In this document: positions 1-64,000 of the stretch, piece after piece
Layout of the letters: the number at the start of each line of letters is the position of its first letter
Numbering within the stretch: the first letter of the stretch is position 1
Source of the DNA: Candidatus Woesebacteria bacterium
Lineage (GTDB): Bacteria > Patescibacteriota > Microgenomatia > UBA10105 > UBA927
Assembly: GCA_018062625.1 (NCBI GenBank)
Contig: JAGORV010000003.1
Coordinates: 12,007 to 76,006, forward strand
Length of the DNA stretch: 64,000 nucleotides
Reading direction: 5' to 3'
Notes under the pieces: model-generated
Databases searched by the model: none
What the model saw: the letters and a program-made list of their open reading frames with translations, nothing else
What the model was told of the DNA's origin: nothing
Made by a program: the position numbers and the translations under genes

Positions 1-157
1 GTTTTGTTTTTTTGACTGCTTTTCGATATAGCGGATGTCGTGAAACATGCACCATTTCGACGATAATCGTTTTTTGCATCTTCATAGACACCACTTTTGC
101 GGTGATATCTTTTCGTCCTTTTTTCTCAATTTCTTTTGTACCTGCTGCTTGTTTCAT
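1..157 (-). CDS. rpsQ: 30S ribosomal protein S17 (5' part; gene runs off the window start)
   Basis: Not in ORF track because open-ended. My reverse-strand translation from ATG at 157-155: MKQAAGTKEIEKKGRKDITAKVVSMKMQKTIIVEMVHVSRHPLYRKAVKKTK. S17 pattern VVS.KM.KT..V......HP.Y.K. Starts 5 nt after rpmC stop, canonical L29-S17 order. Confidence 0.8.
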   Translation of the reverse strand, partial: MKQAAGTKEIEKKGRKDITAKVVSMKMQKTIIVEMVHVSRHPLYRKAVKKTK

Positions 158-161
158 AATA

Positions 162-371
162 TTACCTTTCTGCTGCAAGCTCTTTTGCTCGTATAATCGT
201 ACGGATAAATGCTAATTTTCTTCTCATAGTACCAATAAATCTTGTATTTTTTACATTTGTATGAGTACGCTTAAGCATATCATCAATAATCTGTCGCTTT
301 AGTTCTCCGGCTTTTTTCCAAAGATCTGCAACGGAAAATCCCATTAACTGTTCTTTTTCTGATGTTTTCAT
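162..371 (-). CDS. rpmC: 50S ribosomal protein L29
   Basis: 69-aa helical basic ORF between rplP and rpsQ; 4-nt overlap with rplP stop; operon position. Confidence 0.85.
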
Positions 372-784
372 ATTAAACCCTCTCGACTAACAAATTTTGT
401 ACGAATTGGTAATTTGATAGCTGCGAGCCGCATAGCTTCCGCTGCTGCTTCACGACCGACTCCACTCATCTCAAACATCATGCGTCCCGGCCTAACCACT
501 GATACATATTCTGCCACATCACCTTTACCACTTCCCATACGTGTTTCTGGTGGCTTTTTCGTGATTGGTTTATCTGGAAAAATTCTAATCCAAATACGCC
601 CTCCACGACGAATACTATGAGTAAGCGCTCGCCTTGCCGCTTCAATTTGACGACTGCTGACCCAACCTGCGGTCATAGCCTTCAGGCCAAAATCACCAAA
701 AGACACTTCACTCCCTCGGATAGATACTCCACGCATCTTTCCTCGAAACTGTTTACGATGTTTTGCTCGTTTTGGTGCTAACAT
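368..784 (-). CDS. rplP: 50S ribosomal protein L16
   Basis: [20 protein letters not shown]-terminus typical of L16; operon position. Confidence 0.95.
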
Positions 785-786
785 AA

Positions 787-1461
787 TTATTTGCTAAATT
801 TACTTATCCAAACCTTAATACCTACATATCCTGATTTCGTTAATGCTGGTACTTCTGCGTAATCTACATCTTCTCGAATAGTTGATAGCGGAATAGATCC
901 AATTTTGTAGATCTCGCGTCGGGCAATTTCTGCTCCAGCTATACGACCTGCAAGTTTGATCTTGACTCCTTTTGCCCCTGCACTCATAACTCGCTCCAAT
1001 GTCTGATTACAAATACGTTTGTGTGGCATACGTTTGATCATTTGATCGCCAATATTTGTCGCCACCAAAAATGCACTCAAGTTTGGTTCTTTCACTGGTT
1101 CAACTACCACTTCTACTTTTGTTTTTGTCGGATCATAAACACTTTTATCTAATTTCTTCTCTCGAGCTATTTTCATGATTGCCTGTTCAACGTATTTCTT
1201 TATTTCTTCAAGTCCTGATCCACCACGACCTATTACCATACCAGGACGAGATACATGAAGGATAATCTTCACTTTGTTTATCGATCGTTCAATCTCTGTC
1301 TTAGCAAGTCCAGCTGGTTTAAGTTTGACACCCAAAACTTCTCGCAATTTTATATCCTGAATCAGTAATCCAGAATATCGTTTGTCGTCAGCAAACCAAC
1401 GAGATCCCCAAGTATATAAGGGTCCGAGTCTAAAACCATGTGGATTTATTTTTTGTCCCAT
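787..1461 (-). CDS. rpsC: 30S ribosomal protein S3
   Basis: [13 protein letters not shown] start and KH-domain core typical of S3. Confidence 0.95.
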
Positions 1462-1464
1462 ATT

Positions 1465-1815
1465 TTATGCTTTCTTTGTAACTGCTACTCCATCAGTCAA
1501 TACGATCCGTATGTGTGTCATTCTTTTTTTAAACGCATGTGCGCTTCCTTTGGATACTGCATGCCATCGCTTGAGAGATGGTCCTCCCGTAACATCAATA
1601 AATGCAATCTTTAGATCATCTACTACTGCTTGTTTGTTTTTTGCGTTTGATAATGCCGATTGCAATGCATCCATGAGTGGCTTTGCTGCACGCTTAGGAT
1701 ACGTAGCCAATAGTGTCGCTGCTTTTCCGCCCTTCATCCCGCGAATCGTATCGGCAACTAACCGGACTTTTCGTGGACTCATATGAATGTATTTTGCAAC
1801 TGCTTGGTATTCCAT
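1465..1815 (-). CDS. rplV: 50S ribosomal protein L22
   Basis: ATG at 1815 gives MEYQAVAKYIHMSPRKVRLVADTIRG, a typical L22 start. The longer track ORF to 1890 would overlap rpsS by 71 nt. Confidence 0.9.
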   Translation of the reverse strand: MEYQAVAKYIHMSPRKVRLVADTIRGMKGGKAATLLATYPKRAAKPLMDALQSALSNAKNKQAVVDDLKIAFIDVTGGPSLKRWHAVSKGSAHAFKKRMTHIRIVLTDGVAVTKKA

Positions 1816-1819
1816 ATTT

Positions 1820-2104
1820 TTATGTCTTATCTGCTGTTCGCTTTGTGACCTGTCCATGACCTCGGAATGTTCGAGTAGGTGAAAATTCACCCAAACGATG
1901 TCCTACCATGCCTTCGGTAACAAACACTTCCACAAATATTCTTCCGTTATGAACCCCGAATTTGTGTCCCACAAACTCTGGTGGTATTTGGCAAGCTCGT
2001 GCCCACGTCTTAATCGCAGTACGATCTGCACCACCTTTTTGTTTGTTTACTTTGGCCATGACTCTTGGGTCGATATATGGGCCTTTTTTTGTACTTCGTG
2101 CCAT
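1820..2104 (-). CDS. rpsS: 30S ribosomal protein S19
   Basis: MARSTKKGPYID... GHRLGEFSPTRTFRGH, canonical S19. Confidence 0.95.
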   Translation of the reverse strand: MARSTKKGPYIDPRVMAKVNKQKGGADRTAIKTWARACQIPPEFVGHKFGVHNGRIFVEVFVTEGMVGHRLGEFSPTRTFRGHGQVTKRTADKT

Positions 2105-2106
2105 AA

Positions 2107-2862
2107 TTATTTCCTCCGTGATACGATCACAGTACTACTATATTTTCTCAATGTTCGTGTCTTTTTTCCAAGTGTTCGTTTACCCCATGGGCTTTTTGGT
2201 GATTTCATACCAATGCCACTTTTACCCTCTCCACCTCCGTGTGGATGACTTCGTGGGTTTTGTGCTACTCCTCGAACCGTTGGGCGTCTCCCCATATGTC
2301 GAGCTCGACCCGCTTTTCCAATTACTCGATTTTTCCATTCTACATTACTCACTGTTCCTACAGTTGCACGACTTCCCCCTGGGAATATTCGTACTTCTCC
2401 AGATGGAAGCTTGATTTGTATACTATCTCCATCTTTAGACAAAACTGTTGCACTATTTCCTGCTGATCGGACCATTTGTGCGCCACGACCTGGCTTGATT
2501 TCCAAATTATGCACAAACGTTCCGACAGGAATAAACTTCAAGGGCAATGCATTTCCTGTTTTTGCTTCCGCCTCATTTCCTGAAACTACCACATCACCAA
2601 TTTTCAGTTCGTGCGGAGCTAAAATATACCGTTTTTCACCATCTTTGTATACCACCAAAGCAATATCCGCTGATCGATTTGGGTCAAATTCTACCGTTTT
2701 GATAACTCCCTCTACACCATCTTTATTTCGTTTCCAATCTATCTCGCGATACATTCGCTTGTGTCGACCACCTTGGTGATGTGCGGAAATATGTCCGAAC
2801 ATATCGCGTCCGGAATTTTTCGGTAACACACTAAGTAGTGATTTTACAATTATGCGTGCCAT
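2107..2862 (-). CDS. rplB: 50S ribosomal protein L2 (N-terminally short)
   Basis: Conserved L2 core: DFKRNKDG-like [15 protein letters not shown]. About 24 aa shorter at the N-terminus than E. coli L2. Confidence 0.93.
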
Positions 2863-2864
2863 AG

Positions 2865-3176
2865 TTATTGTGTCGCCCCTTCTTGGGAAACTTCAAATAC
2901 TGGTATACGTTGTCCTTTAGCTAACTGTACTATCGCTTTTTTACGATCTGATCTCTGTACTACTTGAGATCGCTTTCCTACACGATGCGTCTTGCCTTTT
3001 ACATGCATCGTTCGAACAGCCAAAACTGTAACATTGTAAATTCGTTTCACTTCACGTTTTATATCTTCTTTGGTTGCAGTCATTGCCACTTCAAAAGAAA
3101 ACCAACTACGAGAAGCCAAACTCATGGTTTTTTCGGTAATCAACGGTCGCATGATAGTTGTGTGTGCTGTTCTCAT
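2865..3176 (-). CDS. rplW: 50S ribosomal protein L23
   Basis: PLITEKT motif; ATGA start/stop overlap with rplD. An alternative start at 3152 is possible. Confidence 0.9.
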
Positions 3177-3913
3177 ACTGTTTTAATGAATCGTTTTGCA
3201 GCTTCTGCTACTGCCTGTTTCATTATGATAACTTTTTTGTGTGACAATAATGCATACGGATGTATATTTGAGATAGGCATTATTTCAACGCCTTCTATGT
3301 TGCGACTACTACGCGCAACACTTCCTGATTTTTCTGCAATTACTAGCAATACCGATGATCCTGCCTCTAGTACTCGAAGACTTTCTGCGATTGCTTTTGT
3401 TTTTGCAGGTAGCGATTCAAATCCATCAACAAATGTTATAAATCCTTGCTCAAATACATGAGTCAATGCACTTGCAAGTGCAACTGATTTCATTTTCTTT
3501 GGCAAATCCAAACTGTAATCGCGAGGAGTAGGTCCAAACACAATACCTCCGCCCACAAATATAGGCGCTCGAATACCACCGTGTCTTGCTTTACCTGTAC
3601 CTTTTTGCTTATAAATTTTTCGTGTAGATCCAGTCACTTGTCCTCGTGTTTTGACAGACGCATTTCCTGAGCGCTGATTTGCCTGATAAATCCGTACTGC
3701 TTGCGCCAATAAATTCTTATTTACTTTAGCTCCAAAAAGCTCTTCTGGAAGTGTCATAGTACCTGCAGCTGCACCTTTTGTATCCACGATGTGTACAGTT
3801 AGGCTCTTTTTTTCTGTTTTTGATGTTGTCTTTTTTGCTGTAGCAACAACTGCTGGCTTTACCCCTACCTTTACTGACTTTTTCACTGCTGGTTTTACGA
3901 TTTTAGTTGCCAT
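3173..3913 (-). CDS. rplD: 50S ribosomal protein L4 with ~37-aa Lys/Ala/Val-rich N-terminal extension
   Basis: QKGTGKARHGG motif and L4 core; extension MATKIVKPAVKKSVKVGVKPAVVATAKKTTSKTEKKS. Confidence 0.93.
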   Translation of the reverse strand: MATKIVKPAVKKSVKVGVKPAVVATAKKTTSKTEKKSLTVHIVDTKGAAAGTMTLPEELFGAKVNKNLLAQAVRIYQANQRSGNASVKTRGQVTGSTRKIYKQKGTGKARHGGIRAPIFVGGGIVFGPTPRDYSLDLPKKMKSVALASALTHVFEQGFITFVDGFESLPAKTKAIAESLRVLEAGSSVLLVIAEKSGSVARSSRNIEGVEIMPISNIHPYALLSHKKVIIMKQAVAEAAKRFIKTV

Positions 3914-3915
3914 AA

Positions 3916-4548
3916 TTATTTCTTCGCTGGTTCTTTGGCTACCACAAGAAGTCCATTGACTCCTCCTGGAACCACACCTTTTACATACAAAATACGTTTT
4001 TCTGCGTCTACTGATACTACTTTTAACCCTCGTACGGTCACTGTTTCATTTCCCATTCGCCCTGCCATTCGTTTTCCAGGATATACACGTCCTGGAGTAG
4101 TCGTTTGACCTATAGACCCTGGTGCACGTTCTCGATCAGATTGACCATGAGTTCTCGGTCCACCTTTAAAGTGATGTCGCTTCACGACTCCAGCAAATCC
4201 TTTTCCTTTGGATGTTCCAATAACACGAATTTTATCCCCTGCTGCAAAAATAGAATCTACTGCAACTTCGGTGCCAACTTTTTCATTTTCACCGATATCT
4301 GTGACTCGAAAACTGCGTAAAAAACGGAGCTTTTGTGTGAGCCCCGCTTTTTTTAAATGTCCTTCTTCTGGTTTAGTAAGATTTTTGGTGACACCGAATC
4401 CAAGTTGGATATTCTTATATGTCGGCATCTCATCAATCTGCGTAATCCAGTTAGGACCCACAGAAATAGCCGTGACAGGAATTCGCATTCCGCTTTCGGT
4501 AAATGCTTGAGACTGACCAATTTTTGTGCCTAACAATGCTGTGATCAT
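3916..4548 (-). CDS. rplC: 50S ribosomal protein L3
   Basis: GKGFAGVVKRHHF motif; operon position. Confidence 0.95.
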   Translation of the reverse strand: MITALLGTKIGQSQAFTESGMRIPVTAISVGPNWITQIDEMPTYKNIQLGFGVTKNLTKPEEGHLKKAGLTQKLRFLRSFRVTDIGENEKVGTEVAVDSIFAAGDKIRVIGTSKGKGFAGVVKRHHFKGGPRTHGQSDRERAPGSIGQTTTPGRVYPGKRMAGRMGNETVTVRGLKVVSVDAEKRILYVKGVVPGGVNGLLVVAKEPAKK

Positions 4549-4560
4549 AATGTCTTTTCC

Positions 4561-4587
4561 AAAAAAAAACGACCTCGGTTGAGGTCG
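4561..4587 (-). terminator. Intrinsic-terminator-like hairpin plus U9 tract, 12 nt upstream of the rplC start (attenuator candidate)
   Basis: Reverse strand reads CGACCTC-AACC-GAGGTCG (7-bp stem, 4570-4587) followed by TTTTTTTTT (4561-4569), then GGAAAAGACATT-ATG. Confidence 0.7.
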
Positions 4588-4674
4588 TCTTCCAATCCAT
4601 TTGGAAGGCTCATCCGAGACTTTTGGCTTACTTATATACTTTGTTTAAACAAAGCGTCATATCAATCTAATCCA

Positions 4675-4703
4675 AGTATACCAGAGTATCTCATTTGAAG
4701 CAA
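4675..4703 (-). promoter_or_regulatory. Candidate internal promoter for the rplC cluster
   Basis: Reverse strand: TTGCTT (4703-4698), 17-nt spacer, then TGgTATACT extended -10 (hexamer 4680-4675). Confidence 0.35.
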
Positions 4704-4716
4704 TTTTTCTTGCTTC

Positions 4717-5025
4717 TTACATTTTTATCTCGACATCAACTCCTGCTGGCAAATCCAAATGCATGAGCTGGTCGATCGTCTTGTCTGTAGGTTCCACAAT
4801 GTCGATAAGTCGTTTGTGCGTTTTAATCATAAAATCTTCTCGACTATTTCTGTCGATAAAGGTAGCACGTGCTACATTGAAATGTTGCTTATCTGTAGGA
4901 AGAGGTACTGGACCTACCACTCGTGCACCTGTGCGCACTGCAGTATCCAATATCTTTTGGCAACAATCATCTATGATTCTACTGTCGTACGCTTTTAAGC
5001 GTACTCGTATACGACCTTTTGGCAT
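4717..5025 (-). CDS. rpsJ: 30S ribosomal protein S10
   Basis: RIRVRLKAYD... typical S10. ATG at 5025 preferred; the track start at 5046 is a TTG codon. Confidence 0.93.
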   Translation of the reverse strand: MPKGRIRVRLKAYDSRIIDDCCQKILDTAVRTGARVVGPVPLPTDKQHFNVARATFIDRNSREDFMIKTHKRLIDIVEPTDKTIDQLMHLDLPAGVDVEIKM

Positions 5026-5071
5026 TGTTTTATTAAGGTACCCCAAACGTTTTTAGACGAGCTAAAACTGC

Positions 5072-6259
5072 TTAGGCTATAATTTTTGTAATAACTCCAG
5101 CTCCAACTGTGTGTCCACCTTCTCGGATAGCAAATCGAAGTCCTTCTTCGAGCGCTACAGCAACGATAAGTTTGACCACCATTTTGGTACTGTCTCCTGG
5201 CATAACCATCTCAACTCCTGCTGGAAGTGTAACTTCTCCAGTCACGTCAGTTGTTTGAATGTAGAATTGTGGTCTGTAGCCTGTAAAGAATGGTGTATGT
5301 CGTCCACCTTCTTCTTTATTAAGTACGTACACTTCTGCTTCAAATTCTGTGTGTGGTTTGACTGATCCAGCCGCTGCCAACACTTGACCACGCTCAACTT
5401 GCTCTTTTTCGACACCTCGAAGTAATACTCCGACGTTATCTCCTGCAAGTCCTTCGTCCAATGTTTTACGGAACATTTCAACTCCTGTAACAACAGTAGA
5501 CTGTGTAGGTTTGATACCAACAATTTCGATGGTTTCTCCGACCTTCACTTTTCCTCGAGTTACACGACCTGTCACCACTGTTCCTCGTCCTTTGATAGAA
5601 AATACGTCTTCTACAGGCATAAGGAATGGCTTATCAAGTTCTCGTTTTGGTTCTGGGATGTATTCATCCACAGTTTTCATGAGCTCTAGAATAGAAGCTT
5701 CTGCTTCCGCATCTCCTTGCAATGCTTTAAGCGCACTACCTCGGATGACAGGAATCTGATCTCCTGGATATTGATACTTGGTCAAAAGCTCACGAACTTC
5801 CATTTCCACAAGATCCAAGAGCTCTTTGTCCTGTACCATATCGCATTTGTTCATAAATACGACGATACCTGGAACGTTTACTTGCTTTGCAAGCAAGATG
5901 TGTTCTCGGGTTTGTGGCATTGGACCATCTGGTGCTGACACAACGAGGATTGCTCCATCCATTTGTGCGGCTCCTGTGATCATGTTTTTGACGTAGTCAG
6001 CATGTCCTGGGGCGTCAATGTGTGCATAGTGACGATTTACTGTTTCGTATTCTGAGTGATGGATGTTGATGGTAACGCCACGTGCTTTTTCTTCTGGGGC
6101 GTTATCGATTTCATCGTACTTCAATGCTTTTGCCATACCTGATTTTGCAAGTACGGTAGTAATAGCTGAGGTAAGTGTAGTCTTACCATGGTCAACGTGA
6201 CCAATGGTTCCAATATTTAAATGTGGCTTGCTTCGAACAAATTTAGTTGCGTCTGCCAT
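5072..6259 (-). CDS. tuf: Elongation factor Tu
   Basis: [18 protein letters not shown] and NKCD motifs. ATG 6259 (MADATKF) is preceded by GGAGG (6267-6271) at 7 nt. Confidence 0.97.
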
Positions 6260-6327
6260 ATGATTGCCTCCTTTTGACAATAAATACAATGAACGAATTG
6301 CTTCGTCTAGTTTATGTTATTTTACCA

Positions 6328-8436
6328 TCAGCTCACGGTTTTTGCAATGATCTTTTCTTGGATATTCTTTGGAACCTCTTCATAGTGACTTGGTTCCATG
6401 TAATATGTTGCTCGTCCTTTGGACAAACTACGCAACAATGTTGCATATCCAGAAAGCTCTGCAAGCGGAACTGTAGCTAAAATGACGGTGACCATCCCAC
6501 GCTTCTGCGTTCCTACGACTTGTGCGCGACGACTAGACAAATCACCTATAACATCTCCCATGTATTCATCGGGTGTCGTCACTTCAACCTTCATGATCGG
6601 CTCAAGTATGGTAGGATCAGCATGTTTTACTGCATCCTGAAGAGCCATAGATCCTGCTATTTTGAAAGCAATTTCAGAAGAATCGACGTCGTGATAGGTA
6701 CCATCATAAAGCGTCGCCTTGACGTCTACGAGTGGATATCCTGCTATCACACCATTTTCCAATGCCTCTTTGATACCTTTGCCAACTGCTGGAATGTATT
6801 CATTTGGAATAGCTCCGCCCTTGATAGCGTCCACGTATTCAAATCCTTCTCCTCGGCCTTTCGGTTCAAGTCGGATAAGTGCGTGACCATATTGACCTCG
6901 ACCTCCGGTTTGTCGGATATACTTTCCTTCTCCTTCAGATGCTTTTCGGATAGTTTCTTTGTAGGCAACCTGAGGAGCTCCGACATTTGCTTCTACCTTA
7001 AACTCACGTTTCATACGGTCAACGAGAATTTCGAGATGCAACTCTCCCATACCCCAGATAATAGTTTGGTTGGTCTCTTGGTTACTTTTGATCTTAAATG
7101 TAGGATCTTCTTCGGAAAGTCTTTGGAGTGCATATCCCATTTTTTCTTGGTCATTTTTCGTTTTTGGCTCGATAGCAAGAGAGATAACTGGATCTGGAAA
7201 GGTAATTTTCTCAAGTACTATTGGATTTTCTGGATCACAAAGCGTGTCTCCTGTTATTGTGTCTTTCAATCCGACCACAGCCACGATTTCTCCTGCATAT
7301 GCTTCTCGAATTTCTTCTCGCTGGTTTGCGTGCATCAAAAGCAATCGACCCACACGCTCTTTTGTATCTTTACTAGAATTGTAGGCATATGACCCAGATT
7401 CCAATTTTCCAGAGTATATACGCACATAGGTTAGTTTTCCAACATGTGGATCAATTTGGATTTTGAAGGCAATTCCTGCAAAAGGCGCATCTTTCCCACG
7501 AGGATATGATACTTTTTCTTCTGTGCGTGGATGTGTTCCTTCTACTGGTGGAAGATCAAGTGGTGAAGGCAAGTAGTCAACCACTGCATCCAAAACTGGC
7601 TGAACACCTTTATTTCGGAGACTAGATCCTGCATAGATAGGCACGAGTTTATAGGCGATGACTGCTCGTCGAAGTGCTGCTTTAAGCTCTTCTACAGTAG
7701 GTTCTTCGCCACCAAGGTACTTTTCGAGTAACGCATCATCTGTTTCAGCGATCTTCTCAATAAGGTCTTTTCGACTTTGTTCAACTTCTGCTACAAGATC
7801 TTCTGGAATAACATCTGATTCTTCAAATGATGCACCAAGCTCATCACTACCCCATGTATATGATTTGCGTGTAAGTACGTCTACGATTCCTTTAAATAAA
7901 TTCTCTCGACCTATTGGAACTACCATAACCGCTGGGTTTGCACCAAGACGATCAACGATGGATTGAATAGTTGCACGAAAATCTGCACCAATTTTATCCA
8001 TTTTATTGATAAAGCAAAGTCGTGGCACTCGATATTTGTCTGCTTGATGCCAAACCGTTTCTGACTGTGATTGCACACCTTCTTCTGCATCAAGCACAGT
8101 GATACCTCCATCAAGCACACGAAGAGATCGCTCTACTTCTGCGGTAAAATCTACGTGTCCTGGAGTGTCAATAATATTAAAACGGTAGCCTTTCCAAAAT
8201 GTGGTGGTAGCAGCAGATACAATAGTAATACCTCTTTCCTTTTCCTGTTCCATCCAGTCCATCTGAGTGGTACCTTCATCGATGTCACCAATTTTATAAC
8301 TGCGACCAGTGTAGAAAAGAATACGTTCTGTGGTTGTGGTTTTTCCAGCGTCAATGTGCGCGATGACACCAATATTACGAACCTTATCTAAAGGTACATC
8401 ACGATTTTCTGTAAGAGTTGTTTGTGGTTGGGCCAT
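6328..8436 (-). CDS. fusA: Elongation factor G
   Basis: [20 protein letters not shown] and NKMD motifs; ATG 8436 (MAQPQTT) chosen over the upstream track start. Confidence 0.97.
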
Positions 8437-8462
8437 AAAAAATAAAATCCCGCCCAGCGGGA
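8437..8462 (-). terminator. Terminator-like GC hairpin plus U-rich tract directly abutting the fusA start codon
   Basis: Reverse strand: TCCCGC-TGG-GCGGGA (8462-8448), then TTTTATTTTTT (8447-8437), then ATG. Confidence 0.5.
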
Positions 8463-8490
8463 CAACACATATCAACAAGGCATTATGAGT

Positions 8491-8519
8491 ATTTTATACG
8501 ATTTACGCTACAGTGTCCA
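8491..8519 (-). promoter_or_regulatory. Candidate fusA promoter
   Basis: Reverse strand: TGGACA (8519-8514), 17-nt spacer, TAAAAT (8496-8491). Confidence 0.4.
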
Positions 8520-8596
8520 TAGTCCTCATAATCCTCCAAATTTCATTCAATATATTTGGTATATATATAATAGAAGGATTATAATCAGCCAAATAT

Positions 8597-8803
8597 ATGG
8601 AAACAATTGAAAATTCAGTTCAAGTGCTGCGCCAAAAAATGAAAATAACCCAAGAGCAACTAGCGGATGCTGTAGGTGTCACACGACAAACAATCATAGC
8701 AATAGAGAAGGGATCATACATACCATCATTATTATTAGCATTCCATATTGCTAAATTTTTTCATAAACCTGTAGAATCTATATTTGAAATATGCAAAAAA
8801 TAA
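8597..8803 (+). CDS. Small XRE-family helix-turn-helix transcriptional regulator
   Basis: 68 aa; ITQEQLADAVGVTRQTIIAIEKG is a classic HTH_3 motif. TATAAT at 8580-8585 lies 11 nt before the ATG. Confidence 0.85.
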   Translation: METIENSVQVLRQKMKITQEQLADAVGVTRQTIIAIEKGSYIPSLLLAFHIAKFFHKPVESIFEICKK

Positions 8804-9165
8804 CATCACCATTCAAACGAGAACTATTTCTTTCACTCGCCATCGTAATAGTGTTAACCATATTCACATTACCCACCGGCTTACTCATGCCTAAGTCAAC
8901 TGAAATGTTTTTATTAGTAATCTTTGCACTTATGTTTTTTATCTATCTTGGACTTATTTGGAATGAGCATGCTAACGATGAACGAGAACACGCCCATCAA
9001 CTCACTGCGGGGAGAGTGTCATTTTTTTCAGGAACAACCATACTCTGCATCGGGATAATCTTACAAGCGATGACACATAATATAGATCCATGGCTTGTTA
9101 TAACACTTGGAATTATGATACTAACTAAAATACTGATTCGTATTTATACACAAATTACCCAGTAA
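8791..9165 (+). CDS. Small integral membrane protein (4 predicted TM), paired with the XRE regulator
   Basis: Hydrophobic segments; 13-nt overlap with the regulator gene. This pairing is common for small XRE regulators. Confidence 0.6.
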   Translation: MQKITSPFKRELFLSLAIVIVLTIFTLPTGLLMPKSTEMFLLVIFALMFFIYLGLIWNEHANDEREHAHQLTAGRVSFFSGTTILCIGIILQAMTHNIDPWLVITLGIMILTKILIRIYTQITQ

Positions 9166-9174
9166 CACCTCACG

Positions 9175-9194
9175 ATGTCAAGTGTACTTGACAT
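9175..9194. promoter_or_regulatory. 20-bp palindrome ATGTCAAGT-GT-ACTTGACAT (operator or hairpin candidate)
   Basis: Two perfect 9-nt inverted arms read directly; contains TTGACA on both strands. Lies between the XRE/membrane pair and the thioredoxin gene. Confidence 0.5.
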
Positions 9195-9248
9195 TATGCA
9201 ACTTATACCGTACGGTGTGTATATATTAAATATTTTTAAAGGAGGTAT

Positions 9249-9779
9249 ATGAATACAAAACTTTTAGCATTCATAGGTATAATAGCTATTGCAGTTATCG
9301 GTGTTATTTACATGAAATCTTCTCCCGCCACACCAAAAGATGCCATGATGGAAAAAGCGGACTCCACAATAACAGATACCAAAGCAGCAATGGAACTAAA
9401 AAATACAACACCAACTGATGAAACGATGATGAAAAAGGATGAAACAGCACCCACAGACGCTATGCAAAAATCCTCTTCTCGTTATGTCACATATTCTAAA
9501 GATTCATTTGACGCTGCCAAAGACAAAAAACGTGTATATTTCTTCTTTGCGCCTTGGTGCCCAACCTGCGTACCAACCGATAAAGATTTTCAGGCCAATA
9601 TTGATCAGATACCTTCAGATGTAATCGTATTTAAAACAGATTATGATTCTTCTACAGCTCTAAAGAAACAATACGCGGTCACCTACCAACACACATTTGT
9701 ACAGGTAGATGCGACTGGAAAAGAAGTCGTAAAATGGAATGGTGGGCGTATCCCAGAACTTAAAGCGAACATAAAATAA
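9249..9779 (+). CDS. Membrane-anchored thioredoxin-fold protein (CxxC)
   Basis: N-terminal TM/signal anchor; FFFAPWCPTCVP active-site motif; strong SD AAAGGAGG upstream. Confidence 0.8.
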   Translation: MNTKLLAFIGIIAIAVIGVIYMKSSPATPKDAMMEKADSTITDTKAAMELKNTTPTDETMMKKDETAPTDAMQKSSSRYVTYSKDSFDAAKDKKRVYFFFAPWCPTCVPTDKDFQANIDQIPSDVIVFKTDYDSSTALKKQYAVTYQHTFVQVDATGKEVVKWNGGRIPELKANIK

Positions 9780-9784
9780 CGAGT

Positions 9785-11506
9785 ATGTTTATACTTTTAC
9801 TTTTTGCATTTTTAGGGGGGATTGTTACCATCCTGTCTCCATGTATTCTTCCAATTCTCCCCATAGTACTATCCGGAACGCTTACCGGCGGAAAAAAGAA
9901 ACCACTTGGAGTGGTAGCTGGATTTATTCTAAGTTTTACATTTTTTACATTATTTTTGACAACCATTATTAAGCTCACTGGAATCTCCGCTGATGCACTG
10001 CGAACGGTTTCCGTAGTTGTAATCGGTATGTTTGGCATAAGTTTACTTGTGCCCAAATTTCAGATAACAATGGAAAAACTATTCTCACGTCTTGCAACGA
10101 TCGCGCCACAACAAAAACAAAATACCAACCGGCCAGATTTTATCGCAGGTTTTTTTATAGGGCTTTCTCTTGGGCTTATATGGACACCATGTGTAGGACC
10201 TATTTTAGCCTCAATTATTACGCTTGCTGCAACTAGCTCTATAAATGGTGGCGCTATCTTTATAACACTTGCATACTCTCTCGGTACGGCAATTCCTCTT
10301 TTTGCAATCACCTATGGCGGTAGACAACTTCTCACAAGTCATCCATGGTTACTATCACATACCCAATCTATCCAAAAAGCATTTGGCATCCTCATGTTGC
10401 TTGCTTCACTTGGGATATTTTTTAGTTGGGATCGACAGTTTCAGTCATACATACTCAATACGTTCCCCAGTTACGGCGTGGGAATTACAAAACTTGAAGA
10501 CAACGCGCTTGTCAAAAATGAGTTAGACAAATTAAAAAATGCTCCCAAAATCTCTATGGAGGATTTATTACAATCCGATTTAGGTGAGGCTCCCGAATTT
10601 ATTGTGGGCGGCGCGTGGATAAATTCCCCACCGCTACGCTTGGAAAATCTTCGAGGTAACGTTGTGCTTATCGATTTTTGGACATATACCTGCATCAATT
10701 GTATTCGCACGCTCCCATATCTCAAATCATGGTGGAAAAGCTACGAAGATAAAGGACTTATCATAGTAGGCGTGCATACCCCAGAATTCGCATTTGAAAA
10801 AGAAGAACGAAATGTAAAAGCGGCGATTGGCGATTTTGGCATCACCTACCCCGTCATGCAAGATAACAACTACGCCACATGGCAAGCCTACAATAACAGA
10901 TACTGGCCAGCCCACTATCTGATAGATAAAAATGGAAAAATTCGTTATACCCACTTTGGTGAAGGAAAGTATGATGAAACAGAACGCATGATCCAAAAAT
11001 TGCTCAAAGAAACTGGAGCAACCATTTCTGCTACCCCCAACAATCTTCAATATACGATAGAAGCCAACACACACGAAACCTACCTAGGGTACCAACGCAT
11101 GAGTGGCCTTGCTTCACCAGAACAGATAGTCAAAAACAAGCCAACACTTTTTACTACACCAAATACAATCTCTAACAACTCATTTGCTTTAGGTGGTACG
11201 TGGACCATTGGTGCTGAAAGAGCCATGCCACAAAAAGGATCTACGTTGACGTTTTCTTTTGATGCCAAGGAAGTATTTTTAGTCATGCGACCAAATAAAA
11301 TTGGCCAAGCCGGAGGCATCAGGATATATCTTGATGACAAACTAGTTACCGATGGCAATCAAGGGGTTGATGTCCAAAATGGAATTGTAACAATAAACGT
11401 CGATCGTCTATACAAACTCATAAATCTTCCAAAAAGTGGTCCGCATATTCTTAAAATTGAGGTGCTTGATGGGGATATCGAGCTATATGCCTTTACTTTT
11501 GGTTAG
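9785..11506 (+). CDS. DipZ-like fusion: CcdA/DsbD-type thiol-disulfide transporter, thioredoxin-like domain and C-terminal beta domain
   Basis: Membrane-embedded Cys motifs LSPCILPILP and WTPCVGPIL; periplasmic FWTYTCINCIRTLP; ~150-aa C-terminal domain, as in the mycobacterial DipZ architecture. Confidence 0.8.
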   Translation: MFILLLFAFLGGIVTILSPCILPILPIVLSGTLTGGKKKPLGVVAGFILSFTFFTLFLTTIIKLTGISADALRTVSVVVIGMFGISLLVPKFQITMEKLFSRLATIAPQQKQNTNRPDFIAGFFIGLSLGLIWTPCVGPILASIITLAATSSINGGAIFITLAYSLGTAIPLFAITYGGRQLLTSHPWLLSHTQSIQKAFGILMLLASLGIFFSWDRQFQSYILNTFPSYGVGITKLEDNALVKNELDKLKNAPKISMEDLLQSDLGEAPEFIVGGAWINSPPLRLENLRGNVVLIDFWTYTCINCIRTLPYLKSWWKSYEDKGLIIVGVHTPEFAFEKEERNVKAAIGDFGITYPVMQDNNYATWQAYNNRYWPAHYLIDKNGKIRYTHFGEGKYDETERMIQKLLKETGATISATPNNLQYTIEANTHETYLGYQRMSGLASPEQIVKNKPTLFTTPNTISNNSFALGGTWTIGAERAMPQKGSTLTFSFDAKEVFLVMRPNKIGQAGGIRIYLDDKLVTDGNQGVDVQNGIVTINVDRLYKLINLPKSGPHILKIEVLDGDIELYAFTFG

Positions 11507-11526
11507 GGTTACCATACGCTACATAT

Positions 11527-11796
11527 ATGGATGCTATTGTTAAAGTGTTACAGATTTCATTTGTACTATCTCCATTATTTATTACTGGCATTGCACTAGG
11601 CTTACTTCTCAAAAAAGGAATAAAACTTGCTCAAGGATACGCACTTTATTGGTTACTTCTCTCTATTATATTTCTCATTCTGTGGTTGGCAGCATTTGCC
11701 GATAAACAAGCGGGTATCTCAACGCTCTTAATGCTGGGAACATCTGCAAGCAGTGCGTTTTCTATCTATCTCTCGATGAGGAAACAAGACAGATAA
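11527..11796 (+). CDS. Small membrane protein (3 TM), unknown function
   Basis: 89-aa hydrophobic ORF; no recognised motif. Confidence 0.45.
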   Translation: MDAIVKVLQISFVLSPLFITGIALGLLLKKGIKLAQGYALYWLLLSIIFLILWLAAFADKQAGISTLLMLGTSASSAFSIYLSMRKQDR

Positions 11797-11802
11797 AGAA
11801 GT

Positions 11803-13011
11803 TTACTTCAAATCTTTCGTTATTTTATATATCACTCCTGCTTTATCATCTGATACATAGAGTGATCCATCATCGGAGAAACGTAAATCAACGGGACGTC
11901 CAAGCGCCCCTGCTGCGTTTTTCGCACCCATCAACCATCCGCTCATAAAATCTTCTGTGGATTCATATCCACCTTTGCTATCTAGTTTTATTCGCACAAT
12001 CTTATACCCAGTGGGCGTCGACCTATTCCACGATCCATGGTACGCCACAAGTAAATCTCCTCCATATTCTGCTCCCCATGACGCAGGAATAAACGCTAAT
12101 CCTAACGGAGCAGAATGCGCCTGAAGATCTATATACGAAGGTTCGACAGATTTACAATAATCTGACGCTTTTTGCGAACTGTCAAATGTATTATCCCAAA
12201 CATTTTTTCCATAACAATATGGCCAACCAAAATTCTTTCCTTGTGTAACTATATGTATAGTATCTGGTGGTATGTCATCACCAATCAAATCTCTTCCCAT
12301 GTTGGTAGCCCACATGCGAGAATCTATCGGACTCCAAACGAAAAATACCGCATTACGCAAGCCCTGTGCATAGGACGCAAGCTCTGATCCGTCTGGATTA
12401 GCAACATATATAGCAGCTCTGCGGGCATCTTTTTCCTTACACACATTACAGGTTGATCCTATAGATACATAAAGCTTAGAATCTGGCCCAAACCCAATCG
12501 TTCGAGAAAAATGGTTACCACCGCTGGGCAAATCAAAAAGCTTTTTTCCATTGGAAGCGGTATGTGTCACGAGGTTATATTCAAACATTGAGACTTTGTC
12601 TGTTTCTGCAATATATAATTTCTCCTTATGAAAGGCTATCCCGTGTGGTAAATTTAACCCTTCAGCAACAGTCACCACTTTCTCTGCTTCACCATTTTTA
12701 TCTCGATCAATCAACGCAACCACTTTACCGCGTGATGGTTCGCTGACCAAAAGCGTACCCTCAGAATCAAACAAAAGCACACGTGCATTGTTCACATTTT
12801 TTGCATAAATGGATACCGAAAAATCTTGTGGGAGTGATAATGGAATACCAGTAGAATTTTTGGTGGGAGACAACTCGTCGGCAATATTTCCTGAAACTGG
12901 TGCAAATGCAGGGGCTGATCCCCGAAGATTACCATAATAGAATCTACCGATAACAATCGCTCCGATCAGCAAAAGAATCCAAACAACAACACCAATGGTG
13001 CGTTTATTCAT
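11803..13011 (-). CDS. Secreted PQQ-dependent sugar/sorbosone dehydrogenase-family beta-propeller protein
   Basis: N-terminal TM anchor. Motifs GLNLPHGIAF, GSTCNVC, GLRNAV, GKNFGWPYCYG and HSAPLGLAF are typical of the GSDH/sorbosone dehydrogenase family. Confidence 0.7.
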   Translation of the reverse strand: MNKRTIGVVVWILLLIGAIVIGRFYYGNLRGSAPAFAPVSGNIADELSPTKNSTGIPLSLPQDFSVSIYAKNVNNARVLLFDSEGTLLVSEPSRGKVVALIDRDKNGEAEKVVTVAEGLNLPHGIAFHKEKLYIAETDKVSMFEYNLVTHTASNGKKLFDLPSGGNHFSRTIGFGPDSKLYVSIGSTCNVCKEKDARRAAIYVANPDGSELASYAQGLRNAVFFVWSPIDSRMWATNMGRDLIGDDIPPDTIHIVTQGKNFGWPYCYGKNVWDNTFDSSQKASDYCKSVEPSYIDLQAHSAPLGLAFIPASWGAEYGGDLLVAYHGSWNRSTPTGYKIVRIKLDSKGGYESTEDFMSGWLMGAKNAAGALGRPVDLRFSDDGSLYVSDDKAGVIYKITKDLK

Positions 13012-13022
13012 AGGCTATAAGG

Positions 13023-13409
13023 TTATTGAGTTATATCAGGTGGCACAAACATAGTGTCAACATATGCAGAACAGTTTACATCATGCTCAACACGTAGCTG
13101 TGAAACATCTTTAGTTTGATAACGAATCCAACTCACCAGTCGCGTAACAATAGGTGAAATCTGTGACCGCAAGCCTACAGGAATCCTGTTGTGCGCTGCG
13201 TCTACACAAACACCAAGTGATGTAATAATTTGAAATGAAGATACACATTGAACTTCCCGCGCATTTGGATTTGCTTGTACCTGAAATGCAGACACATCTA
13301 GCTCTTTCTGCGTGGCTATATAACAGTTTCGCGATGCGTTTGCGGGAGCAATAATCAACCAACTCGAAATAAACAACAAAATCAATACAATAACGAAGAT
13401 GTACTTCAT
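13023..13409 (-). CDS. Small secreted/anchored protein with 4 Cys, unknown function
   Basis: Signal-anchor MKYIFVIVLILLFISSWLIIAPANA; four cysteines in the mature part; start at 13409 preferred over 13445. Confidence 0.45.
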   Translation of the reverse strand: MKYIFVIVLILLFISSWLIIAPANASRNCYIATQKELDVSAFQVQANPNAREVQCVSSFQIITSLGVCVDAAHNRIPVGLRSQISPIVTRLVSWIRYQTKDVSQLRVEHDVNCSAYVDTMFVPPDITQ

Positions 13410-13454
13410 GTATCCAGTGTGCATGTTTGACGCCATTCGGGTCAAGTAAGCATG

Positions 13455-14516
13455 TTATATCGCAAGTGGAAGTTGCTCTTCAAAATAAGTCAAATCGGGC
13501 TCAGGATTCGCATACTCAAGTGGTGCAGTAACCCGAGGATCATTAAAAACATCTATAACATGTGATACATTCGCGGTCGTCATTCCCTCTTGTTCTAACC
13601 ACGCTCTCCCCCTCGCTCCGAGCACTACCGCAGCCACATCGAGTCCAGCTAGATGATCTCTCCATCCAAAAGGCACACGCCCAAATGGTTTTTTGGTTGT
13701 CTCAATATGTTCCCAATAGTTTGCCGCCAAATCAGCGAGTTCCATAGCTTGCGTCGCAGTTGTTGGTCGTCTGCGCACCATTTGGCTTGCCGCCACGGGA
13801 ATTCGCCGCGCTGACACAACATTGGAATTTTGACCATTAGCCCAAGCATCAGCAAGCTCTTCTCCCACTACAAGATGACCGAGTCTATCTGTACCCTTAA
13901 ACCTTTCTATAATATCCACTTGTGGTGTCCCCTCTGGGGGACGCACCGGAAAAACTCTCGGAAATACTTGAGCCACAATTGCTGCTTTTTTTGCTTTGTA
14001 CGCTTCTGGACTTTCAAAAACTGTTCCTATTAACTGGGTCTTGAGCGTAAAGGGTGTATAGTCTGTCCGAGCGAGCGCTCGAACGCGAGATGCAACTAAT
14101 ATTTTATCTTTCCAAGACGGTTCTATCATAGGATGACTTATAAGCAGCTCGTCACCAGCAAATCGCAAAAACATTGCCCAGTCATCCCCTAATCGTTGCG
14201 GTTCTTTTTCGAGTGGTTTTAGGTACTCTTTACGAAGCACTCGCCTCATAACATTTCCGAGCGTAGGGCTCAGGCTTACTGATTGAATTAGATGTCCTTT
14301 CGGACCATTTTCTGGATCTATGAGAGGTTTTACTTTTCGCGGATCCTCGAGTGCACTCTGTATCTCCCAATCAAGCCACCCAGGTTGAGGGTAACGTATC
14401 TCTTCCTTTATTGGGACATATCTTGGAATATGAAACTCATACAATGCAGTCGCAAGAGCTCCAAGTCCTAATAATCCTAAAAATTGTCTTCTGGTAATTT
14501 TTTCTTTTCCAGCCAT
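13455..14516 (-). CDS. Hypothetical exported protein with twin-arginine (Tat) signal
   Basis: N-terminus KITRRQFLGLLGLGALATA matches (S/T)RRxFL plus an h-region; the rest has no Cys and no motif I recognise. Confidence 0.55.
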   Translation of the reverse strand: MAGKEKITRRQFLGLLGLGALATALYEFHIPRYVPIKEEIRYPQPGWLDWEIQSALEDPRKVKPLIDPENGPKGHLIQSVSLSPTLGNVMRRVLRKEYLKPLEKEPQRLGDDWAMFLRFAGDELLISHPMIEPSWKDKILVASRVRALARTDYTPFTLKTQLIGTVFESPEAYKAKKAAIVAQVFPRVFPVRPPEGTPQVDIIERFKGTDRLGHLVVGEELADAWANGQNSNVVSARRIPVAASQMVRRRPTTATQAMELADLAANYWEHIETTKKPFGRVPFGWRDHLAGLDVAAVVLGARGRAWLEQEGMTTANVSHVIDVFNDPRVTAPLEYANPEPDLTYFEEQLPLAI

Positions 14517-14552
14517 TGTAGGAGTATACTAAAATGCAAAATTTGGAACAAA

Positions 14553-15155
14553 CTAACCATCTAAACTACGCCAAAGAATTCGAGAAGCATACGTGCGGTA
14601 GGGCGACCATTTTTTCACTATTTTTTCCATTTGCTTGACGGTCGGCTCACTTTTAAACCCATACAGTTTTTGCAATCCGCGTCGCAGTCCTAAATCACCA
14701 TAAGAAAATATATCTGGGCGACCTAGGGCAAACATCAGAAACATTTCCGCAGTCCAACGGCCTACACCATGAATAGTGGTTAGCACAGCTATTACCTCTT
14801 CATCGGACAAAGAAGGAAGCCTCGTAAATACAACTGTTTTCGATTGGACTGCTTCCGCTATAGCTTTTATATATTTTACTTTTGACCATGAAACGCCGAC
14901 ATCGCGAATCTGCTGATCAGACAGCGCAAGTATAGCTTTTGCGCTAATACGCCCATTAGGAAAAAGCTTTTTGAATCGCCGAAAAATAGTATCCCCTGCT
15001 TTGATAGACAGCTGTTGACTGGTAATAGACTCCACTAAATCCACAAACGGATTTGTAGACACGGAAAGCGTCATGTCTGCAATGAGATGAAAATGACGAG
15101 CGAGGATTGGATCAACAGAAGAAAAATGCTTTTCTATGGCCGACTTCTTTACCAT
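14553..15155 (-). CDS. alkA: HhH-GPD DNA glycosylase (3-methyladenine DNA glycosylase II type, core domain only)
   Basis: [32 protein letters not shown] helix-hairpin-helix/GPD motif with catalytic Asp; start overlaps the rpsG stop by 7 nt. Confidence 0.8.
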
Positions 15156-15622
15156 TTAAAGTGTGCAAACGCTTTGTTAGCATCAGCCATACGAAGGACT
15201 GTGTCACGTTTCTTAATTGCTTCTCCTGTGTTTTTTGATGCATCAAGAAGCTCTACAGCCAACTTTTCCGCAAATGTATGGAATTCTTTGTTTGATCGTT
15301 TTTTGGCAAAATCCACTATCCATCGGATAGCCAAAGACATACGTCGATCACCACGGACTTCGGTAGGTACTTGATACGATGCTCCACCCACTCGACGAGA
15401 TCGTACTTCAATCTTAGGTCCTACGTTGGAAAGTGCCAATTCAAAAACTTTGATTGGATCTTCACCTTTTGCTTTGATGAGATCGAATGCTTTGTAGACC
15501 AAGCTCTCGGCTATAGTCTTTTTACCGTCGATCATGACACGATTTACAAATCTCGTCACAAGACGATTTCCGAAAATCGGATCTGGCAATAATACTTTGG
15601 TATATGTTTTTTTACTTCTCAT
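15149..15622 (-). CDS. rpsG: 30S ribosomal protein S7
   Basis: Canonical S7 sequence (DPIFGN.LVTRFVN..M.DGKK). Confidence 0.95.
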
Positions 15623-15630
15623 AAGAATAA

Positions 15631-16068
15631 TTAGGAAGCTGCTGCAGTAGCTGGGCCACTGGCACTTGCCTTTGTTCCATATCGACTTCTACCTTGCTTA
15701 CGATTGACGACACCTGATGCATCAAACTTCCCTCGCACAATGTGATACTTCACACCTGGTAAGTCTGGTACTCGACCTCCGCGAACCAACACGATTGCGT
15801 GCTCGGTAAGCTCATGGCCAATACCTGGAATATATGCAGTAACTTCTTGCTTGTTAGACAAACGTACACGAGCGACTTTTCGCAAAGCTGAGTTTGGCTT
15901 TTTTGGTGTCATCGTTTTCACGACCGTCACCACGCCACGCTTAAACGGTGCGGCAAAGTTTTTCGTTGCACCTTCTTTGGCGTTAAAAAACTTCCGCAAT
16001 GCGGTTGCTTTTATTTTCTTTGCTCTACTTTTGCGTCCATGTCGGACTAATTGATTGATTGTCGGCAT
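15631..16068 (-). CDS. rpsL: 30S ribosomal protein S12
   Basis: MPTINQLVR..., [16 protein letters not shown]; slightly extended C-terminus. Confidence 0.95.
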
Positions 16069-16072
16069 AGTT

Positions 16073-19000
16073 TTAGCTTTCCATTCTCGCCCGTTCTGGC
16101 GAAACTGGTATTAGGCGTCCAATTATAACGTTTTCTTTGAGTCCAAGCAATTTATCTTCTTTACAGGCCAATGCTGCATCGGTCAAAACATTGGTTGTTT
16201 CTTGGAAAGATGCTGCTGAAAGCCATGATTCTGTGTAAAGCGCAGCGCGTGTTATACCAAGCATCATGATGTTTGCAGTTGCTGGCTCTCCACCTTCAGC
16301 CAAGACTCGTGCATTCTCATCTTGGAAACGACCTTTGTCTACCAATTCACCTGGTAATAACATGGTATCTCCTGATGTATCGATACGCACTTTGTCACTC
16401 ATCTTGCGCACGATTACTTCAAAGTGTTTGTCGTGGATAGAAATACCTTGAGATTCATATACACGCTGGATCTCATCAATCAAATAGCGCTGTGATCCAA
16501 GCAAGCCTCGAACCTGTAGTACTTCTTTGATATCCAAATATCCACTACTAATCTGATCACCTGCGGCGATAAGATCTCCATCTTTTACTGCCAATTCGCT
16601 GGTTAATGGAATCACGTATTCACGCTCTTCCGGTGGTTTCATGGCCGTATTTTTGATAGACACTTTGTATCCACCCTCTGTCTCTTCAACCGAAACTTTT
16701 CCTGCAATCTCTGCAAGAGGTGACAAGTTGCGTGGTGTACGTGCTTCAAACAACTCTTCTACCCGTGGCAATCCTTGGGTAACGTCGAGTCCTACGATAC
16801 CTCCAGCGTGTCTCACACGCATGGTCAACTGTGTACCCGGCTCTCCAATAGATTGCGCTGCCATAACTCCTGCTGGTGTACCTACTTCAATGAGTTTGGT
16901 TGTTGAATAATCTCGACCATAACACACTGCACAGATTCCAACTTTGGCTTGGCATGCGATTGGAGATCTTAGCAATATAGACTCTACGTTGTGTTCGTCT
17001 ACAAGCTTAGCCAATTCGTCAGTGATCTCAGTTCCTTTAGGAACCAATACTTTCTTAGATCCTGGAGCCACGACATCAACAGCTGCAAATCGTCCAACGA
17101 TACGTGTCGCATAGACTGCCTGACGTGCATCGTTTCGTGACAATTCCCAACCAAGCTCGGTACCGCAGTCATCTTCACGCACGATCATATCGTGTGCTAC
17201 ATCTACCAAACGTCTGGTCAAATACCCTGCGTCAGCGGTCTTCAAAGCAGAATCGGTAAGACCTTTTCGTGATCCACGAGTAGATGTCACGTATTCGAAA
17301 ATGTTAAGTCCTTCACGATAGTTACTCTTGGTTGGAAGTTCCACGATTTTACCCAATGGATCAACAACCAATCCTTTGATAGCAGAAAGCTGTTTCAATT
17401 GATCTTTGCTTGCACGAGCACCTCCAGAGTCGATAATCATCTTCACTGGATTGTTTGTTGGAAGCCTCTCCCATGTAAGGTCTGCAATGCGCTCAGTAAT
17501 CTCTATCCAGACTTCGTTGGACAATCGCTTCTTTTCTTCAAGTGTGATAAGTCCTGATTGATAATTGGTATCGATATCAGCCACTTTTCCATCTGCTTCT
17601 GCGATAATCGAACCTTTTTCTTCTATAGATTCGTTATCAAATACTGACACGGAAAGTCCTCCACATAATGTGGCACCGTAGAACCCAATGTTTTTGATAG
17701 CGTCTATAAGATTGGCAACTTCTTGCTTAGAATACATAGACAATGCCTTTGTGATAAGTTGTTTCACTGTGGCTGCCTTTACTGGTGCATTGATAAATCG
17801 CAATCCTTCAGGTAATACTTCATTGAACAACACGCGTCCAACCGTGGTTACCACAAGTTGTCCGTTTATTGGCAAGCGTACAGGTTCACGAAGTGCTACT
17901 TTATTTGTCTGTTGTGCATAAATCGCTTCCTGTTCGTTAGAATAGGTTGGCAAATCTTTATCTTCGCGTCCTTCACGAGTTGGATCAACAGTTGTCATGT
18001 AGTAGCAGCCCAAAACCATTTCTTTATTTGGAACGGTTATAGGAGATCCATCTGCAGGTTTAAGCAAATTGTGCGTTGGCAACATGAGCTCGATTGCTTC
18101 TTTTTGTGATGGGCCAGACAATGGAATATGCACAGCCATTTGGTCTCCATCAAAGTCAGCATTGTATCCTGCGCAGACACATGGATGTACGCGGATAGCC
18201 GCTCCTTCGATAAGTACTGGGTAAAATGCTTGGAATCCAAGTTTATGCAATGTTGGAGCACGATTTAACATGACTGGGTGATTCTTGGTGATTTCTTCCA
18301 AGATGTCATACACCTCTGGTGTGCGTCGTTCCAACACATTTTTTGCATTCTTAACGTTTGGTGCAATTCCTCGTGTAATAAGTTCTCGCAAGACAAATGG
18401 CTTAAACATTTCAAGTGCCATTTCTTTTGGAAGTCCACATTGATCCAATCGAAGCTCAGGTCCAACAACGATAACTGATCGACCAGAATAGTCGACACGT
18501 TTTCCAAGTAAGTTTTGTCGGAAACGACCTTGTTTTCCGCGCAACATGTCTGATAATGATCGCAATGGCTGAATAACTGTTCTACTACTTGGTCGTTGTG
18601 TGGCGTCGATAAGTGAATCAACCGCTTCCTGTAACATGCGCTTCTCATTTCGCAAAATAATTTCTGGCGCACCAAGATCCATAAGGTGCTTCAAACGATT
18701 GTTGCGATTTATAACACGTCGATACAAATCGTTCAAATCACTCGTAGCAAATCTACCACCAGTAAGTTGCACCATAGGTCGCAAATCTGGAGGTATAACT
18801 GGCAATGTTGCCATAACCATCCATGATGGACTTATGCCACTTTTTCGCATACCATCTACGACACGAAGTCGTTTGGTAGCTTTGACGTGACGCTGGCCGC
18901 TAGAATTTTGAATTTCTTCACGAAGTTCAGCTGCAAGCTTGTCCAAGTCAATTTTCTTAACACACTCAAGCATAGCCTCAGCGCCCATGCCAACCTTCAA

Positions 19001-19795
19001 GAATGAAGCTGCATCGTAGTCGAGCAAATGAATGTATTCGTCCTCAGTAACGGTAGAAAGCATTTTGATGCTTTTGACGATACTGGTGATTTGATCAATA
19101 ACTTCATTAATCTTTTCTTCTTCTTTACCAAACTGTTCATCGAGACTAGCAAATTCTTGTCGTTCACGGAGGGACAACTCAGAAATAGCCAAATCCTGAC
19201 CTTCTTTTCCTTTGACAGATCCTTTTACTTCTTCTTTTTCTGTACTGACATCTCGACGTCGTTTGTCTTTTTCTGCTTCGACGCGTTTTTTGAGCTCATC
19301 AAGACGCTTTTCACCTTGTGAGGCAAGTCCAGCAAGCACTTTTTTCTTTTCTTCTTCATCGATATGTGTAACCAAATATTGTGCAAAGTAGATAACGCCT
19401 TCAAGTGCACGTGGTGATATATCCAAAAGCAATGAAAGTTTACTTGGTGCACCTTTAAAGAACCATACGTGGGCAACAGGCGCTGCAAGCGTGATGTGTC
19501 CCATGCGTTCTCGTCGTACTTTACTTTGGGTAACTTCGACGCCACATTTGTCACAGACAATACCTCGATAACGAATGCGCTTGTATTTGCCACAGTAACA
19601 TTCCCAATCTTTGGTAGGTCCAAAAATTCGTTCGTCAAAAAGTCCGTCTTTTTCAGGCTTAAGCGTACGGTAGTTGATCGTTTCTGGTTTTGTAACTTCT
19701 CCGTATGACCACCCCTTAACCTCATCAGGTGAAGCTAATTTGATAAGTAATCCTGTAAAGTCAACGAGATTTGTGAAATTTCCTTTTTTATCCAT
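16073..19795 (-). CDS. rpoC: DNA-directed RNA polymerase subunit beta'
   Basis: NADFDGD catalytic motif and Zn-binding CxC..C..C N-terminus. ATG 19795 is preceded by GGAG at 6 nt; the track start 19810 is also possible. Overlaps the rpoB stop. Confidence 0.97.
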
Positions 19796-22700
19796 TTTGT
19801 TCTCCTTCATTTGGCTCTGGTTCTAATACTGGCTCTACTTCTTCGATAACTTCTTCAACTGTCTCCTCACCTGAAACCTCTGCGAGCTCCTTAGCAACCT
19901 TTTCTACAACTTCTTCTTTTGCTAAATCGGTAATCACTGGTGGCTTTGCTGTTACGACGCCTGTTGGGATAACTTGTAGGCCTAATGCCTGCAACTCTTT
20001 CACCAATACTTTGAATGATTCAGGAACTGTGGAGGCTGGAATATCCATTCCCTTGACGATTGCCTCGAATGCTTTCGCACGTCCTACCACATCATCAGAT
20101 TTGATCGTCAACATCTCTTGTAATATATGTGCAGCTCGATGTGCTTCAAGTGCCCAGACTTCCATTTCTCCAAGTCTTTGTCCTCCCATTTGAGCTTTTC
20201 CACCCAATGGCTGTTGTGTAACCAATGAATATGGTCCAGTAGATCTTGCATGAGTTTTGTCTTCTACCATGTGGATCAACTTCAAAATGTATCCGATACC
20301 AACCACAATAGGCTCAAGATACGCTTCACCAGTTTTTCCATCGTAGAGGATACTCTTTCCAGAAAGCGGCAAGCCTGCATCTCGCATCTTATCGACCATG
20401 CGCTGTTCTTTCACTTTTTCAAAGACTGGAAGTGCTACTTTGGTCTCAAACTTTGCCATCGCAATACCCAAGTGAGATTCCAATATTTGCCCAAGGTTCA
20501 TACGAGCCAACACAGAAAGTGGTGAAATAATAATATCAATAATTGTGCCATCTGCTGTATGAGGCATATCTCCTGCTGGAACAATCTTAGAAATAACACC
20601 TTTGTTTCCGTGACGTCCTGCAAGTTTGTCTCCTACGACCACTTTACGCATTTGAGCAATTTTAACGATAATTTTACGATTTGTTCCTGGTTCAAGCTCA
20701 TCGCCTTTTTCTTTATCCAAAATCATAACATCTGTTATCGTTCCTCGTTCGCCATGTGGCATACGAAGTGATGTGTCGCGAACTTCACGAGCTTTTTCTC
20801 CAAATATAGCTCGGAGCAATCGCTCTTCTGCCGTAAGCTCTGTCTCGCCTTTTGGTGCGATTTTTCCGACAAGAATATCATTTGGTCCAACTTCTGCGCC
20901 GATAACGACAATTCCGTTTTCATCAAGATTACGAAGTGCTTCCTCTCCAACATTTGGAATATCTCGTGTTGTTTCTTCCGGTCCAAGTTTTGTGTCGACA
21001 ACACTACACTCATGCTCTTCGATATGTACGGAAGTTAATACGTCATCCCGAACCAATCGATCAGAAATAACGATAGCGTCTTCGTAGCCCAACCCCTCAT
21101 AACTCATGTAAGCAATCGTAAGGTTTGAACCTAGGGCTAGCTCTCCATTTTCTGCTGCTGGTGCTTCGATAATAACATCACCTTTTTTGACGTGTTGTCC
21201 CATATCTACCAAAACCTTTTGGTTATAGCAGGTAGATTGTGATGTGCGTCGGAATTTTTCTGGTGTATAAGTTGCAATATCACCATTCTTATACTTCACC
21301 TTGACCAGTGCTGCATCTGCATAGATAACTTCTCCATCATCTGTGGCACGGGATACTCGACCCATAGAATCGATAACTGCGGCTTCCATACCTGTTCCTA
21401 CAACTGGTGATTGTGGAATCAAAAGTGGAACTGCTTGACACTGCATGTGCGTACCCATAAGTGCACGGTTTGCTTCGTCATGTGCCAAAAATGGAATAAG
21501 CGATGCAGGAGCTCCTACCACTTGTCGTGGAACGATATCGATGTATTCGATCTTGCCTGCGTCTGTTTCCATAAACTCACCCTTGTACCGTGCAGGTACT
21601 CGCTCGGACAAAATGATTCCATCTTTATCCATAGAAAGGTCTGCGTGCGTTACGTAGTGATACATTTCATCGTTGGAATCGAGGTATTCAATCTGATCGG
21701 TCACGCGTACTTTTGCACTTTCCCCCTCACCAACCTTGATCGTTTTTCGATAAGGAGTTTCTAGAAATCCATACTCGTTTACACGAGCATAGAGCGACAT
21801 ATAGGTAACTAAACCAATGTTCGGTCCTTCTGGAGACCGAACTGGATCGATACGACCATATTGTGATGCATTAATGTCACGAATAGAGAAACTTGCACGT
21901 TCTCGAGAAATACCACCAACTCCCATGACGGTCAATCTTCGCAAATTATCTACCTCTGCCAACGGATTGGTCATATCTAAAATTGTGGATAACTGACTGG
22001 TGCGGAAAAAGTCATTTATTGAAGCTATAATCGGTCGAGCATTCACTAAATGTGATGGGGTCAAATCTTCTGCGTTTGGACCTGCCAAACTCATTTTCTC
22101 TCGAATAGATCGTTCTAGTCTCAATAATCCAACTCGGAATGCACTCGTAGAAACGAGCTCTCCGACGCGTCGAACACGACGATTGCCTAAGTGGTCAATA
22201 TCATCAACATCACCTTTGCCATGAATCAAGTTGATCAAGTACGTCATGGCACCGACGATATCATCTTTTGTTAAGACCCAAAACTCTTTACTATTTGGAA
22301 CATTCACACCTAACTTCTTGTTCATCTTATATCGTCCGACTCGCTCTAGAGAATATCGACGATAGTCAAAAAACATGGTACGAAGTAATTCTTGTGCATT
22401 ATCCAAAACGATGGGTTCACCTGGTCTCAATCTTCGATAAAGTTCAAGAACAGCTTCTGATTGACTGGTAGTCGGATCTTTCGCGAGTGTTGCTGGCAAG
22501 AACTTTTCACTTCCTGCTACACCATCAAACAAACGTTGAATTTCTTCATTAGATCCAAATCCTACTGCACGAAGGAATGTAGAAGCTACAAATTTTCGGC
22601 GTCGATCGATACGCACCATAAGTACGTCATTTCGAGTTACAAAAAACTCAAGCCATGATCCGTGCATTGGTCGAATTTCCGCACTATATAATGTACGTCC

Positions 22701-23153
22701 AGTAGTTGGATCTACTTCTCCAGTAAAATATACTCCAGGAGAACGAACCAATTGATTCACCACACATCGCTCAATACCGTTGATAACAAACGTTCCGCGA
22801 TCGGTCATTGCGGGAATATCGCCCAAAAATACTTCCTGAGTCATCTGATGTCCTGTTTGTTTGTTGGTAAGTGTTGCTTTTACTTTTAGCGGCATGTCGA
22901 AGGTAAGACCTTTTTCTTGTGCAATTGCTGGGGTAAGTCGTGGTCGTCCAAAATAATAATCACCAAGTGCGAGTTCCCAATTTTTTCCGGTAAAATCTGT
23001 CATCGGGGTAACCTCTTCAAGAAGTTCTTTGATTCCAGTTTCAAGGAACCACTGATACGATTCACGTTGTACCAGAGTGAGGTCTAGGCGAGGAAGATTT
23101 TTATAATCTGTTCCCCAATATTCGCGCTTTTGAAAAGTGTGTGTTGACGCCAT
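19788..23153 (-). CDS. rpoB: DNA-directed RNA polymerase subunit beta
   Basis: Conserved beta motifs ([28 protein letters not shown]); acidic C-terminal tail; GAGGA SD upstream. Confidence 0.97.
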
Positions 23154-23196
23154 TCAATAAGTCCTCAAAGAAAATAAATACGTTTATGTTGTAAAC

Positions 23197-23230
23197 AACG
23201 ACAAAAAGAAGCGAACAATGAACGTTCGCC
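23197..23230 (-). terminator. Intrinsic-terminator-like hairpin in the rpoB leader (ends the upstream operon and/or acts as an attenuator)
   Basis: Reverse strand: GCGAAC-GTTCATT-GTTCGC followed by TTCTTTTTGTCGTTGTTT, about 45 nt before the rpoB ATG. Confidence 0.6.
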
Positions 23231-23254
23231 TCTTGGGCTATTCAATTAATCCTT

Positions 23255-23282
23255 ATTATAACGCGCAATTTAACTATGTCAA
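23255..23282 (-). promoter_or_regulatory. Near-consensus sigma70-type promoter upstream of rpoB
   Basis: Reverse strand: TTGACA (23282-23277), 16-nt spacer, TATAAT (23260-23255). Confidence 0.6.
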
Positions 23283-23421
23283 GAGGCGTATCAGAATGCT
23301 CCACATGTACACATAACATCACACTTCCTATCGCGCTCTAATTGAGGAATTTAAAACATTTCTTCAATATTCACCACCGGTGGAATCACGTACACGACGA
23401 ATGAGCGCAAGAAACGTGATA

Positions 23422-23892
23422 TCACCCAACTAATCCACCTGCATAAATAAACGTATATAATCGAATATTTGAACACGTAATAACCTCTGTACCACGAATT
23501 TCTTCTATATCAGAGCCTGTACCCTCACACTGATACACAAACTTCCCATCGTTCCATTCAACTGAATACCATAATCGTGTTTTCTCCACATTTGCAATCA
23601 TAGCCTGTCGAAGTATTTTATCTGCGCCATCTTCGGTCATAGCAGAAAAATTTCCATAATATGACATGCTCCAAACCGGTTTTACTTCTTGATATATGGT
23701 TTCACATCCTACGAATCGGCCGTTTCCCACAACATACATATCTCGGTATAACCATGCTCCCTCTGTATATTCATATTGTTTATGGCCAGCAAAAACAGGG
23801 GACACTTCTCCTGTATTACCAGCATAAGTATGCGAACGTGCAGAAATTAGAAAACTCAATAATTTTTTAGTATCCATAAGAATTCGTGTCAC
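23422..23892 (-). CDS. DUF5680-like protein of unknown function
   Basis: Pattern FL..A...TYAG......Y.Y.EG...Y.D.Y.G...F.G.E.....KPVW.M.Y.G recalled from DUF5680 proteins (unverified); 4-nt overlap with the upstream nuclease gene. Confidence 0.5.
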   Translation of the reverse strand: MTRILMDTKKLLSFLISARSHTYAGNTGEVSPVFAGHKQYEYTEGAWLYRDMYVVGNGRFVGCETIYQEVKPVWSMSYYGNFSAMTEDGADKILRQAMIANVEKTRLWYSVEWNDGKFVYQCEGTGSDIEEIRGTEVITCSNIRLYTFIYAGGLVG

Positions 23893-24665
23893 AATCCAAG
23901 TTGCCCTGAAAGTTCGAGCGTGCTCGCCTTTTGGCGATATTTACAATATTCACACTCCTTTTGCGAGTCTGGTGGCCTTTTTAATTCTAGACAATCTTTT
24001 ATCTGAAAAATAACTGGCTCCACCCAAGAATCATCACCTTTATGGGGATGCAATGTCAGAGCAAATTCAAGCCTTCCATCAAATGCCGATCTATTTTTAC
24101 TCGCATTTGCGTATACGATATATGCAGTTTGCGATACTACAAAACCACTTCGTCGAAAAATCCATTGATAAATCTCTAATTGCTTTTTATAACCTTGTTT
24201 CCATTGGTCATCAAGTGAAATCTCACTCTCCGTGGACGTCGATTTATAGTCAACGACGATAAGCTCTCCTTTAGGGTTTATCCACAAGTCATCGACAGAT
24301 CCAAAAATTATTAAATTTGTTGGCTCATGCAGATACTGCTTTCCAGTGAAATTTTCTCGCCACACATCTAAGTCTTGATGCACATATGGAACAGCATCGA
24401 CTCCATATCTCTTCATGATCTCATGAGCTTGACCTAGCCCTCGCAACTGATCGAACTCACGCTTGAGTAATGTATCGACTGCAGAATTTAGTGAAAAACC
24501 CGGACCACTTGGTCGCACTATTCCCAGCCGACGATCTAAATAAAAACAGCGCGGACACTCTAAGAAATATTGTATTTTTGTTCTACTTATTTTAAACGGA
24601 GATGCAGCATTCGGCTCGTAGGTGCGACTCCCATACATTTTTTGCATACAATCATTATATCGCAA
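23889..24665 (-). CDS. PD-(D/E)XK (Cas4/RecB-like) nuclease with Cys cluster
   Basis: N-terminal CPRC, D..DDLW...VVDYKS (D-EXK-type core), QLEIYQ, C-terminal C..ECEYC. The Cys arrangement resembles Fe-S Cas4-like nucleases. Confidence 0.65.
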   Translation of the reverse strand: MRYNDCMQKMYGSRTYEPNAASPFKISRTKIQYFLECPRCFYLDRRLGIVRPSGPGFSLNSAVDTLLKREFDQLRGLGQAHEIMKRYGVDAVPYVHQDLDVWRENFTGKQYLHEPTNLIIFGSVDDLWINPKGELIVVDYKSTSTESEISLDDQWKQGYKKQLEIYQWIFRRSGFVVSQTAYIVYANASKNRSAFDGRLEFALTLHPHKGDDSWVEPVIFQIKDCLELKRPPDSQKECEYCKYRQKASTLELSGQLGL

Positions 24666-24688
24666 CTCTTGTGGTATGATAATTACAT

Positions 24689-25012
24689 ATGAAAATAAAT
24701 ATTAGACTCATATATTTATACCTATTTTCGTTTGTGGGATTACTCACTGTCGTTATAGGGTCTGTGCGAATGGTAGATTTAGGATTAAAGGTTTTTGTCT
24801 TTCCTGACAGTGATAAATACGAATACTCTGTCCCAATTCCTACAGATGGAGAAAAAGGTCAGATAGAAGAAAAAACAATGCGAGCAAACGCAGAACGAGA
24901 TCAAAAACGAAATCGAGAACGTGATCTTTCTAACTCTCTTGCCATGATAGCTGTAGGACTACCACTCTATCTATATCACTGGAGAACCATACAAAAAGAA
25001 AATAAGAAGTAA
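24689..25012 (+). CDS. Small membrane protein (2 TM) with charged loop
   Basis: Hydrophobic N- and C-terminal segments; extended -10 TGgTATGAT ends 8 nt before the ATG. Confidence 0.5.
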   Translation: MKINIRLIYLYLFSFVGLLTVVIGSVRMVDLGLKVFVFPDSDKYEYSVPIPTDGEKGQIEEKTMRANAERDQKRNRERDLSNSLAMIAVGLPLYLYHWRTIQKENKK

Positions 25013-25017
25013 ATCAA

Positions 25018-25650
25018 TTATTTTTCTGTAATCGTGACAGAATCAACAGTGATTGGCTTCACTGGTGTAGATCCCTCACCACTTTCCAACGTTTCTGCAG
25101 TAGCAATTTTATCTACTACATCAAGTCCTTTTGTGACACTCCCGAAAATTACATAATCACTTGGTAATCCATAATCTGCATGCATTATGAAAAATTGACT
25201 ACCATTCGTATCGGGACCAGCATTGGCCATAGCGACCGTTCCTCGAGTATAGTCTCCAGAAAAAAATTCGTCCTCAAACCGATATCCTGGACCACCTCGT
25301 CCGGTACCCTCTGGATCTCCACCTTGAATCATGAAGCCTCGAATCACGCGATGAAAAATCGTATCATCATAAAAACCTGCTTTTGAAAGATATACAAAAT
25401 TATTTACCGTAATAGGCGTTTCTTTTGCATTTAGCGCTATTTCGATATCGCCAGCCGATGTTTGAAGTAACGCAGAGTAGGATTTATTTACGTCTATTTG
25501 CATTTCTGGTTTATTCATAATTTTTGTTGTAGGTGCTTGTTTTGCTCCCGACGGTTTTTGTGTAATCTTTTTCGTATTATTGGCACGCACATAGAAAAAT
25601 GCGCTTCCCAATATTATCACGAAAAAAACAATATAGATATATTTATTCAT
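25018..25650 (-). CDS. Cyclophilin-type peptidyl-prolyl cis-trans isomerase, membrane anchored
   Basis: FHRVI.GFMIQGGDP and GSQFFI motifs; N-terminal TM. Confidence 0.9.
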   Translation of the reverse strand: MNKYIYIVFFVIILGSAFFYVRANNTKKITQKPSGAKQAPTTKIMNKPEMQIDVNKSYSALLQTSAGDIEIALNAKETPITVNNFVYLSKAGFYDDTIFHRVIRGFMIQGGDPEGTGRGGPGYRFEDEFFSGDYTRGTVAMANAGPDTNGSQFFIMHADYGLPSDYVIFGSVTKGLDVVDKIATAETLESGEGSTPVKPITVDSVTITEK

Positions 25651-25655
25651 AAGAA

Positions 25656-26627
25656 TTATCTTAAATACTCCTCAATGTTTTGTAAATGCTCCTCATAGGT
25701 TATTGCGCAGTGTATTTGTCTATCAGATCCATGCAAATAAAATATGCAATCTGTTTCTTGAGGATTTAATGCTGCATCAATTGCCGCAAGCCCCGGATTT
25801 GCTATAGGTGTAGGTGGGAGCCCCTTGTAAACATAGGTATTGTACGGAGAGTTGGATTTTTTTTCTGATAAGTCTATTTTTCCCCACCACTTATCACCAA
25901 TTTTTCCTTTTGTGTACTGCATGGTCGCATCAATCTCCAGCTTCATATCTTTGTCTAATCGATTCCAAATAATTCCAGAGATAATTCTCATATCTTCAGT
26001 GCCACCTGCTTCTCTCTGAATAAGCGACGCTATTTTCAACCCCGTGGTCCATCGAATATTTTTTTCTGTAAACTTCGACAAAAACGGTGCAAATTTTTCA
26101 TTAAAACGATCGATAAAGCGTTGTGCTATTTGCTCCACGGTTTCATCTCTTGGCAACAAGTATGTATCTGGAAAATATACCCCCTCAGCAAAATCAGGTT
26201 TAGTGTCCAGCGTATACAGAGTATTCCACGTTATTCGCTGCGCCTCATTCCATCCAAGTGCTGCTCCCACAATCTCACCGACCTGCTCCTTACGTAATCC
26301 TTCCCGCATAGAGACCCATACTAAATCTGGCTTCTCTGATAATTTTTGTACTATCTGCCATGCATGCATGTTCGAATCTAATCGATATCCACCCGCTTCT
26401 ATTTTTTTATCTCCAGCAAGTACTAGATACAGCAACTGAAATGCATTTGCGTTACGTATATATCCTGCTTTGGCAAGTTCACCTGCTACATCCAACGTCT
26501 CCTCACTCTTGATATATACACTTGGCTTGCTTGCGATGGTGACCGGACCAAGTAACAACCACTTGAGCAACAAGATAACCAACAAAGAAAGGATAAAACA
26601 TATTCCAGCTACTTTTATAATTTTCAT
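25656..26627 (-). CDS. mltG: Endolytic murein transglycosylase MltG/YceG family (paralog 1)
   Basis: N-terminal TM, ASLIQREAG catalytic-Glu region, SPYNTY..GLPP.PI.NPG motif. Confidence 0.88.
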   Translation of the reverse strand: MKIIKVAGICFILSLLVILLLKWLLLGPVTIASKPSVYIKSEETLDVAGELAKAGYIRNANAFQLLYLVLAGDKKIEAGGYRLDSNMHAWQIVQKLSEKPDLVWVSMREGLRKEQVGEIVGAALGWNEAQRITWNTLYTLDTKPDFAEGVYFPDTYLLPRDETVEQIAQRFIDRFNEKFAPFLSKFTEKNIRWTTGLKIASLIQREAGGTEDMRIISGIIWNRLDKDMKLEIDATMQYTKGKIGDKWWGKIDLSEKKSNSPYNTYVYKGLPPTPIANPGLAAIDAALNPQETDCIFYLHGSDRQIHCAITYEEHLQNIEEYLR

Positions 26628-26653
26628 GAGAGAACATATTGTACAATAGATTC

Positions 26654-26989
26654 ATGGATGAAATAACTACATGTTCTGTTTGTCATGTCACCATTCGCCC
26701 ATCGGATTTTTTTTGCTTCAACTGTGGGCACAATCTCCAGCCGACTCCCCCCGCCACATCAATCTCAACCATCGTAACACTTGCTCTCGGCAGTATCGTC
26801 TTGCCACCTATGGGATTTATTTGGAGTGCAAAATATCTTAGGTCCCAAGATCCAAAAATTCGTAGTATTGGGCTCATGCTTATAGCTATCACAGTCATTG
26901 TGATAATCATTGCAATGCGCTTCACGATTACCACGTACAACACCGCAATGAAACAAGTAAACCAAATACAAAACTTGCAGGGATTTTAG
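26654..26989 (+). CDS. Zinc-ribbon membrane protein
   Basis: CSVC...CFNCG followed by two TM segments. ATG 26654 preferred; the track start 26639 is TTG. Confidence 0.55.
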   Translation: MDEITTCSVCHVTIRPSDFFCFNCGHNLQPTPPATSISTIVTLALGSIVLPPMGFIWSAKYLRSQDPKIRSIGLMLIAITVIVIIIAMRFTITTYNTAMKQVNQIQNLQGF

Positions 26990-27008
26990 TGCTACTATAG
27001 AAATAGCC

Positions 27009-27644
27009 ATGAAAAAGAACACTTCCCAAAAGTCACATCCTCACAAAAAAACTCGATTATCATACCCAAAAATGTTAATCGGAGTCTTATTATTATTCCT
27101 CTTGGGAACATTTGTCTGGCATACACGTCTATCACCAAAAGACACATACTGCTCAACACAAAAAGAAATCTCTTCTATCCCCCCAGAAACCATAAAGACT
27201 GCATTTGAGTACTTTCAACTGGGTGACTACTACTTCGATCACGGTGATTGCACACGCGCACTGGCAAACTATACATATTCGATCGATATGGAGCCTACTG
27301 CCGAAGCATACAACAATCGCGCCTACACTTATATGAGGTTACAAGATTATATTCATGCTCTTTCTGATTTAGACATGGCAATCAAACTTCGTCCAAACTA
27401 CTCCACTGCATTAGCCAATAGAGGAGATATTCATTTATTTTATTATGCTAAAGATTTACATCGCGCAATAACAGACTACGACAACGCAATTCGTGCACAA
27501 CAACCAATTGCAAACACTATTTGTGGTCATCGTGCCATGGCGATAGCTAAGTTTACCAGCTCATGGGGATGGAATTTCTTCTCCCATCTCTCCCTCATAA
27601 CTAAACCTAAAGATTTTGGATGTACTATACCCACCCCACTCTAA
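27009..27644 (+). CDS. Membrane-anchored TPR-repeat protein
   Basis: N-terminal TM; repeated A..YN.RA..Y......A..D...AI.L.P TPR-like units. Confidence 0.65.
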   Translation: MKKNTSQKSHPHKKTRLSYPKMLIGVLLLFLLGTFVWHTRLSPKDTYCSTQKEISSIPPETIKTAFEYFQLGDYYFDHGDCTRALANYTYSIDMEPTAEAYNNRAYTYMRLQDYIHALSDLDMAIKLRPNYSTALANRGDIHLFYYAKDLHRAITDYDNAIRAQQPIANTICGHRAMAIAKFTSSWGWNFFSHLSLITKPKDFGCTIPTPL

Positions 27645-27645
27645 C

Positions 27646-28149
27646 ATGGAATTTGTGGACGAAATCAATGAAGCAAATGAAGTAATTTCTCAAGTATCTA
27701 AAGAAGATGCACATACTAAAGGACTTCTTCATAGATGCGTAATTGCTGAGGTAAAAAATTCTCGAGGTGAATGGCTATTGGTAAAACAAGCTTCCACCCG
27801 ACAAGATGCAGGCCATTTTGTCTCACCGGTCGGCGGTCATGTACAGGCAGGAGAATCACAGGACCATGCACTTGTGCGAGAAACTATGGAAGAACTCGGT
27901 ATAATCCCAACTTCATACAAATATGTAGGCGCAAAAGTGTTTAACAGAACCACACGTAAAAAGCAGGAAAATCATCTTTTTATTCTCTTCGAAATTGTTT
28001 CTGATGACATGCCTGTTCTCAACGAAGAATCCGACTCGTTTGAATATTTTACTGAGGAGCAAATACAAAATATGTCTCAATCACAATCAAAAATATTTGG
28101 TGAAGCATTTACATTCATCCTTCGTGAATTTTATCCTCATCTCATCTAA
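27646..28149 (+). CDS. NUDIX hydrolase
   Basis: GGHVQAGESQDHALVRETMEELGI matches the Nudix box G.5E.7REUxEExGU; ATG 27646 lies 1 nt after the TPR gene stop. Confidence 0.85.
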   Translation: MEFVDEINEANEVISQVSKEDAHTKGLLHRCVIAEVKNSRGEWLLVKQASTRQDAGHFVSPVGGHVQAGESQDHALVRETMEELGIIPTSYKYVGAKVFNRTTRKKQENHLFILFEIVSDDMPVLNEESDSFEYFTEEQIQNMSQSQSKIFGEAFTFILREFYPHLI

Positions 28150-28164
28150 CAAAAAAAAAACAAC

Positions 28165-28527
28165 TTACGCTTCCACAAAAACACCCTCAAGAATATCTGG
28201 ATCAAAATATGTATCTATCAATGCAAGATTTTTCACATTTGATTTATAAAACGAATCAAACACAATTCCAATAACAGGAATAAGGCCTAATATAAAATCA
28301 AACAAAATATTCCATGCCATCTTTGCATACACAATGCGAGGTACATTGAGCTTATACGCTATCCAATACAGATAACATGATGTCGCAGCACCTATGATAC
28401 TCCCTATGCCTGGTATAGCATCCAACAATGGGTCAATACCAAACTTTATACCAAGTATGTGAAACTTTGTGTCCAAAAGGTTCACTAATTTTTTTGCAAA
28501 ACGAATATGTGCATGGAGCGTTCTCAT
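28165..28527 (-). CDS. DUF4112 membrane protein
   Basis: GIDPLLDAIPGIG ... NILFDFILGLIPVIGIVFD repeats typical of DUF4112; ATG 28527 preferred over the GTG at 28533. Confidence 0.65.
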   Translation of the reverse strand: MRTLHAHIRFAKKLVNLLDTKFHILGIKFGIDPLLDAIPGIGSIIGAATSCYLYWIAYKLNVPRIVYAKMAWNILFDFILGLIPVIGIVFDSFYKSNVKNLALIDTYFDPDILEGVFVEA

Positions 28528-28566
28528 ATACACATGATACTATGTATTTCGATTAGCATATATGTA

Positions 28567-29238
28567 TTAAATTTTTAGGGTGTGCCCTTCTTTTCGTAAC
28601 CACGCTCTCGCTCGTTTGTATTCAGGATAAAATTTTTCCACATGATCCCAGAAAATTTTACGATGATGAGGATGAGTTATATGTGCAAGCTCATGGATGA
28701 CCACATAATCTATGATCGAAATATCCGCAAACATGAGTCTGTACGAAAAACTTAAAGTGCCACGGCTTGAACAAGATCCCCATCGTGTCGACGTATCTCG
28801 TATAGAGATTTTTTTGTATTGAACGTGCATTTGAGGAGCATACATATCCAATCGTTGTGTAAGAAATTTTTTTGCAAATATACGACACCAAATTTCCATA
28901 TGAAATTTAGCGCGCGGCAAAAATTTTTTCGGAAAAAACATTCTTGATCCCACAAGGACAATCGCATTCCCATCTGTTACATGAATCACATAAGAATTCG
29001 AGGCAATTCGAATAACACTACCCTCTCGATATACAATATTTTGTATTTTGGATTTAGCTAACACCAGTTTTTTTGCTTGAATTATCCACGCACGCTTAGA
29101 CTGCACAAATCTATTAATGATAAAAAGTGGAACAAAATGCGGAGCGCGAACCTCAATCTTTCCATCATCAGTTATATGAAGTCCTATGGAACTGCGAGAG
29201 ACGCGCTTAAGAATATCGATGGAAAACTGGAGAGACAT
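28567..29238 (-). CDS. YgjP-like (DUF45/M48 family) metallopeptidase
   Basis: RWGSCS and HELAHITHPHH (HExxH) motifs. Confidence 0.8.
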   Translation of the reverse strand: MSLQFSIDILKRVSRSSIGLHITDDGKIEVRAPHFVPLFIINRFVQSKRAWIIQAKKLVLAKSKIQNIVYREGSVIRIASNSYVIHVTDGNAIVLVGSRMFFPKKFLPRAKFHMEIWCRIFAKKFLTQRLDMYAPQMHVQYKKISIRDTSTRWGSCSSRGTLSFSYRLMFADISIIDYVVIHELAHITHPHHRKIFWDHVEKFYPEYKRARAWLRKEGHTLKI

Positions 29239-29256
29239 GAACCATATTATACTCTG

Positions 29257-31032
29257 CTACCAACTCCCTCCTCCACCACCACCGCCGCCACCTCCAGAAC
29301 TACCTCCGCCACCGCCGCTGGAAAATCCGGAAGAAAAACCCGTAGACGACTTGTGTTGCACCGACACCGCAAAAGACATAGACATACCGTTACCTATGCC
29401 CCTAGCAAACACCACACTATTAAAATGTGTAGATGAATTCGAGACATACCAATCAGGTTTTGAAAGCCCTAAATCCTTAAACCGCTTTGCCCAAATCTCT
29501 TCTACTCCAAACGCAATAGCAAATGGTAATAACTTTTCAAACATCATTTGTTTATCTGCTTGAAATGCCAACTTTTTTTCCTGACTTATCAAGAATGATT
29601 TGAGAGCTCGTGCCATTGCAGCAGAATCTGCGCCGTATATTGTCTTTCGTGGCATATGCTGACCGAATGTCACCGAAACTAAAAGGAGTATCGGATTAAA
29701 GGTAAAGACAGATAGCATTGCCAGAAGCCCATATTTTGTTCTAAGTGTCTGTGGATTTTCAGCAAAATATCCTTCAAGTACCAAAAATTCATATACAGTC
29801 TTTTTTACCTTTTCAAAGGTTATCTGCAAATCCAAATCACCCAGACTTACTATGTCGCCCTCCTCAAATATTCCATCGAGCAAGATTTTTTCGTAGGGAA
29901 GTATTTCGACATCTGTATCCCAATCCTTCACTTTCATAACCTGAAACTCTTCTTTTTTCTTCTCGATAATTTTCAGATACCCTCGCCTAGCTAGATCCAC
30001 AATTGACGCATATATATCTCTCAAATCTACTGTTTCATCGACTAACGTTCCAGTTTCTGCTGGAGTGAGCACTCTATGACTCTTCGTAGAAGGCGGACTA
30101 AACCATGCTTTTGCTTCACCCATCGTAGGTTTTGGATCTCTTCCCGCTTTCCACCATCGCCACACGATACGAATAGGCAACAATACGTACCAAACTATGG
30201 CAATCAAAACAAGCACTACTGCTACAACCTTACCCTGAAGCGTAGCAAAAAATGGTATCAACTCCGTGGGTTCAAGTACTGCAATTGTGCCTTTTGGAAC
30301 TGCCAATACTGCGGTGAGTCCTTCATATGCAACCAATGGTCTTGTTGATTTCATGGTAATTTTTGTATCCCTCACCTCTATGGAACAATTTTTTTCTGTC
30401 GATTTTTGAGCGCCGATAAAACATTCGGTGTTAATATCTTTTTCTGCGATTCCTTGCGGAATTTCAATCACAGTCTGCGCAGAAAGAATTGGAACCTTCC
30501 ACTGTGTTCCTATGGCGTTCCAATACAATTCATCATGCCCAGGAAAATATGTCATGGCACCTGCTACATCGTAACTAATGATGTATGTATGTAAGCCTTG
30601 AATGGTTTTGTCTGCATCGCCAATTTTTATGGTCAACGTGTCATTTGCCCGTGTTATATTTGTCGTATACGTACCACCCTGCCGATCGGTAACCGTAATG
30701 TTCGAAATGGTTAGCGCAAATCGCTTTCCGTCAGCATTCGTTTTTACATACGGAATCGTTCGTATGATTCCGTGACGAGGTGCTCTAAAAAAATATTCTA
30801 TATTCTCGACAACTTGCATGCTCCCATCAACACGAATACTACTGTCTGTGTTGTAGTTTTTTATATGCTCATCTAGGTTTTCTGACACGTTGGTGTTTAC
30901 GATATCGCGACCATTTACCGTAACACGCACCGAGGAAGTTGAAGTAACAACTGCATGCACTAGTGTGGGTACAAAAAGCGCAAGTAGCGCCAAAAAGACT
31001 CCATGTGCCAAAACTTTGAATAGCGTTTTCAT
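29257..31032 (-). CDS. DUF2207 membrane protein with Gly-rich C-terminal tail
   Basis: Signal peptide, HGIIRTIP and DELYWNAIG motifs, internal TMs, tail GGGGGSSGGGGGGGGGGSW. Confidence 0.75.
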   Translation of the reverse strand: MKTLFKVLAHGVFLALLALFVPTLVHAVVTSTSSVRVTVNGRDIVNTNVSENLDEHIKNYNTDSSIRVDGSMQVVENIEYFFRAPRHGIIRTIPYVKTNADGKRFALTISNITVTDRQGGTYTTNITRANDTLTIKIGDADKTIQGLHTYIISYDVAGAMTYFPGHDELYWNAIGTQWKVPILSAQTVIEIPQGIAEKDINTECFIGAQKSTEKNCSIEVRDTKITMKSTRPLVAYEGLTAVLAVPKGTIAVLEPTELIPFFATLQGKVVAVVLVLIAIVWYVLLPIRIVWRWWKAGRDPKPTMGEAKAWFSPPSTKSHRVLTPAETGTLVDETVDLRDIYASIVDLARRGYLKIIEKKKEEFQVMKVKDWDTDVEILPYEKILLDGIFEEGDIVSLGDLDLQITFEKVKKTVYEFLVLEGYFAENPQTLRTKYGLLAMLSVFTFNPILLLVSVTFGQHMPRKTIYGADSAAMARALKSFLISQEKKLAFQADKQMMFEKLLPFAIAFGVEEIWAKRFKDLGLSKPDWYVSNSSTHFNSVVFARGIGNGMSMSFAVSVQHKSSTGFSSGFSSGGGGGSSGGGGGGGGGGSW

Positions 31033-32013
31033 TTATTGGAGATATCTAGCTACATTCGCGTTGTGTTCTTCGATCGTCTTGGCGTAATGCGCTACACCTT
31101 TGGGATCATGTATATAATACCAATAGTCTGATGATTTGGGATATATCACTGCAGTAATGGCGGCAAGGCCAGGATTACAAATGGGCCCTGGTGGAAGACC
31201 AGTGTTGAGATAAGTGTTGTACGGTGATTTCACTGAACGATCTTCATCGGAAAGATATTTTTTCCACCAAGATTTTTCATTTGCCTGATATCCCAATGAG
31301 TACTGAAGCGTTGCATCAACCTGTAATGGCCAGTCCGCTTCCAACCGTCTCAACAAAATTCCAGCGATGATTGGTCTATCTTCGGCACTGACACCTTCAC
31401 GCTCGACAATGGAAGCCAGAGTAACTACTTCAGGTAAGGTAAGTTTTTGCTTTTTCACATCCTCTCGCATTTTAGAAGTCACCTTTGCTTCAAAATTATC
31501 TGAGAAAATTTTTGCTATAGCTCCTGCTGTGGCATCAGGTGGTATCAGGTATGTATCTGGAAACATATATCCTTCACGCGCTACTTTCAAAAACTCAGCT
31601 TCAGGTAGATCCGTGTCTTTGGCGAGCCTATTTGCCACTTCCTCCTTACGCCATCCCTCTACCATGGTTACCCAAACGTCAGATATACCATGCGTCAACG
31701 CGCGCGCTATGGTCGTAGTATCCATGCTACGATTGATACGAAAATCTCCAGCCTGTAAATTGCGCTCTATGCCAAGATATTTTATCAAAAGAAAAAATGC
31801 TGTTGGACTCCGAATCAAACGATCGGTAGCAAGGTTTGCTGCAATCGCACGCGCGCCATCACCTTTGCTAATGGTAAACTTTACTGGGGTAGTATCTTGG
31901 GTATCTATCGCACCTGTCGCATCCTTCCACCACATCCCGCTACCGATGAGCACAATAACCACGACAAGAAAAAATGCACCAAAATGTGGAACAACAGACT
32001 TATTTGATTTCAT
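31033..32013 (-). CDS. mltG: Endolytic murein transglycosylase MltG/YceG family (paralog 2)
   Basis: ASIVEREG, SPYNTY.NTGLPPGPICNPG; ATG 32013 (MKSNKSV plus TM) preferred over the track start 32082. Confidence 0.88.
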   Translation of the reverse strand: MKSNKSVVPHFGAFFLVVVIVLIGSGMWWKDATGAIDTQDTTPVKFTISKGDGARAIAANLATDRLIRSPTAFFLLIKYLGIERNLQAGDFRINRSMDTTTIARALTHGISDVWVTMVEGWRKEEVANRLAKDTDLPEAEFLKVAREGYMFPDTYLIPPDATAGAIAKIFSDNFEAKVTSKMREDVKKQKLTLPEVVTLASIVEREGVSAEDRPIIAGILLRRLEADWPLQVDATLQYSLGYQANEKSWWKKYLSDEDRSVKSPYNTYLNTGLPPGPICNPGLAAITAVIYPKSSDYWYYIHDPKGVAHYAKTIEEHNANVARYLQ

Positions 32014-32191
32014 TGATAAGCGCGCGACGATATTTGCGTGACGCTGAATCATACATATAGATGCGTCCACACACACAATCAATACGCGCTAAACCTTTTC
32101 CATCGGACGATGCTAATGGTTTTCCACATCCCACACATTTTCCTTGGGATAATAACCACGCTTGTACCGGTGCGAGCATGTTTTTCAACAT
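32000..32191 (-). CDS. Small zinc-ribbon-like protein
   Basis: 63 aa with CVGCG ... CVCG pairs; overlaps the mltG2 start by 14 nt. Confidence 0.4.
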   Translation of the reverse strand: MLKNMLAPVQAWLLSQGKCVGCGKPLASSDGKGLARIDCVCGRIYMYDSASRKYRRALINEIK

Positions 32192-32200
32192 ACAAAAATA

Positions 32201-33460
32201 TTATGTAATCTTATAAATCGGCATGGCTTTTAACGTTTCTACCGCTTCTTTCAATCGCCACTTATCCGAACTATAGAGTGTTGCTAGTATATCACCTTTG
32301 TCCACAGTCTCATCAAGTTTTCGATTCAGATACATACCTGATTTTCTATCAGTCGGGCATCCCAACACCCTGCATACCACAGCAATCTCTTGATTGTTGA
32401 TAAATGACACCATGCCTTTTTTGGGTGATTTAATCTCATGCTTTTCTTTTCCTGGTGTAAGCTTGCTACTTATAACGTTTGGGTCGCCACCTTGAGCCTT
32501 TATAATTTCTTTCATTTTTTGCAACGCTGCTCCATTTCGAAGCAACTCTCGCGCCACCTCTTCTCCATCTTTGCCCTTTTCAGACTTAGAGTCTGCGTAA
32601 CACAGAGTTAGAAGTTTGCCAGCAAGCCTCAACGCTTTAGCTTCTAGTGCAAGTGGTCGCTCTGGTGCCTGCTCAAGCACTTGAAATACATCACGCGCCT
32701 CAAGCACCGGTCCTATCCCTCGACCGGCATTTTGCCTTGCTTCATTTATGTCAAAAATCATTTTCACTTTAAATTTTTTGGCTAAAATACTAAATTTTTT
32801 CGCAATAAACTCAGCATCTTTAAAGTGTTGAATTTTCATAGTGGGCCCAACCGGTAAATCAATAATAATGTGATTTGCTCCAGACGCCACCTTTTTTGCC
32901 ATCACGGATACGATAATCTTATCGAAAGATTCAAACGCGAGTGGTTTTTCTACTTGAATGAGAATATCATCAGCAGGAGCAAGACCCATATGTCCACCCC
33001 AGACAATACATCCACCCGTTTTATCCACTATGTGTTGAATTTGTGGAATAGAAAACGTCACTGGCGCAACTACCTCCATAGTATCTGCAGTACCTGCCGG
33101 TGACGTAATTGCTCGAGAAGATGTTTTTGGAATAGTAAAACCAGCAGCTGCGATAATAGGAACTATAATCATAGTAGTACGAGTTCCTGCAACTCCACCC
33201 GCTGAATGTTTATCTGCAATAATTCCTTTAAATTTGAGCCTAGGTCCTGTATCAATCATGGCTTTTGTTAAATAAAATAACTCATCCTCAGAAAAACCTT
33301 CTTTAAATCCTGCTGCTGCAAAATATGTAGTCAGAACTGGACTCAACTTTTGATTAGCTATCTCATCCATGATAGAAAAAATCTCTGAGTAATTAAGGCG
33401 CTTACCGATCAATTTCTTTTTGATCGCATCAATCGCTTTTTGTTGAGAATCATTTGACAT
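32201..33460 (-). CDS. AMP phosphorylase / thymidine phosphorylase family protein (archaeal-type core)
   Basis: DKHSAGGVAG and SSRAITSPAGTADTME motifs resemble archaeal AMP phosphorylase more than bacterial DeoA (SGRGLGHTGGTLD). At 419 aa it lacks the extra N-terminal domain. Confidence 0.75.
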   Translation of the reverse strand: MSNDSQQKAIDAIKKKLIGKRLNYSEIFSIMDEIANQKLSPVLTTYFAAAGFKEGFSEDELFYLTKAMIDTGPRLKFKGIIADKHSAGGVAGTRTTMIIVPIIAAAGFTIPKTSSRAITSPAGTADTMEVVAPVTFSIPQIQHIVDKTGGCIVWGGHMGLAPADDILIQVEKPLAFESFDKIIVSVMAKKVASGANHIIIDLPVGPTMKIQHFKDAEFIAKKFSILAKKFKVKMIFDINEARQNAGRGIGPVLEARDVFQVLEQAPERPLALEAKALRLAGKLLTLCYADSKSEKGKDGEEVARELLRNGAALQKMKEIIKAQGGDPNVISSKLTPGKEKHEIKSPKKGMVSFINNQEIAVVCRVLGCPTDRKSGMYLNRKLDETVDKGDILATLYSSDKWRLKEAVETLKAMPIYKIT

Positions 33461-33463
33461 AGG

Positions 33464-34171
33464 TTATATATGTTTTAATCGAGCCTTCACATTTAGCCGA
33501 TAAAAATATGTACCAGGTGGCACACATGTCACCACAGTAATATATGAATCGTCGAATTTTTGTTCGAGAGGTGATAAATCGGTCGGCTCTACTACCACTT
33601 TATCATAGACTTCATAATTATATGTTATGCCATCGAATTTGATAATTATATCGTCACCAATCTTAATTGTTGGCAACGTAGCAAATATAGAATGATAATC
33701 CTTCACCCCTTTATAAAATTGTGGCAATGTTGAGTGACCAAAAATGACCGCGTTTCCATACTCTCCCGGAAGACCAGTACCTCCATAATGAATCAAGCTT
33801 TTAGCCAAATCGTCTCCGGCTATCACCACTGTTGCGTCAAATAAATTTAACCTTGGAATAGATAGCGTGTAACTGTTCACTGGGGCTACAACCTTTTTTT
33901 GAGGTTTCGTTGGGTACCAACGATTTGGATCAGAAAGTTCATCGCCTGCTGCTGCCAACACAATTGGTGCGATAGGCCTTGCTGCCAACACATCAGCAAC
34001 AGGGCTAACCGTTGAGGTAAAAAGCGATTGATCAAATGTAAAAAATGAAATAATTGGCCACACGGTCCAACCGATTATAAATATCCCAATTCCCATCATG
34101 ACGTATGACACCATCACGGGTCTGGAAATTGGCTTTTTGGGATATGATTTTACATACTGATACATTGCCAT
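33464..34171 (-). CDS. Sortase family transpeptidase
   Basis: N-terminal TM, catalytic His (IFGHST), VVTCVPPG (TLxTC-type Cys), downstream Arg. Confidence 0.8.
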   Translation of the reverse strand: MAMYQYVKSYPKKPISRPVMVSYVMMGIGIFIIGWTVWPIISFFTFDQSLFTSTVSPVADVLAARPIAPIVLAAAGDELSDPNRWYPTKPQKKVVAPVNSYTLSIPRLNLFDATVVIAGDDLAKSLIHYGGTGLPGEYGNAVIFGHSTLPQFYKGVKDYHSIFATLPTIKIGDDIIIKFDGITYNYEVYDKVVVEPTDLSPLEQKFDDSYITVVTCVPPGTYFYRLNVKARLKHI

Positions 34172-34254
34172 AAATTACACTTTCATCCTGTTACACGAAA
34201 AGCGCATCTAATAGCGTAGCAGATCAGACGACAACGAGCGAGGATTTCCGATCA

Positions 34255-36648
34255 TTACTGCACTGCCACTGACAGAGTGATATTTTTTGGATTCACAGGC
34301 AGCCTCGATTGAGATGGAGACAAAGCAAATCGAAACTCCGCTCCAGCAACCCCCACGGTATCCTTAAGAATCGCCGTTGCGGTTTTAACATCCTTACCAG
34401 TTAATTTACTAATCAAACCGCTGTTATCTATCACCGGCAAAGCCACTGCTTTAAGCGTCGCAGTCAAAGTAATCTTCCCATCTTTCTTTACCGATATTCC
34501 ACTGGTGGTCACATCCGCTTGCCCACCTGACAAGGAATACCCCGAGGGCACTTTTGCTGCCACAAGCGATGTGAGAATCGCCTTTACATCTTCATCTCTT
34601 ATAGAGATACCAGAAACAGTGATCGTTACCTTTCCATGGAGCTCTTTTGCTTCTTGATCCAATTCTTGATCAAATATTTTTTCAGATACGGTAGTTTTAA
34701 CAGTTTGATCAATAAGCCGCTCGGCTCCAATTTGTGTTGATAATTCTGTCTTAGCTTTTCCAACTAACTCATCGGTAAGCGCTTTTACCATCCCGTCGTA
34801 ATCTGCTCGAGACACTACGGTAACATCGCGACTTGCGCCACCAGTAAACGCGGCGTCATTGCGAGCTGAAACTGCTGACGCTGCGGTATCTTTAAATACA
34901 AACTCTGTCGACGCTGACATATTACTGTCGCTACCAATCTCAACAGCGGTAACTGCAACGGATTTTTTCCCAAATGTGATAGAACCAATACTCTCACTTG
35001 CGCTTGCCACACTCACTTCCTCATCCAACGTAAAAGATAATCCCTTCGCCACCAAAATAGCACCTTTTTTCAATGTTTTTTCGCTCGTCACCTTGTTATA
35101 TACCGTCACGATTCCCCGTGCGGAATCTCCCACTTTCTTTTTGCCAGTTACAACCGCTGTTTTTTCGCCTGTTATTGATTTTTCTTGTGTACGACCCGGA
35201 ATTATTTTTGTGGCTGAATCCGCAATCGTCGCCACCGGATCTACGGTCACGACAGAAAACTCAGACAACGACACAGGAGCAACGAGAATTGTAACGGTAG
35301 CGTGAGGTACAAAATAATACACAAGCCCACCAATACCCAACAGAAGCAACACTCCAATTAATAACGGTACGGGCACACCAGCTGGTTTTGGCATACGAGA
35401 AAACATGCTACGCACTCCAGACAAGTCAAACTTTGAAATAGCGGGCAATGCAAACTTGAATGCCATTTTTTGCTTTCTTGGAAGAATTTTTACTTCCTCA
35501 TCATCATCTATAACCAACTCTCTTGGCATCACTTTGGCCTTCTGATGCAACTGATGTGACTCTAATACATCTTGGCGTTCAAATCCCAAAGCCTCTGGTG
35601 AGACAACGTGCACGTTTGATTCTTCTTCCTGCCCGTCGACCTCTTCAATTACTTCACCGAGTTCCTTATCCTCTTCTGAAGCTTCCTCGTCACTACCATC
35701 CTCATATTCGTCATCTTCTTCAAAATCATCACCTGGCTCTACTTCTTCACTTTCCAGTGATTGCTCATCCTCCTCACCACTTTCTTCTGAGTTATGTTCT
35801 CCTGTGGTCGGCGGCGTTCGTGTAGGTTGTGCTACAGCAACAGTTGCCTCTGCTGATATATCTCCCTCATCAGTTTCACCTATTTCGGCAGACAACTCTG
35901 ATGCGCCTGAAAGAGATACTGCCTCAAGGAGTTTTTCGGTTGTTATGGTTTCAATCTTTGGAAAATGTAAGAAATTCGCACGTGTTGGCCATGGGTGTTT
36001 CAGCAATCTCCCACGAACTTCATCAAGATTTGCCTCATCTCCTCCATACAGTAGTATTCGAGAGGGCAACACATCGCTATCCTGATAATTTTTTAGCGCT
36101 GTTTCAATTGCCAGTGCTGGATCGCTGACTATATCAATCACTTCTTCACCTACCATAGTCCCAATACGAAAAATGGTAACAGTACCAACGCTTGCAGAGC
36201 ATCCCACCAAAATCATAGAGGGCGGAATTCCTTCTTCTTTTTTAAATAAAAATGCTAATGCTTGAGAAAGTGGTACAAATCCAACCGGTGAAAGCTCGAG
36301 CATTGTAGTAAGTTTTTTCAGATGGGGTCGAATACCCTGCGCTATATTTCCTTCACGAGTCAGATATGCGCCTGGCATACCAAAAACTGTTTTACTTATC
36401 GCACCGTGCGATTTCGCTTTATCCTCTGCGGCGGACAAAAGCCTATCTATCACCGCTATACGAGCATCCCAACTATCCTCAGAAACTTTTCCATGTGCGT
36501 AACTCACAATCTTGGGGATTCCAGAGGGCTCCACAAACCAAGCGGCTACTGCTGCCGCATCCGTATCTAAGAATAAGGAAAAGAAGAAAGTTTTTTGGTC
36601 TTCCTTCTTTCCAAGTAGACCCGAAAATGCATCTGAGAATTTCATCAA
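34255..36648 (-). CDS. Bitopic membrane protein: degenerate actin/Hsp70-fold-like domain, acidic linker, TM and beta-rich ectodomain
   Basis: See findings. Motif order parallels the DnaK NBD in this window; acidic run aa ~255-345; TM PVPLLIGVLLLLGIGGLVYYFV. Confidence 0.5.
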   Translation of the reverse strand: MMKFSDAFSGLLGKKEDQKTFFFSLFLDTDAAAVAAWFVEPSGIPKIVSYAHGKVSEDSWDARIAVIDRLLSAAEDKAKSHGAISKTVFGMPGAYLTREGNIAQGIRPHLKKLTTMLELSPVGFVPLSQALAFLFKKEEGIPPSMILVGCSASVGTVTIFRIGTMVGEEVIDIVSDPALAIETALKNYQDSDVLPSRILLYGGDEANLDEVRGRLLKHPWPTRANFLHFPKIETITTEKLLEAVSLSGASELSAEIGETDEGDISAEATVAVAQPTRTPPTTGEHNSEESGEEDEQSLESEEVEPGDDFEEDDEYEDGSDEEASEEDKELGEVIEEVDGQEEESNVHVVSPEALGFERQDVLESHQLHQKAKVMPRELVIDDDEEVKILPRKQKMAFKFALPAISKFDLSGVRSMFSRMPKPAGVPVPLLIGVLLLLGIGGLVYYFVPHATVTILVAPVSLSEFSVVTVDPVATIADSATKIIPGRTQEKSITGEKTAVVTGKKKVGDSARGIVTVYNKVTSEKTLKKGAILVAKGLSFTLDEEVSVASASESIGSITFGKKSVAVTAVEIGSDSNMSASTEFVFKDTAASAVSARNDAAFTGGASRDVTVVSRADYDGMVKALTDELVGKAKTELSTQIGAERLIDQTVKTTVSEKIFDQELDQEAKELHGKVTITVSGISIRDEDVKAILTSLVAAKVPSGYSLSGGQADVTTSGISVKKDGKITLTATLKAVALPVIDNSGLISKLTGKDVKTATAILKDTVGVAGAEFRFALSPSQSRLPVNPKNITLSVAVQ

Positions 36649-36651
36649 GTT

Positions 36652-38517
36652 TTATGAGAGGGTAGCGTATATACGTCTTACTCCAGCGCCGGCAGACTCC
36701 TCTTTTATTATTGTAAAGTGACCCAAGGCTCCTGTAAAGCTCACATGTGGTCCACCACAAAATTCTGCAGAGAAATAATCACCCGCGTGTGCTTTTTGGG
36801 GATCCAACCCCGTAGCAAGTCCTGCGATATACACACTCACTCGATCTGGGTATTTGTGACCAAATTCCATCTGTGCACCTATGGTTTCAGCAACTGTCCT
36901 ATCCATTTCAATGCGTTGCATCGTAAGATTTTCTTGTATTTTTTCATTTACTAATGATGCAACCTTCTCTAATTCTAGAGGTTCTAATTTACGAGAAAAA
37001 TTAAAATCCATGCGAAGCCGTTCTGCTGTGATATTACTCCCTCTTTGTTTTATGGCAGGATCAACGAGCTTTTGCAGCGCTGCAAGTAAAAGGTGATGGG
37101 CTGTATGAAGTCTAGTCGTCTGCTCACTATGATCAGCTAACCCTCCTTTAAACATGCCCTTTGCTGCTGTACGTGACAGGTCTTGATGTTTTTTAAATTC
37201 CTCTTGAAACTCCTGACGATTTACCTTCTGTCCTTTCTCTAAAGCTAGTTCATATGTCAATTCCCAAGGAAATCCAAAATTCTGAAGCAAATCAAATGCA
37301 ACCATGCCTGTGACAGTTTCATGCTTATGCAACATCGTCATTCCTTTGTGTAAGGCTTTTTCAAATCTATTTATTTCCTGAGTTAAAATAATTTCGTTTG
37401 TTAAAAACTCAGGAGTTTCCAACTGAAAATATACATCTTTATAGGTCTGACCTATTGCTTGGTATACTCTTTTCGCTAATTCCTCTTTAGAGTCTATAAC
37501 CCCCAACTCGTGCATTCTTACTACGGCTCTTCTAATTAATCGACGTAACAAATATCCTTGTTGTTTATTACCAGGAATTAATCCTTCATTAATCATGAAT
37601 GAAGCAGCCTTCAGATGATCAGCAATTACGCGCATACTTTGAGTGACTTTTCTTGATTCGTCATATTTTTTCTTTGAAAACTTCTCTAGTTCAATAATTA
37701 TTGCTGAAAATAAGTCAGTACGAAAAACGTCTGGATCGTCGTTAGATGCGGCTGTCATTCGTTCTAGTCCACCCCCAAAGTCAACGTTTTTTTGCGTTAA
37801 CTCTTTCAACGATCCATCAGATTCTTTTTTATATTGCATGAATACCGAATTTGCGATTTCCATGAATCTGCCACAATCACAATTTGGATGACATTGCTCA
37901 TTTTTCCATTCTGATATTTCATGAAGGCCTAAATTTTTACCGAAATCAAAAAATACTTCGCTGTCAGGCCCTCCAGGCTCGCCCGCAGGCATGTTATCTG
38001 GCTCACCAGACCTACTCCACCAATTTTTCTTCGCAGGGTAAGTAAATATTCGTTCACCAACTTTCGCATCTATGCCAACTCCCATAAAAATATTTTTCCA
38101 AATCTCGATCGATTCAGTATCTTTTGCTACAGAATCATTTCCTTCAAACACACTTACATATAAGCGTTTGGGGTCCAAACCTAATTCTTTAGTCAAAAAT
38201 TCAAAAATCCATGGAAGCTGCTCCTTTTTGAAGTAATCTCCGAGTGACCAATTGCCCAACATTTCAAAAAATGTCGTGTGACGATTATCTCCAACCTCTT
38301 CTATATCTTGTGAGCGAAAAGATTTTTGACTATCCACAAGGCGATTTCCTGATGGATGAACTTGCCCTAAAAGATATGGGATAAGTGGCTGCATGCCAGA
38401 ACTGGTAAAAAGTGTTGTTGGATCATTTTCTGGTACTAGCGGAGCTGAGGGGATTTCCACATGCCCTCGAGACGTATAAAAGGAAATAAATTTAGCACGC
38501 ACATCAGCTGATTTCAT
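36652..38517 (-). CDS. alaS: Alanine--tRNA ligase, short form (no C-Ala domain)
   Basis: Class II AlaRS N-terminus (FISFYTSRGH, FTSSGM) and editing-domain HxxxH (HTAHHLL) and CGGPHV motifs. 621 aa from ATG 38517. Confidence 0.92.
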   Translation of the reverse strand: MKSADVRAKFISFYTSRGHVEIPSAPLVPENDPTTLFTSSGMQPLIPYLLGQVHPSGNRLVDSQKSFRSQDIEEVGDNRHTTFFEMLGNWSLGDYFKKEQLPWIFEFLTKELGLDPKRLYVSVFEGNDSVAKDTESIEIWKNIFMGVGIDAKVGERIFTYPAKKNWWSRSGEPDNMPAGEPGGPDSEVFFDFGKNLGLHEISEWKNEQCHPNCDCGRFMEIANSVFMQYKKESDGSLKELTQKNVDFGGGLERMTAASNDDPDVFRTDLFSAIIIELEKFSKKKYDESRKVTQSMRVIADHLKAASFMINEGLIPGNKQQGYLLRRLIRRAVVRMHELGVIDSKEELAKRVYQAIGQTYKDVYFQLETPEFLTNEIILTQEINRFEKALHKGMTMLHKHETVTGMVAFDLLQNFGFPWELTYELALEKGQKVNRQEFQEEFKKHQDLSRTAAKGMFKGGLADHSEQTTRLHTAHHLLLAALQKLVDPAIKQRGSNITAERLRMDFNFSRKLEPLELEKVASLVNEKIQENLTMQRIEMDRTVAETIGAQMEFGHKYPDRVSVYIAGLATGLDPQKAHAGDYFSAEFCGGPHVSFTGALGHFTIIKEESAGAGVRRIYATLS

Positions 38518-38654
38518 AATAGAGGAATTATATACTCTTCTGACAAGGTTTTGAAGCCTAGTCACACTACTACAAATGTTTGCTATCAAACAATACGCTC
38601 CCCCCCTAATTGACCCGACCAAAAAGATACGCCATACTAGAATAGTATTGACGT

Positions 38655-39407
38655 ATGAAATTATCTTTTGGAAAAATTATCTTCATTCTGCTAATTGTTT
38701 CTGTACCCATGTTTGTATGGGGTACCATGACACAAAATCTCGAGACGCGGCAATTTGCGCAGGGAACTGATGTAACTCCTACCCTCACACCAGCAGCTAC
38801 CCCAACAGTTACACCATCGGCTACCCCTACTCCGACAAATGTTCCTGATGCGCCTCCTACCTGCAGCGGTTTATCTACCATTCCAGCAAGCGGCACCAAA
38901 CCCCTAAATGTTTCGTTTGCTTGTGCTGGAAATGACACTGACAACGATATTACTGCAGCTGAATTTGACTTCGGTGAAGGAAATAAATTACTCGTCGAAA
39001 AAGGCATCGGACAATTTGGATCAATCACTGCAACACACACTTACACAACGGCGGGTACGTACACAGTAACGTGTAGAGTGCGAGATAATATTCAAAAATT
39101 TTCTACCATACCTGAAAACTGTAAGAAGGTTGTGTCCGTTCGCGCTGCTGCCACTATATCTACCCCAACCCCAACAAAAACCGCAACACCAAGCAGTGAT
39201 ATCGCCATTTACACAGGTGGATTAACAACACCAATCCCCACAAGCGTTCCTGCTACCCCAACATCTACGCCGTCACCCAAACCAATGCCCGTTTCATACA
39301 GCTCTGACTATGCTAAATTTTGGCAACTAGGTCAGGTTATTACCGTAAGTATCATAACAATCGCCATTGGACTATTATTGCGTCGTATGGTCGGAGGATC
39401 TGACTAG
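38655..39407 (+). CDS. Secreted PKD-domain protein with Thr/Pro linkers and C-terminal TM anchor
   Basis: Signal peptide; PKD-like core (PLNVSFACAG..D.D..I....FDFGEG......TH.YTTAGTYTVT..V.D); TP-rich linkers. Confidence 0.7.
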   Translation: MKLSFGKIIFILLIVSVPMFVWGTMTQNLETRQFAQGTDVTPTLTPAATPTVTPSATPTPTNVPDAPPTCSGLSTIPASGTKPLNVSFACAGNDTDNDITAAEFDFGEGNKLLVEKGIGQFGSITATHTYTTAGTYTVTCRVRDNIQKFSTIPENCKKVVSVRAAATISTPTPTKTATPSSDIAIYTGGLTTPIPTSVPATPTSTPSPKPMPVSYSSDYAKFWQLGQVITVSIITIAIGLLLRRMVGGSD

Positions 39408-39411
39408 ACCC

Positions 39412-40260
39412 ATGAATTGGCTCGTGTATGCTATCGGGGCAATCTTCTTTTTTGCCACCCAAGACATACTGATGCGAGTACTCGCTATCAAATCTGATCA
39501 TTCACGCATTTTTTCTTTTGTATTTAATCTATGGGGAGCATTTTTTGCGCTCATCGCATTTATCATACAAGGTGGATCGTTTGCCGAGCTTTTTCTAGTA
39601 CCCCCAAGTACAATCTGGTTCATTGCTACAGCAATACTACTTTACGGACTGTATGAGCGCGTGCAATTTATTGCACGCAAAGGAATTGACGCATCATCTC
39701 TCACCGTCATTTATCAACTCAGTCCTGTTATAGGATTTCTCGGTGCAATTCTATTTTTGAATGAACAACCTACAATTCTCAAGATTATCGGAGCCACACT
39801 CACTATCGGATCTTCATTACTTTTGGTATATAAAAATCCTAAACTTCGATTAAATCGACCAGTTATCTATGCGTTTATTTGCGCGATTCTTTTGGGGCTC
39901 GCGTCTGTAGTAGACAAACCAGCTTCTGCAGAACTTCCCAGTACATTATACTCATTTCTCATTTGGATATTACCGTTGGGTGTGATTGCATTTCCTCACA
40001 TAGAGAAAAAACAATTTCTCAAAGAGTTGCATATCGGTGGTTGGAAAGTAGCATTTACCGCACTGTTAAATGTCGTTGGATTTATGTGTTTTATACAAGC
40101 GCTTACACTCACTGATGCAACTCGAGTAATACCAATTATCTACACAAGTAGTATATTTACCGTACTTGGTGGAATATTTTTACTCGGTGAACGAGATCAT
40201 ATAGCCAGAAAAATTATTGCAGCAGTTGTAGCACTACTTGGCATTGCTTTACTTACCTAA
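39412..40260 (+). CDS. EamA/DMT-family transporter
   Basis: About 10 TM segments and an EamA-like duplicated pattern; ATG 39412 lies 4 nt after the PKD gene stop. Confidence 0.75.
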   Translation: MNWLVYAIGAIFFFATQDILMRVLAIKSDHSRIFSFVFNLWGAFFALIAFIIQGGSFAELFLVPPSTIWFIATAILLYGLYERVQFIARKGIDASSLTVIYQLSPVIGFLGAILFLNEQPTILKIIGATLTIGSSLLLVYKNPKLRLNRPVIYAFICAILLGLASVVDKPASAELPSTLYSFLIWILPLGVIAFPHIEKKQFLKELHIGGWKVAFTALLNVVGFMCFIQALTLTDATRVIPIIYTSSIFTVLGGIFLLGERDHIARKIIAAVVALLGIALLT

Positions 40261-40264
40261 ACGT

Positions 40265-40606
40265 ATGCAAATTATAAAACAGAAAAAAACAAACATTGTC
40301 GATGCGGCAAAAAACGTAACGATTTACGAATACCTCATGCATGAATCAGCGATCAGTGGCTCAACCGCTACAATAGATGGCCGGTATCCAGAAAAAGGGA
40401 GTGCTACAAACACCATCTCTAAAGAGATGGCGCTTGTTCTCGATGGAGAAGGAATTATCGGAATGAATGATATAGAAACCCCTATAGAAATCGGTGATTG
40501 TATATTTATAGATGCAAACGAAAAATTTTATTGGCGCGGAACCATGACACTTTTTATCGTTTGTGCGCCGGCATTTAAATCGGAACAACACATAATATCA
40601 TTATGA
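40265..40606 (+). CDS. Cupin-fold protein
   Basis: Small beta-rich protein; the G..H.H-less cupin-like segment (GDCIFIDANEKFYW) makes this assignment weak. Confidence 0.4.
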   Translation: MQIIKQKKTNIVDAAKNVTIYEYLMHESAISGSTATIDGRYPEKGSATNTISKEMALVLDGEGIIGMNDIETPIEIGDCIFIDANEKFYWRGTMTLFIVCAPAFKSEQHIISL

Positions 40607-41460
40607 ATGCAATTTTTTATGGACTTATCTCCTATGTAGGCTGGGGAACTGGCGATATATTTGGTACATTTGCCACAAGAAAAGTAGGACCATACGTCAC
40701 AACGTTTTGGGCATTTGCATTTGGTGCCATATTAGGAAGTTTTTATATCCCATTTGCCTTACCCCAACTACAAGCAATAACTCCAACACTGCTCTTGGCG
40801 AATATAGCGCTGGGCCTACTTTATGTTGGAGGCAATCTTACATTTAACGAAGCGCTTCGCCTATCAAGTGCGCCTATTGTGGGCACAATAGGTGGCTCAT
40901 TTTCTGCGCTCACCGTACTACTCTCATTTCTTTTTCTTGGAGAAAATATTTCCTCACTCCATACACTTTTAATATTTATTGTCTTTGCAGGAGTATACAT
41001 CACGACAACTGGGCATGGTTTAAAGAGCGATATAAATACTAAGCGAGGGATAACACTTGCATTACTAAGTTTTCTTGTATGGGGCACATACTTTACATTC
41101 TTAAAAATACTTATGGCATCTATGGGATGGTTTTGGCCCAACTATATACCATTACTTTTATTCCCACTGATTGGTATATATATGAAATATAAAAAAATAC
41201 CTTTCACATTACCAAGACCAAATATCATGCTTCCATTGTTTTTTAATGCTTTGCTTTTACGGGGTGGGGATTTTGCTTTCAACATAGGTGCAAGTCTTGG
41301 GCTCACAGCGACGGTCGCTCCATTTGGAGGATCATATCCAACATTATTTGCAGTGTTGTCTTACATCGTATTCCGCGATCCCTTAAACCGTAAACAAATT
41401 ATCGGAATACTAATTGCACTCGCAGGTCTTGTTGCGCTAGGATTTACTGGCACTGTATGA
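40603..41460 (+). CDS. EamA/DMT-family transporter
   Basis: 10 TM segments; 4-nt overlaps with both neighbours. Confidence 0.75.
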   Translation: MNAIFYGLISYVGWGTGDIFGTFATRKVGPYVTTFWAFAFGAILGSFYIPFALPQLQAITPTLLLANIALGLLYVGGNLTFNEALRLSSAPIVGTIGGSFSALTVLLSFLFLGENISSLHTLLIFIVFAGVYITTTGHGLKSDINTKRGITLALLSFLVWGTYFTFLKILMASMGWFWPNYIPLLLFPLIGIYMKYKKIPFTLPRPNIMLPLFFNALLLRGGDFAFNIGASLGLTATVAPFGGSYPTLFAVLSYIVFRDPLNRKQIIGILIALAGLVALGFTGTV

Positions 41461-41783
41461 ACACCATGATTCTCGTCTATATATCGTGTGAAAATAATGC
41501 GCAGGCCGAAAAAATAGGAACAATCCTCCTAAAAGAACGGCTCGCGGCTTGTGTGCAGATCACTCAACCTGTCACCTCTATGTTTTTATGGCCACCCAAA
41601 GAACATACAGTGACGAACGTCGAAGAAACACTACTCGTTGTCAAAACGCTTGAGACTAAATGGGAACAACTCGACGAATTAGTACGAAAAAATCACACCT
41701 ACGATACACCAGAAATTGTTGCTATCCCAACAACTCATGTGAGCAAAAAATATCTTGAATGGCTTACGGAAGAACTTACATAG
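41457..41783 (+). CDS. cutA: Divalent-cation tolerance protein CutA
   Basis: LAACVQI, ...YDTPEIVAIP motifs typical of CutA1. Confidence 0.8.
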   Translation: MNTMILVYISCENNAQAEKIGTILLKERLAACVQITQPVTSMFLWPPKEHTVTNVEETLLVVKTLETKWEQLDELVRKNHTYDTPEIVAIPTTHVSKKYLEWLTEELT

Positions 41784-41804
41784 CGCATCTATATTCCAAC
41801 GAAC

Positions 41805-43187
41805 ATGAAAAATCGACTTACTGATATTCTCTCTTACGGATGGATAATGCTCTATACAATCGCCGCATGCCTTGTGTCACTGCATCGATTTTGGCAATTT
41901 GAAGTATTTTATTATGACTTCGGCATTTTTGATCAGGCTATTTGGAATGTTGCGCATTTTCGCGCACCAATTATCGATCACTTCGTCATAGGAGGCAAAA
42001 TTATATTTGCCGATCACTTCAGTCCCAGCATGTTTTTACTATCCCCGCTTTATTGGATCACCAATAAACCGGAAGTACTACTGATAGCCCAAGCACTTGC
42101 GGTAGGAGCAAGTGCATTGGTACTGTATCGCCTCGCCAAACACACCCTGCATCATGCTGTAGCTGCTTTTGCCATCACTATGGCTTACTTATTATTTGTC
42201 GGCACGCAAAATGCGCTTATTGCTGACATTCATGAAGTCACATTTATGGCATTACCACTTATGCTGGCACTGTATGCCATCATTACAAAACAATTAACAT
42301 TATTTTGGATAAGTTTTTTTGTCACCCTTGGTTTTAAAGAGAGCTCTGCTCTGCTAGGTATTGCCCTCTCCGTATATATGTATCTTTACAATAAAAAGTG
42401 GCTACATACAGCGATCGTCGTGGGAGCAATTTCTCTCATATGGGGATACCTTACTACACAACTAATCATTCCTTATTTTTATGGTGAAAGATATTTCTAC
42501 ACTCCCACGTTTGACCCTAATCCATTCAAAACTCTTTGGACACTTGTAGACGATCCCATAAAACGAAAAACGATAATTACAAGCCTCCTAAGTTTCGGGT
42601 TCTTGCCACTATTTTCACCGTTCACATGGCCATTGTTGCTCCAAGACTTTGCCAGTAGATTTATGCAAAATAATTTTGCACTCAGATGGGGACTCGGACT
42701 CCACTACAGCATATTACTTGCTGTTATCATGGCATTTAGCAGCATCAACACGCTTGTTCAAGTAAAAAAACGAACGAATCCTATGACATTAGATGTAATA
42801 GCTGTTGCGCTAATTCTCATAACCGTATTTCTCCACCAGTTCAAACTTCATGGACCGCTCGGGCTTGCTTACAATCCGGCATTCTACGCCAACACTCGTA
42901 ATTTCTCATTTCTAAATGATCTAATCAGTAGAGTTCCCCCAAACACCACGGTTATGACACAAAACAACATAGCACCACACATGATTCATACCCATAAAGT
43001 GTTTTTGCTACGAGATATATATGAAGATTTTATGCCAGATTATTTTGTACTAGATTTGCGAGACGGACAAAACGGAAACAATTTTTTTGGAGTAAAAATT
43101 GACGCACTTATGGCGCGACTTTCAAATGACGCTCGCTACCATGTAGCGTACAAAACTAATGAACAGGTGATTTACAAAAGGAACTAA
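41805..43187 (+). CDS. DUF2079 polytopic membrane protein (putative glycosyltransferase-like)
   Basis: YDFGIFDQAIWN and ADHFSPSMFLLSPLYW motifs typical of DUF2079. Confidence 0.7.
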   Translation: MKNRLTDILSYGWIMLYTIAACLVSLHRFWQFEVFYYDFGIFDQAIWNVAHFRAPIIDHFVIGGKIIFADHFSPSMFLLSPLYWITNKPEVLLIAQALAVGASALVLYRLAKHTLHHAVAAFAITMAYLLFVGTQNALIADIHEVTFMALPLMLALYAIITKQLTLFWISFFVTLGFKESSALLGIALSVYMYLYNKKWLHTAIVVGAISLIWGYLTTQLIIPYFYGERYFYTPTFDPNPFKTLWTLVDDPIKRKTIITSLLSFGFLPLFSPFTWPLLLQDFASRFMQNNFALRWGLGLHYSILLAVIMAFSSINTLVQVKKRTNPMTLDVIAVALILITVFLHQFKLHGPLGLAYNPAFYANTRNFSFLNDLISRVPPNTTVMTQNNIAPHMIHTHKVFLLRDIYEDFMPDYFVLDLRDGQNGNNFFGVKIDALMARLSNDARYHVAYKTNEQVIYKRN

Positions 43188-43192
43188 AGAAA

Positions 43193-43576
43193 TTATCCTT
43201 TTTTGGGAAGATTTTTAAACTTCTTTCGAAGACTTGCTGTTGTTTCAACGCCTTTTTGCTGAAGTTCTTCCATCCGTTCGAGTGCTGAGCCAATTTTCGC
43301 AACCGCAGTATCCGTCATTTCTTCTTTTTTCTCCTCAAGAGTGTCCATGACCTGCTCTTTGAGCGCTTCCCCTTGTCGAACATACTCTTTTCCTTTTTGC
43401 TGCAACTCATCAAGTCTATCTTCAAGCTCCTCTAATATGTCTTTTCCTTTCGCTTGAAATAGCTTCTCGGCTTTTTTACCTTCTTTGGTTCCCAGAAAAA
43501 ATATAATCAACGCTCCAATTAAACCTCCGAGGAAAAACCCAAACATAAATTTGCCGTCATTACGTTCATCACTCAT
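43193..43576 (-). CDS. YtxH-like protein
   Basis: N-terminal GFFLGGLIGALIIFFLGTKEGKK followed by a coiled coil. Confidence 0.65.
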   Translation of the reverse strand: MSDERNDGKFMFGFFLGGLIGALIIFFLGTKEGKKAEKLFQAKGKDILEELEDRLDELQQKGKEYVRQGEALKEQVMDTLEEKKEEMTDTAVAKIGSALERMEELQQKGVETTASLRKKFKNLPKKG

Positions 43577-43832
43577 GGGTTACCTCCTCTTTCTTTCTAA
43601 AGGTTTGAAATACAGATAGCGCTGCCTTTATACCACTGGCCAAACCTGCCATACCTGCAACAGATTCACCGATAGTGGAGGTGACTTTTTTAGCATCGTC
43701 AAGCATGCCATTTGTCTTTGTCAGGGATGTTCGAATCTCTTTGAGGATTAACCATACCTGTACTCCGAGAACAACCAAGAGCATGGTTAATATAAAACTG
43801 ATCGAAATAATTGTGAGCTGTACTGGATCCAT
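43569..43832 (-). CDS. DUF948-like small membrane protein
   Basis: One TM followed by a helical region; commonly paired with YtxH; 8-nt overlap. Confidence 0.5.
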   Translation of the reverse strand: MDPVQLTIISISFILTMLLVVLGVQVWLILKEIRTSLTKTNGMLDDAKKVTSTIGESVAGMAGLASGIKAALSVFQTFRKKEEVTHE

Positions 43833-43919
43833 GGGCAGGTAATTAAAGCTTAATAAGTATTGCGCACTTGAAGCGACATGTCAAATATATCAAAGCGTAC
43901 AAATAATTTTGTACCTCTT

Positions 43920-44573
43920 TCACTGCTGAAAGCCAACTTCACGTGTTATCATCGTGGTTTTTCCAAATTTACTTGTAGCGATAATTGCCAGTTTATTAAC
44001 CCCTAATACCACAGGCACAAGCTCATAGAACCTACCATCATCTCGAATGATAGTTGACACCCCATTTATCGTAACGGTTGCATCGGGATCCGTTCGACCT
44101 TCTACTACAACACGTTCCTGTGTGACGATGGATTGATCCACAGGTGATTCAAGGAGCAACATGGGAGTTCGACTTATATTGCGGTACTGGCTACCAAAAT
44201 AGAACAAGAACACGATAAATAATCCTGTAATGAGCAATCCAATAAATCGTCCAGGAGTAAGCTGAAGAAACGATGCGTTCAAAGGTTCAGATACCCCTTT
44301 TGGTAGTAAGCTCGACCGCGAAGCTTCCTGTGTTTGTCGGCGAAAAAATGCCATAACCAATTCGGATGGGATACCTAAATACTCTGCGTAATTTCGAATA
44401 AATCCTTTTGCGTAAGACAAAGAGGGGAGTCTTCCGAAATCATCAGCTTCTATCCCGAGCAGAAATTTCTCGCGAATTTTAGTCGCCTGCTCAACGTGTT
44501 GTAACGTGAGACCTTTGGCGAGCCTTGCTTCCTTTAACATGACACCAACGGTTTTCATAGCATATTTGAACAA
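43920..44573 (-). CDS. RodZ-like HTH membrane protein
   Basis: HTH (LKEARLAKGLTLQHVEQATKIREKFLLGIE), FIRNYAEYLG, a TM and a C-terminal beta domain. Confidence 0.7.
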   Translation of the reverse strand: MFKYAMKTVGVMLKEARLAKGLTLQHVEQATKIREKFLLGIEADDFGRLPSLSYAKGFIRNYAEYLGIPSELVMAFFRRQTQEASRSSLLPKGVSEPLNASFLQLTPGRFIGLLITGLFIVFLFYFGSQYRNISRTPMLLLESPVDQSIVTQERVVVEGRTDPDATVTINGVSTIIRDDGRFYELVPVVLGVNKLAIIATSKFGKTTMITREVGFQQ

Positions 44574-44585
44574 TAGGGAGATTTA

Positions 44586-46754
44586 CTACTCTTGTGTAGG
44601 TTGTTGTTGAGCAGCTAGATAATCATCTGGATTTTTCACTAATACATCACGAGGTTTTGATCCCTCACCTGCCCCGATTACTCCAGCAAGCTCTAACTGA
44701 TCAAGAATACGAGCAGCCCGTGCGTATCCTACCGATAAACGCCTCTGCAGTAGCGAAGCGGAGGCTTTGTCATACTGACATACAAGTCGTAACGCATCTT
44801 CAAACAACGCATCGTGACCATCTCCACTTGTATTTCCCCCACCTTTTTTCATGGCACTACTTGGTTGACTGGTAACCTCCTCAGTGTACTGTACTGGCAT
44901 CGCTTTGTTTTTGAAAAATTCCACCACTTTCTGGACTTCTTTTTCCGATACAAAAGTTCCTTGAATACGCATTGGTTTTGCTTGATCTGGAGGCACATAA
45001 AGCATGTCTCCTCGTCCAAGAAGCCTTTCTGCTCCTGGGGTATCGATAACAACACGAGAATCCATCATAGAGGACACGCTAAACGCTATACGTGCCGGAA
45101 CGTTTGCTTTAATCAATCCTGTTACAACATCGACACTCGGTCGTTGCGTCGCTAACACTAAATGAATACCGGTAGCACGAGCCATCTGTGCTATTCGACA
45201 TATAGTGTCTTCCACCTCTACAGGGGCATACGCCATCAGGTCTGCAAGCTCATCGATAAATATCACGATATAGGGCAGTGCTTGAAACCCTGAAAGCTCA
45301 TTGAAACTATCTAAATTGCGCACTCCTACTTCGGCAAATTGTTTATATCTTCGTTCCATCTCCTGCATCGCCCATCGAAGCGAAGATAAAATCTTATCTG
45401 TCTCTACGATAACAGGAGTAAGCAAATGAGGAATACCATTATAACCAGTCATTTCTACACGTTTCGGATCTATAAGGATAAGTCGCACCTCGGCTGGCGT
45501 TGTACGGAACAATAAACTACAAATCCACGCGTTGAGCAATACGGATTTTCCTGATCCAGTCGTTCCTGCGATCAATACGTGTGGCATTTTCGCAATATCT
45601 CCGACGAGTGGATTTCCAGATACGTCTAATCCCAATGCTACCGCAAGCTTACTCTTTGCTTTTACAAATGCATCAGATAAAAGCATTTTCTTTAACGTGA
45701 CAAACTCCAGACCTCGATTAGGAATTTCTAATCCCACCAAATCACGACCAGGAATCGGTGCTTCTATGCGGACTTGTCCGGTGGGCGCGGCAAGAGCGAG
45801 CGCAAGATCATTTGTAAGTGAAGTAATCTTAGAAACCTTTGTGCCTAATGCAATACGCATCGAGTATTGTGTGACTGCGGGCCCAGGATTTACCTCTACA
45901 ACTTTTGCTTGAATACCAAAACTTTCCAATGTTTTTTCGATGACATTTACATTTTCTTTCATGTTCCCGCGATCTGCTTTATCTCCGGGTCCATCAGACA
46001 ACAAAGATAACGTTGGAAATTCCCATAATTTCATCTCTTGAGACAATGCGAGAGGTTGATTAATCTTGAGATCTCCACTCAGTTTTGCTTTGCCATCTGC
46101 CTCCGTTTTGGAAGGTACGGGCGGAGGAGTCATGGGTGCTTTTATCACAGGTTTACTATCATCATCCATAGAACGAATCTTTAATTTTTCTGATGATGTA
46201 GGAAATATTTTCAAGTCATCTCGCACATTTCCTTTTTTCCCAACTGAGGTCACCCATTCCATAATCGTTTGCATGCCACCAAGAAGAAAATTCATAAAAT
46301 GATCTAAAGAAGTATTAAAAAGAACAATCACACCAATAAGCAACACCCCTAAAAATAGTAATATCGCTCCTTCTGGTGCAATAGCTACTGCCGTTGTTTT
46401 CCCCAACATTTCTCCCAAATCTCCAGATTGTGTTAACCCCAGCAAACCAATAATCAATATTCCCATTCCCATAGGAATATTCTGATTTCCCAAGTCCGAT
46501 TTCACTTTAAAAAATAACGTACTTAAGGATATTAAAAATATTGGCAGGGGATACATAACCCATCCGATATGTGAAGAAAGCGAGTCACGTAATACAGTCA
46601 ACATGTCCCCTTGACCAAAAAAGGATAGAAATATAAGTAGCGCAAACAACCATAACCAAATAGCAGCAACAGTAAAAACTGTTTGTTTTTTTAACTTCAC
46701 ACCAAACTTCGTGCGTTTATGATATTTGCGCTTTGATTTGGTCTTGAACTTCAT
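44586..46754 (-). CDS. ftsK: DNA translocase FtsK
   Basis: N-terminal TMs, Walker A GTTGSGKS, Walker B FIDELADL and a C-terminal gamma wHTH domain. Confidence 0.95.
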   Translation of the reverse strand: MKFKTKSKRKYHKRTKFGVKLKKQTVFTVAAIWLWLFALLIFLSFFGQGDMLTVLRDSLSSHIGWVMYPLPIFLISLSTLFFKVKSDLGNQNIPMGMGILIIGLLGLTQSGDLGEMLGKTTAVAIAPEGAILLFLGVLLIGVIVLFNTSLDHFMNFLLGGMQTIMEWVTSVGKKGNVRDDLKIFPTSSEKLKIRSMDDDSKPVIKAPMTPPPVPSKTEADGKAKLSGDLKINQPLALSQEMKLWEFPTLSLLSDGPGDKADRGNMKENVNVIEKTLESFGIQAKVVEVNPGPAVTQYSMRIALGTKVSKITSLTNDLALALAAPTGQVRIEAPIPGRDLVGLEIPNRGLEFVTLKKMLLSDAFVKAKSKLAVALGLDVSGNPLVGDIAKMPHVLIAGTTGSGKSVLLNAWICSLLFRTTPAEVRLILIDPKRVEMTGYNGIPHLLTPVIVETDKILSSLRWAMQEMERRYKQFAEVGVRNLDSFNELSGFQALPYIVIFIDELADLMAYAPVEVEDTICRIAQMARATGIHLVLATQRPSVDVVTGLIKANVPARIAFSVSSMMDSRVVIDTPGAERLLGRGDMLYVPPDQAKPMRIQGTFVSEKEVQKVVEFFKNKAMPVQYTEEVTSQPSSAMKKGGGNTSGDGHDALFEDALRLVCQYDKASASLLQRRLSVGYARAARILDQLELAGVIGAGEGSKPRDVLVKNPDDYLAAQQQPTQE

Positions 46755-46854
46755 AGTCTATCTAGTATAAAGAAATACATGCTTCAAATTCAATCGTAAA
46801 CTCCCCATTCCCCTCTCCCCTAACTATCCTATAGTATTATTCTGTAAAATGCAA

Positions 46855-48612
46855 CTATACTTCTAATATGACCGGTACAACCAGTGGATTTCGACCGGTT
46901 TTGGTATAGAAAAATGAAGCTAATGTCTCTTCAACTCGTTTTCGCATAAATTGCCAATCCATCACTCTCCCCTTTTTCATTCGAAGCGCCTTTATGGCTA
47001 CATCTCGAGCATTATCCAAAAGTCTTCCAGATTCCTTTGCGTGGACAAACCCACGTGTGATAATTTCTGGCCTACTAATTATGTCGCCAGAAGAAGCCTC
47101 CACGGAAACCACAATAACCACGATACCATCTGTAGCTATAGTCTGTCGGTCACGCAACACTGCAGTTCCCACATCTCCTACACCCAAACCATCGATCATA
47201 ATATTTTCGAGTGTTATATGATCTACTACTTTTGGTGAACGATCTTTTGCAAACTCTAACACTTCTCCATCTTCTGGAATAAGTACTTGACGCTTGTCAT
47301 ACCCCAAATCCTGCGCGAGTCTTCGATACTGCATAAGATGTTTATAGGTACCACCTATAGGCATGATATATCGAGGCCCTACAGCACTAAGGAGCATCAT
47401 CATATCTCCGCTACTTCCATGTCCAGATACGTGTAAATCCTCCATGATGTCACTATATGCGACACGACTACCATGTCGGTAAATATTATCGATAAGATTA
47501 TTGACATCGTGTTCCCGTCCTGGGATAGGATCAGCGGATATGATAACCGTGTCGTTATCACCAATTCGCACAAATTTATGATCATCGTTTGCTATACGAC
47601 CCATAGCTGAATCTGGCTGACCTTGTGCCCCCGCTGCGATAATAAATTGTTTATCTGGGGCAGCACGTTTCAGTTCACGGTCAGGAATTATCGCTTCTTG
47701 CGGAAATTTCATATATCCAAGCTTTAGTGCTTCTTCGACATTACGGTCAATACTTCGCCCAAGCAATGCAATCTTTCTCCCATACTTTAGCGCGATTTCA
47801 ATAGCAAGTTGTATGCGAGATATGTTACTCGATTGCGTAGTAAAGATAACCTTTCCTTTGCTAAATTTAAGCTCTTTCTCTATCGTCTCTCCTATGATTT
47901 GTTCTGATGGTGTAAATCCGGGACGTTCACTACCTAAACTATCAGTGAGTAAACATAGCACGCCTTTTTTGCCCGCAGCATTTATTTTTTCAATCTCTGA
48001 CACTTTTCCATCCAGAGGTGTCGGATCAAATTTAAAATCACTTCCGTGATAAAACATACCAATAGGTGTTTCTATCAAAAGATGTGACGTGTCTGGTATC
48101 GAGTGAGTTACTCGAATAAACGATATGCGAAATGGCCCAAGATTAAGCACTTCATCAAATCGCATAGCCTTTACTCGTTGTTGAATCTGCGTATCTTTAA
48201 GCTTCACGTTAGCAAATGCTGCGGCAAGAGTAGGAGCAAACATGGGAACATTGCCAAGCTTAGGATACAAATATGGCATACCCGCTATATGATCATCATG
48301 CCCATGAGTGAACACGAGTCCGCGAATTTTATCTTTTTTATCCATAAGATACCGCACATCTGGGATGATCAAATCTATCCCAAACATCTCAGCATCAGGA
48401 AATCCGATACCACAATCAACAATAAGAATATCGCTTATTTTTCCATCGTATCGATACTCGTATATATACATGTTTTTGGTAACGTTTCCGCTCCCACCAA
48501 GCGGAATGATGCGAATCGTGGCTTTGCCACTATCAATAGGACGCGCACTCCCCTCCATAACTTTATGCATAGGATGTCTAGGTTGTTGTTGTTTCAAAAA
48601 AAATGGTCTCAT
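46855..48612 (-). CDS. rnj: Ribonuclease J
   Basis: Metallo-beta-lactamase THGHDDHIAG plus beta-CASP and C-terminal domains. The start is ambiguous (M1, M15 or M19). Confidence 0.92.
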   Translation of the reverse strand: MRPFFLKQQQPRHPMHKVMEGSARPIDSGKATIRIIPLGGSGNVTKNMYIYEYRYDGKISDILIVDCGIGFPDAEMFGIDLIIPDVRYLMDKKDKIRGLVFTHGHDDHIAGMPYLYPKLGNVPMFAPTLAAAFANVKLKDTQIQQRVKAMRFDEVLNLGPFRISFIRVTHSIPDTSHLLIETPIGMFYHGSDFKFDPTPLDGKVSEIEKINAAGKKGVLCLLTDSLGSERPGFTPSEQIIGETIEKELKFSKGKVIFTTQSSNISRIQLAIEIALKYGRKIALLGRSIDRNVEEALKLGYMKFPQEAIIPDRELKRAAPDKQFIIAAGAQGQPDSAMGRIANDDHKFVRIGDNDTVIISADPIPGREHDVNNLIDNIYRHGSRVAYSDIMEDLHVSGHGSSGDMMMLLSAVGPRYIMPIGGTYKHLMQYRRLAQDLGYDKRQVLIPEDGEVLEFAKDRSPKVVDHITLENIMIDGLGVGDVGTAVLRDRQTIATDGIVVIVVSVEASSGDIISRPEIITRGFVHAKESGRLLDNARDVAIKALRMKKGRVMDWQFMRKRVEETLASFFYTKTGRNPLVVPVILEV

Positions 48613-48699
48613 AAATTATTCTTTCTTTGCGGAAATTCGTGGGCTTACCCTATTATAGGGCTTTGGACAGAGGAAATCCTGCAAACATTCACTTTATTA

Positions 48700-49785
48700 T
48701 TAATATGCATCGATAAACTGTTTAATCGTCGATTCATCGATGCGGAATGACGATCCTTTGCCTTCTACTATATGTAACGCTACTTTGCGACAAACACTAT
48801 TTAACGTTCGCTCGATACTACGAATACCTGCATCATACCCTAAAGGTCGCACAAGCTTTGCCCATATCGCTTCATCTACCGTAAGATTCTCTGCAGTGAG
48901 CCCTGACTCCCTCATAAGGGCAGGCAACACATAATCTTTCGCAATTTTGATCTTCTCAAGATCCGTATATGATGGCATTTGAATTGGTTCCAAACGATCA
49001 AGTACTGCTGTTGCGATATTTGTCGTATTGTTACTTGTGGCTACAAACAAACACTCAGATAAATCAAAAGGATAATCTAGATAGTGATCCACAAATCGAG
49101 AATTTTGCTCCGGATCGAGTAACTCAACTAAAACTCCCATGATATCTCCCCGTGCATGCTCTGCCACACGATCTATTTCGTCAAGCAAAATAACCGGATT
49201 TTTTGTACCCGCATGTCGCAATCCTTTGAGGATTATGCCTATTTCAGCATCTGGTCGAACACGTGATTGACCTCGAAGCTCGAGTGCATCACTCATACCT
49301 CCAAAAGCTATACGCACAAACTGTCTTCCCATGGCCTCTGCGATAGATTTAGCCAATGTGGTTTTTCCCGTACCAACTAACCCAACCAAACAGAGAATAG
49401 GTGCGCGTCTGGCTAATGTGGCATGTGAAGTATGCGCCTCTTCTGCAGCTTTTTCTTTGTCCCATCGGACTTGATTAAGCTTCAACACCGCCAGATACTC
49501 CATGATGCGTTCTTTGACAGGATCCAAACCGTAATGATTTTTTTGTAAAAATGCACGAGCATGAGTAAGCTCTAGCTCATCTTTCGAACGATTATTCCAT
49601 GGAAGTGCAATCACCCAATCTACATAACGGAGCATTTGCTCAATATGTACACGGGCAGAAATATCTTGTTCCAATCGCTCCATCTCTTCTAGATTTGCGC
49701 TCACACGACTTTCTAAATCAGAAGGAACTTGAGCTTCTTGGAGCTTCTTACGAAGTATTGAAATATCATCGAGCAGTTTAGACAT
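48700..49785 (-). CDS. Stand-alone Lon-type AAA+ ATPase module (no N-domain, no protease domain)
   Basis: Collinear with the E. coli Lon ATPase region (LPW...HYGL..VKERI.EYLAV, GLVGTGKTT, ILLDEID, LDPEQN..F.DHYL). Ends where the Lon protease domain would begin. Confidence 0.8.
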   Translation of the reverse strand: MSKLLDDISILRKKLQEAQVPSDLESRVSANLEEMERLEQDISARVHIEQMLRYVDWVIALPWNNRSKDELELTHARAFLQKNHYGLDPVKERIMEYLAVLKLNQVRWDKEKAAEEAHTSHATLARRAPILCLVGLVGTGKTTLAKSIAEAMGRQFVRIAFGGMSDALELRGQSRVRPDAEIGIILKGLRHAGTKNPVILLDEIDRVAEHARGDIMGVLVELLDPEQNSRFVDHYLDYPFDLSECLFVATSNNTTNIATAVLDRLEPIQMPSYTDLEKIKIAKDYVLPALMRESGLTAENLTVDEAIWAKLVRPLGYDAGIRSIERTLNSVCRKVALHIVEGKGSSFRIDESTIKQFIDAY

Positions 49786-49977
49786 AGACTATAACCATCA
49801 TATCAAATTTTCCCAAGCAAGTCTCACGATATCGCCGAGAGTGAATAAAATTTTGTTCGAATCCACTTTGCACGCGAGATTGATACCATGGAGCAATCGT
49901 ACAATTGCGCGATAGAAACAGGAGGCGAATCAAAGTTTTGTTCGCATTCTCAGGCGATAATACAAAATTATCACCGA

Positions 49978-52179
49978 TTAGAATCTTCGTGGTCCGCGTC
50001 TAAATCCACCGCCACCACCTCTTCCGCCACGGTCTCCACCGCCGCCGGATCGAGATTCAGCTGGTTTTGCTTTGGCGTCTTCACCAAAAAGCATAGACAG
50101 ATTTATACGATGTTGGTCATCTATTTCCATGACCCGCACTTTTACAAATTGTCCAAGCTTTACGATCTCATTTGGATCGCCTACAAACCCAGTAGACATC
50201 TGGGAAACGTGTACCATACCTTCTTTTCCGGGAAGTATCTCTACAAATGCCCCGAATGGCAAGATACGTTTCACTTCTCCCTCATATTCCTCTTCTGGTT
50301 TTACCTCTTTGACCAAGCCTTCTACCCAATCAACGGCTTTCTGCACGTTTTCTGGATTTATGCCTGAAATCATCACAGATCCATCATCTTCCACATCAAC
50401 TGTGGCTCCAGTGGTTGCGATAATTTGACGAATCATCTTTCCTCCCGGACCGATGACTTCTCCAATACGCTCTACCGGAATCATGACTCGCGTCACTTTC
50501 GGTGCATATTGAGAAAGCGCAGGTCTGAATGTTGGAATGACCGCGGTCATTTTCTCCAAGATCAACATACGAGCGGCCTTGGCTCTGGCAAATGTTTCTT
50601 TTACCATTTCATCGGTAAGCGCATCGACTTTGACATCGAGTTGGATAGCAGTGATACCATTTTTGGTTCCAGCTACTTTGAAATCCATATCTCCGGCAAA
50701 ATCTTCTATCCCTAAAATATCGGTAAGCAATTCATACTTACCAGTCTTATGATCTTTGTCGGTCATAAGGCCAATAGAGATACCCGCAACTGGTTCCTTG
50801 ATCGGCACTCCTGCGTCCATAAGGGCAAGGGTGGATCCACAAGTGGAAGCCATAGATGTCGAGCCATTACTCGACATAACTTCACTCACCAAACGGATGG
50901 TATATGGAAAGTCTTCCTCACTTGGTATCACAGCAAGCAATCCGCGTTCAGCTAGCGCGCCATGACCGATTTCTCGACGATTTGGTGTACCAACTCGCCC
51001 TGTTTCTCCCACAGAATATGGAGGCATGCTGTAATGATGAATATATCGCTTTGACTCTTCTCCAGCTGCGCTTTCGATTAATTGTGCCAAACTTGGTGTA
51101 CCAAGAGTCGCTATTGTAAGCACTTGGGTCTGACCACGCTTGAACATGGCACTACCATGCACTCGTGGAACCAAACCAACCGCTGCGTCGATAGATCGAA
51201 CTTCATCAAGTTTTCGACCATCAAATCGCATACCTTTGGTTAAAATATTTTCACGAACTTGTTTTTTAAACAATGCATCAAGCGCTTCTTCTACAGCTTT
51301 TACGCTATAGTCTGTGCCATATGCTTCTGCGATAACTTTGGCGAGTTCCGCAACTTCCGTGCCACCAAATTCTTTTTCTGCTTTTTTAGCAAATGCGACT
51401 TCCATTTCTTTCTTATAGTCAGCGACAATTTTATTTTTCAAATCATCTGCTTCTGTAGTTTCTGGAATAGCATCTTTTTTCTTTCCCACGGCTTTCGTCA
51501 AATCTTCGATTAAATCGATGAGTTGATTATTTACTTCTTTTGCTTTCACCACTGCTTCATTTGCTATTTCATCTGGTGTTTCGCAGAATCCCCCCTCAAG
51601 CATCAACACATGCTCACGAGTCGAGGAAACAATGAAGTCAAAATCACTATTAGACTGTTCTGTCGCTGTGGGATTGGCGATAAGTGTACCTGCTTCCCCT
51701 TCTGCGCTCTTTACGTATCCCATACGTACCCCTCCAACTGGCCCATTCCATGGCACAGATGAGATAGATAATGCAGCAGAAACCGCAACCAATCCCAACA
51801 CATCAGGATCGTTAACACCGTCTATAGCAAGAACAGTTATGATAACCTGCACATCGTGTTTATATGATTTTGGAAATAATGGTCGTATAGATCGATCAAT
51901 CACACGCCCTGCAAGTACTGCATCGTCCGTAGGTCTTCCTTCTCGTTTTACCCAACGAGAACCCTTAATGCGTCCACCAGCATATAGCCGTTCAACGTAT
52001 TCAACACTAAGTGGAAAATAATCCAACGAAGTTTCTTTAGAAGATGCGACAACTGTCGCTAACACCATGGTGTCACCATATCGAGCCAATACCGCTGCGT
52101 TTGCTTGCTCTGCAAATCGACCGACTTCAAGCTCGAGGGAACGTCCGCCAATATCTGCGGATTTTGTGATAATTTTCAT
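49978..52179 (-). CDS. pnp: Polyribonucleotide nucleotidyltransferase (PNPase) with RGG-rich C-terminal tail
   Basis: Two RNase PH domains, KH and S1 domains, then tail SRSGGGGDRGGRGGGGGFRRGPRRF. Confidence 0.96.
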   Translation of the reverse strand: MKIITKSADIGGRSLELEVGRFAEQANAAVLARYGDTMVLATVVASSKETSLDYFPLSVEYVERLYAGGRIKGSRWVKREGRPTDDAVLAGRVIDRSIRPLFPKSYKHDVQVIITVLAIDGVNDPDVLGLVAVSAALSISSVPWNGPVGGVRMGYVKSAEGEAGTLIANPTATEQSNSDFDFIVSSTREHVLMLEGGFCETPDEIANEAVVKAKEVNNQLIDLIEDLTKAVGKKKDAIPETTEADDLKNKIVADYKKEMEVAFAKKAEKEFGGTEVAELAKVIAEAYGTDYSVKAVEEALDALFKKQVRENILTKGMRFDGRKLDEVRSIDAAVGLVPRVHGSAMFKRGQTQVLTIATLGTPSLAQLIESAAGEESKRYIHHYSMPPYSVGETGRVGTPNRREIGHGALAERGLLAVIPSEEDFPYTIRLVSEVMSSNGSTSMASTCGSTLALMDAGVPIKEPVAGISIGLMTDKDHKTGKYELLTDILGIEDFAGDMDFKVAGTKNGITAIQLDVKVDALTDEMVKETFARAKAARMLILEKMTAVIPTFRPALSQYAPKVTRVMIPVERIGEVIGPGGKMIRQIIATTGATVDVEDDGSVMISGINPENVQKAVDWVEGLVKEVKPEEEYEGEVKRILPFGAFVEILPGKEGMVHVSQMSTGFVGDPNEIVKLGQFVKVRVMEIDDQHRINLSMLFGEDAKAKPAESRSGGGGDRGGRGGGGGFRRGPRRF

Positions 52180-52317
52180 ACTATTTCAGCATCAGGGGTA
52201 CGCCAAGTATAAAGAAGCTAGAGGTTGAAGAAAGAATATGGGAAGCGTGGTTTTATCTGCCTTCTATACTTTTTCCTCGACCACTATGGTTCTCTATGAG
52301 GCTGCACTCGTGTGCTG

Positions 52318-52725
52318 TTATGTTAAACCTAACTTTACTTTTATAGCTTTTACTCGTTTGCTATCTTTTTTATCTAAATAATTCAAAAGTCTTCGGCGCT
52401 TACTTACCAATCCCAAAAGACCACGTCGTGAATGATTATCGTGTGGATTAGTACGCAAATGTCCAACAAGTTTTTCAATTCTTCGTGTCAAAAGCGCGAT
52501 TTGCACTTCAGGACTCCCTGTGTCTCCATCATTTACTGCGTATTGCGTAATAATTTCTTGTTTCTCTGGGGAAGGTGTTGCGGAAACTTCTTCTTTTTTC
52601 GCTTTTTTTTCTACCTTCGCTGCTTTTTTCAGAAGTTCGGTAACTTTTGGCGTTGCGTCATCGGTAGTCTTTTTTTCTTTTTTTACTACCTTTTTTACTG
52701 CTGCTTTTTTTGTAACTTTAGCCAT
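52318..52725 (-). CDS. rpsO: 30S ribosomal protein S15 with ~50-aa Lys-rich N-terminal extension
   Basis: [16 protein letters not shown]......DHHSRRGLL core. ATG 52725 or GTG 52749; the latter has GGGAG 8 nt upstream. Confidence 0.9.
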
Positions 52726-52771
52726 AGAATTATATAAAAAGGAGCACACATTTTTGGCTCCCGATTGCGAT

Positions 52772-52800
52772 ATTATACTATATCCTGCCTGATTTTACAA
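52772..52800 (-). promoter_or_regulatory. Candidate rpsO promoter
   Basis: Reverse strand: TTGTAA (52800-52795), 17-nt spacer, TATAAT (52777-52772). Confidence 0.55.
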
Positions 52801-52879
52801 GGTAGAAACCTAAAGCCAGAAGCATACTTTTCAAAATTTTAGGCACAAAGCGCTTCTATGATGATCAGTAGTTGTCTGA

Positions 52880-54178
52880 CTACTTCGCATCTTGCGTGTC
52901 AGACTGAGCAGATCCTGCTCGATATTGAAGATTGCGGACTATAACATTTATGTCTTCATCAACCGCAGCGAAACTTGGATCTTTTTCGTCAACAGACCAG
53001 ACCCTTATATATAAAAGTTTACTTTTATCTTTGGTTACACCAATATTTGCCACATCACGAAATTCTGTGCCATTCTCATTTTTCCCTTGAAGCGTAATAG
53101 GCATAAGCTCTACTTCACCCCAAAGAGCTTTTTTCTCCCCTACTTCCACTTTATAATTTTTATTTGCTAGAGCAAGAGATATAAACTCGTCCAAAGTATA
53201 TGACTTGGTGTTATCTGCGCAATAAATATTTAACCCTGGGAACGCAGAGCTAAAGCTATTGCCCCCGAGTCGCGCGGTCGCATCTTTATACCCTATAAAG
53301 ACTCCTTGCACTTTGTCAGTAGTATAGACGTCTTTATCCAAGACATAAAAACTCTTTGCGGCCAATGGAACCTCTTCAAAAAGCCATTTTCTGCTTTTTG
53401 CGTCTTGTATGTCAGTTGTTTTTGGAACAGGGAGCGTCAATCCACAACTCGTTGGTGCATATGAGAGAATCTTGTTTTTATCCTTCTCTTGATTTGACTT
53501 TAAATGATCTTGGATAACCGATTCGCTCACGTTACCTTTTGCGCGCTCGTTGAGTGCCAACCGGATACCTTTATACATAGTTGCGCCCATATAACCAAAA
53601 AATATCAAATGTGCCAACAGCGCCAAAAAAATACCAAGCCCAAGCTTTCCACTACCACTCTTTATCACGATGGTGCCTGCTATTTTATCGTGGAGTGCCT
53701 GTTTTTTCTTATCCCAAATCACCCAAAGAAATCCGAGTCCAAAAAAGAAAATGGTCGCCGAGGAAAGCAAAAAGCCAATATATCGTATAAACGCAACTGG
53801 ATAGGTAATCTTTTCACCATTCTCACGAATAATTTTTATCCCCAACAATTTTTTGCCGGGTGTTGCTCCGTCATAGTGCACCCAAAATACAAAAAAGTAT
53901 GCGATACCAACCGCCATACTTGCTAACACACTAACAAGCTGATTAGGTGACGATTGTATTTTCTGCGCCTCACTAAGCGTCTGCACGCTAAAAATTGCAA
54001 AAGGATTATTTCCCAATAAGCTTTGGATAATGAATCCTAACGGAAACAATAGAAGAAAATCTACCCAATATGCAAGAAATCGAAGCCAAAATCCAGCGTA
54101 TTGGACAGCTGGCACAACAGGATCGGGTTGCGGATGTTCTGTATCCATAGAAAAATTAGATCTACGCAATTTAATCAT
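52880..54178 (-). CDS. RDD-family membrane protein with ~200-aa C-terminal extracytoplasmic domain
   Basis: YAGFWLRFLAYWVDFLLL and ALHDKIAGT motifs of the RDD domain. Confidence 0.7.
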   Translation of the reverse strand: MIKLRRSNFSMDTEHPQPDPVVPAVQYAGFWLRFLAYWVDFLLLFPLGFIIQSLLGNNPFAIFSVQTLSEAQKIQSSPNQLVSVLASMAVGIAYFFVFWVHYDGATPGKKLLGIKIIRENGEKITYPVAFIRYIGFLLSSATIFFFGLGFLWVIWDKKKQALHDKIAGTIVIKSGSGKLGLGIFLALLAHLIFFGYMGATMYKGIRLALNERAKGNVSESVIQDHLKSNQEKDKNKILSYAPTSCGLTLPVPKTTDIQDAKSRKWLFEEVPLAAKSFYVLDKDVYTTDKVQGVFIGYKDATARLGGNSFSSAFPGLNIYCADNTKSYTLDEFISLALANKNYKVEVGEKKALWGEVELMPITLQGKNENGTEFRDVANIGVTKDKSKLLYIRVWSVDEKDPSFAAVDEDINVIVRNLQYRAGSAQSDTQDAK

Positions 54179-54206
54179 ACTTACGCGCTATAAACAATAT
54201 GATGGA

Positions 54207-55163
54207 TTACACAAGTGAAGAGCTTTTGAAGATTTTTGGCTTCAGCCATTCGGCTGGCGGTGGAGTCGCTGGGTTTCCCTGTGGCTTTTCCACAGAGTGA
54301 TTATTATCAAGAGTTGGCACATGTGGCGCTTGTGGTACTTGAGGCGCAATCGTCGTCATAGGAACTGCTGACTCTTTGACAGGTACATCTGCGATTTGTG
54401 TCGCTGTAGCAGTCACCGGCCGTGGTGCCACGCCAAATCTCGTCGCTCCAGCCTTCACACAGACAGAGGCAACTTCAAATGCCATAGATGTCACGTTTTC
54501 ATTTCGGAAATTATCGGTCGCTGCATAAATAGAATTCAAAAGATTCGTTGCTATATCGGTCGTAAGCTTTACCCCTAATGTAGCCAAAAACTCTGCAACC
54601 AATTCCGCGGTAGAAGAAGCTCCTGGATCGACTAAATTGATATTTCCATAATTTGCATTATCTTTGTGAAAATCAATATTGATGATGGACTTTCCGGCAA
54701 ATAACTCTTTGTTTGATTCATATATATGCCCCATCGCAGCAAAATTGAGCGTATCTACTGCTATAACTAGATCTGCTCCAACTCCTTGATAGCTATACTG
54801 CACTTTATCTGCAACAAATGGTTCATACCCCGGTCTATGCTCTACTACAAGATTAAACTTCTTACCTTCTATGTTGTAGCTAACTTTCTCTATAGAGCCA
54901 TCTTCATAGTCAAGCGATATGACAAAGTTTTTCTTTCCAAATTCTTTAGATACTTTATCCACACCGACAAAACTGGATAATCCAACGGTTATGGGATCTG
55001 GGCAAATTACTGAAGCTTTTTTTCCGAGGGATATAAGCCCTAAACACAATGCCAAACTTCCACCCAAACTATCCATCGTGGGATTTCCATGTGTGACAAT
55101 CACGACCTCTTTCGCGTTGCCCACCATTTCTTTGGCTTTTGTAAGTGCTTGTTCGTAGTCCAT
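54207..55163 (-). CDS. DHH-family phosphoesterase (NrnA-like)
   Basis: VTHGNPTMDSLGG (DHH motif I/II region); position downstream of infB as in many nusA-infB operons. Confidence 0.75.
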   Translation of the reverse strand: MDYEQALTKAKEMVGNAKEVVIVTHGNPTMDSLGGSLALCLGLISLGKKASVICPDPITVGLSSFVGVDKVSKEFGKKNFVISLDYEDGSIEKVSYNIEGKKFNLVVEHRPGYEPFVADKVQYSYQGVGADLVIAVDTLNFAAMGHIYESNKELFAGKSIINIDFHKDNANYGNINLVDPGASSTAELVAEFLATLGVKLTTDIATNLLNSIYAATDNFRNENVTSMAFEVASVCVKAGATRFGVAPRPVTATATQIADVPVKESAVPMTTIAPQVPQAPHVPTLDNNHSVEKPQGNPATPPPAEWLKPKIFKSSSLV

Positions 55164-55166
55164 ATA

Positions 55167-56693
55167 CTATCCTGTAGTATACGCTATTATAACATCTTGG
55201 AGCGTAAAATCAACCTTTTTGTCAAAAAGGACTCCGCACTCTGCTCCCATTTCTATCTTGGTAATATCTTCTTTACCTTTTTTTAGAGATTTTATGCGTA
55301 CTCGAGCAATTTCGACGTCTTCACGCATAATGCGAACAGAATCGCCTTTGGCAAGCCGTCCGGAAATCACTTTTGTGCCTGCAATCCGGTCTTTGCTAAA
55401 CGGGAACTCGGCGATAATGTTTCCACGCCCAAGCTCTCTCTCGTGAGTTAGTAACTCTGCCATACCCTCTACCACATCATTCATCTCATCAAGAAGTTCA
55501 TATATGATGGTGTAGGTTCTATATACCACTTTCTCGACCCGTGCCAACCGCTCAATAGAGTTTCCAGCTTTGACATTAAATCCAATGACGATCGCCCCCA
55601 TAGCTTGCGCCTCTAAAATATCCGCTTCAAGAATCTCACCAAGCCCTGTACGAACGACGTCTATTTGATCTTTGGGAAGTGCTTCTTTGACCGCCTCAAG
55701 CGAACCTGAGGTATCTGCTTTTAGAATAATTTTCAACTTCTTTTTTGCCGCTTCATCCATCATGGCCATAAAGTCGATAGCGTTTGTCGCGACAGCCTGA
55801 GTCTCAACCTGTTTTATCTCGTGTATTTGAGGCGTATGACTTACCACCTCTCCAACGACAGGAAGTTTTGAAAATCCAGTCACAACGACCGGTTGACTAG
55901 GAGTTGCAGTTTTTACCTGTTCACCGCGCTCATTTACCATAGATCGTACTTTTCCAAGCGCAACTTGACCTTCATATAAGACAGTACCTACTGAAAGCGT
56001 GCCATTTTTCACTAATATTGTTGCGGTAGTTCCTTGGAATTTATCTATTTTAGCCTCAATCACAACTCCTTCAAACGATGCGTCAGGGCTTGCTTGGAGA
56101 GATTTCATCTCAGCAAGTAATAAGATTAAATCAAGAAGTTCTGGAACCCCAGTCCCAACTTTTGCCGAAACCAAACTCACAGGTACGTCACCACCAAATC
56201 CCTCAACTTGTACACCTACTTTTGCTAAGTCCGACTTCACTTTATCAACGATCGCACCTTCTACATCAATTTTATTTATCGCAACGATCATTTGCACTCC
56301 AGCAGCTTTGATCTGTTCTATGGATTCTAGTGTTTGTGGCTTTACGCTATCATCTGCTGCAACGACTAGAATAGCGATGTCTGCTACAGCTGCTCCTCGA
56401 GAACGAATCTTAGCAAATGCTTCGTGACCCGGAGTGTCTATAAAAGTAATTCTTTTTGTAGGATCTCCTTTTTTCACGACGTCTATTTGGTATGCACCAA
56501 TATGTTGGGTGATACCTCCATGCTCACCTTTGGCAACCTGTGCTTTACGGATAGTATCTAGAAGTGTGGTTTTCCCGTGATCTACATGTCCCAACACTGC
56601 AACGACAGGGGGTCTAACGGTCAATGAAGGTGACTTTATCGGCAACACTGCTTGTGCTTTGTCTTTGGAATCCATAGATAAAAGGTCGTGCAA
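55167..56693 (-). CDS. infB: Translation initiation factor IF-2 (short, 508 aa)
   Basis: [20 protein letters not shown] and NKID motifs; lacks the long N-terminal region. Confidence 0.95.
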   Translation of the reverse strand: MHDLLSMDSKDKAQAVLPIKSPSLTVRPPVVAVLGHVDHGKTTLLDTIRKAQVAKGEHGGITQHIGAYQIDVVKKGDPTKRITFIDTPGHEAFAKIRSRGAAVADIAILVVAADDSVKPQTLESIEQIKAAGVQMIVAINKIDVEGAIVDKVKSDLAKVGVQVEGFGGDVPVSLVSAKVGTGVPELLDLILLLAEMKSLQASPDASFEGVVIEAKIDKFQGTTATILVKNGTLSVGTVLYEGQVALGKVRSMVNERGEQVKTATPSQPVVVTGFSKLPVVGEVVSHTPQIHEIKQVETQAVATNAIDFMAMMDEAAKKKLKIILKADTSGSLEAVKEALPKDQIDVVRTGLGEILEADILEAQAMGAIVIGFNVKAGNSIERLARVEKVVYRTYTIIYELLDEMNDVVEGMAELLTHERELGRGNIIAEFPFSKDRIAGTKVISGRLAKGDSVRIMREDVEIARVRIKSLKKGKEDITKIEMGAECGVLFDKKVDFTLQDVIIAYTTG

Positions 56694-56707
56694 ACCTGCA
56701 TTTCATA

Positions 56708-57871
56708 TTATGCGCTTGGTTTGTCGTCTGTGCTTTGTGTTTCTGCTGGCGCTTCTTCTACAACTGGAGTTTCATCTATTTTTGGTGTTTCTTGTGCTGG
56801 AACAGCCTCGACGACCTCTTCTTTTGAGGCTTCAGCTGACACTTCTTCTACAGCGACAGGTGCTTCTTCGGTTTTTGGTGCTTCTTCTTTTGCAACTTCG
56901 GCTACTTCGGGCTGACCAACGACTGGTTTTCCTTTAATATCGATCTTCCAGCCAGTAAGTTTAGCCGCGAGTCTGACATTTCCACCATCACGACCAATAG
57001 CGAGAGATAGCTGATCTTCTGGCACGGTAACTTCTGCTGCTTGTTTGGTGGTATCCAACACAACATCAATATCTTTGGCTGGAGCAAGCGCTGCTACGAT
57101 AAACTGCTTCATATCCTCACTCCACTGAATGATATCGACTTTTTCATTGCCACCAAGCTCACTTATGACCGCTTGAACGCGTACGCCTTTTTGACCAACG
57201 CAACTTCCAACAGGATCCACTCCTGGAGTACTAGAAAATACAGCGACTTTTGTGCGATTTCCCGCCTCACGTGCTACTACACGGAGTTCGACTGAACTTT
57301 GAGCAACTTCTGGTACCTCACGAGCAAATAACCCTTCGACTAAGCCTTTGTGAGCACGAGACACAATGATCTCGTTGCCACGCATGGTCTCACGAATTCC
57401 CTCGATATAAAAGGTTAGACGCTGATTAAGATGGTATCGTTCTGCTGGATTTTGCTCCTGTGGAGGCATGACAGATTGCGTGCGACCAATATCGACAACG
57501 ATATTAGGACCGTCAAATCGCAAAATCATACCACCGACGATATTACCAATTTTACCTTGATAATCCGCCAAAACTGCTGATTTTTCTGCCTCACGAATGC
57601 GTTGTAAGATAACCTGTTTTGCAGTTTGAGCTGCAATACGACCAAATCCGGGAGGAGTTACGTCTACCCCATCTTTGATCACACGAGCTTCACCGGTATC
57701 TGGGTTCAAATCAACCGTAAGAGTTGGAATCTCATCTGCACCGTTATCTTTGCGGTATGCCGCCAAAATAGCTGCCTGAATGGTCTCCAAAACTGCGACA
57801 GGATCAATTCCTCGCTCGGTGGCGACTTGGTTTAATGCTAATGAAAATTCACTTCTGACTGTTGCTGGCAT
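56708..57871 (-). CDS. nusA: Transcription termination/antitermination factor NusA with acidic C-terminal tail
   Basis: N-terminal domain, S1 and two KH domains. ATG 57871 (MPATVRSEF) is preceded by GGGGA. Confidence 0.93.
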   Translation of the reverse strand: MPATVRSEFSLALNQVATERGIDPVAVLETIQAAILAAYRKDNGADEIPTLTVDLNPDTGEARVIKDGVDVTPPGFGRIAAQTAKQVILQRIREAEKSAVLADYQGKIGNIVGGMILRFDGPNIVVDIGRTQSVMPPQEQNPAERYHLNQRLTFYIEGIRETMRGNEIIVSRAHKGLVEGLFAREVPEVAQSSVELRVVAREAGNRTKVAVFSSTPGVDPVGSCVGQKGVRVQAVISELGGNEKVDIIQWSEDMKQFIVAALAPAKDIDVVLDTTKQAAEVTVPEDQLSLAIGRDGGNVRLAAKLTGWKIDIKGKPVVGQPEVAEVAKEEAPKTEEAPVAVEEVSAEASKEEVVEAVPAQETPKIDETPVVEEAPAETQSTDDKPSA

Positions 57872-57893
57872 AGTTTTTTCCCCTGTAATTAGT

Positions 57894-57915
57894 AAAAAAG
57901 GCGGGTCACCCCACC
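57894..57915 (-). terminator. Intrinsic-terminator-like hairpin plus U6 in the nusA leader, downstream of dnaJ
   Basis: Reverse strand: GGTGGG-GTGA-CCCGCC then TTTTTT. The G-U wobble works only in the reverse-strand RNA; the forward strand would have a C-A mismatch. Confidence 0.6.
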
Positions 57916-57937
57916 TCAAGCTCTCTAAATCTTCTTT

Positions 57938-57967
57938 ATTATATAGTAAATTATAGCTTCACGTCAA
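57938..57967 (-). promoter_or_regulatory. Candidate nusA promoter
   Basis: Reverse strand: TTGACG (57967-57962), 18-nt spacer, TATAAT (57943-57938). Confidence 0.5.
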
Positions 57968-57972
57968 CCAGA

Positions 57973-58866
57973 TTAGATATTAGATTCTTCGAGTTCGGCA
58001 AGAAGTTCTCGCTGTCTGCGAGAAAGATGTGTAGGCACATGAAGTTGGATTTTAACGTATTGATCGCCCCGACCGCTTCCTCGCACATGTGGAGCCCCTT
58101 TGCCACGAAGGCGAATTAGCGTGCCAGCCTGCGTTCCCGGTTGAATTCGGATAGTAACAGGCTCCTCAACCGTTGGAACCTCTATGGCACCACCTAAAGC
58201 AGCTAATGAGAAGGGAATTGCGCGCTCAATAAATATATCATCGCCTTCTCGCTGAAACTGTTTATCAGCTTTGACGGAAATTACAAGATCAAATTCATCA
58301 AATCGAATACGAGATCCGCTATCTACACCCGCTGGAATTTTTATGGTCTTTTTCACTGACCCTTCTCCTGCTTCTCCACGAGGTACATGAATTTCTCGTG
58401 TGACCCCTTTTATAGCATCCATAAAATCTATAGAGATTTCGTATGCTGGATGTGCGCGCCTCCGCTGGCCACCACGAGCTCCGCCGCCGCCAAAAAATTG
58501 CTCGAATATATCAAAAGGATCGATAAAGTCTGAACCAAATGGATTTTGCCCACCGCTACTATATGAATAGCTAAATGGCCCTTGTCCACCAAAACCCCCA
58601 CCAAACGGATTTCCCTGTCCTGCCCCAGCGCCTCCGCCTCCCGGAGAAAATGGTGCATGCCCGTACTGGTCATATGTCTGCTTCTTCTGAGGATCAGACA
58701 ATACCGCATATGCTTCGTTTATCTCTTTAAACTTCTCACTAGCGTTTGCAGCCTTGTTTCGATCTGGATGCCACTCCAACGCAAGCTTCCGATATGCTTT
58801 TTTCATTTCATCTGCGGAAGCAGTTTTGGACACACCCAATACTTCGTAAAAATCTCGTTTGGCCAT
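57973..58866 (-). CDS. dnaJ: DnaJ-type co-chaperone lacking the zinc-finger domain
   Basis: J domain with HPD, G/F-rich region and C-terminal substrate domains; no CxxCxGxG repeats. Confidence 0.9.
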
Positions 58867-58887
58867 AAGATATCGCTATTATACCAA

Positions 58888-58911
58888 CTAGGCGCGCTTT
58901 CGCGCGCCTAG
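58888..58911. promoter_or_regulatory. 10-bp GC-rich inverted repeat between dnaK and dnaJ
   Basis: CTAGGCGCGC-TTTC-GCGCGCCTAG read directly; on the reverse strand it is followed by TGGTATAAT. Confidence 0.6.
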
Positions 58912-58933
58912 AGTTTTATAATATATTTTATAA

Positions 58934-60844
58934 TTAACTAACGACTTCGCCTTCTTCAACTTTTTTGCCTTTATCGTCTTTTTTGGCTTTATCATCTGCT
59001 GGTACCTCATCTACTGACGCTCCATCAGCGGGTGCTCCACCTGCTGGAGGCGCTTGTTGATACATAGCGGCTCCCAGTTTCTGTACTACATCAGACAATT
59101 CACTTGTTGCCTTCTCCAAATCTTCTTTGGATCCAGTCTCAAGAATATCCTTGAGTGCTTTTGTCTTTTCCTCTATCACTTTTTTATCTTCTTCTTTGGC
59201 TTTGTCACCAGCATCCTTCACTGTTTTCTCTGCCAAGTAGATCATGTTGTCTGCTTTATTTCTCGATTCGATTTTATCTTTCTTTTCCGAATCTTCGGCA
59301 GCATGCGCTTCTGCTTCTTGGCGCATTTTCTCTACTTCATCCTTAGACAATCCAGTAGAGCCGGTGATCGTAATCTTTGACTCTTTGTTGCTGGCTTTAT
59401 CTTTGGCTGCCACATTTAAGATACCGCTGGCATCAATATCAAAGGTTACCTCAACCTGAGGAATACCGCGTGGTGCTGGCGGAATGCCGGAAAGCACAAA
59501 TCGTCCAAGCGACTTATTATCGGTCGCCATTGGCCGCTCTCCTTGCAAAACGTTGATTTCAACAGACGTCTGATTATCTGCAGCCGTTGAATATATCTCT
59601 GTTTTACTGGTCGGAACCGTTGTGTTTCGTGGAATCATGGGTGTAGACACACCTCCCAATGTTTCGACACTGAGGGTAAGTGGTGTCACATCCAAAAGCA
59701 CAACGTCTTTTACTTCTCCAGTAAGTACTCCAGCTTGCACAGCAGCACCGATTGCCACCACTTCATCAGGATTAACTGATGCATTTGGATCTTTACCAAA
59801 GAATGATTTTACGATTTCAACGACTTTTGGCATGCGGGTCATACCACCCACAAGTACTATTTCGTTGATATCTCCAACTTTAAGCTTTGCATCAGTGAGA
59901 CATTTTTTCACTGGTTCAATAGATTTTTGAATCAAAGGCTCAACGATTTGCTCAAGCTTCGCCCGAGATAGCTTCATGACCAAATGAAGTGGTCCATCTT
60001 TACCTTGGGTCACAAATGGCAAATTGATTTCCGCTTCCAAAGAACTAGAAAGCTCTATTTTTGCCTTCTCTGCTGCATCTCGTAGTCGCTGTAGTGCCTG
60101 ACTATCTTTGCGAAGATCAACACTATTTTCTTTCTTAAACTCATCAGCCAAATAATCAAGAATGGCTTTATCAAAGTCATCTCCCCCAAGATGAGTATCA
60201 CCATTGGTTGCTTTGACTTCGTATACACCTTCTCCCAATTCTAAAATTGAAATATCAAATGTTCCACCACCAAGATCGTATACCGCTATGGTGTGAGCAT
60301 TTTTCTTATCTAATCCATACGCAAGTGCGGCTGCAGTTGGCTCATTTATAATACGCATAACCTCCAAACCTGCGATCTCCCCTGCTTGTTTCGTCGCTTG
60401 TCGTTCGCTATCGTCAAAATATGCAGGAACAGTAATCACTGCCTGTTTGACTGGCTCACCCAAATACTTCTCTGCATCTGCTTTAATTTTGGCCAATATC
60501 TTTGCAGAGATTTCTTGTGGGGTGAATTGTCGCCCTTCAACCTCTACGACAGCCATATCATTTTTGCCGGCTTTTATCGTGTATGGTAACCACTTCATAT
60601 CTGCTTGAACGCTTGGGTCAGAGAACTTGCGACCCATCAAGCGTTTACCAGAAAAAATAGTGGATTTTGGATTGAGCACCATTTGTCGCTTTGCGACATC
60701 ACCGACAATATTTTTTATGGGATCAACAACAGATGGAATAACGTTACGTCCTTCTGCAGAGTGAATAACTTTTGGCGCTCCGCCTTCCATAACAGATACA
60801 CAAGAATTTGTTGTTCCTAAATCAATACCTATAATTTTTGCCAT
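58934..60844 (-). CDS. dnaK: Chaperone DnaK (Hsp70)
   Basis: [18 protein letters not shown]; ATG 60844 is preceded by GGAGG at 6 nt. Confidence 0.97.
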
Positions 60845-60873
60845 ATATGGCCTCCTTTTATAAATAACCAATA

Positions 60874-61341
60874 CTAATTACTCCGCTCGGATGATGTGTC
60901 AGCCCCAGAAGATTTACCAACCTTTACTTGGGCAATACGTAATACTTTTCCTCGAAACATATATCCAACGAGCAATTCTTCTACCACTTCATTATCTTTC
61001 CCACTCACTACTTCAATACACTCCATTTGATGTGGATCAAATTGCTCGCCTAACACTTTGATAGGTGTAACGCCTTGTTCTTCTATAACTGCAAGCAATT
61101 CTTTATACGCCAAATCAAATCCCATATCTTTTATATGATTTTTCACTTTTGTAAATGTATCCAGAACTGGCAAGATACGCTGTAAAATCATCTCGGCTGC
61201 AAATTTACGCGCCTCTCCAACCTGATCCTGTGCACGCTTATCCAAATTTTGATAATCGGCAAGAACGCGCATGTACTTAGTTTTCCATTCTTCGGTTTCC
61301 TTTTTTAACACTTCTATTTGTGGGTCAAGTTGTTTTTTCAT
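60874..61341 (-). CDS. grpE: Nucleotide exchange factor GrpE
   Basis: RVLADYQN and FDP..H.. motifs; operon position. Confidence 0.92.
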
Positions 61342-61344
61342 ATA

Positions 61345-62076
61345 TCAACGTGCAGTTGCAAACTCATCAATCAATCCACCCATATATTGCACAACTGGAA
61401 TAATGTTAGAGTAATTCAACCTAGTCGGTCCAATTACCCCAATCGCTCCCACCACATGTGGTGTTTTAAACTTAAAGTATATAAATCCACACTGAGCTAG
61501 CGCGCCACTCATCAAATCATCACCCACAAGAATGGAAAATGGGTCTGCATGACTTTCCATGACATTCCACCAAAAATTTCGTTCGTCCAAACTTTCCAGT
61601 AATTCGTGAGTCAGCTGATAGTCATAAAATTCTGGCATTTCTAATATGTTTGCCGCCCCAGAATAATACAAGTCACCCTCATTGGTTGCAGTGAGCGCGA
61701 GTGTATGTGTCTTTTCTGCAAGTGCCTTGGTCGCCTCTCGCAATAACTTGTCGATTTCTTGTCTGTAATCCCAAATTTTTTCCTTTACCGCCACTTCTTC
61801 GGCAACAGACATATCTTTTGCCTTCATAAGATGCTCAACGTAATACTTGAGCGCTTGCGATGTAGGACTACGCCCCGCTGAAGTATGTGGTTGATGCAAC
61901 ATTCCCATTTCGGTCAATCTCACCATTTCGTTACGAATCGTCGCGGGAGACACGCCAAGATTATATTTTTTATCTAGCGTTTCACTCCCTACAGATTCAG
62001 CAGTTGCAATATATTCCTCAATTATTGCTTTCAAAATCTGTATCTGTCGTGGCGTAAGATCTGTACGTGGGTCCAT
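61345..62076 (-). CDS. hrcA: Heat-inducible transcription repressor HrcA (short, 243 aa)
   Basis: N-terminal wHTH (LT.RQ..IL..I...Y......VGS..L, SPATIRNEM..L...G); CIRCE lies immediately upstream. Confidence 0.88.
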   Translation of the reverse strand: MDPRTDLTPRQIQILKAIIEEYIATAESVGSETLDKKYNLGVSPATIRNEMVRLTEMGMLHQPHTSAGRSPTSQALKYYVEHLMKAKDMSVAEEVAVKEKIWDYRQEIDKLLREATKALAEKTHTLALTATNEGDLYYSGAANILEMPEFYDYQLTHELLESLDERNFWWNVMESHADPFSILVGDDLMSGALAQCGFIYFKFKTPHVVGAIGVIGPTRLNYSNIIPVVQYMGGLIDEFATAR

Positions 62077-62085
62077 ATTGTTGAT

Positions 62086-62112
62086 TTAGCACTAATATAC
62101 CGCGAGTGCTAA
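62086..62112. promoter_or_regulatory. CIRCE operator (HrcA binding site)
   Basis: TTAGCACTA-N9-GAGTGCTAA versus consensus TTAGCACTC-N9-GAGTGCTAA. Confidence 0.92.
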
Positions 62113-62122
62113 TCATTGTCAA
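62094..62122 (-). promoter_or_regulatory. hrcA operon promoter overlapping CIRCE
   Basis: Reverse strand: TTGACA (62122-62117), 17-nt spacer, TATATT (62099-62094). Confidence 0.65.
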
Positions 62123-62212
62123 GACCTCTTTTTCACCTCTCAAATCCTACTTGTTTTATGCCTCACAATCCTATTGCCAAGAACGTATGTGTTCTTCATA
62201 ATGAGTAAAGAC

Positions 62213-63259
62213 ATGAAAAGAGTTGTTTTTATTATTGTTGGACTGATTACTTTGATTGCTATACCTGCTACTGTCTTTCTTTCCATGCGAAGTCAGGAGT
62301 TACGCAAGCGTGCAGCACCTGCAACAAACATAGCGCTTTCCCCAGCGTCCGTTACAAAAGCTCCAAATGAGGAATTTACCCTTGAGGCAAGGCTCGACAC
62401 AGGAGACAATCAGGTTGTTGCCGCACAGATAAACATCGTCTACGACCCAACCAAACTCGAAGCATTAACCATAAATAATGGTACGCTTTTCCCAAATATT
62501 ATTTCCTCTGGAGTTATCGGAAATGGAACAGCGTCTATTGCAGTGGGCGCTGCAAATACTACGACACCAATCCACGGTACTGGAACTGCAGCGGTAATTA
62601 AATTTAAAGCGCTCAGTTCCACCACAAGCCCTGTCAGTATTCGATTTGCCAATGATACATATGTGGGCGCTCTCGGTGAGGGAAGTGTCAATGTGTTAAT
62701 TGGCTCATCCCCAACTACAGTAATCATCACTGGTGGAAATAATATTTCGGTAACTCCAACAGCTACGCCGTCAGCTACGATAAACCCTACAACCACATTG
62801 ACCCCCACGCTTACCCCTACACAAGGAGCAAGTGATAGCGCCTCCACGTCAGCGGTCACAATAAAAACGCCAACAGTAAATCAGTCCGTTACAACTGATC
62901 AACCTACGATCACAGGAAAAGCTCCCGCTGGATCTGTAGTCACCATCGTGATTCATTCTTCTGAAGAAATCACTGCAACAGTAACTGCAGACGCAAACGG
63001 AAATTGGACCTATACAGTACCTCAACCAATATCAAGTGGTCCACATACGATTGTGGTGGCAGCAAAAGACCCAAGCACAAATCAAACTACCACAGCAACA
63101 CTCGCATTTGTTGTGGCATCAGGAGCTGAAAATGGCGCTTCGGGCAGTGCAATACCTGCGACCGGCGCTGTAGAAAACACATTTCTTTTATTGGGCCTAG
63201 GTATTATATTTATACTTGCGGGGTCATTTGTACCAATGCTGGCTCGCCGACCGTTATGA
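62213..63259 (+). CDS. Cell-surface cohesin-domain protein with Ig-like domain and sortase sorting signal
   Basis: Signal peptide; cohesin-like pattern (AAQINIVYDPTKLEAL...GTAAVIKFKAL); TP linker; Ig-like domain; C-terminal IPATG, a hydrophobic stretch and RR. Start 62213 preferred (alternatives 62201 and 62174). Confidence 0.75.
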   Translation: MKRVVFIIVGLITLIAIPATVFLSMRSQELRKRAAPATNIALSPASVTKAPNEEFTLEARLDTGDNQVVAAQINIVYDPTKLEALTINNGTLFPNIISSGVIGNGTASIAVGAANTTTPIHGTGTAAVIKFKALSSTTSPVSIRFANDTYVGALGEGSVNVLIGSSPTTVIITGGNNISVTPTATPSATINPTTTLTPTLTPTQGASDSASTSAVTIKTPTVNQSVTTDQPTITGKAPAGSVVTIVIHSSEEITATVTADANGNWTYTVPQPISSGPHTIVVAAKDPSTNQTTTATLAFVVASGAENGASGSAIPATGAVENTFLLLGLGIIFILAGSFVPMLARRPL

Positions 63260-64000
63260 GCATACTTATTCGTCATGTAACAGGAAGAACGACATCACTT
63301 GTTTCTCTTCTTGCACTCACAATATTTTTACCGCTATTTGTCACGTTGGTATATCAGGCATATAACTTTGTCTCAAAGGCTTCTGGAACACCAGCAGTGA
63401 TATTTGTAGACGTAAAAGCTGAGCAAGAACAAATAAAAACAGACTTCTACCACTCATTTGCGCAAGGTGGCGAAGAGCGCACAGACATGCTTGCGTCCAT
63501 CATACCTGAGGTGAAAGCGCTTCGACCCAAATATATTCGTCTCGATCATCTCTACGACAATTATAATGTTGTAGATAGATCTGGAAGTGGACTCACCTAT
63601 AACTGGGGAGCACTGGATCGCGCAGTTGATTCCATCATCGCAACTGGAGCTAAACCCGTCCTAGCACTCTCCTATATGCCGAATGTGATAGCAAAAGATG
63701 GCGTGATCATAAATCCGCCCAACGACTGGAACGAGTGGGCACAAGTCGTTACAGCAACGATTGAGCACTTTAGCGGTAAATCTCAACGAAACATAAACGA
63801 TATACAATATGAAGTGTGGAATGAACCCGATCTTGAACAATTCGGAAAGTGGTCATTGGGTGGCGAAAAAAATTACCTTACACTCTACAAATATGCTGCA
63901 ATTGGTGCGTCCAATGCAAAAGGTGTAAACAGTTTTGGACTTGGTGGTCCTTCCACAACGGGATTATATCAACGATGGATCGAGGCACTCGTCCAAAGTG
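63256..64000 (+). CDS. Membrane-anchored clan GH-A glycoside hydrolase, GH39-like (5' part; runs off the window end)
   Basis: Not in ORF track because open-ended. My translation: MSILIRHVTGRTTSLVSLLALTIFLPLF...YEVWNEPDLEQFGKW. It contains the NEP acid/base motif, and its ATGA overlaps the upstream stop. Confidence 0.6.
   Translation, partial: MSILIRHVTGRTTSLVSLLALTIFLPLFVTLVYQAYNFVSKASGTPAVIFVDVKAEQEQIKTDFYHSFAQGGEERTDMLASIIPEVKALRPKYIRLDHLYDNYNVVDRSGSGLTYNWGALDRAVDSIIATGAKPVLALSYMPNVIAKDGVIINPPNDWNEWAQVVTATIEHFSGKSQRNINDIQYEVWNEPDLEQFGKWSLGGEKNYLTLYKYAAIGASNAKGVNSFGLGGPSTTGLYQRWIEALVQS

What the first reader, a model, noticed from the sequence alone, without database searches (positions are those of the whole stretch)
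4549..4716. Highly structured 168-nt spacer with a canonical terminator inside the S10 operon, between rpsJ and rplC
rpsJ and rplC are normally nearly contiguous. On the reverse strand this spacer contains, in order:
- a hairpin GAAGCAA-N6-TTGCTTC (4697-4716) right after the rpsJ stop
- an extended -10-like TGGTATACT (4675-4683) with TTGCTT 17 nt upstream
- a 16-nt palindrome CTTTGTTTAAACAAAG (4639-4654)
- a hairpin CTTCCAA-N5-TTGGAAG (4589-4607)
- a textbook intrinsic terminator CGACCTC-AACC-GAGGTCG plus U9 (4561-4587), ending 12 nt before the rplC ATG

This resembles the E. coli S10-operon leader, where L4 controls termination at an attenuator hairpin. Here it is relocated downstream of rpsJ, which is attached to fusA-tuf instead.
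Basis: partly seen in the sequence, partly recalled or inferred. Interest (0 to 1): 0.55.

Follow-up and report, generated by a model that had tools for sequence, protein, structure and literature searches.

The report
S8-mimic attenuator before rplC
The spacer between rpsJ and rplC in this candidate-phyla-radiation bacterium is a conserved RNA switch (sensor helix, antiterminator, terminator). Its invariant core copies the 16S rRNA binding site of ribosomal protein S8, so S8 probably shuts off transcription of the ribosomal-protein cluster that encodes it.

Summary
The window comes from a Gottesmanbacteria-like member of the Microgenomates (CPR).

In 46 distinct relatives the region directly upstream of rplC carries one conserved motif:
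- P1: 5'-GAGAUACUYUGG ... CCARAAGUCUC-3'.
- Antiterminator strand GUCUCGGAUGAG, complementary to CUCAACCGAGGU inside the terminator.
- A canonical terminator with U7-9, 0-20 nt before the rplC ATG in most relatives (88-154 nt in six).

The 11 invariant P1 nucleotides (GAUACU / AAGUC) are identical to the S8-binding core of 16S helix 21 (G639-U644 / A595-C599). They have the same strand order as the E. coli spc-operon S8 operator. In relatives rpsH lies about 6 kb downstream in the same tightly packed cluster.

Best model: S8 locks P1, the antiterminator cannot form, and the terminator stops transcription. This is an S8-sensing attenuator, not an L4 / E. coli S10-leader homologue.

The "extended -10" is probably a real promoter: TTGnnn-17 nt-TATACT is conserved in 26 of 27 long-form relatives. 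It lies inside the sensor, so its transcripts should escape S8 control.

The other three hairpins are lineage-variable. No experiment exists, and S8 binding is inferred from mimicry.

The parts
4717..4719 (-). rpsJ stop codon (TAA)
   Evidence: In 10 of the 14 short-form relatives whose rpsJ stop is on the locus, the stop overlaps or abuts the first nucleotide of P1.
4697..4716 (-). Hairpin GAAGCAA-N6-TTGCTTC. Specific to this organism and not part of the conserved motif. Its 3' arm carries the -35 box.
   Evidence: Present. Absent or different in relatives.
4698..4703 (-). -35-like TTGCTT of the internal promoter
   Evidence: TTGnnn lies exactly 17 nt upstream of TATACT in 26 of the 27 long-form relatives that have room for it.
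4681..4692 (-). P1 5' strand GAGAUACUCUGG. Contains the S8-core 5' half GAUACU (4690-4685), which corresponds to 16S G639-U644.
   Evidence: GAUACU is invariant in all 44 aligned sequences and, apart from one alignment gap (L128), in the 46 distinct CM matches. It is identical to E. coli 16S 639-644. The S8 core definition comes from PMC4176348.
4675..4683 (-). Extended -10-like TGGTATACT. TGG is also the top of P1b.
   Evidence: TATACT is present in 32 of 47 relatives (the long form) and absent in the short form.
4633..4663 (-). P2 insert hairpin (GAUAUGACG ... AUAU), with the 16-nt palindrome 4654-4639 at its tip. It sits in the loop closed by P1b.
   Evidence: The 5' box YUGAUAUGACGCG is conserved in the long form. 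The distal stem varies in sequence but is kept as a hairpin.
4616..4626 (-). P1b/P1 3' strand CCAAAAGUCUC. Contains the S8-core 3' half AAGUC (4622-4618), which corresponds to 16S A595-C599.
   Evidence: The core is invariant. Compensatory changes occur in P1b, for example 13:109 as GC 29, AU 4, UA 3, GU 4, UG 3 and CG 1.
4609..4620 (-). Antiterminator 5' strand GUCUCGGAUGAG. It overlaps the P1 3' strand by 5 nt.
   Evidence: A 12-nt duplex with 4583-4572 containing one A.A mismatch. 82% of cells are paired against 35-47% in slid controls. Duplex energy beats hairpin-preserving shuffles in most terminator families. It is the MFE structure of the nascent transcript.
4589..4607 (-). Variable hairpin CUUCCAA-N5-UUGGAAG inside the antiterminator loop
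   Evidence: Unrelated hairpins occupy the same position in about 10 relatives and are absent in the others.
4570..4587 (-). Terminator hairpin CGACCUC-AACC-GAGGUCG. Nucleotides 4583-4572 form the antiterminator 3' strand.
   Evidence: A hairpin is conserved in all relatives, with compensatory changes in 6 of its 7 pairs. Gene callers often translate it as TTSTEVVFF.
4561..4569 (-). U9 tract of the terminator
   Evidence: Relatives carry U5-U9.
4546..4548 (-). rplC start codon, the first gene of the regulated cluster
   Evidence: L3, PF00297.

Best explanation
The spacer is a cis-acting transcription attenuator for the rplC ... rpsH ... secY ribosomal-protein cluster. Ribosomal protein S8 is most probably what it senses.

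The RNA has three mutually exclusive elements:
1. P1 (4692-4681 with 4626-4616). This is a helix interrupted by an asymmetric internal loop whose 11 invariant nucleotides (GAUACU / AAGUC) reproduce the S8 site of 16S helix 21.
2. An antiterminator. Its 5' strand GUCUCGGAUGAG shares GUCUC with P1 and pairs with CUCAACCGAGGU inside the terminator.
3. A canonical intrinsic terminator (7-bp G+C-rich stem, tetraloop, U9) ending 12 nt before the rplC ATG.

Proposed action:
- When free S8 is scarce, the weak lower part of P1 is displaced and the antiterminator forms while the transcript is being made. RNA polymerase then reads into rplC.
- When S8 exceeds free 16S rRNA, it binds and locks P1. GUCUC is withheld from the antiterminator, the terminator forms, and transcription stops before rplC. 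That also lowers rpsH.

In the long form, which includes this window, a promoter (TTGCTT-17-TGGTATACT) lies inside the P1 5' strand. Transcripts started there lack the S8 site and are predicted to read through. S8 would then gate only the polymerases arriving from fusA-tuf-rpsJ.

Shown here: the elements, their conservation and covariation, the exact identity to the S8 core, and the position of rpsH in the same cluster in relatives.
Inferred: S8 binding, the direction of the switch, and promoter use.
For: Conservation
- One motif sits directly upstream of rplC in 49 loci (46 distinct sequences) of the Gottesmanbacteria-type clade. In these relatives S10 is 85-98% and L3 60-76% identical to the window's proteins, while the variable parts of the spacer have diverged completely.
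- The covariance model hits the window once (4563-4692, 100 bits, E = 3e-21). Nothing else in the 64 kb scores better than E = 0.4.

Structure
- P1 plus terminator: 95.3% of cells paired against 34-47% for slid partners. 11 of 17 pairs show compensatory changes. 0 of 500 shuffles reach the observed values.
- Antiterminator: 82% paired against 35-47% slid.
- Compensatory variants support the antiterminator (sequences):
  - GUCUCGGAA : UUCCGAGGU in L096.
  - GUCUCGAAG : CUUCGAGGU in L106.
  - UCUCA : UGAGA in L109 against UCUCG : CGAGA in L098.
  - UCUCGCAAC : GUUGUGAGA in L001.
- Duplex energy beats hairpin-preserving shuffles at p <= 0.02 in 6 independent terminator families and p = 0.05 in a seventh.

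Energetics in the window
- With the transcript ending at ...CCGAGG, the minimum-energy fold is the antiterminator.
- With the full terminator, the terminator state wins by 8.1 kcal/mol when P1 can form and by only 4.0 when the P1 5' strand is absent.

S8 mimicry
- GAUACU is invariant in all 44 aligned sequences and AAGUC in 43 of 44 (G in one, L095/L102-type CAGAAGUC excepted only at the flanking position); in the CM alignment the core pairs are unchanged in all 45-46 distinct sequences with letters.
- E. coli 16S has AAGUC at 595-599 and GAUACU at 639-644.
- PMC4176348 defines the S8 site as a helix with seven conserved internal-loop nucleotides. These form the triples (G597-C643).U641 and A595.(A596-U644), plus the invariant A642. 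All are reproduced in the leader.
- The strand order matches the E. coli spc operator, A+80.(A+81-U+11).
- The core-plus-flanking-helix pattern occurs once in both strands of the window, at the leader. Shuffles give 0.14 per 128 kb.

Gene context
- In relatives L164 and L165, rplC ... rplE-(rpsN)-rpsH-rplF ... secY are co-directional with short gaps, and rpsH lies 6.1 kb downstream.
- Terminator-like sites in that stretch are not enriched over shuffles.
- No S8-like site occurs at rplE.
- S8 of this clade keeps the VST..GVM and R-x-Y segments.
Against: - No binding or transcription experiment exists. S8 is inferred from mimicry alone.
- The organism's own 16S helix 21 could not be retrieved, so identity to its own rRNA is assumed from the universal conservation of the core.
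- In the window's own form, the conserved promoter lies inside P1. The main rplC transcripts may therefore lack the S8 site, which weakens a simple autoregulation story.
- After removing the P1 5' strand, the equilibrium fold still keeps the terminator in 33 of 44 sequences. The switch must therefore be kinetic.
- The antiterminator complementarity is not significant in 5 minor terminator families.
- In the short form the rpsJ stop codon abuts P1. A terminating ribosome would melt P1 whatever S8 does, so translation may be a co-signal or the main signal there.
- The third serine of the E. coli S8 'STS' segment is proline in this clade.
Confidence: 0.6

Rival explanations
1. Translation-coupled attenuation without a protein ligand. 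A ribosome finishing rpsJ covers about 10 nt after the stop codon, which is the P1 5' strand. That frees GUCUCGGAUGAG to form the antiterminator. Untranslated or uncoupled transcripts form P1 and terminate. This would be a trp-like logic with rpsJ acting as the 'leader peptide'.
For: - In 10 of the 14 short-form relatives whose rpsJ stop is on the locus, the stop overlaps or abuts P1 nucleotide 1, as UAG|AGAUAC or UAA|GAGAUAC.
- The P1 / antiterminator / terminator geometry fits a 1:2, 2:3, 3:4 scheme.
Against: - It does not explain why the internal-loop nucleotides are invariant and identical to the S8 site. A pure occlusion switch would let P1 covary freely.
- In the window and most long-form relatives the stop lies 7-157 nt upstream of P1, and 24 nt in the window itself. 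That is out of reach of a terminating ribosome.
- It can coexist with S8 sensing in the short form.
Confidence: 0.15
2. L4-mediated attenuation, analogous or homologous to the E. coli S10 leader. L4, or L3, encoded just downstream, would stimulate termination at the hairpin.
For: - It has a terminator hairpin in a leader preceding rplC-rplD.
- E. coli L4 is known to stimulate termination in the S10 leader (PMC3616713).
Against: - There is no similarity to the E. coli S10 leader beyond 7-mers at E = 1.6.
- The position differs: it lies 3' of rpsJ.
- The invariant core matches the S8 site, not the 23S L4 region. GAUAC at 23S position 319 sits in a different pairing context, and 5-mers at that frequency are expected by chance.
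- The E. coli mechanism has no P1 / antiterminator switch.
Confidence: 0.07
3. An ordinary operon boundary. The terminator ends fusA-tuf-rpsJ transcription, a promoter restarts transcription for rplC, and the rest is incidental structure.
For: - Both a terminator and a conserved promoter-like element are present.
- EF-Tu is generally needed in excess over ribosomal proteins (general knowledge).
Against: - The order is wrong. The promoter lies upstream of the terminator, so its own transcripts meet the terminator.
- Short-form relatives have no promoter at all, yet rplC must still be expressed through the terminator.
- P1 and the antiterminator complementarity are conserved and covary.
Confidence: 0.08
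4. A small-molecule riboswitch or other RNA-binding factor uses P1 as its aptamer.
For: - The architecture resembles an OFF riboswitch (aptamer, antiterminator, terminator).
- There is no Rfam match, so an unknown class cannot be excluded.
Against: - The sensor is a simple helix with a 7-nt internal loop identical to a known protein site.
- The short forms leave only a plain hairpin above it, with no pocket-forming junction.
- The context is exclusively ribosomal-protein genes.
Confidence: 0.03

Closest known systems
E. coli spc-operon S8 operator (the S8-interacting RNA at the rplE start)
   Same: - It mimics the 16S helix 21 S8 site within an r-protein mRNA.
- The strand order is the same: 5' GAxACU ... 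AAGUC 3'.
- The regulated unit contains rpsH.
- The leader core (GAUACU) is closer to the rRNA than the E. coli operator (GAAACU) is.
   Different: - The location is 5' of rplC, at the head of a fused S10-spc cluster, not over the rplE start codon.
- The output is an intrinsic terminator with an antiterminator, not translational repression with coupling.
- The lineage is CPR, whereas the E. coli type is reported as restricted to Gammaproteobacteria (PMC3616713). Regulation elsewhere is described as unknown (PMC10931766).
B. subtilis r-protein transcription attenuators: L20 at infC-rpmI-rplT and L10(L12)4 at rplJL
   Same: An r-protein binds a leader structure that mimics rRNA, and this decides between antiterminator and terminator (PMC1865079 and PMC4538822, listed).
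   Different: - The protein, the sequence and the phylum all differ.
- Here the sensor lies between two genes of a longer transcript, and in the long form it overlaps a promoter.
E. coli S10-operon leader (L4-interacting RNA)
   Same: An r-protein leader whose terminator hairpin precedes the S10-cluster genes, with control at the level of transcription termination.
   Different: - No sequence similarity.
- It lies 5' of rpsJ rather than 3' of it.
- L4 with NusA stabilises a paused complex rather than switching P1 against an antiterminator.
- The sensor here matches S8.
trp-type leader-peptide attenuation
   Same: Three overlapping pairings (1:2, 2:3, 3:4). In the short form, a stop codon is placed so that a ribosome masks segment 1.
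   Different: - The 'leader peptide' would be a full-length essential gene (rpsJ).
- There are no regulatory codons.
- Segment 1:2 is a protein-binding site.

Membership tests
S8-binding rRNA mimic (spc-operator type) | A helix interrupted by an asymmetric internal loop carrying the conserved A595, A596, G597, U641, A642, C643 and U644, flanked by the U598-A640 and C599-G639 pairs | tested here: met
   The leader carries GAUACU and AAGUC, unchanged across the 46 distinct sequences apart from one alignment gap, and flanked by helices on both sides. They are identical to E. coli 16S 639-644 and 595-599. The definition comes from PMC4176348.
S8-binding rRNA mimic (spc-operator type) | rpsH belongs to the regulated transcription unit | tested here: met
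   In L164 and L165, rpsH is co-directional and 6.1 kb downstream, with short gaps throughout. In the window itself the cluster runs off the edge at coordinate 1.
S8-binding rRNA mimic (spc-operator type) | The site overlaps the rplE start and represses translation | tested here: not met
   The site lies upstream of rplC. There is no credible S8-like site at rplE in L162, L164 or L165.
S8-binding rRNA mimic (spc-operator type) | S8 binds the RNA | not testable with these tools
   This needs EMSA or filter binding.
E. coli-type S10 leader (L4-interacting RNA) | Located 5' of rpsJ | tested here: not met
   The element lies 3' of rpsJ and 5' of rplC.
E. coli-type S10 leader (L4-interacting RNA) | Sequence or structure homology to the HD/HE hairpins | tested here: not met
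   blastn-short finds only 7-mers at E = 1.6. Rfam 15 has no model that detects even the E. coli leader, so Rfam gives no information here.
E. coli-type S10 leader (L4-interacting RNA) | L4- and NusA-dependent termination | not testable with these tools
   This needs in vitro transcription.
Protein-dependent transcription attenuator (terminator / antiterminator / anti-antiterminator) | An intrinsic terminator immediately upstream of the regulated gene | tested here: met
   The window has a 7-bp G+C-rich stem, a tetraloop and U9, 12 nt before the ATG. It is conserved, with compensatory changes in 6 of its 7 pairs.
Protein-dependent transcription attenuator (terminator / antiterminator / anti-antiterminator) | A conserved alternative pairing that excludes the terminator | tested here: met
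   GUCUCGGAUGAG pairs with CUCAACCGAGGU. It is the minimum-energy fold of the nascent RNA. The signal is weak in 5 minor terminator families.
Protein-dependent transcription attenuator (terminator / antiterminator / anti-antiterminator) | The sensor structure shares nucleotides with the antiterminator | tested here: met
   GUCUC (4620-4616) is both the P1 3' strand and the antiterminator 5' end.
Protein-dependent transcription attenuator (terminator / antiterminator / anti-antiterminator) | Termination responds to the ligand | not testable with these tools
   No experiment is available.
Sigma-70-type promoter (internal, long form) | -35 and extended -10 boxes at a conserved spacing | tested here: met
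   TTGnnn-17 nt-TATACT occurs in 26 of 27 long-form relatives, with TG at -15/-14. The transcription start site has not been mapped.
Any Rfam 15 family | A covariance-model match | tested here: not met
   There are no gathering-threshold hits in the 64 kb. Over 4300-5100 only chance-level hits appear, at E = 5.5 and 8.8.

The most novel reading that the evidence does not exclude
This would be a previously undescribed uS8-responsive transcription attenuator, the first S8 autoregulatory RNA outside Gammaproteobacteria. It controls a fused S10-spc cluster from a site between rpsJ and rplC in Gottesmanbacteria-type CPR bacteria. In the long form a promoter is embedded inside the sensor helix, so only polymerases arriving from fusA-tuf-rpsJ are subject to S8 gating. 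In the short form the rpsJ stop codon abuts the sensor, so the terminating ribosome and S8 compete for the same RNA.
Probability: 0.5. Interest if true: 0.7.

Novelty: new variant of a known kind. Interest (0 to 1): 0.62.

Why it matters
A 2024 review (PMC10931766) states that how S8 and the spc genes are regulated outside E. coli and Vibrio remains unknown. E. coli-type r-protein leaders are reported as confined to Gammaproteobacteria (PMC3616713).

Here an uncultured, genome-reduced CPR lineage shows an exact rRNA-site mimic for S8 wired to a different output (an intrinsic terminator) at a different place (the head of the whole S10-spc cluster). This is a clean case of convergent re-invention of r-protein feedback.

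It is directly testable with recombinant S8 and in vitro transcription. It also offers a compact protein-responsive terminator switch of about 75 nt. Finally, it corrects gene models that extend L3 upstream through the terminator.

Tried and rejected
- Rfam, gathering threshold on the whole window and permissive threshold on the region: nothing found. A positive control then showed that Rfam 15 also misses the E. coli S10 leader and the spc operator. The negative result therefore says little about those two families.
- L4 mimicry. GAUAC at E. coli 23S position 319 and CGAUGAG at 366 lie near the L4 region. I rejected this because 5-mers at that frequency are expected by chance and the pairing context differs from P1.
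- BoxA / NusB-S10 binding to GAUACUYUGG. Only about 7 of 13 positions match the consensus I recalled, so I dropped it.
- A 10-codon mini-ORF (AUGAGAUAC...). Its AUG is not conserved in relatives.
- An S8-like site at rplE in relatives. The GAAACU ... AAGUC hit in L164 lies 117 nt apart and is not paired in the fold.
- S8-core scans upstream of rplC in about 110 loci outside the clade gave only chance-level hits: L047 in a variable hairpin, and L052.
- The covariance model found no members in other Microgenomates, other CPR or Chloroflexi.
- The equilibrium fold after deleting the P1 5' strand switches to the antiterminator in only about 11 of 44 sequences. I therefore examined nascent-transcript folds instead.
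- The built-in terminator scanner did not list the 4587-4561 terminator. I do not know why; its stem may have been extended into the U tract. I verified the terminator by reading the sequence and by folding.
- I looked for a 16S gene among the held loci to compare the clade's own helix 21 and found none.

Full report
**Observation**

**Organism and comparative material**

L3 and S10 place the window in a Gottesmanbacteria-like lineage of the Microgenomates (CPR). A genome scan gave 80 loci from many phyla. A metagenome scan gave 80 more, of which L081-L128 are close relatives: S10 is 85-98% and L3 60-76% identical. Two further look-ups gave 20-kb contexts.

Across phyla the rpsJ-rplC gap is usually 9-50 nt. 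In Microgenomates it runs from 73 nt to about 1.9 kb.

**The conserved motif**

The spacers of the close relatives have diverged completely, except for one shared architecture:
- 5'-(R)GAGAUACUYUGG
- a variable insert of 10-76 nt
- CCARAAGUCUCGGAUGAG
- optional variable hairpins
- a terminator, most often ACGACCUCAACCGRGGUCG followed by U5-9
- the rplC ATG, 0-20 nt further on in most relatives and 88-154 nt in six

A covariance model built from 44 sequences (R1) gives these results:
- One hit in the window (4563-4692, 100 bits, E = 3e-21), with nothing else better than E = 0.4.
- 49 hits in the clade, always immediately 5' of rplC.
- No hits in other Microgenomates, other CPR, Chloroflexi and so on.

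**Secondary structure**

P1/P1b pairs the 5' block with the CCARAAGUCUC block, and the insert sits in its loop. On the model-based alignment, P1 plus the terminator are 95.3% paired, against 34-47% when partners are slid. 11 of 17 pairs show changes on both sides. 0 of 500 shuffles reach the observed values (one search gives the same picture on the MAFFT alignment). The short forms show that P1b simply continues into a hairpin of unrelated, covarying sequence.

**Antiterminator**

GUCUCGGAUGAG (4620-4609) is complementary to CUCAACCGAGGU (4583-4572). That target spans the end of the terminator's 5' arm, its loop and most of its 3' arm. The duplex is 12 nt long with one A.A mismatch. This explains why the terminator loop and GGAUGAG are conserved in sequence.
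- The pairing holds in 82% of cells, against 35-47% for slid controls.
- Lineages with different terminators carry matching changes:
  - GUCUCGGAA : UUCCGAGGU in L096.
  - GUCUCGAAG : CUUCGAGGU in L106.
  - UCUCA : UGAGA in L109, against UCUCG : CGAGA in L098.
  - UCUCGCAAC : GUUGUGAGA in L001.
- Against shuffles that preserve each terminator hairpin, the duplex is better at p <= 0.02 in six independent terminator families and p = 0.05 in a seventh. It is not significant in five minor families.
- In the window, the nascent RNA ending at ...CCGAGG has the antiterminator as its minimum-energy fold. Once the terminator is complete, the terminator state is favoured by 8.1 kcal/mol if P1 can form, but by only 4.0 if the P1 5' strand is missing. 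The device is therefore a kinetic switch in which P1 decides.

**What P1 is**

The nucleotides that stay unchanged across the clade are GAUACU on the 5' strand and AAGUC on the 3' strand. These are exactly E. coli 16S G639-U644 and A595-C599, the core of the S8 site in helix 21.

PMC4176348 describes that site as a helix interrupted by seven phylogenetically conserved internal-loop nucleotides. They form the triples (G597-C643).U641 and A595.(A596-U644), together with the invariant A642.

Re-registered on that basis, the leader pairs are C-G, U-A, [U A bulged], G-C and A-U, then an unpaired A, then P1b. This register is 95.5% paired.

The strand order (5' GAxACU ... AAGUC 3') is that of the E. 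coli spc operator, A+80.(A+81-U+11). The leader core is closer to the rRNA than the E. coli operator (GAAACU) is.

A pattern requiring the core plus flanking helices occurs once in both strands of the window, at the leader. Shuffles give 0.14 per 128 kb. No such site lies upstream of rplC in about 110 loci outside the clade.

**The gene for S8**

[quoted passage not shown] All genes are co-directional with short gaps, and rpsH lies 6.1 kb after the leader. Terminator-like sites in that stretch do not exceed shuffles. No S8-like site lies at rplE. S8 of the clade keeps the VST..GVM and R-x-Y segments.

**Mechanism proposed**

Free S8 binds and locks P1. GUCUC is then unavailable, the antiterminator fails, the terminator forms, and the whole S10-spc cluster, rpsH included, is switched off before rplC. 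Without S8 the antiterminator wins during transcription.

This is the logic of the B. subtilis L20 and L10 attenuators (PMC1865079, PMC4538822), applied to S8. A 2024 review (PMC10931766) says S8 regulation outside E. coli and Vibrio is unknown. PMC3616713 limits the E. coli-type leaders to Gammaproteobacteria.

**Two forms, and two complications**

*Short form* (15 sequences). There is no promoter. In 10 of the 14 whose rpsJ stop is on the locus, the stop overlaps or abuts P1. A terminating ribosome would cover the P1 5' strand, so translation of rpsJ may favour read-through. That makes it a rival or an additional signal.

*Long form* (32 sequences, including the window). TATACT follows UYUGG, and TTGnnn lies exactly 17 nt upstream in 26 of 27 cases. 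The 3' partners of this segment are not conserved, so a DNA-level promoter explains the conservation best. Its transcripts would start around 4668-4670 and lack the S8 site. S8 would then act only on polymerases coming from fusA-tuf-rpsJ. This is inference; no start site has been mapped.

- 4716-4697 is specific to this organism and carries the -35 box.
- 4654-4639 is the tip of the long-form insert hairpin P2. The 5' box YUGAUAUGACGCG is conserved and the tip is variable.
- 4607-4589 is one of several unrelated hairpins found inside the antiterminator loop.

**Comparison with the E. coli S10 leader**

There is no similarity beyond 7-mers. The position is different, and there is no P1 / antiterminator logic in E. 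coli. Rfam contains no model that detects either the E. coli S10 leader or the spc operator, so its silence on the window tells us nothing about those families.

**Verdict**

It is wrong about the family and the likely ligand. The element is a new variant of a known kind, an r-protein autoregulatory leader. S8 is the predicted effector at about 0.6 confidence, pending binding and transcription assays.

Noticed in passing
L002, L003, L004, L006, L008, L010, L023, L037, L048, L147 (the 200-250 nt upstream of rplC): Other Microgenomates also carry a promoter-like box (TTGCAT ... TATAAT), a leader of about 100 nt, and a strong terminator with an upstream complementary antiterminator segment just before rplC. 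This holds even where rpsJ is 1-2 kb away. They lack the S8 core and are not hit by model R1, so the sensor may be different.
   Followed up: partly
L039, L043, L047 (cyanobacterial MAGs), about 150 nt upstream of rplC: They share a conserved leader without a terminator: CUGUUUUCCAGUGUGGUUGAGCAG ... GCUGCUAAAGCCUGGUUGUGUUGUGUCAACGUGAAGCGGAGACGGGAUUAGUG. This may be a separate rplC leader.
   Followed up: no
L130, L134, L143, L150 (L3 about 50% identical), about 110 nt upstream of rplC: Another conserved leader: GCGCUUCAAAGGCA ... GGCGACCCGAAGGCAAAGAGGGCAACGC ... CGAGCGCAGUGGAAGCGAAGAGGGUGAAAUAUG. It has no terminator.
   Followed up: no
window 8519-8435 (minus strand): A promoter-like TGGACA-17-TAAAAT (8519-8491) is followed 27 nt later by the hairpin UCCCGC-UGG-GCGGGA plus UUUUAUUUUUU. 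That U-rich run directly abuts the probable fusA ATG (8435). The listed ORF start, TTG at 8478, is probably too far upstream. This may be a second attenuator or a 5' stabiliser. The fold z-score is only -1.05.
   Followed up: partly
L162 13371-19345 against window 1-1461 and L164: The ENA contig carrying an identical L3 is inverted from within rpsC onward (secY ... rplP on the opposite strand). The window and its relatives are colinear, so this is probably a misassembly.
   Followed up: partly
Proteins P0006, P0011, P0027, P0032, P0039, P0046, P0075, P0077, P0090, P0094: Gene callers extend L3 upstream through the terminator, giving spurious N-termini such as ..TTSTEVVFF.. (= ACGACCTCAACCGAGGTCGTTTTT).
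   Followed up: yes
L162 1-6113: rpsL-rpsG are separated from fusA-tuf-rpsJ by about 5.5 kb of unrelated genes, some on the opposite strand. The classical str operon is therefore split in this organism.
   Followed up: no
window 4692-4609 against E. coli 16S 637-667 (L161): Beyond the S8 core, the leader resembles the 16S strand CUGAUACUGGCAAGCUUGAGUCUCGUAGAG in linear sequence (GAUACU..GG ... AGUCUCG.(U)AGAG). That stretch is the helix 21 3' strand followed by the helix 22 5' strand. This may be chance, or a trace of origin.
   Followed up: no
L166 and L167 (E. coli spc operator and S10 leader): Rfam 15 returns no hit at E <= 0.01 on the E. coli regions that hold the classical S8 operator and the L4 leader. 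These families are evidently absent from the library.
   Followed up: yes
L128 2390-2498: A divergent relative (S10 85% identical) keeps AUCUCGGAUUGG paired with the terminator AAGCCCCCAUCCGGGGGCUU (p = 0.006). It has lost the GAUACU/AAGUC core and carries TATAAT instead. This may be a derived form that no longer depends on S8.
   Followed up: partly

Follow-up and report, generated by a model that had tools for sequence, protein, structure and literature searches.

The 64,000-nucleotide stretch of Candidatus Woesebacteria DNA analysed here (the 64-kb window) raises the question of what a set of extracytoplasmic thiol-redox and dehydrogenase genes may serve in a bacterium of CPR-like appearance. 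The initial annotation had grouped six genes at 9249–14516 into what might be a self-contained envelope redox system, in which a DipZ-type protein and a thioredoxin would supply reducing power to neighbouring propeller and orphan proteins. Searches against Pfam, NCBIfam and the PDB confirmed that all six are real ORFs of the kinds described, and domain and signal searches bore out that their products are exported or membrane-bound redox-type proteins. The CPR-like appearance of the organism also held (DUF5671, DUF5680, a sortase, two YceG genes and a short AlaRS in the window), as did the absence of genes for cytochrome c maturation, heme lyase or PQQ synthesis, in the window and in about 100 related loci. 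The window annotation comprised all ORFs of at least 100 aa outside the ribosomal block at 1–5 kb, and was combined with motif and tblastn scans that spanned all 64 kb.

While the genes themselves were confirmed, the single cluster was not. They belong to two convergent units on opposite strands, 6 nt apart, within wider bounds (8597–15155, 6.6 kb) that take in an XRE regulator, a 4-TM protein and an HhH-GPD glycosylase. This island is bordered upstream by rpsG (15149–15622, minus strand, from its ORF translation; a Ribosomal_S7 domain is present in syntenic relatives) and downstream by the fusA ORF (6328–8436, minus strand), whose true start is probably the ATG near 8436, judging from relatives that begin with MAQPQ. 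The same rpsG–fusA placement is found in the related loci L001, L012, L014, L020, L022 and L032. Two promoter-like sites were detected, one ahead of fusA (8519–8491, followed by a hairpin at 8463–8447) and one ahead of the XRE gene (8556–8585). The plus unit opens with this XRE-type HTH regulator (8597–8803; HTH_3, E 1e-13), overlapped by 13 nt by the gene of a small membrane protein (8791–9165, plus strand; an ORF with about four hydrophobic TM segments), for which family searches gave sub-threshold matches only. The first island gene of the minus unit encodes the HhH-GPD DNA glycosylase (14553–15155; E 1e-18); it overlaps the rpsG stop by 7 nt and keeps its position in L001, L005, L007, L012, L014, L020 and others. 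Intergenic gaps inside the units are 5–36 nt or overlaps, except for 83 nt ahead of the thioredoxin gene, and this spacing suggests co-transcription within each unit. Every gene is under purifying selection (dN/dS 0.04–0.15 against orthologues).

The explanation that we favor, with moderate confidence, is that, in this CPR-type bacterium, the island is a lineage-specific accessory insertion in the rpsG/fusA gap of the str operon, and that it carries two separable, facing extracytoplasmic modules, any link between them being putative. What was observed directly is the identity of the domains, the conservation of catalytic and redox residues, the order of the genes, their presence or absence across relatives, and purifying selection.

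The plus-strand module would be an ordinary thiol-reducing conduit. Its anchored thioredoxin (9249–9779) has an N-terminal membrane anchor, a Met-rich linker and a Thioredoxin domain (PF00085, E 1e-7) with a WCPTC motif, and its gene lies 5 nt upstream of that of the DipZ-type fusion (9785–11506). The fusion joins a CcdA membrane domain (DsbD_TM, E 7e-14) to a TlpA/ResA-like thioredoxin domain with a TCINC site (Redoxin/AhpC-TSA, E 5e-13) and a C-terminal Thioredoxin_10 domain (E 7e-33); in the PDB it matched M. tuberculosis DipZ (2HYX, E 2e-57) and CcdA (5VKV, E 1e-14). It contains four cysteines in total (C20, C136 and C303-x-x-C306), all kept in 6 relatives. The gene that follows (11527–11796, plus strand) encodes an 89-aa protein with three hydrophobic segments and no family match in domain searches; it also follows DipZ in L001 (80% identity) and L014 (63–66%), with dN/dS of 0.05–0.07. 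Cytoplasmic thioredoxin would donate electrons to the CcdA domain, whose two membrane cysteines would relay them to the fusion's own outer TlpA-like domain; in the present genome they would probably go on from there to the anchored thioredoxin, the likely outer-face acceptor of DipZ if electrons flow in this presumed direction. A thioredoxin homologue occupies the same position in L029 (45% identity). By analogy with cytochrome-free streptococci, the clients are most likely exported Cys-containing proteins undergoing general reduction, isomerisation or repair, and not cytochromes c in maturation. Genes for Msr, peroxiredoxin or DsbA/VKOR were not found within the window.

The minus unit would continue from rpsL-rpsG with the glycosylase and a Tat-exported helical protein, then a tightly coupled pair consisting of a 4-Cys protein and a dehydrogenase. 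The latter (11803–13011) is a membrane-anchored, six-bladed AA12/GSDH-type PQQ-dependent enzyme with an N-terminal anchor and GSDH, DUF7133 and TrAA12 domains. In the PDB it came closest to CcPDH, the AA12 PQQ dehydrogenase of Coprinopsis (6JT5/6JWF, E 7e-14), with the PQQ ligands aligned. R77, H167, R219, N220, H299, H325, W328, N329 and R372 are conserved in 66–71 of 71 homologues, as are the four cysteines C188 and C191 (CxxC), C266 and C286. PQQ would have to be scavenged. The initial annotation saw a possible client or partner of DipZ in this propeller, but its CxxC and second Cys pair do not vary across the 71 homologues, those whose loci lack DipZ among them, and they are therefore a feature of the family and not an adaptation to DipZ. 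In 64 propeller loci outside the island, 23 of them with at least 2.5 kb on both sides, no gene with a CcdA, TlpA-like or DipZ C-terminal domain was found.

The exported 4-Cys protein (13023–13424, or to 13409, minus strand) has a signal peptide and four invariant cysteines, including a CxxC. Translation from a TTG at 13445 would give 140 aa, probably more than the real length, since relatives have 128–133 aa. Profile searches on 13023–13409 and 13455–14516, as recommended at the outset, gave no family match beyond signal sequences. The 4-Cys family comprises only 12 clusters among 5.8 billion proteins, and its gene lies directly upstream of the propeller gene in 8 of 8 contexts at 23–71% identity. 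This is the only firm linkage in the island, and from it we infer that the protein, encoded just upstream, is a dedicated partner of the propeller. The slot beside the propeller otherwise varies, inside and outside the island, with Copper-bind, GSDH, Ferric_reduct and Pterin_4a genes; in sister genomes it holds a cupredoxin, a second propeller, an MsrQ-like membrane protein or a pterin dehydratase. Because of this variable slot, the propeller probably stands at the centre of a small electron-transfer unit on the cell surface, with a putative partner that differs between genomes. The cupredoxin, MsrQ-like and pterin dehydratase genes, which hint at electron transfer in relatives, were not found in the window.

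The Tat-signal protein (13455–14516, minus strand) carries a canonical twin-arginine motif, ITRRQFLGL, and a PDB profile search matched only the Tat signal peptides of AioB and NapA. Its AF2 model is confident and all-helical (pLDDT 88, pTM 0.86) and had no fold match in the PDB or BFVD. The family is rare, with 6 clusters in a word-indexed search and 17 representatives among 1.84 billion proteins, and distant relatives adjoin RuvABC or toxin-antitoxin genes. The protein of the present genome has no cysteine and thus is not a thiol client. No TatA-like motif was found in the window; Tat is present in some CPR classes (PMC9166423).

Could the two units nevertheless be one system, with DipZ and the thioredoxin specifically feeding the propeller, 4-Cys and Tat-signal proteins? 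Among the 14 informative loci of the island-bearing clade, 11 have DipZ next to the propeller and convergent with it (the window, L001, L014, L021, L024, L025, L027, L029, L030, L032 and the P0035 locus). The propeller has four conserved cysteines with a CxxC, as does the 4-Cys protein, and the DipZ CINC domain is homologous to SOQ1 and NHLRC2 domains fused to six-bladed propellers (bioRxiv 10.1101/2021.03.16.435614). However, the loci with this adjacency all belong to one clade of conserved synteny, which would amount to a single origin followed by losses; such a reading could underestimate a real functional tie. The gene set is not co-conserved: the propeller, 4-Cys and 3-TM genes are lacking in L012, which retains DipZ and the Tat-signal protein, and L020, L022 and L057 have the propeller without DipZ. 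Three genes, those of the anchored thioredoxin, the XRE regulator and the 4-TM protein, are missing from the closest relatives (L001, L012 and L014) and occur only in the present genome and, in part, in L029. The opposite strands, the propeller cysteines kept across the 64 DipZ-less loci, the Cys-free Tat-signal protein and the NHL-type, non-PQQ scaffolds of the SOQ1 and NHLRC2 propellers also speak against a single system, which we consider unlikely.

Less probable is the ordinary role, in which DipZ and the anchored thioredoxin would support cytochrome c maturation by System II, with ccsBA and the apocytochrome genes lying outside the window. DipZ/CcdA and ResA/CcsX form the reductant arm of System II (PMC3781833), the DipZ thioredoxin domain matches ResA subfamily models (E 2e-20), and some CPR genomes have respiratory modules (PMC9166423). 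Against this, no CxxCH cytochrome, cytochrome c maturation gene, ResB/ResC or CcsA/CcsB was found among the annotated window genes, whole-window motif and tblastn scans gave no credible CxxCH or maturation gene, neighbour censuses of about 100 related loci contained none of these genes, and the CPR oxidases reported are quinol oxidases (cytochrome o, bd) that need no c-type cytochrome (PMC9166423).

A copper role is still harder to sustain. TlpA-like proteins can act on copper proteins, as in TlpA-Sco/CoxB or ScsB/ScsC, and DipZ with the Met-rich thioredoxin might hold Cys ligands of such proteins in the reduced state, or might handle Cu(I), with cupredoxins that take electrons from PQQ propellers as clients. 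In L014, L022 and L027 the same island does include an amicyanin-like cupredoxin together with a second GSDH propeller, both also occur beside propellers in L068 and L078, and single-domain cupredoxins have been reported in Patescibacteriota (PMC12931201). Yet the window has no cupredoxin, L022, L068 and L078 have one without DipZ, and a type-1 copper site, with its single Cys, offers no disulfide to be reduced. Least probable is a merely permissive rpsG–fusA junction with accessory genes unrelated in function except for the 4-Cys/propeller pair: gene content there differs in nearly every relative (LigT-like, 8-Cys, 116-aa and 201-aa genes, for example) and Tat-signal slot homologues are only 27–31% identical in genomes with fusA 93–96% identical, but nearly all occupants are exported redox-type proteins and the propeller retains cupredoxin, pterin dehydratase and HhH-GPD neighbours beyond the str context.

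Taken as two facing modules, the island consists mostly of known kinds of parts, loosely linked; what is new is its layout, together with two protein families, the 4-Cys partner and the rare Tat-signal one. The nearest known systems to the fusion are M. tuberculosis DipZ (Rv2874; PDB 2HYX/5CYY) and the CcdA family (PDB 5VKV). To our knowledge, no physiological substrate of M. tuberculosis DipZ is established. The two share a two-Cys CcdA domain, a TlpA/ResA-like C-I-N-C thioredoxin and a Thioredoxin_10 C-terminus (E 2e-57 to the soluble part), but here the host is CPR-like, without visible cytochrome c genes in the window, and in the island the fusion has an additional anchored WCPTC thioredoxin upstream of it, with a 3-TM protein on the downstream side. 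Among solved structures, the thioredoxin domains of SOQ1 (7DJJ, E 7e-24) and NHLRC2 (6GC1, E 8e-24) come next in closeness to that of the fusion, with the same C-I-N-C active site. These proteins fuse a thioredoxin-like domain, an NHL propeller without PQQ residues and a C-terminal domain with a redox Cys pair, which the DipZ C-terminal domain lacks, whereas the DipZ and propeller genes of the island are separate and on opposite strands. SOQ1 has been proposed to take electrons from CCDA (bioRxiv 10.1101/2021.03.16.435614).

Dehydrogenases and reductases are known to pair with electron carriers or membrane conduits, as methylamine dehydrogenase does with amicyanin and MsrP with MsrQ. In sister genomes, the quinoprotein-type propeller adjoins an amicyanin-like cupredoxin (C-x-P-H-P-x-M loop) or a PF01794 MsrQ-like membrane protein, neighbours that by analogy fit such pairing; here, by contrast, the slot is filled by the Tat-signal and 4-Cys proteins, neither with a recognisable redox cofactor motif. 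The propeller resembles fungal CcPDH/TrAA12 and the CPR PQQ-6-beta (AA12-like) propellers described by Voutsinos et al. 2026 (bioRxiv 10.64898/2026.07.10.737718): six blades, all nine PQQ-binding positions, one or two Cys pairs, an extracytoplasmic location and no PQQ biosynthesis genes (here, in the 64-kb window). The parts of the preprint that were searched make no mention of a 4-Cys partner, a str-operon island, DipZ, a thioredoxin, or cupredoxin, MsrQ-like or pterin dehydratase neighbours. For diderm bacteria it proposes cytochrome c4 or c551 as acceptors, for which the present window has no gene.

The closest functional analogue of the conduit may be the streptococcal CcdA-Etrx-MsrAB2 surface repair pathway, established in bacteria lacking cytochrome c (PMC3914529, PMC7034828), where a CcdA-type conduit feeds membrane-anchored extracellular thioredoxins. 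It differs in that no msrA or msrB was found in the island, the 64-kb window or related loci, and in that CcdA is here fused to its own thioredoxin domain. The general DsbD-to-thioredoxin logic and MsrQ-like conduits likewise have precedent (PMC8238504). Given the streptococcal pathways and the CPR propellers with Cys pairs but without PQQ synthesis, the premise of the initial annotation is weaker than it was put: a host that makes no cytochrome c yet reduces its surface thioredoxins through CcdA is a known class of answer to the client puzzle.

The island spans positions 8597–15155, between rpsG (15149–15622, −) and fusA, and is made of two convergent units whose stop codons lie 6 nt apart. 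The plus-strand unit comprises an XRE regulator (8597–8803), a small 4-TM membrane protein (8791–9165), an anchored thioredoxin with a WCPTC motif (9249–9779), a 573-residue DsbD_TM/CcdA, Redoxin and Thioredoxin_10 fusion (DipZ, 9785–11506) and a 3-TM protein (11527–11796). On the minus strand are found a GSDH/DUF7133/TrAA12 propeller with an N-terminal anchor (11803–13011), a small protein with a signal peptide and four cysteines (4-Cys protein, 13023–13424), a 353-residue Tat-signal protein that begins ITRRQFLGL (13455–14516) and an HhH-GPD DNA glycosylase (14553–15155), whose start overlaps the rpsG stop by 7 nt. Each gene listed in the initial annotation was recovered by the ORF listing and the Pfam/NCBIfam scans. 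The island is preceded by rpsL, rpoC and rpoB, on the same strand as the minus unit, and followed by fusA, tuf and the S10 operon. It is therefore a 6.6-kb insertion into the str operon.

There are two promoter-like sites, one ahead of the XRE gene and one ahead of fusA. The dN/dS values are 0.04–0.15 for all island genes, and the conserved island is probably expressed with the ribosomal genes. The promoter-like site at 8519–8491 (−) is followed by a GC-rich hairpin and T-run (8463–8437) that ends at the probable fusA start (ATG ~8436) and could be a leader, an attenuator or a terminator for read-through. A str operon with a DNA repair gene inside it is unusual. Among the related metagenomic loci compared with the window (L and P numbers), the HhH-GPD glycosylase also occupies the rpsG-adjoining position in L001, L012, L014, L020 and others, and it adjoins the propeller outside the str operon too (L060, L068/L073). 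A phage or defence origin of the island was dropped, as PHROGs and PADLOC gave no support.

The fusion protein has the architecture of a true DipZ-type protein. Its membrane domain matches DsbD_TM (E 7e-14) and the CcdA structure 5VKV (E 1e-14) and has the one conserved cysteine per half of CcdA/DsbD proteins (C20 and C136, kept in 6/6 relatives). The outer TlpA/ResA-like domain gives Redoxin and AhpC-TSA matches, and its CxxC motif lies in the stretch TYTCINCIRT, identical in 6/6 relatives. Against the structure of the soluble portion of DipZ from M. tuberculosis (2HYX) the protein scores an E value of 2e-57, and its C-terminal domain matches PF17991 Thioredoxin_10 over profile positions 1–142 of 142 (E 7e-33). 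Exactly four cysteines are present, two in the membrane domain and two in C-I-N-C, all kept in six relatives; the C-terminal domain contains none. An exact-sequence look-up of the DipZ protein returned no record. In locus L024 (2776–4515) the DipZ homologue is broken into two ORFs, which may stem from a frameshift or from faulty assembly, or may mark a pseudogene. The WCPTC thioredoxin gene lies 5 nt upstream of DipZ, and a 45%-identical copy is found in the same position in L029. The linker that joins the membrane anchor to the thioredoxin fold (residues ~25–80) has a high content of Met (7–8 residues), Thr, Pro, Lys and Asp, and could serve to bind Cu(I) or to scavenge oxidants.

The propeller and the Coprinopsis AA12 PQQ dehydrogenase (CcPDH) align in such a way that the catalytic His matches, as do the PQQ ligands. 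CcPDH binds PQQ through nine residues (R273, H363, R430, N431, H539, H560, W563, N564 and R621); seven of them align to R77, H167, H299, H325, W328, N329 and R372 of the propeller, and R219 and N220 are the probable equivalents of R430/N431. Each of the nine positions is kept in 66–71 of the 71 aligned homologues, across which C188-x-x-C191, C266 and C286 are also essentially invariant. The protein is predicted to be a PQQ dehydrogenase. A July 2026 preprint reports such propellers in 247 CPR genomes that lack PQQ biosynthesis, describes one or two pairs of Cys in them, and proposes hosts as the source of PQQ (10.64898/2026.07.10.737718). The propeller is thus of a known kind, and the absence of pqq genes already has an explanation.

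The pairing of the 4-Cys protein with the propeller is the one firm functional linkage of the region. The 4-Cys gene lies immediately upstream of the propeller in 8/8 visible contexts (the window, L001, L005, L007/L008, L014, L021, L028 and the P0035 locus), with gaps of 0–41 nt and at identities down to 23%. The family is represented by only 12 clusters among 5.8 billion proteins. Neither the 4-Cys nor the 3-TM protein gave a match in PDB sequence/profile, Pfam, NCBIfam, PHROGs or PADLOC searches.

A metagenome scan with the propeller alignment yielded 80 loci, which were then analysed by tblastn, domain HMMs and a census of neighbouring ORFs. One clade, with fusA 80–85% identical, repeatedly shows the gene order rpsG, HhH-GPD, variable slot, propeller, convergent DipZ, fusA. 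Of the 14 informative loci of this island clade, 11 have DipZ and three (L020, L022 and L057) lack it; L012 has DipZ without the propeller. No CcdA, TlpA-like or DipZ C-terminal domain gene was found in the 64 other propeller loci, 23 of which have at least 2.5 kb on both sides. At L020 (10041–10340) a 99-aa ORF with 8 Cys and no Pfam match overlaps the propeller stop. The genome-collection scan returned one 3.8-kb contig (CAZXHY010000063.1, corresponding to L008/L011) filed as uncultured Gammaproteobacteria; its genes are 64–99% identical to those of the CPR-like window, and the filing is probably a binning error.

The variable slot holds a cupredoxin with an amicyanin-like loop, in some cases joined by a second GSDH propeller (L014, L022, L027, L068/L073, L078), a PF01794 MsrQ-like membrane protein (L029, L033, L035, L053), a Pterin_4a dehydratase (L022, L027, L032, L060, L068), the 4-Cys protein in the eight contexts already listed or, in the narrow lineage of the window only, the Tat-signal protein. 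The propeller flanks in these relatives include L014:2664–4334, L022:7972–10001, L068:11056–11805, L078:1511–3241 and L029:1714–2319. The cupredoxin, second GSDH propeller, Pterin_4a and MsrQ-like neighbours are candidate electron partners of CPR PQQ dehydrogenases. The word "cupredoxin" has no match in the 2026 preprint, none of these neighbours is mentioned in the parts of it that were covered, and the 64-kb window itself contains no cupredoxin, MsrQ-like or pterin dehydratase gene. Because the cupredoxin and pterin dehydratase associations recur in varied gene orders, and outside the str context too, they are better evidence of function than the adjacency of DipZ to the propeller, an arrangement that goes back to a single origin.

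The initial annotation had proposed that the thioredoxin, DipZ, 3-TM, propeller, 4-Cys and Tat-signal genes may form one self-contained envelope redox system. All six genes are real, and the interpretation holds in part only. The two units converge and the anchored thioredoxin is missing from L001, L012 and L014, as are the XRE and 4-TM genes, which argues against a single operon; nor is the gene set co-conserved across relatives, where propeller and DipZ each occur alone. The best reading is that of two modules united by an insertion hotspot and by the common theme of redox proteins for export, and not by a mechanism. The first would be a standard CcdA-thioredoxin reductant conduit; the second would consist of the PQQ dehydrogenase, a 4-Cys partner of its own and an accessory protein that differs from genome to genome. 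A specific link from DipZ to the propeller is unlikely: the CINC thioredoxin domain of DipZ type is homologous to the SOQ1 and NHLRC2 domains, which are fused to six-bladed propellers (bioRxiv 10.1101/2021.03.16.435614), but the two genes have been lost independently and the propeller cysteines are conserved family-wide, DipZ-less homologues included, which rules out the CxxC as a DipZ-specific client site and speaks against the earlier view of the propeller as a DipZ client. The Tat-signal protein of the window has no Cys at all, which also counts against the link and rules out the idea that this protein is a thiol client.

For the conduit of the two-module reading, the ordinary role, in which DipZ serves cytochrome c maturation, is very improbable and finds no support in the available sequence: as the initial annotation had remarked, no maturation genes are visible, ResB/CcsB, ResC/CcsA and CxxCH apocytochromes (System II) being absent from the annotated genes of the 64 kb covered, and the sole in-gene CxxCH of the window lies in a zinc-ribbon-like ORF. 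In S. pneumoniae and S. gordonii a CcdA-type conduit feeds surface thioredoxins with no cytochrome c (PMC3914529, PMC7034828), and the general DsbD-to-thioredoxin logic has been reviewed (PMC8238504). A DipZ without nearby cytochrome c maturation genes is therefore not anomalous in itself.

The N-terminus of the Tat-signal protein (I-T-R-R-Q-F-L-G, a hydrophobic stretch, then A-T-A) agrees with the Tat motif (S/T-R-R-x-F-L-K, hydrophobic region, AxA), and 11 of 15 family members have a canonical RR-x-F. Within the 64-kb window neither a TatA-like motif (motif scan) nor TatC (annotated genes) was detected; Tat has been reported in some CPR classes (PMC9166423). In PDB sequence/profile, Pfam, NCBIfam, PHROGs and PADLOC searches the protein gave Tat-signal matches alone, and its PDB profile hits were only to Tat signals. 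The family consists of 6 clusters in an indexed search and 17 representatives (E ≤1e-3) in an exhaustive search of 1.84 billion proteins, and a word-indexed search with the diverse alignment added one further protein only. The charged residues that never vary (R205, D210, R211, H214, E269, D287 and D293) all fall in the C-terminal half, and D201 and E272 are kept in 90% or more of the members. AF2 gave a confident all-helical model from 15 diverse sequences (pLDDT 88, pTM 0.86), the model from only 6 close sequences (pLDDT 41) being unusable; the fold has no PDB or viral match.

Distant relatives of the Tat-signal gene adjoin RuvA/RuvC, BrnT/CopG, EamA or NUDIX genes or a PF01794 protein, and neither DipZ nor the propeller; the contexts of L012, L018 and L019 rule out that it needs either. 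The fusA genes of L014 and L012 are 96% and 93% identical to that of the window, DipZ 77% and 64%, and the L014 propeller 72%, whereas the Tat-signal slot protein is only 27–31% identical; divergent homologues have therefore taken over the slot. In the gene pairs compared (L014:4446–5513, L012:3909–4970 and window 13455–14516) the flanking island genes are 64–81% identical. This divergence looks, at the sequence level, like a cassette-like replacement of a single gene. The protein appears interchangeable, in the variable slot, with cupredoxins and MsrQ-like cytochromes, and together with the 4-Cys protein it may make up a minimal unit of extracytoplasmic electron transfer that is expressed from the ribosomal str operon. 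That the Tat-signal protein is a novel exported cofactor- or metal-handling partner of CPR surface PQQ dehydrogenases (a PQQ or lanthanide/calcium scavenger or chaperone, or an electron carrier) is a highly speculative proposal.

The remainder of the window is housekeeping in content and has features typical of CPR (DUF5671, DUF5680, a sortase, two YceG genes and an AlaRS of 656 aa). Its annotated genes include none for respiration, Tat, Msr or cytochrome c. Motif and tblastn scans of the full 64 kb detected neither a TatA-like motif nor a cupredoxin nor any credible CxxCH cytochrome, and neither trxA nor trxB was seen. Rfam at gathering thresholds returned no RNA family across 1–64000, tRNA included. 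A 797-aa protein with a weak Baseplate_J match (34255–36648, −) adjoins the sortase (33464–34171, −), and at its end the window has a surface protein with cohesin/Ig domains (62174–63259, +); these three may act at the cell surface or in contact with a host.

CPR bacteria are regarded as symbionts, mostly fermentative, that possess very little redox machinery. In the island, a predicted surface PQQ dehydrogenase with interchangeable candidate electron partners adjoins a thiol-reductant conduit, which suggests that at least one CPR lineage invests in cell-surface redox chemistry, where host contact occurs. The recently reported CPR PQQ propellers gain a defined partner protein, the 4-Cys family, and candidate electron acceptors, the cupredoxin and the MsrQ-like protein; the Tat-signal family, rare and structurally unmatched, is now open to testing. 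The streptococcal CcdA-Etrx-Msr pathway has exported MsrA/MsrB, whereas no Msr domain was found in the window, island included, or among the neighbours in the census; the CcdA and anchored thioredoxin parts of the pathway are present in the island. Taken alone, the DipZ and thioredoxin part is ordinary. DipZ, the thioredoxin and the propeller are of known kinds, and what is new is the architecture of the island together with two protein families, that of the 4-Cys partner and the rare one with the Tat signal.
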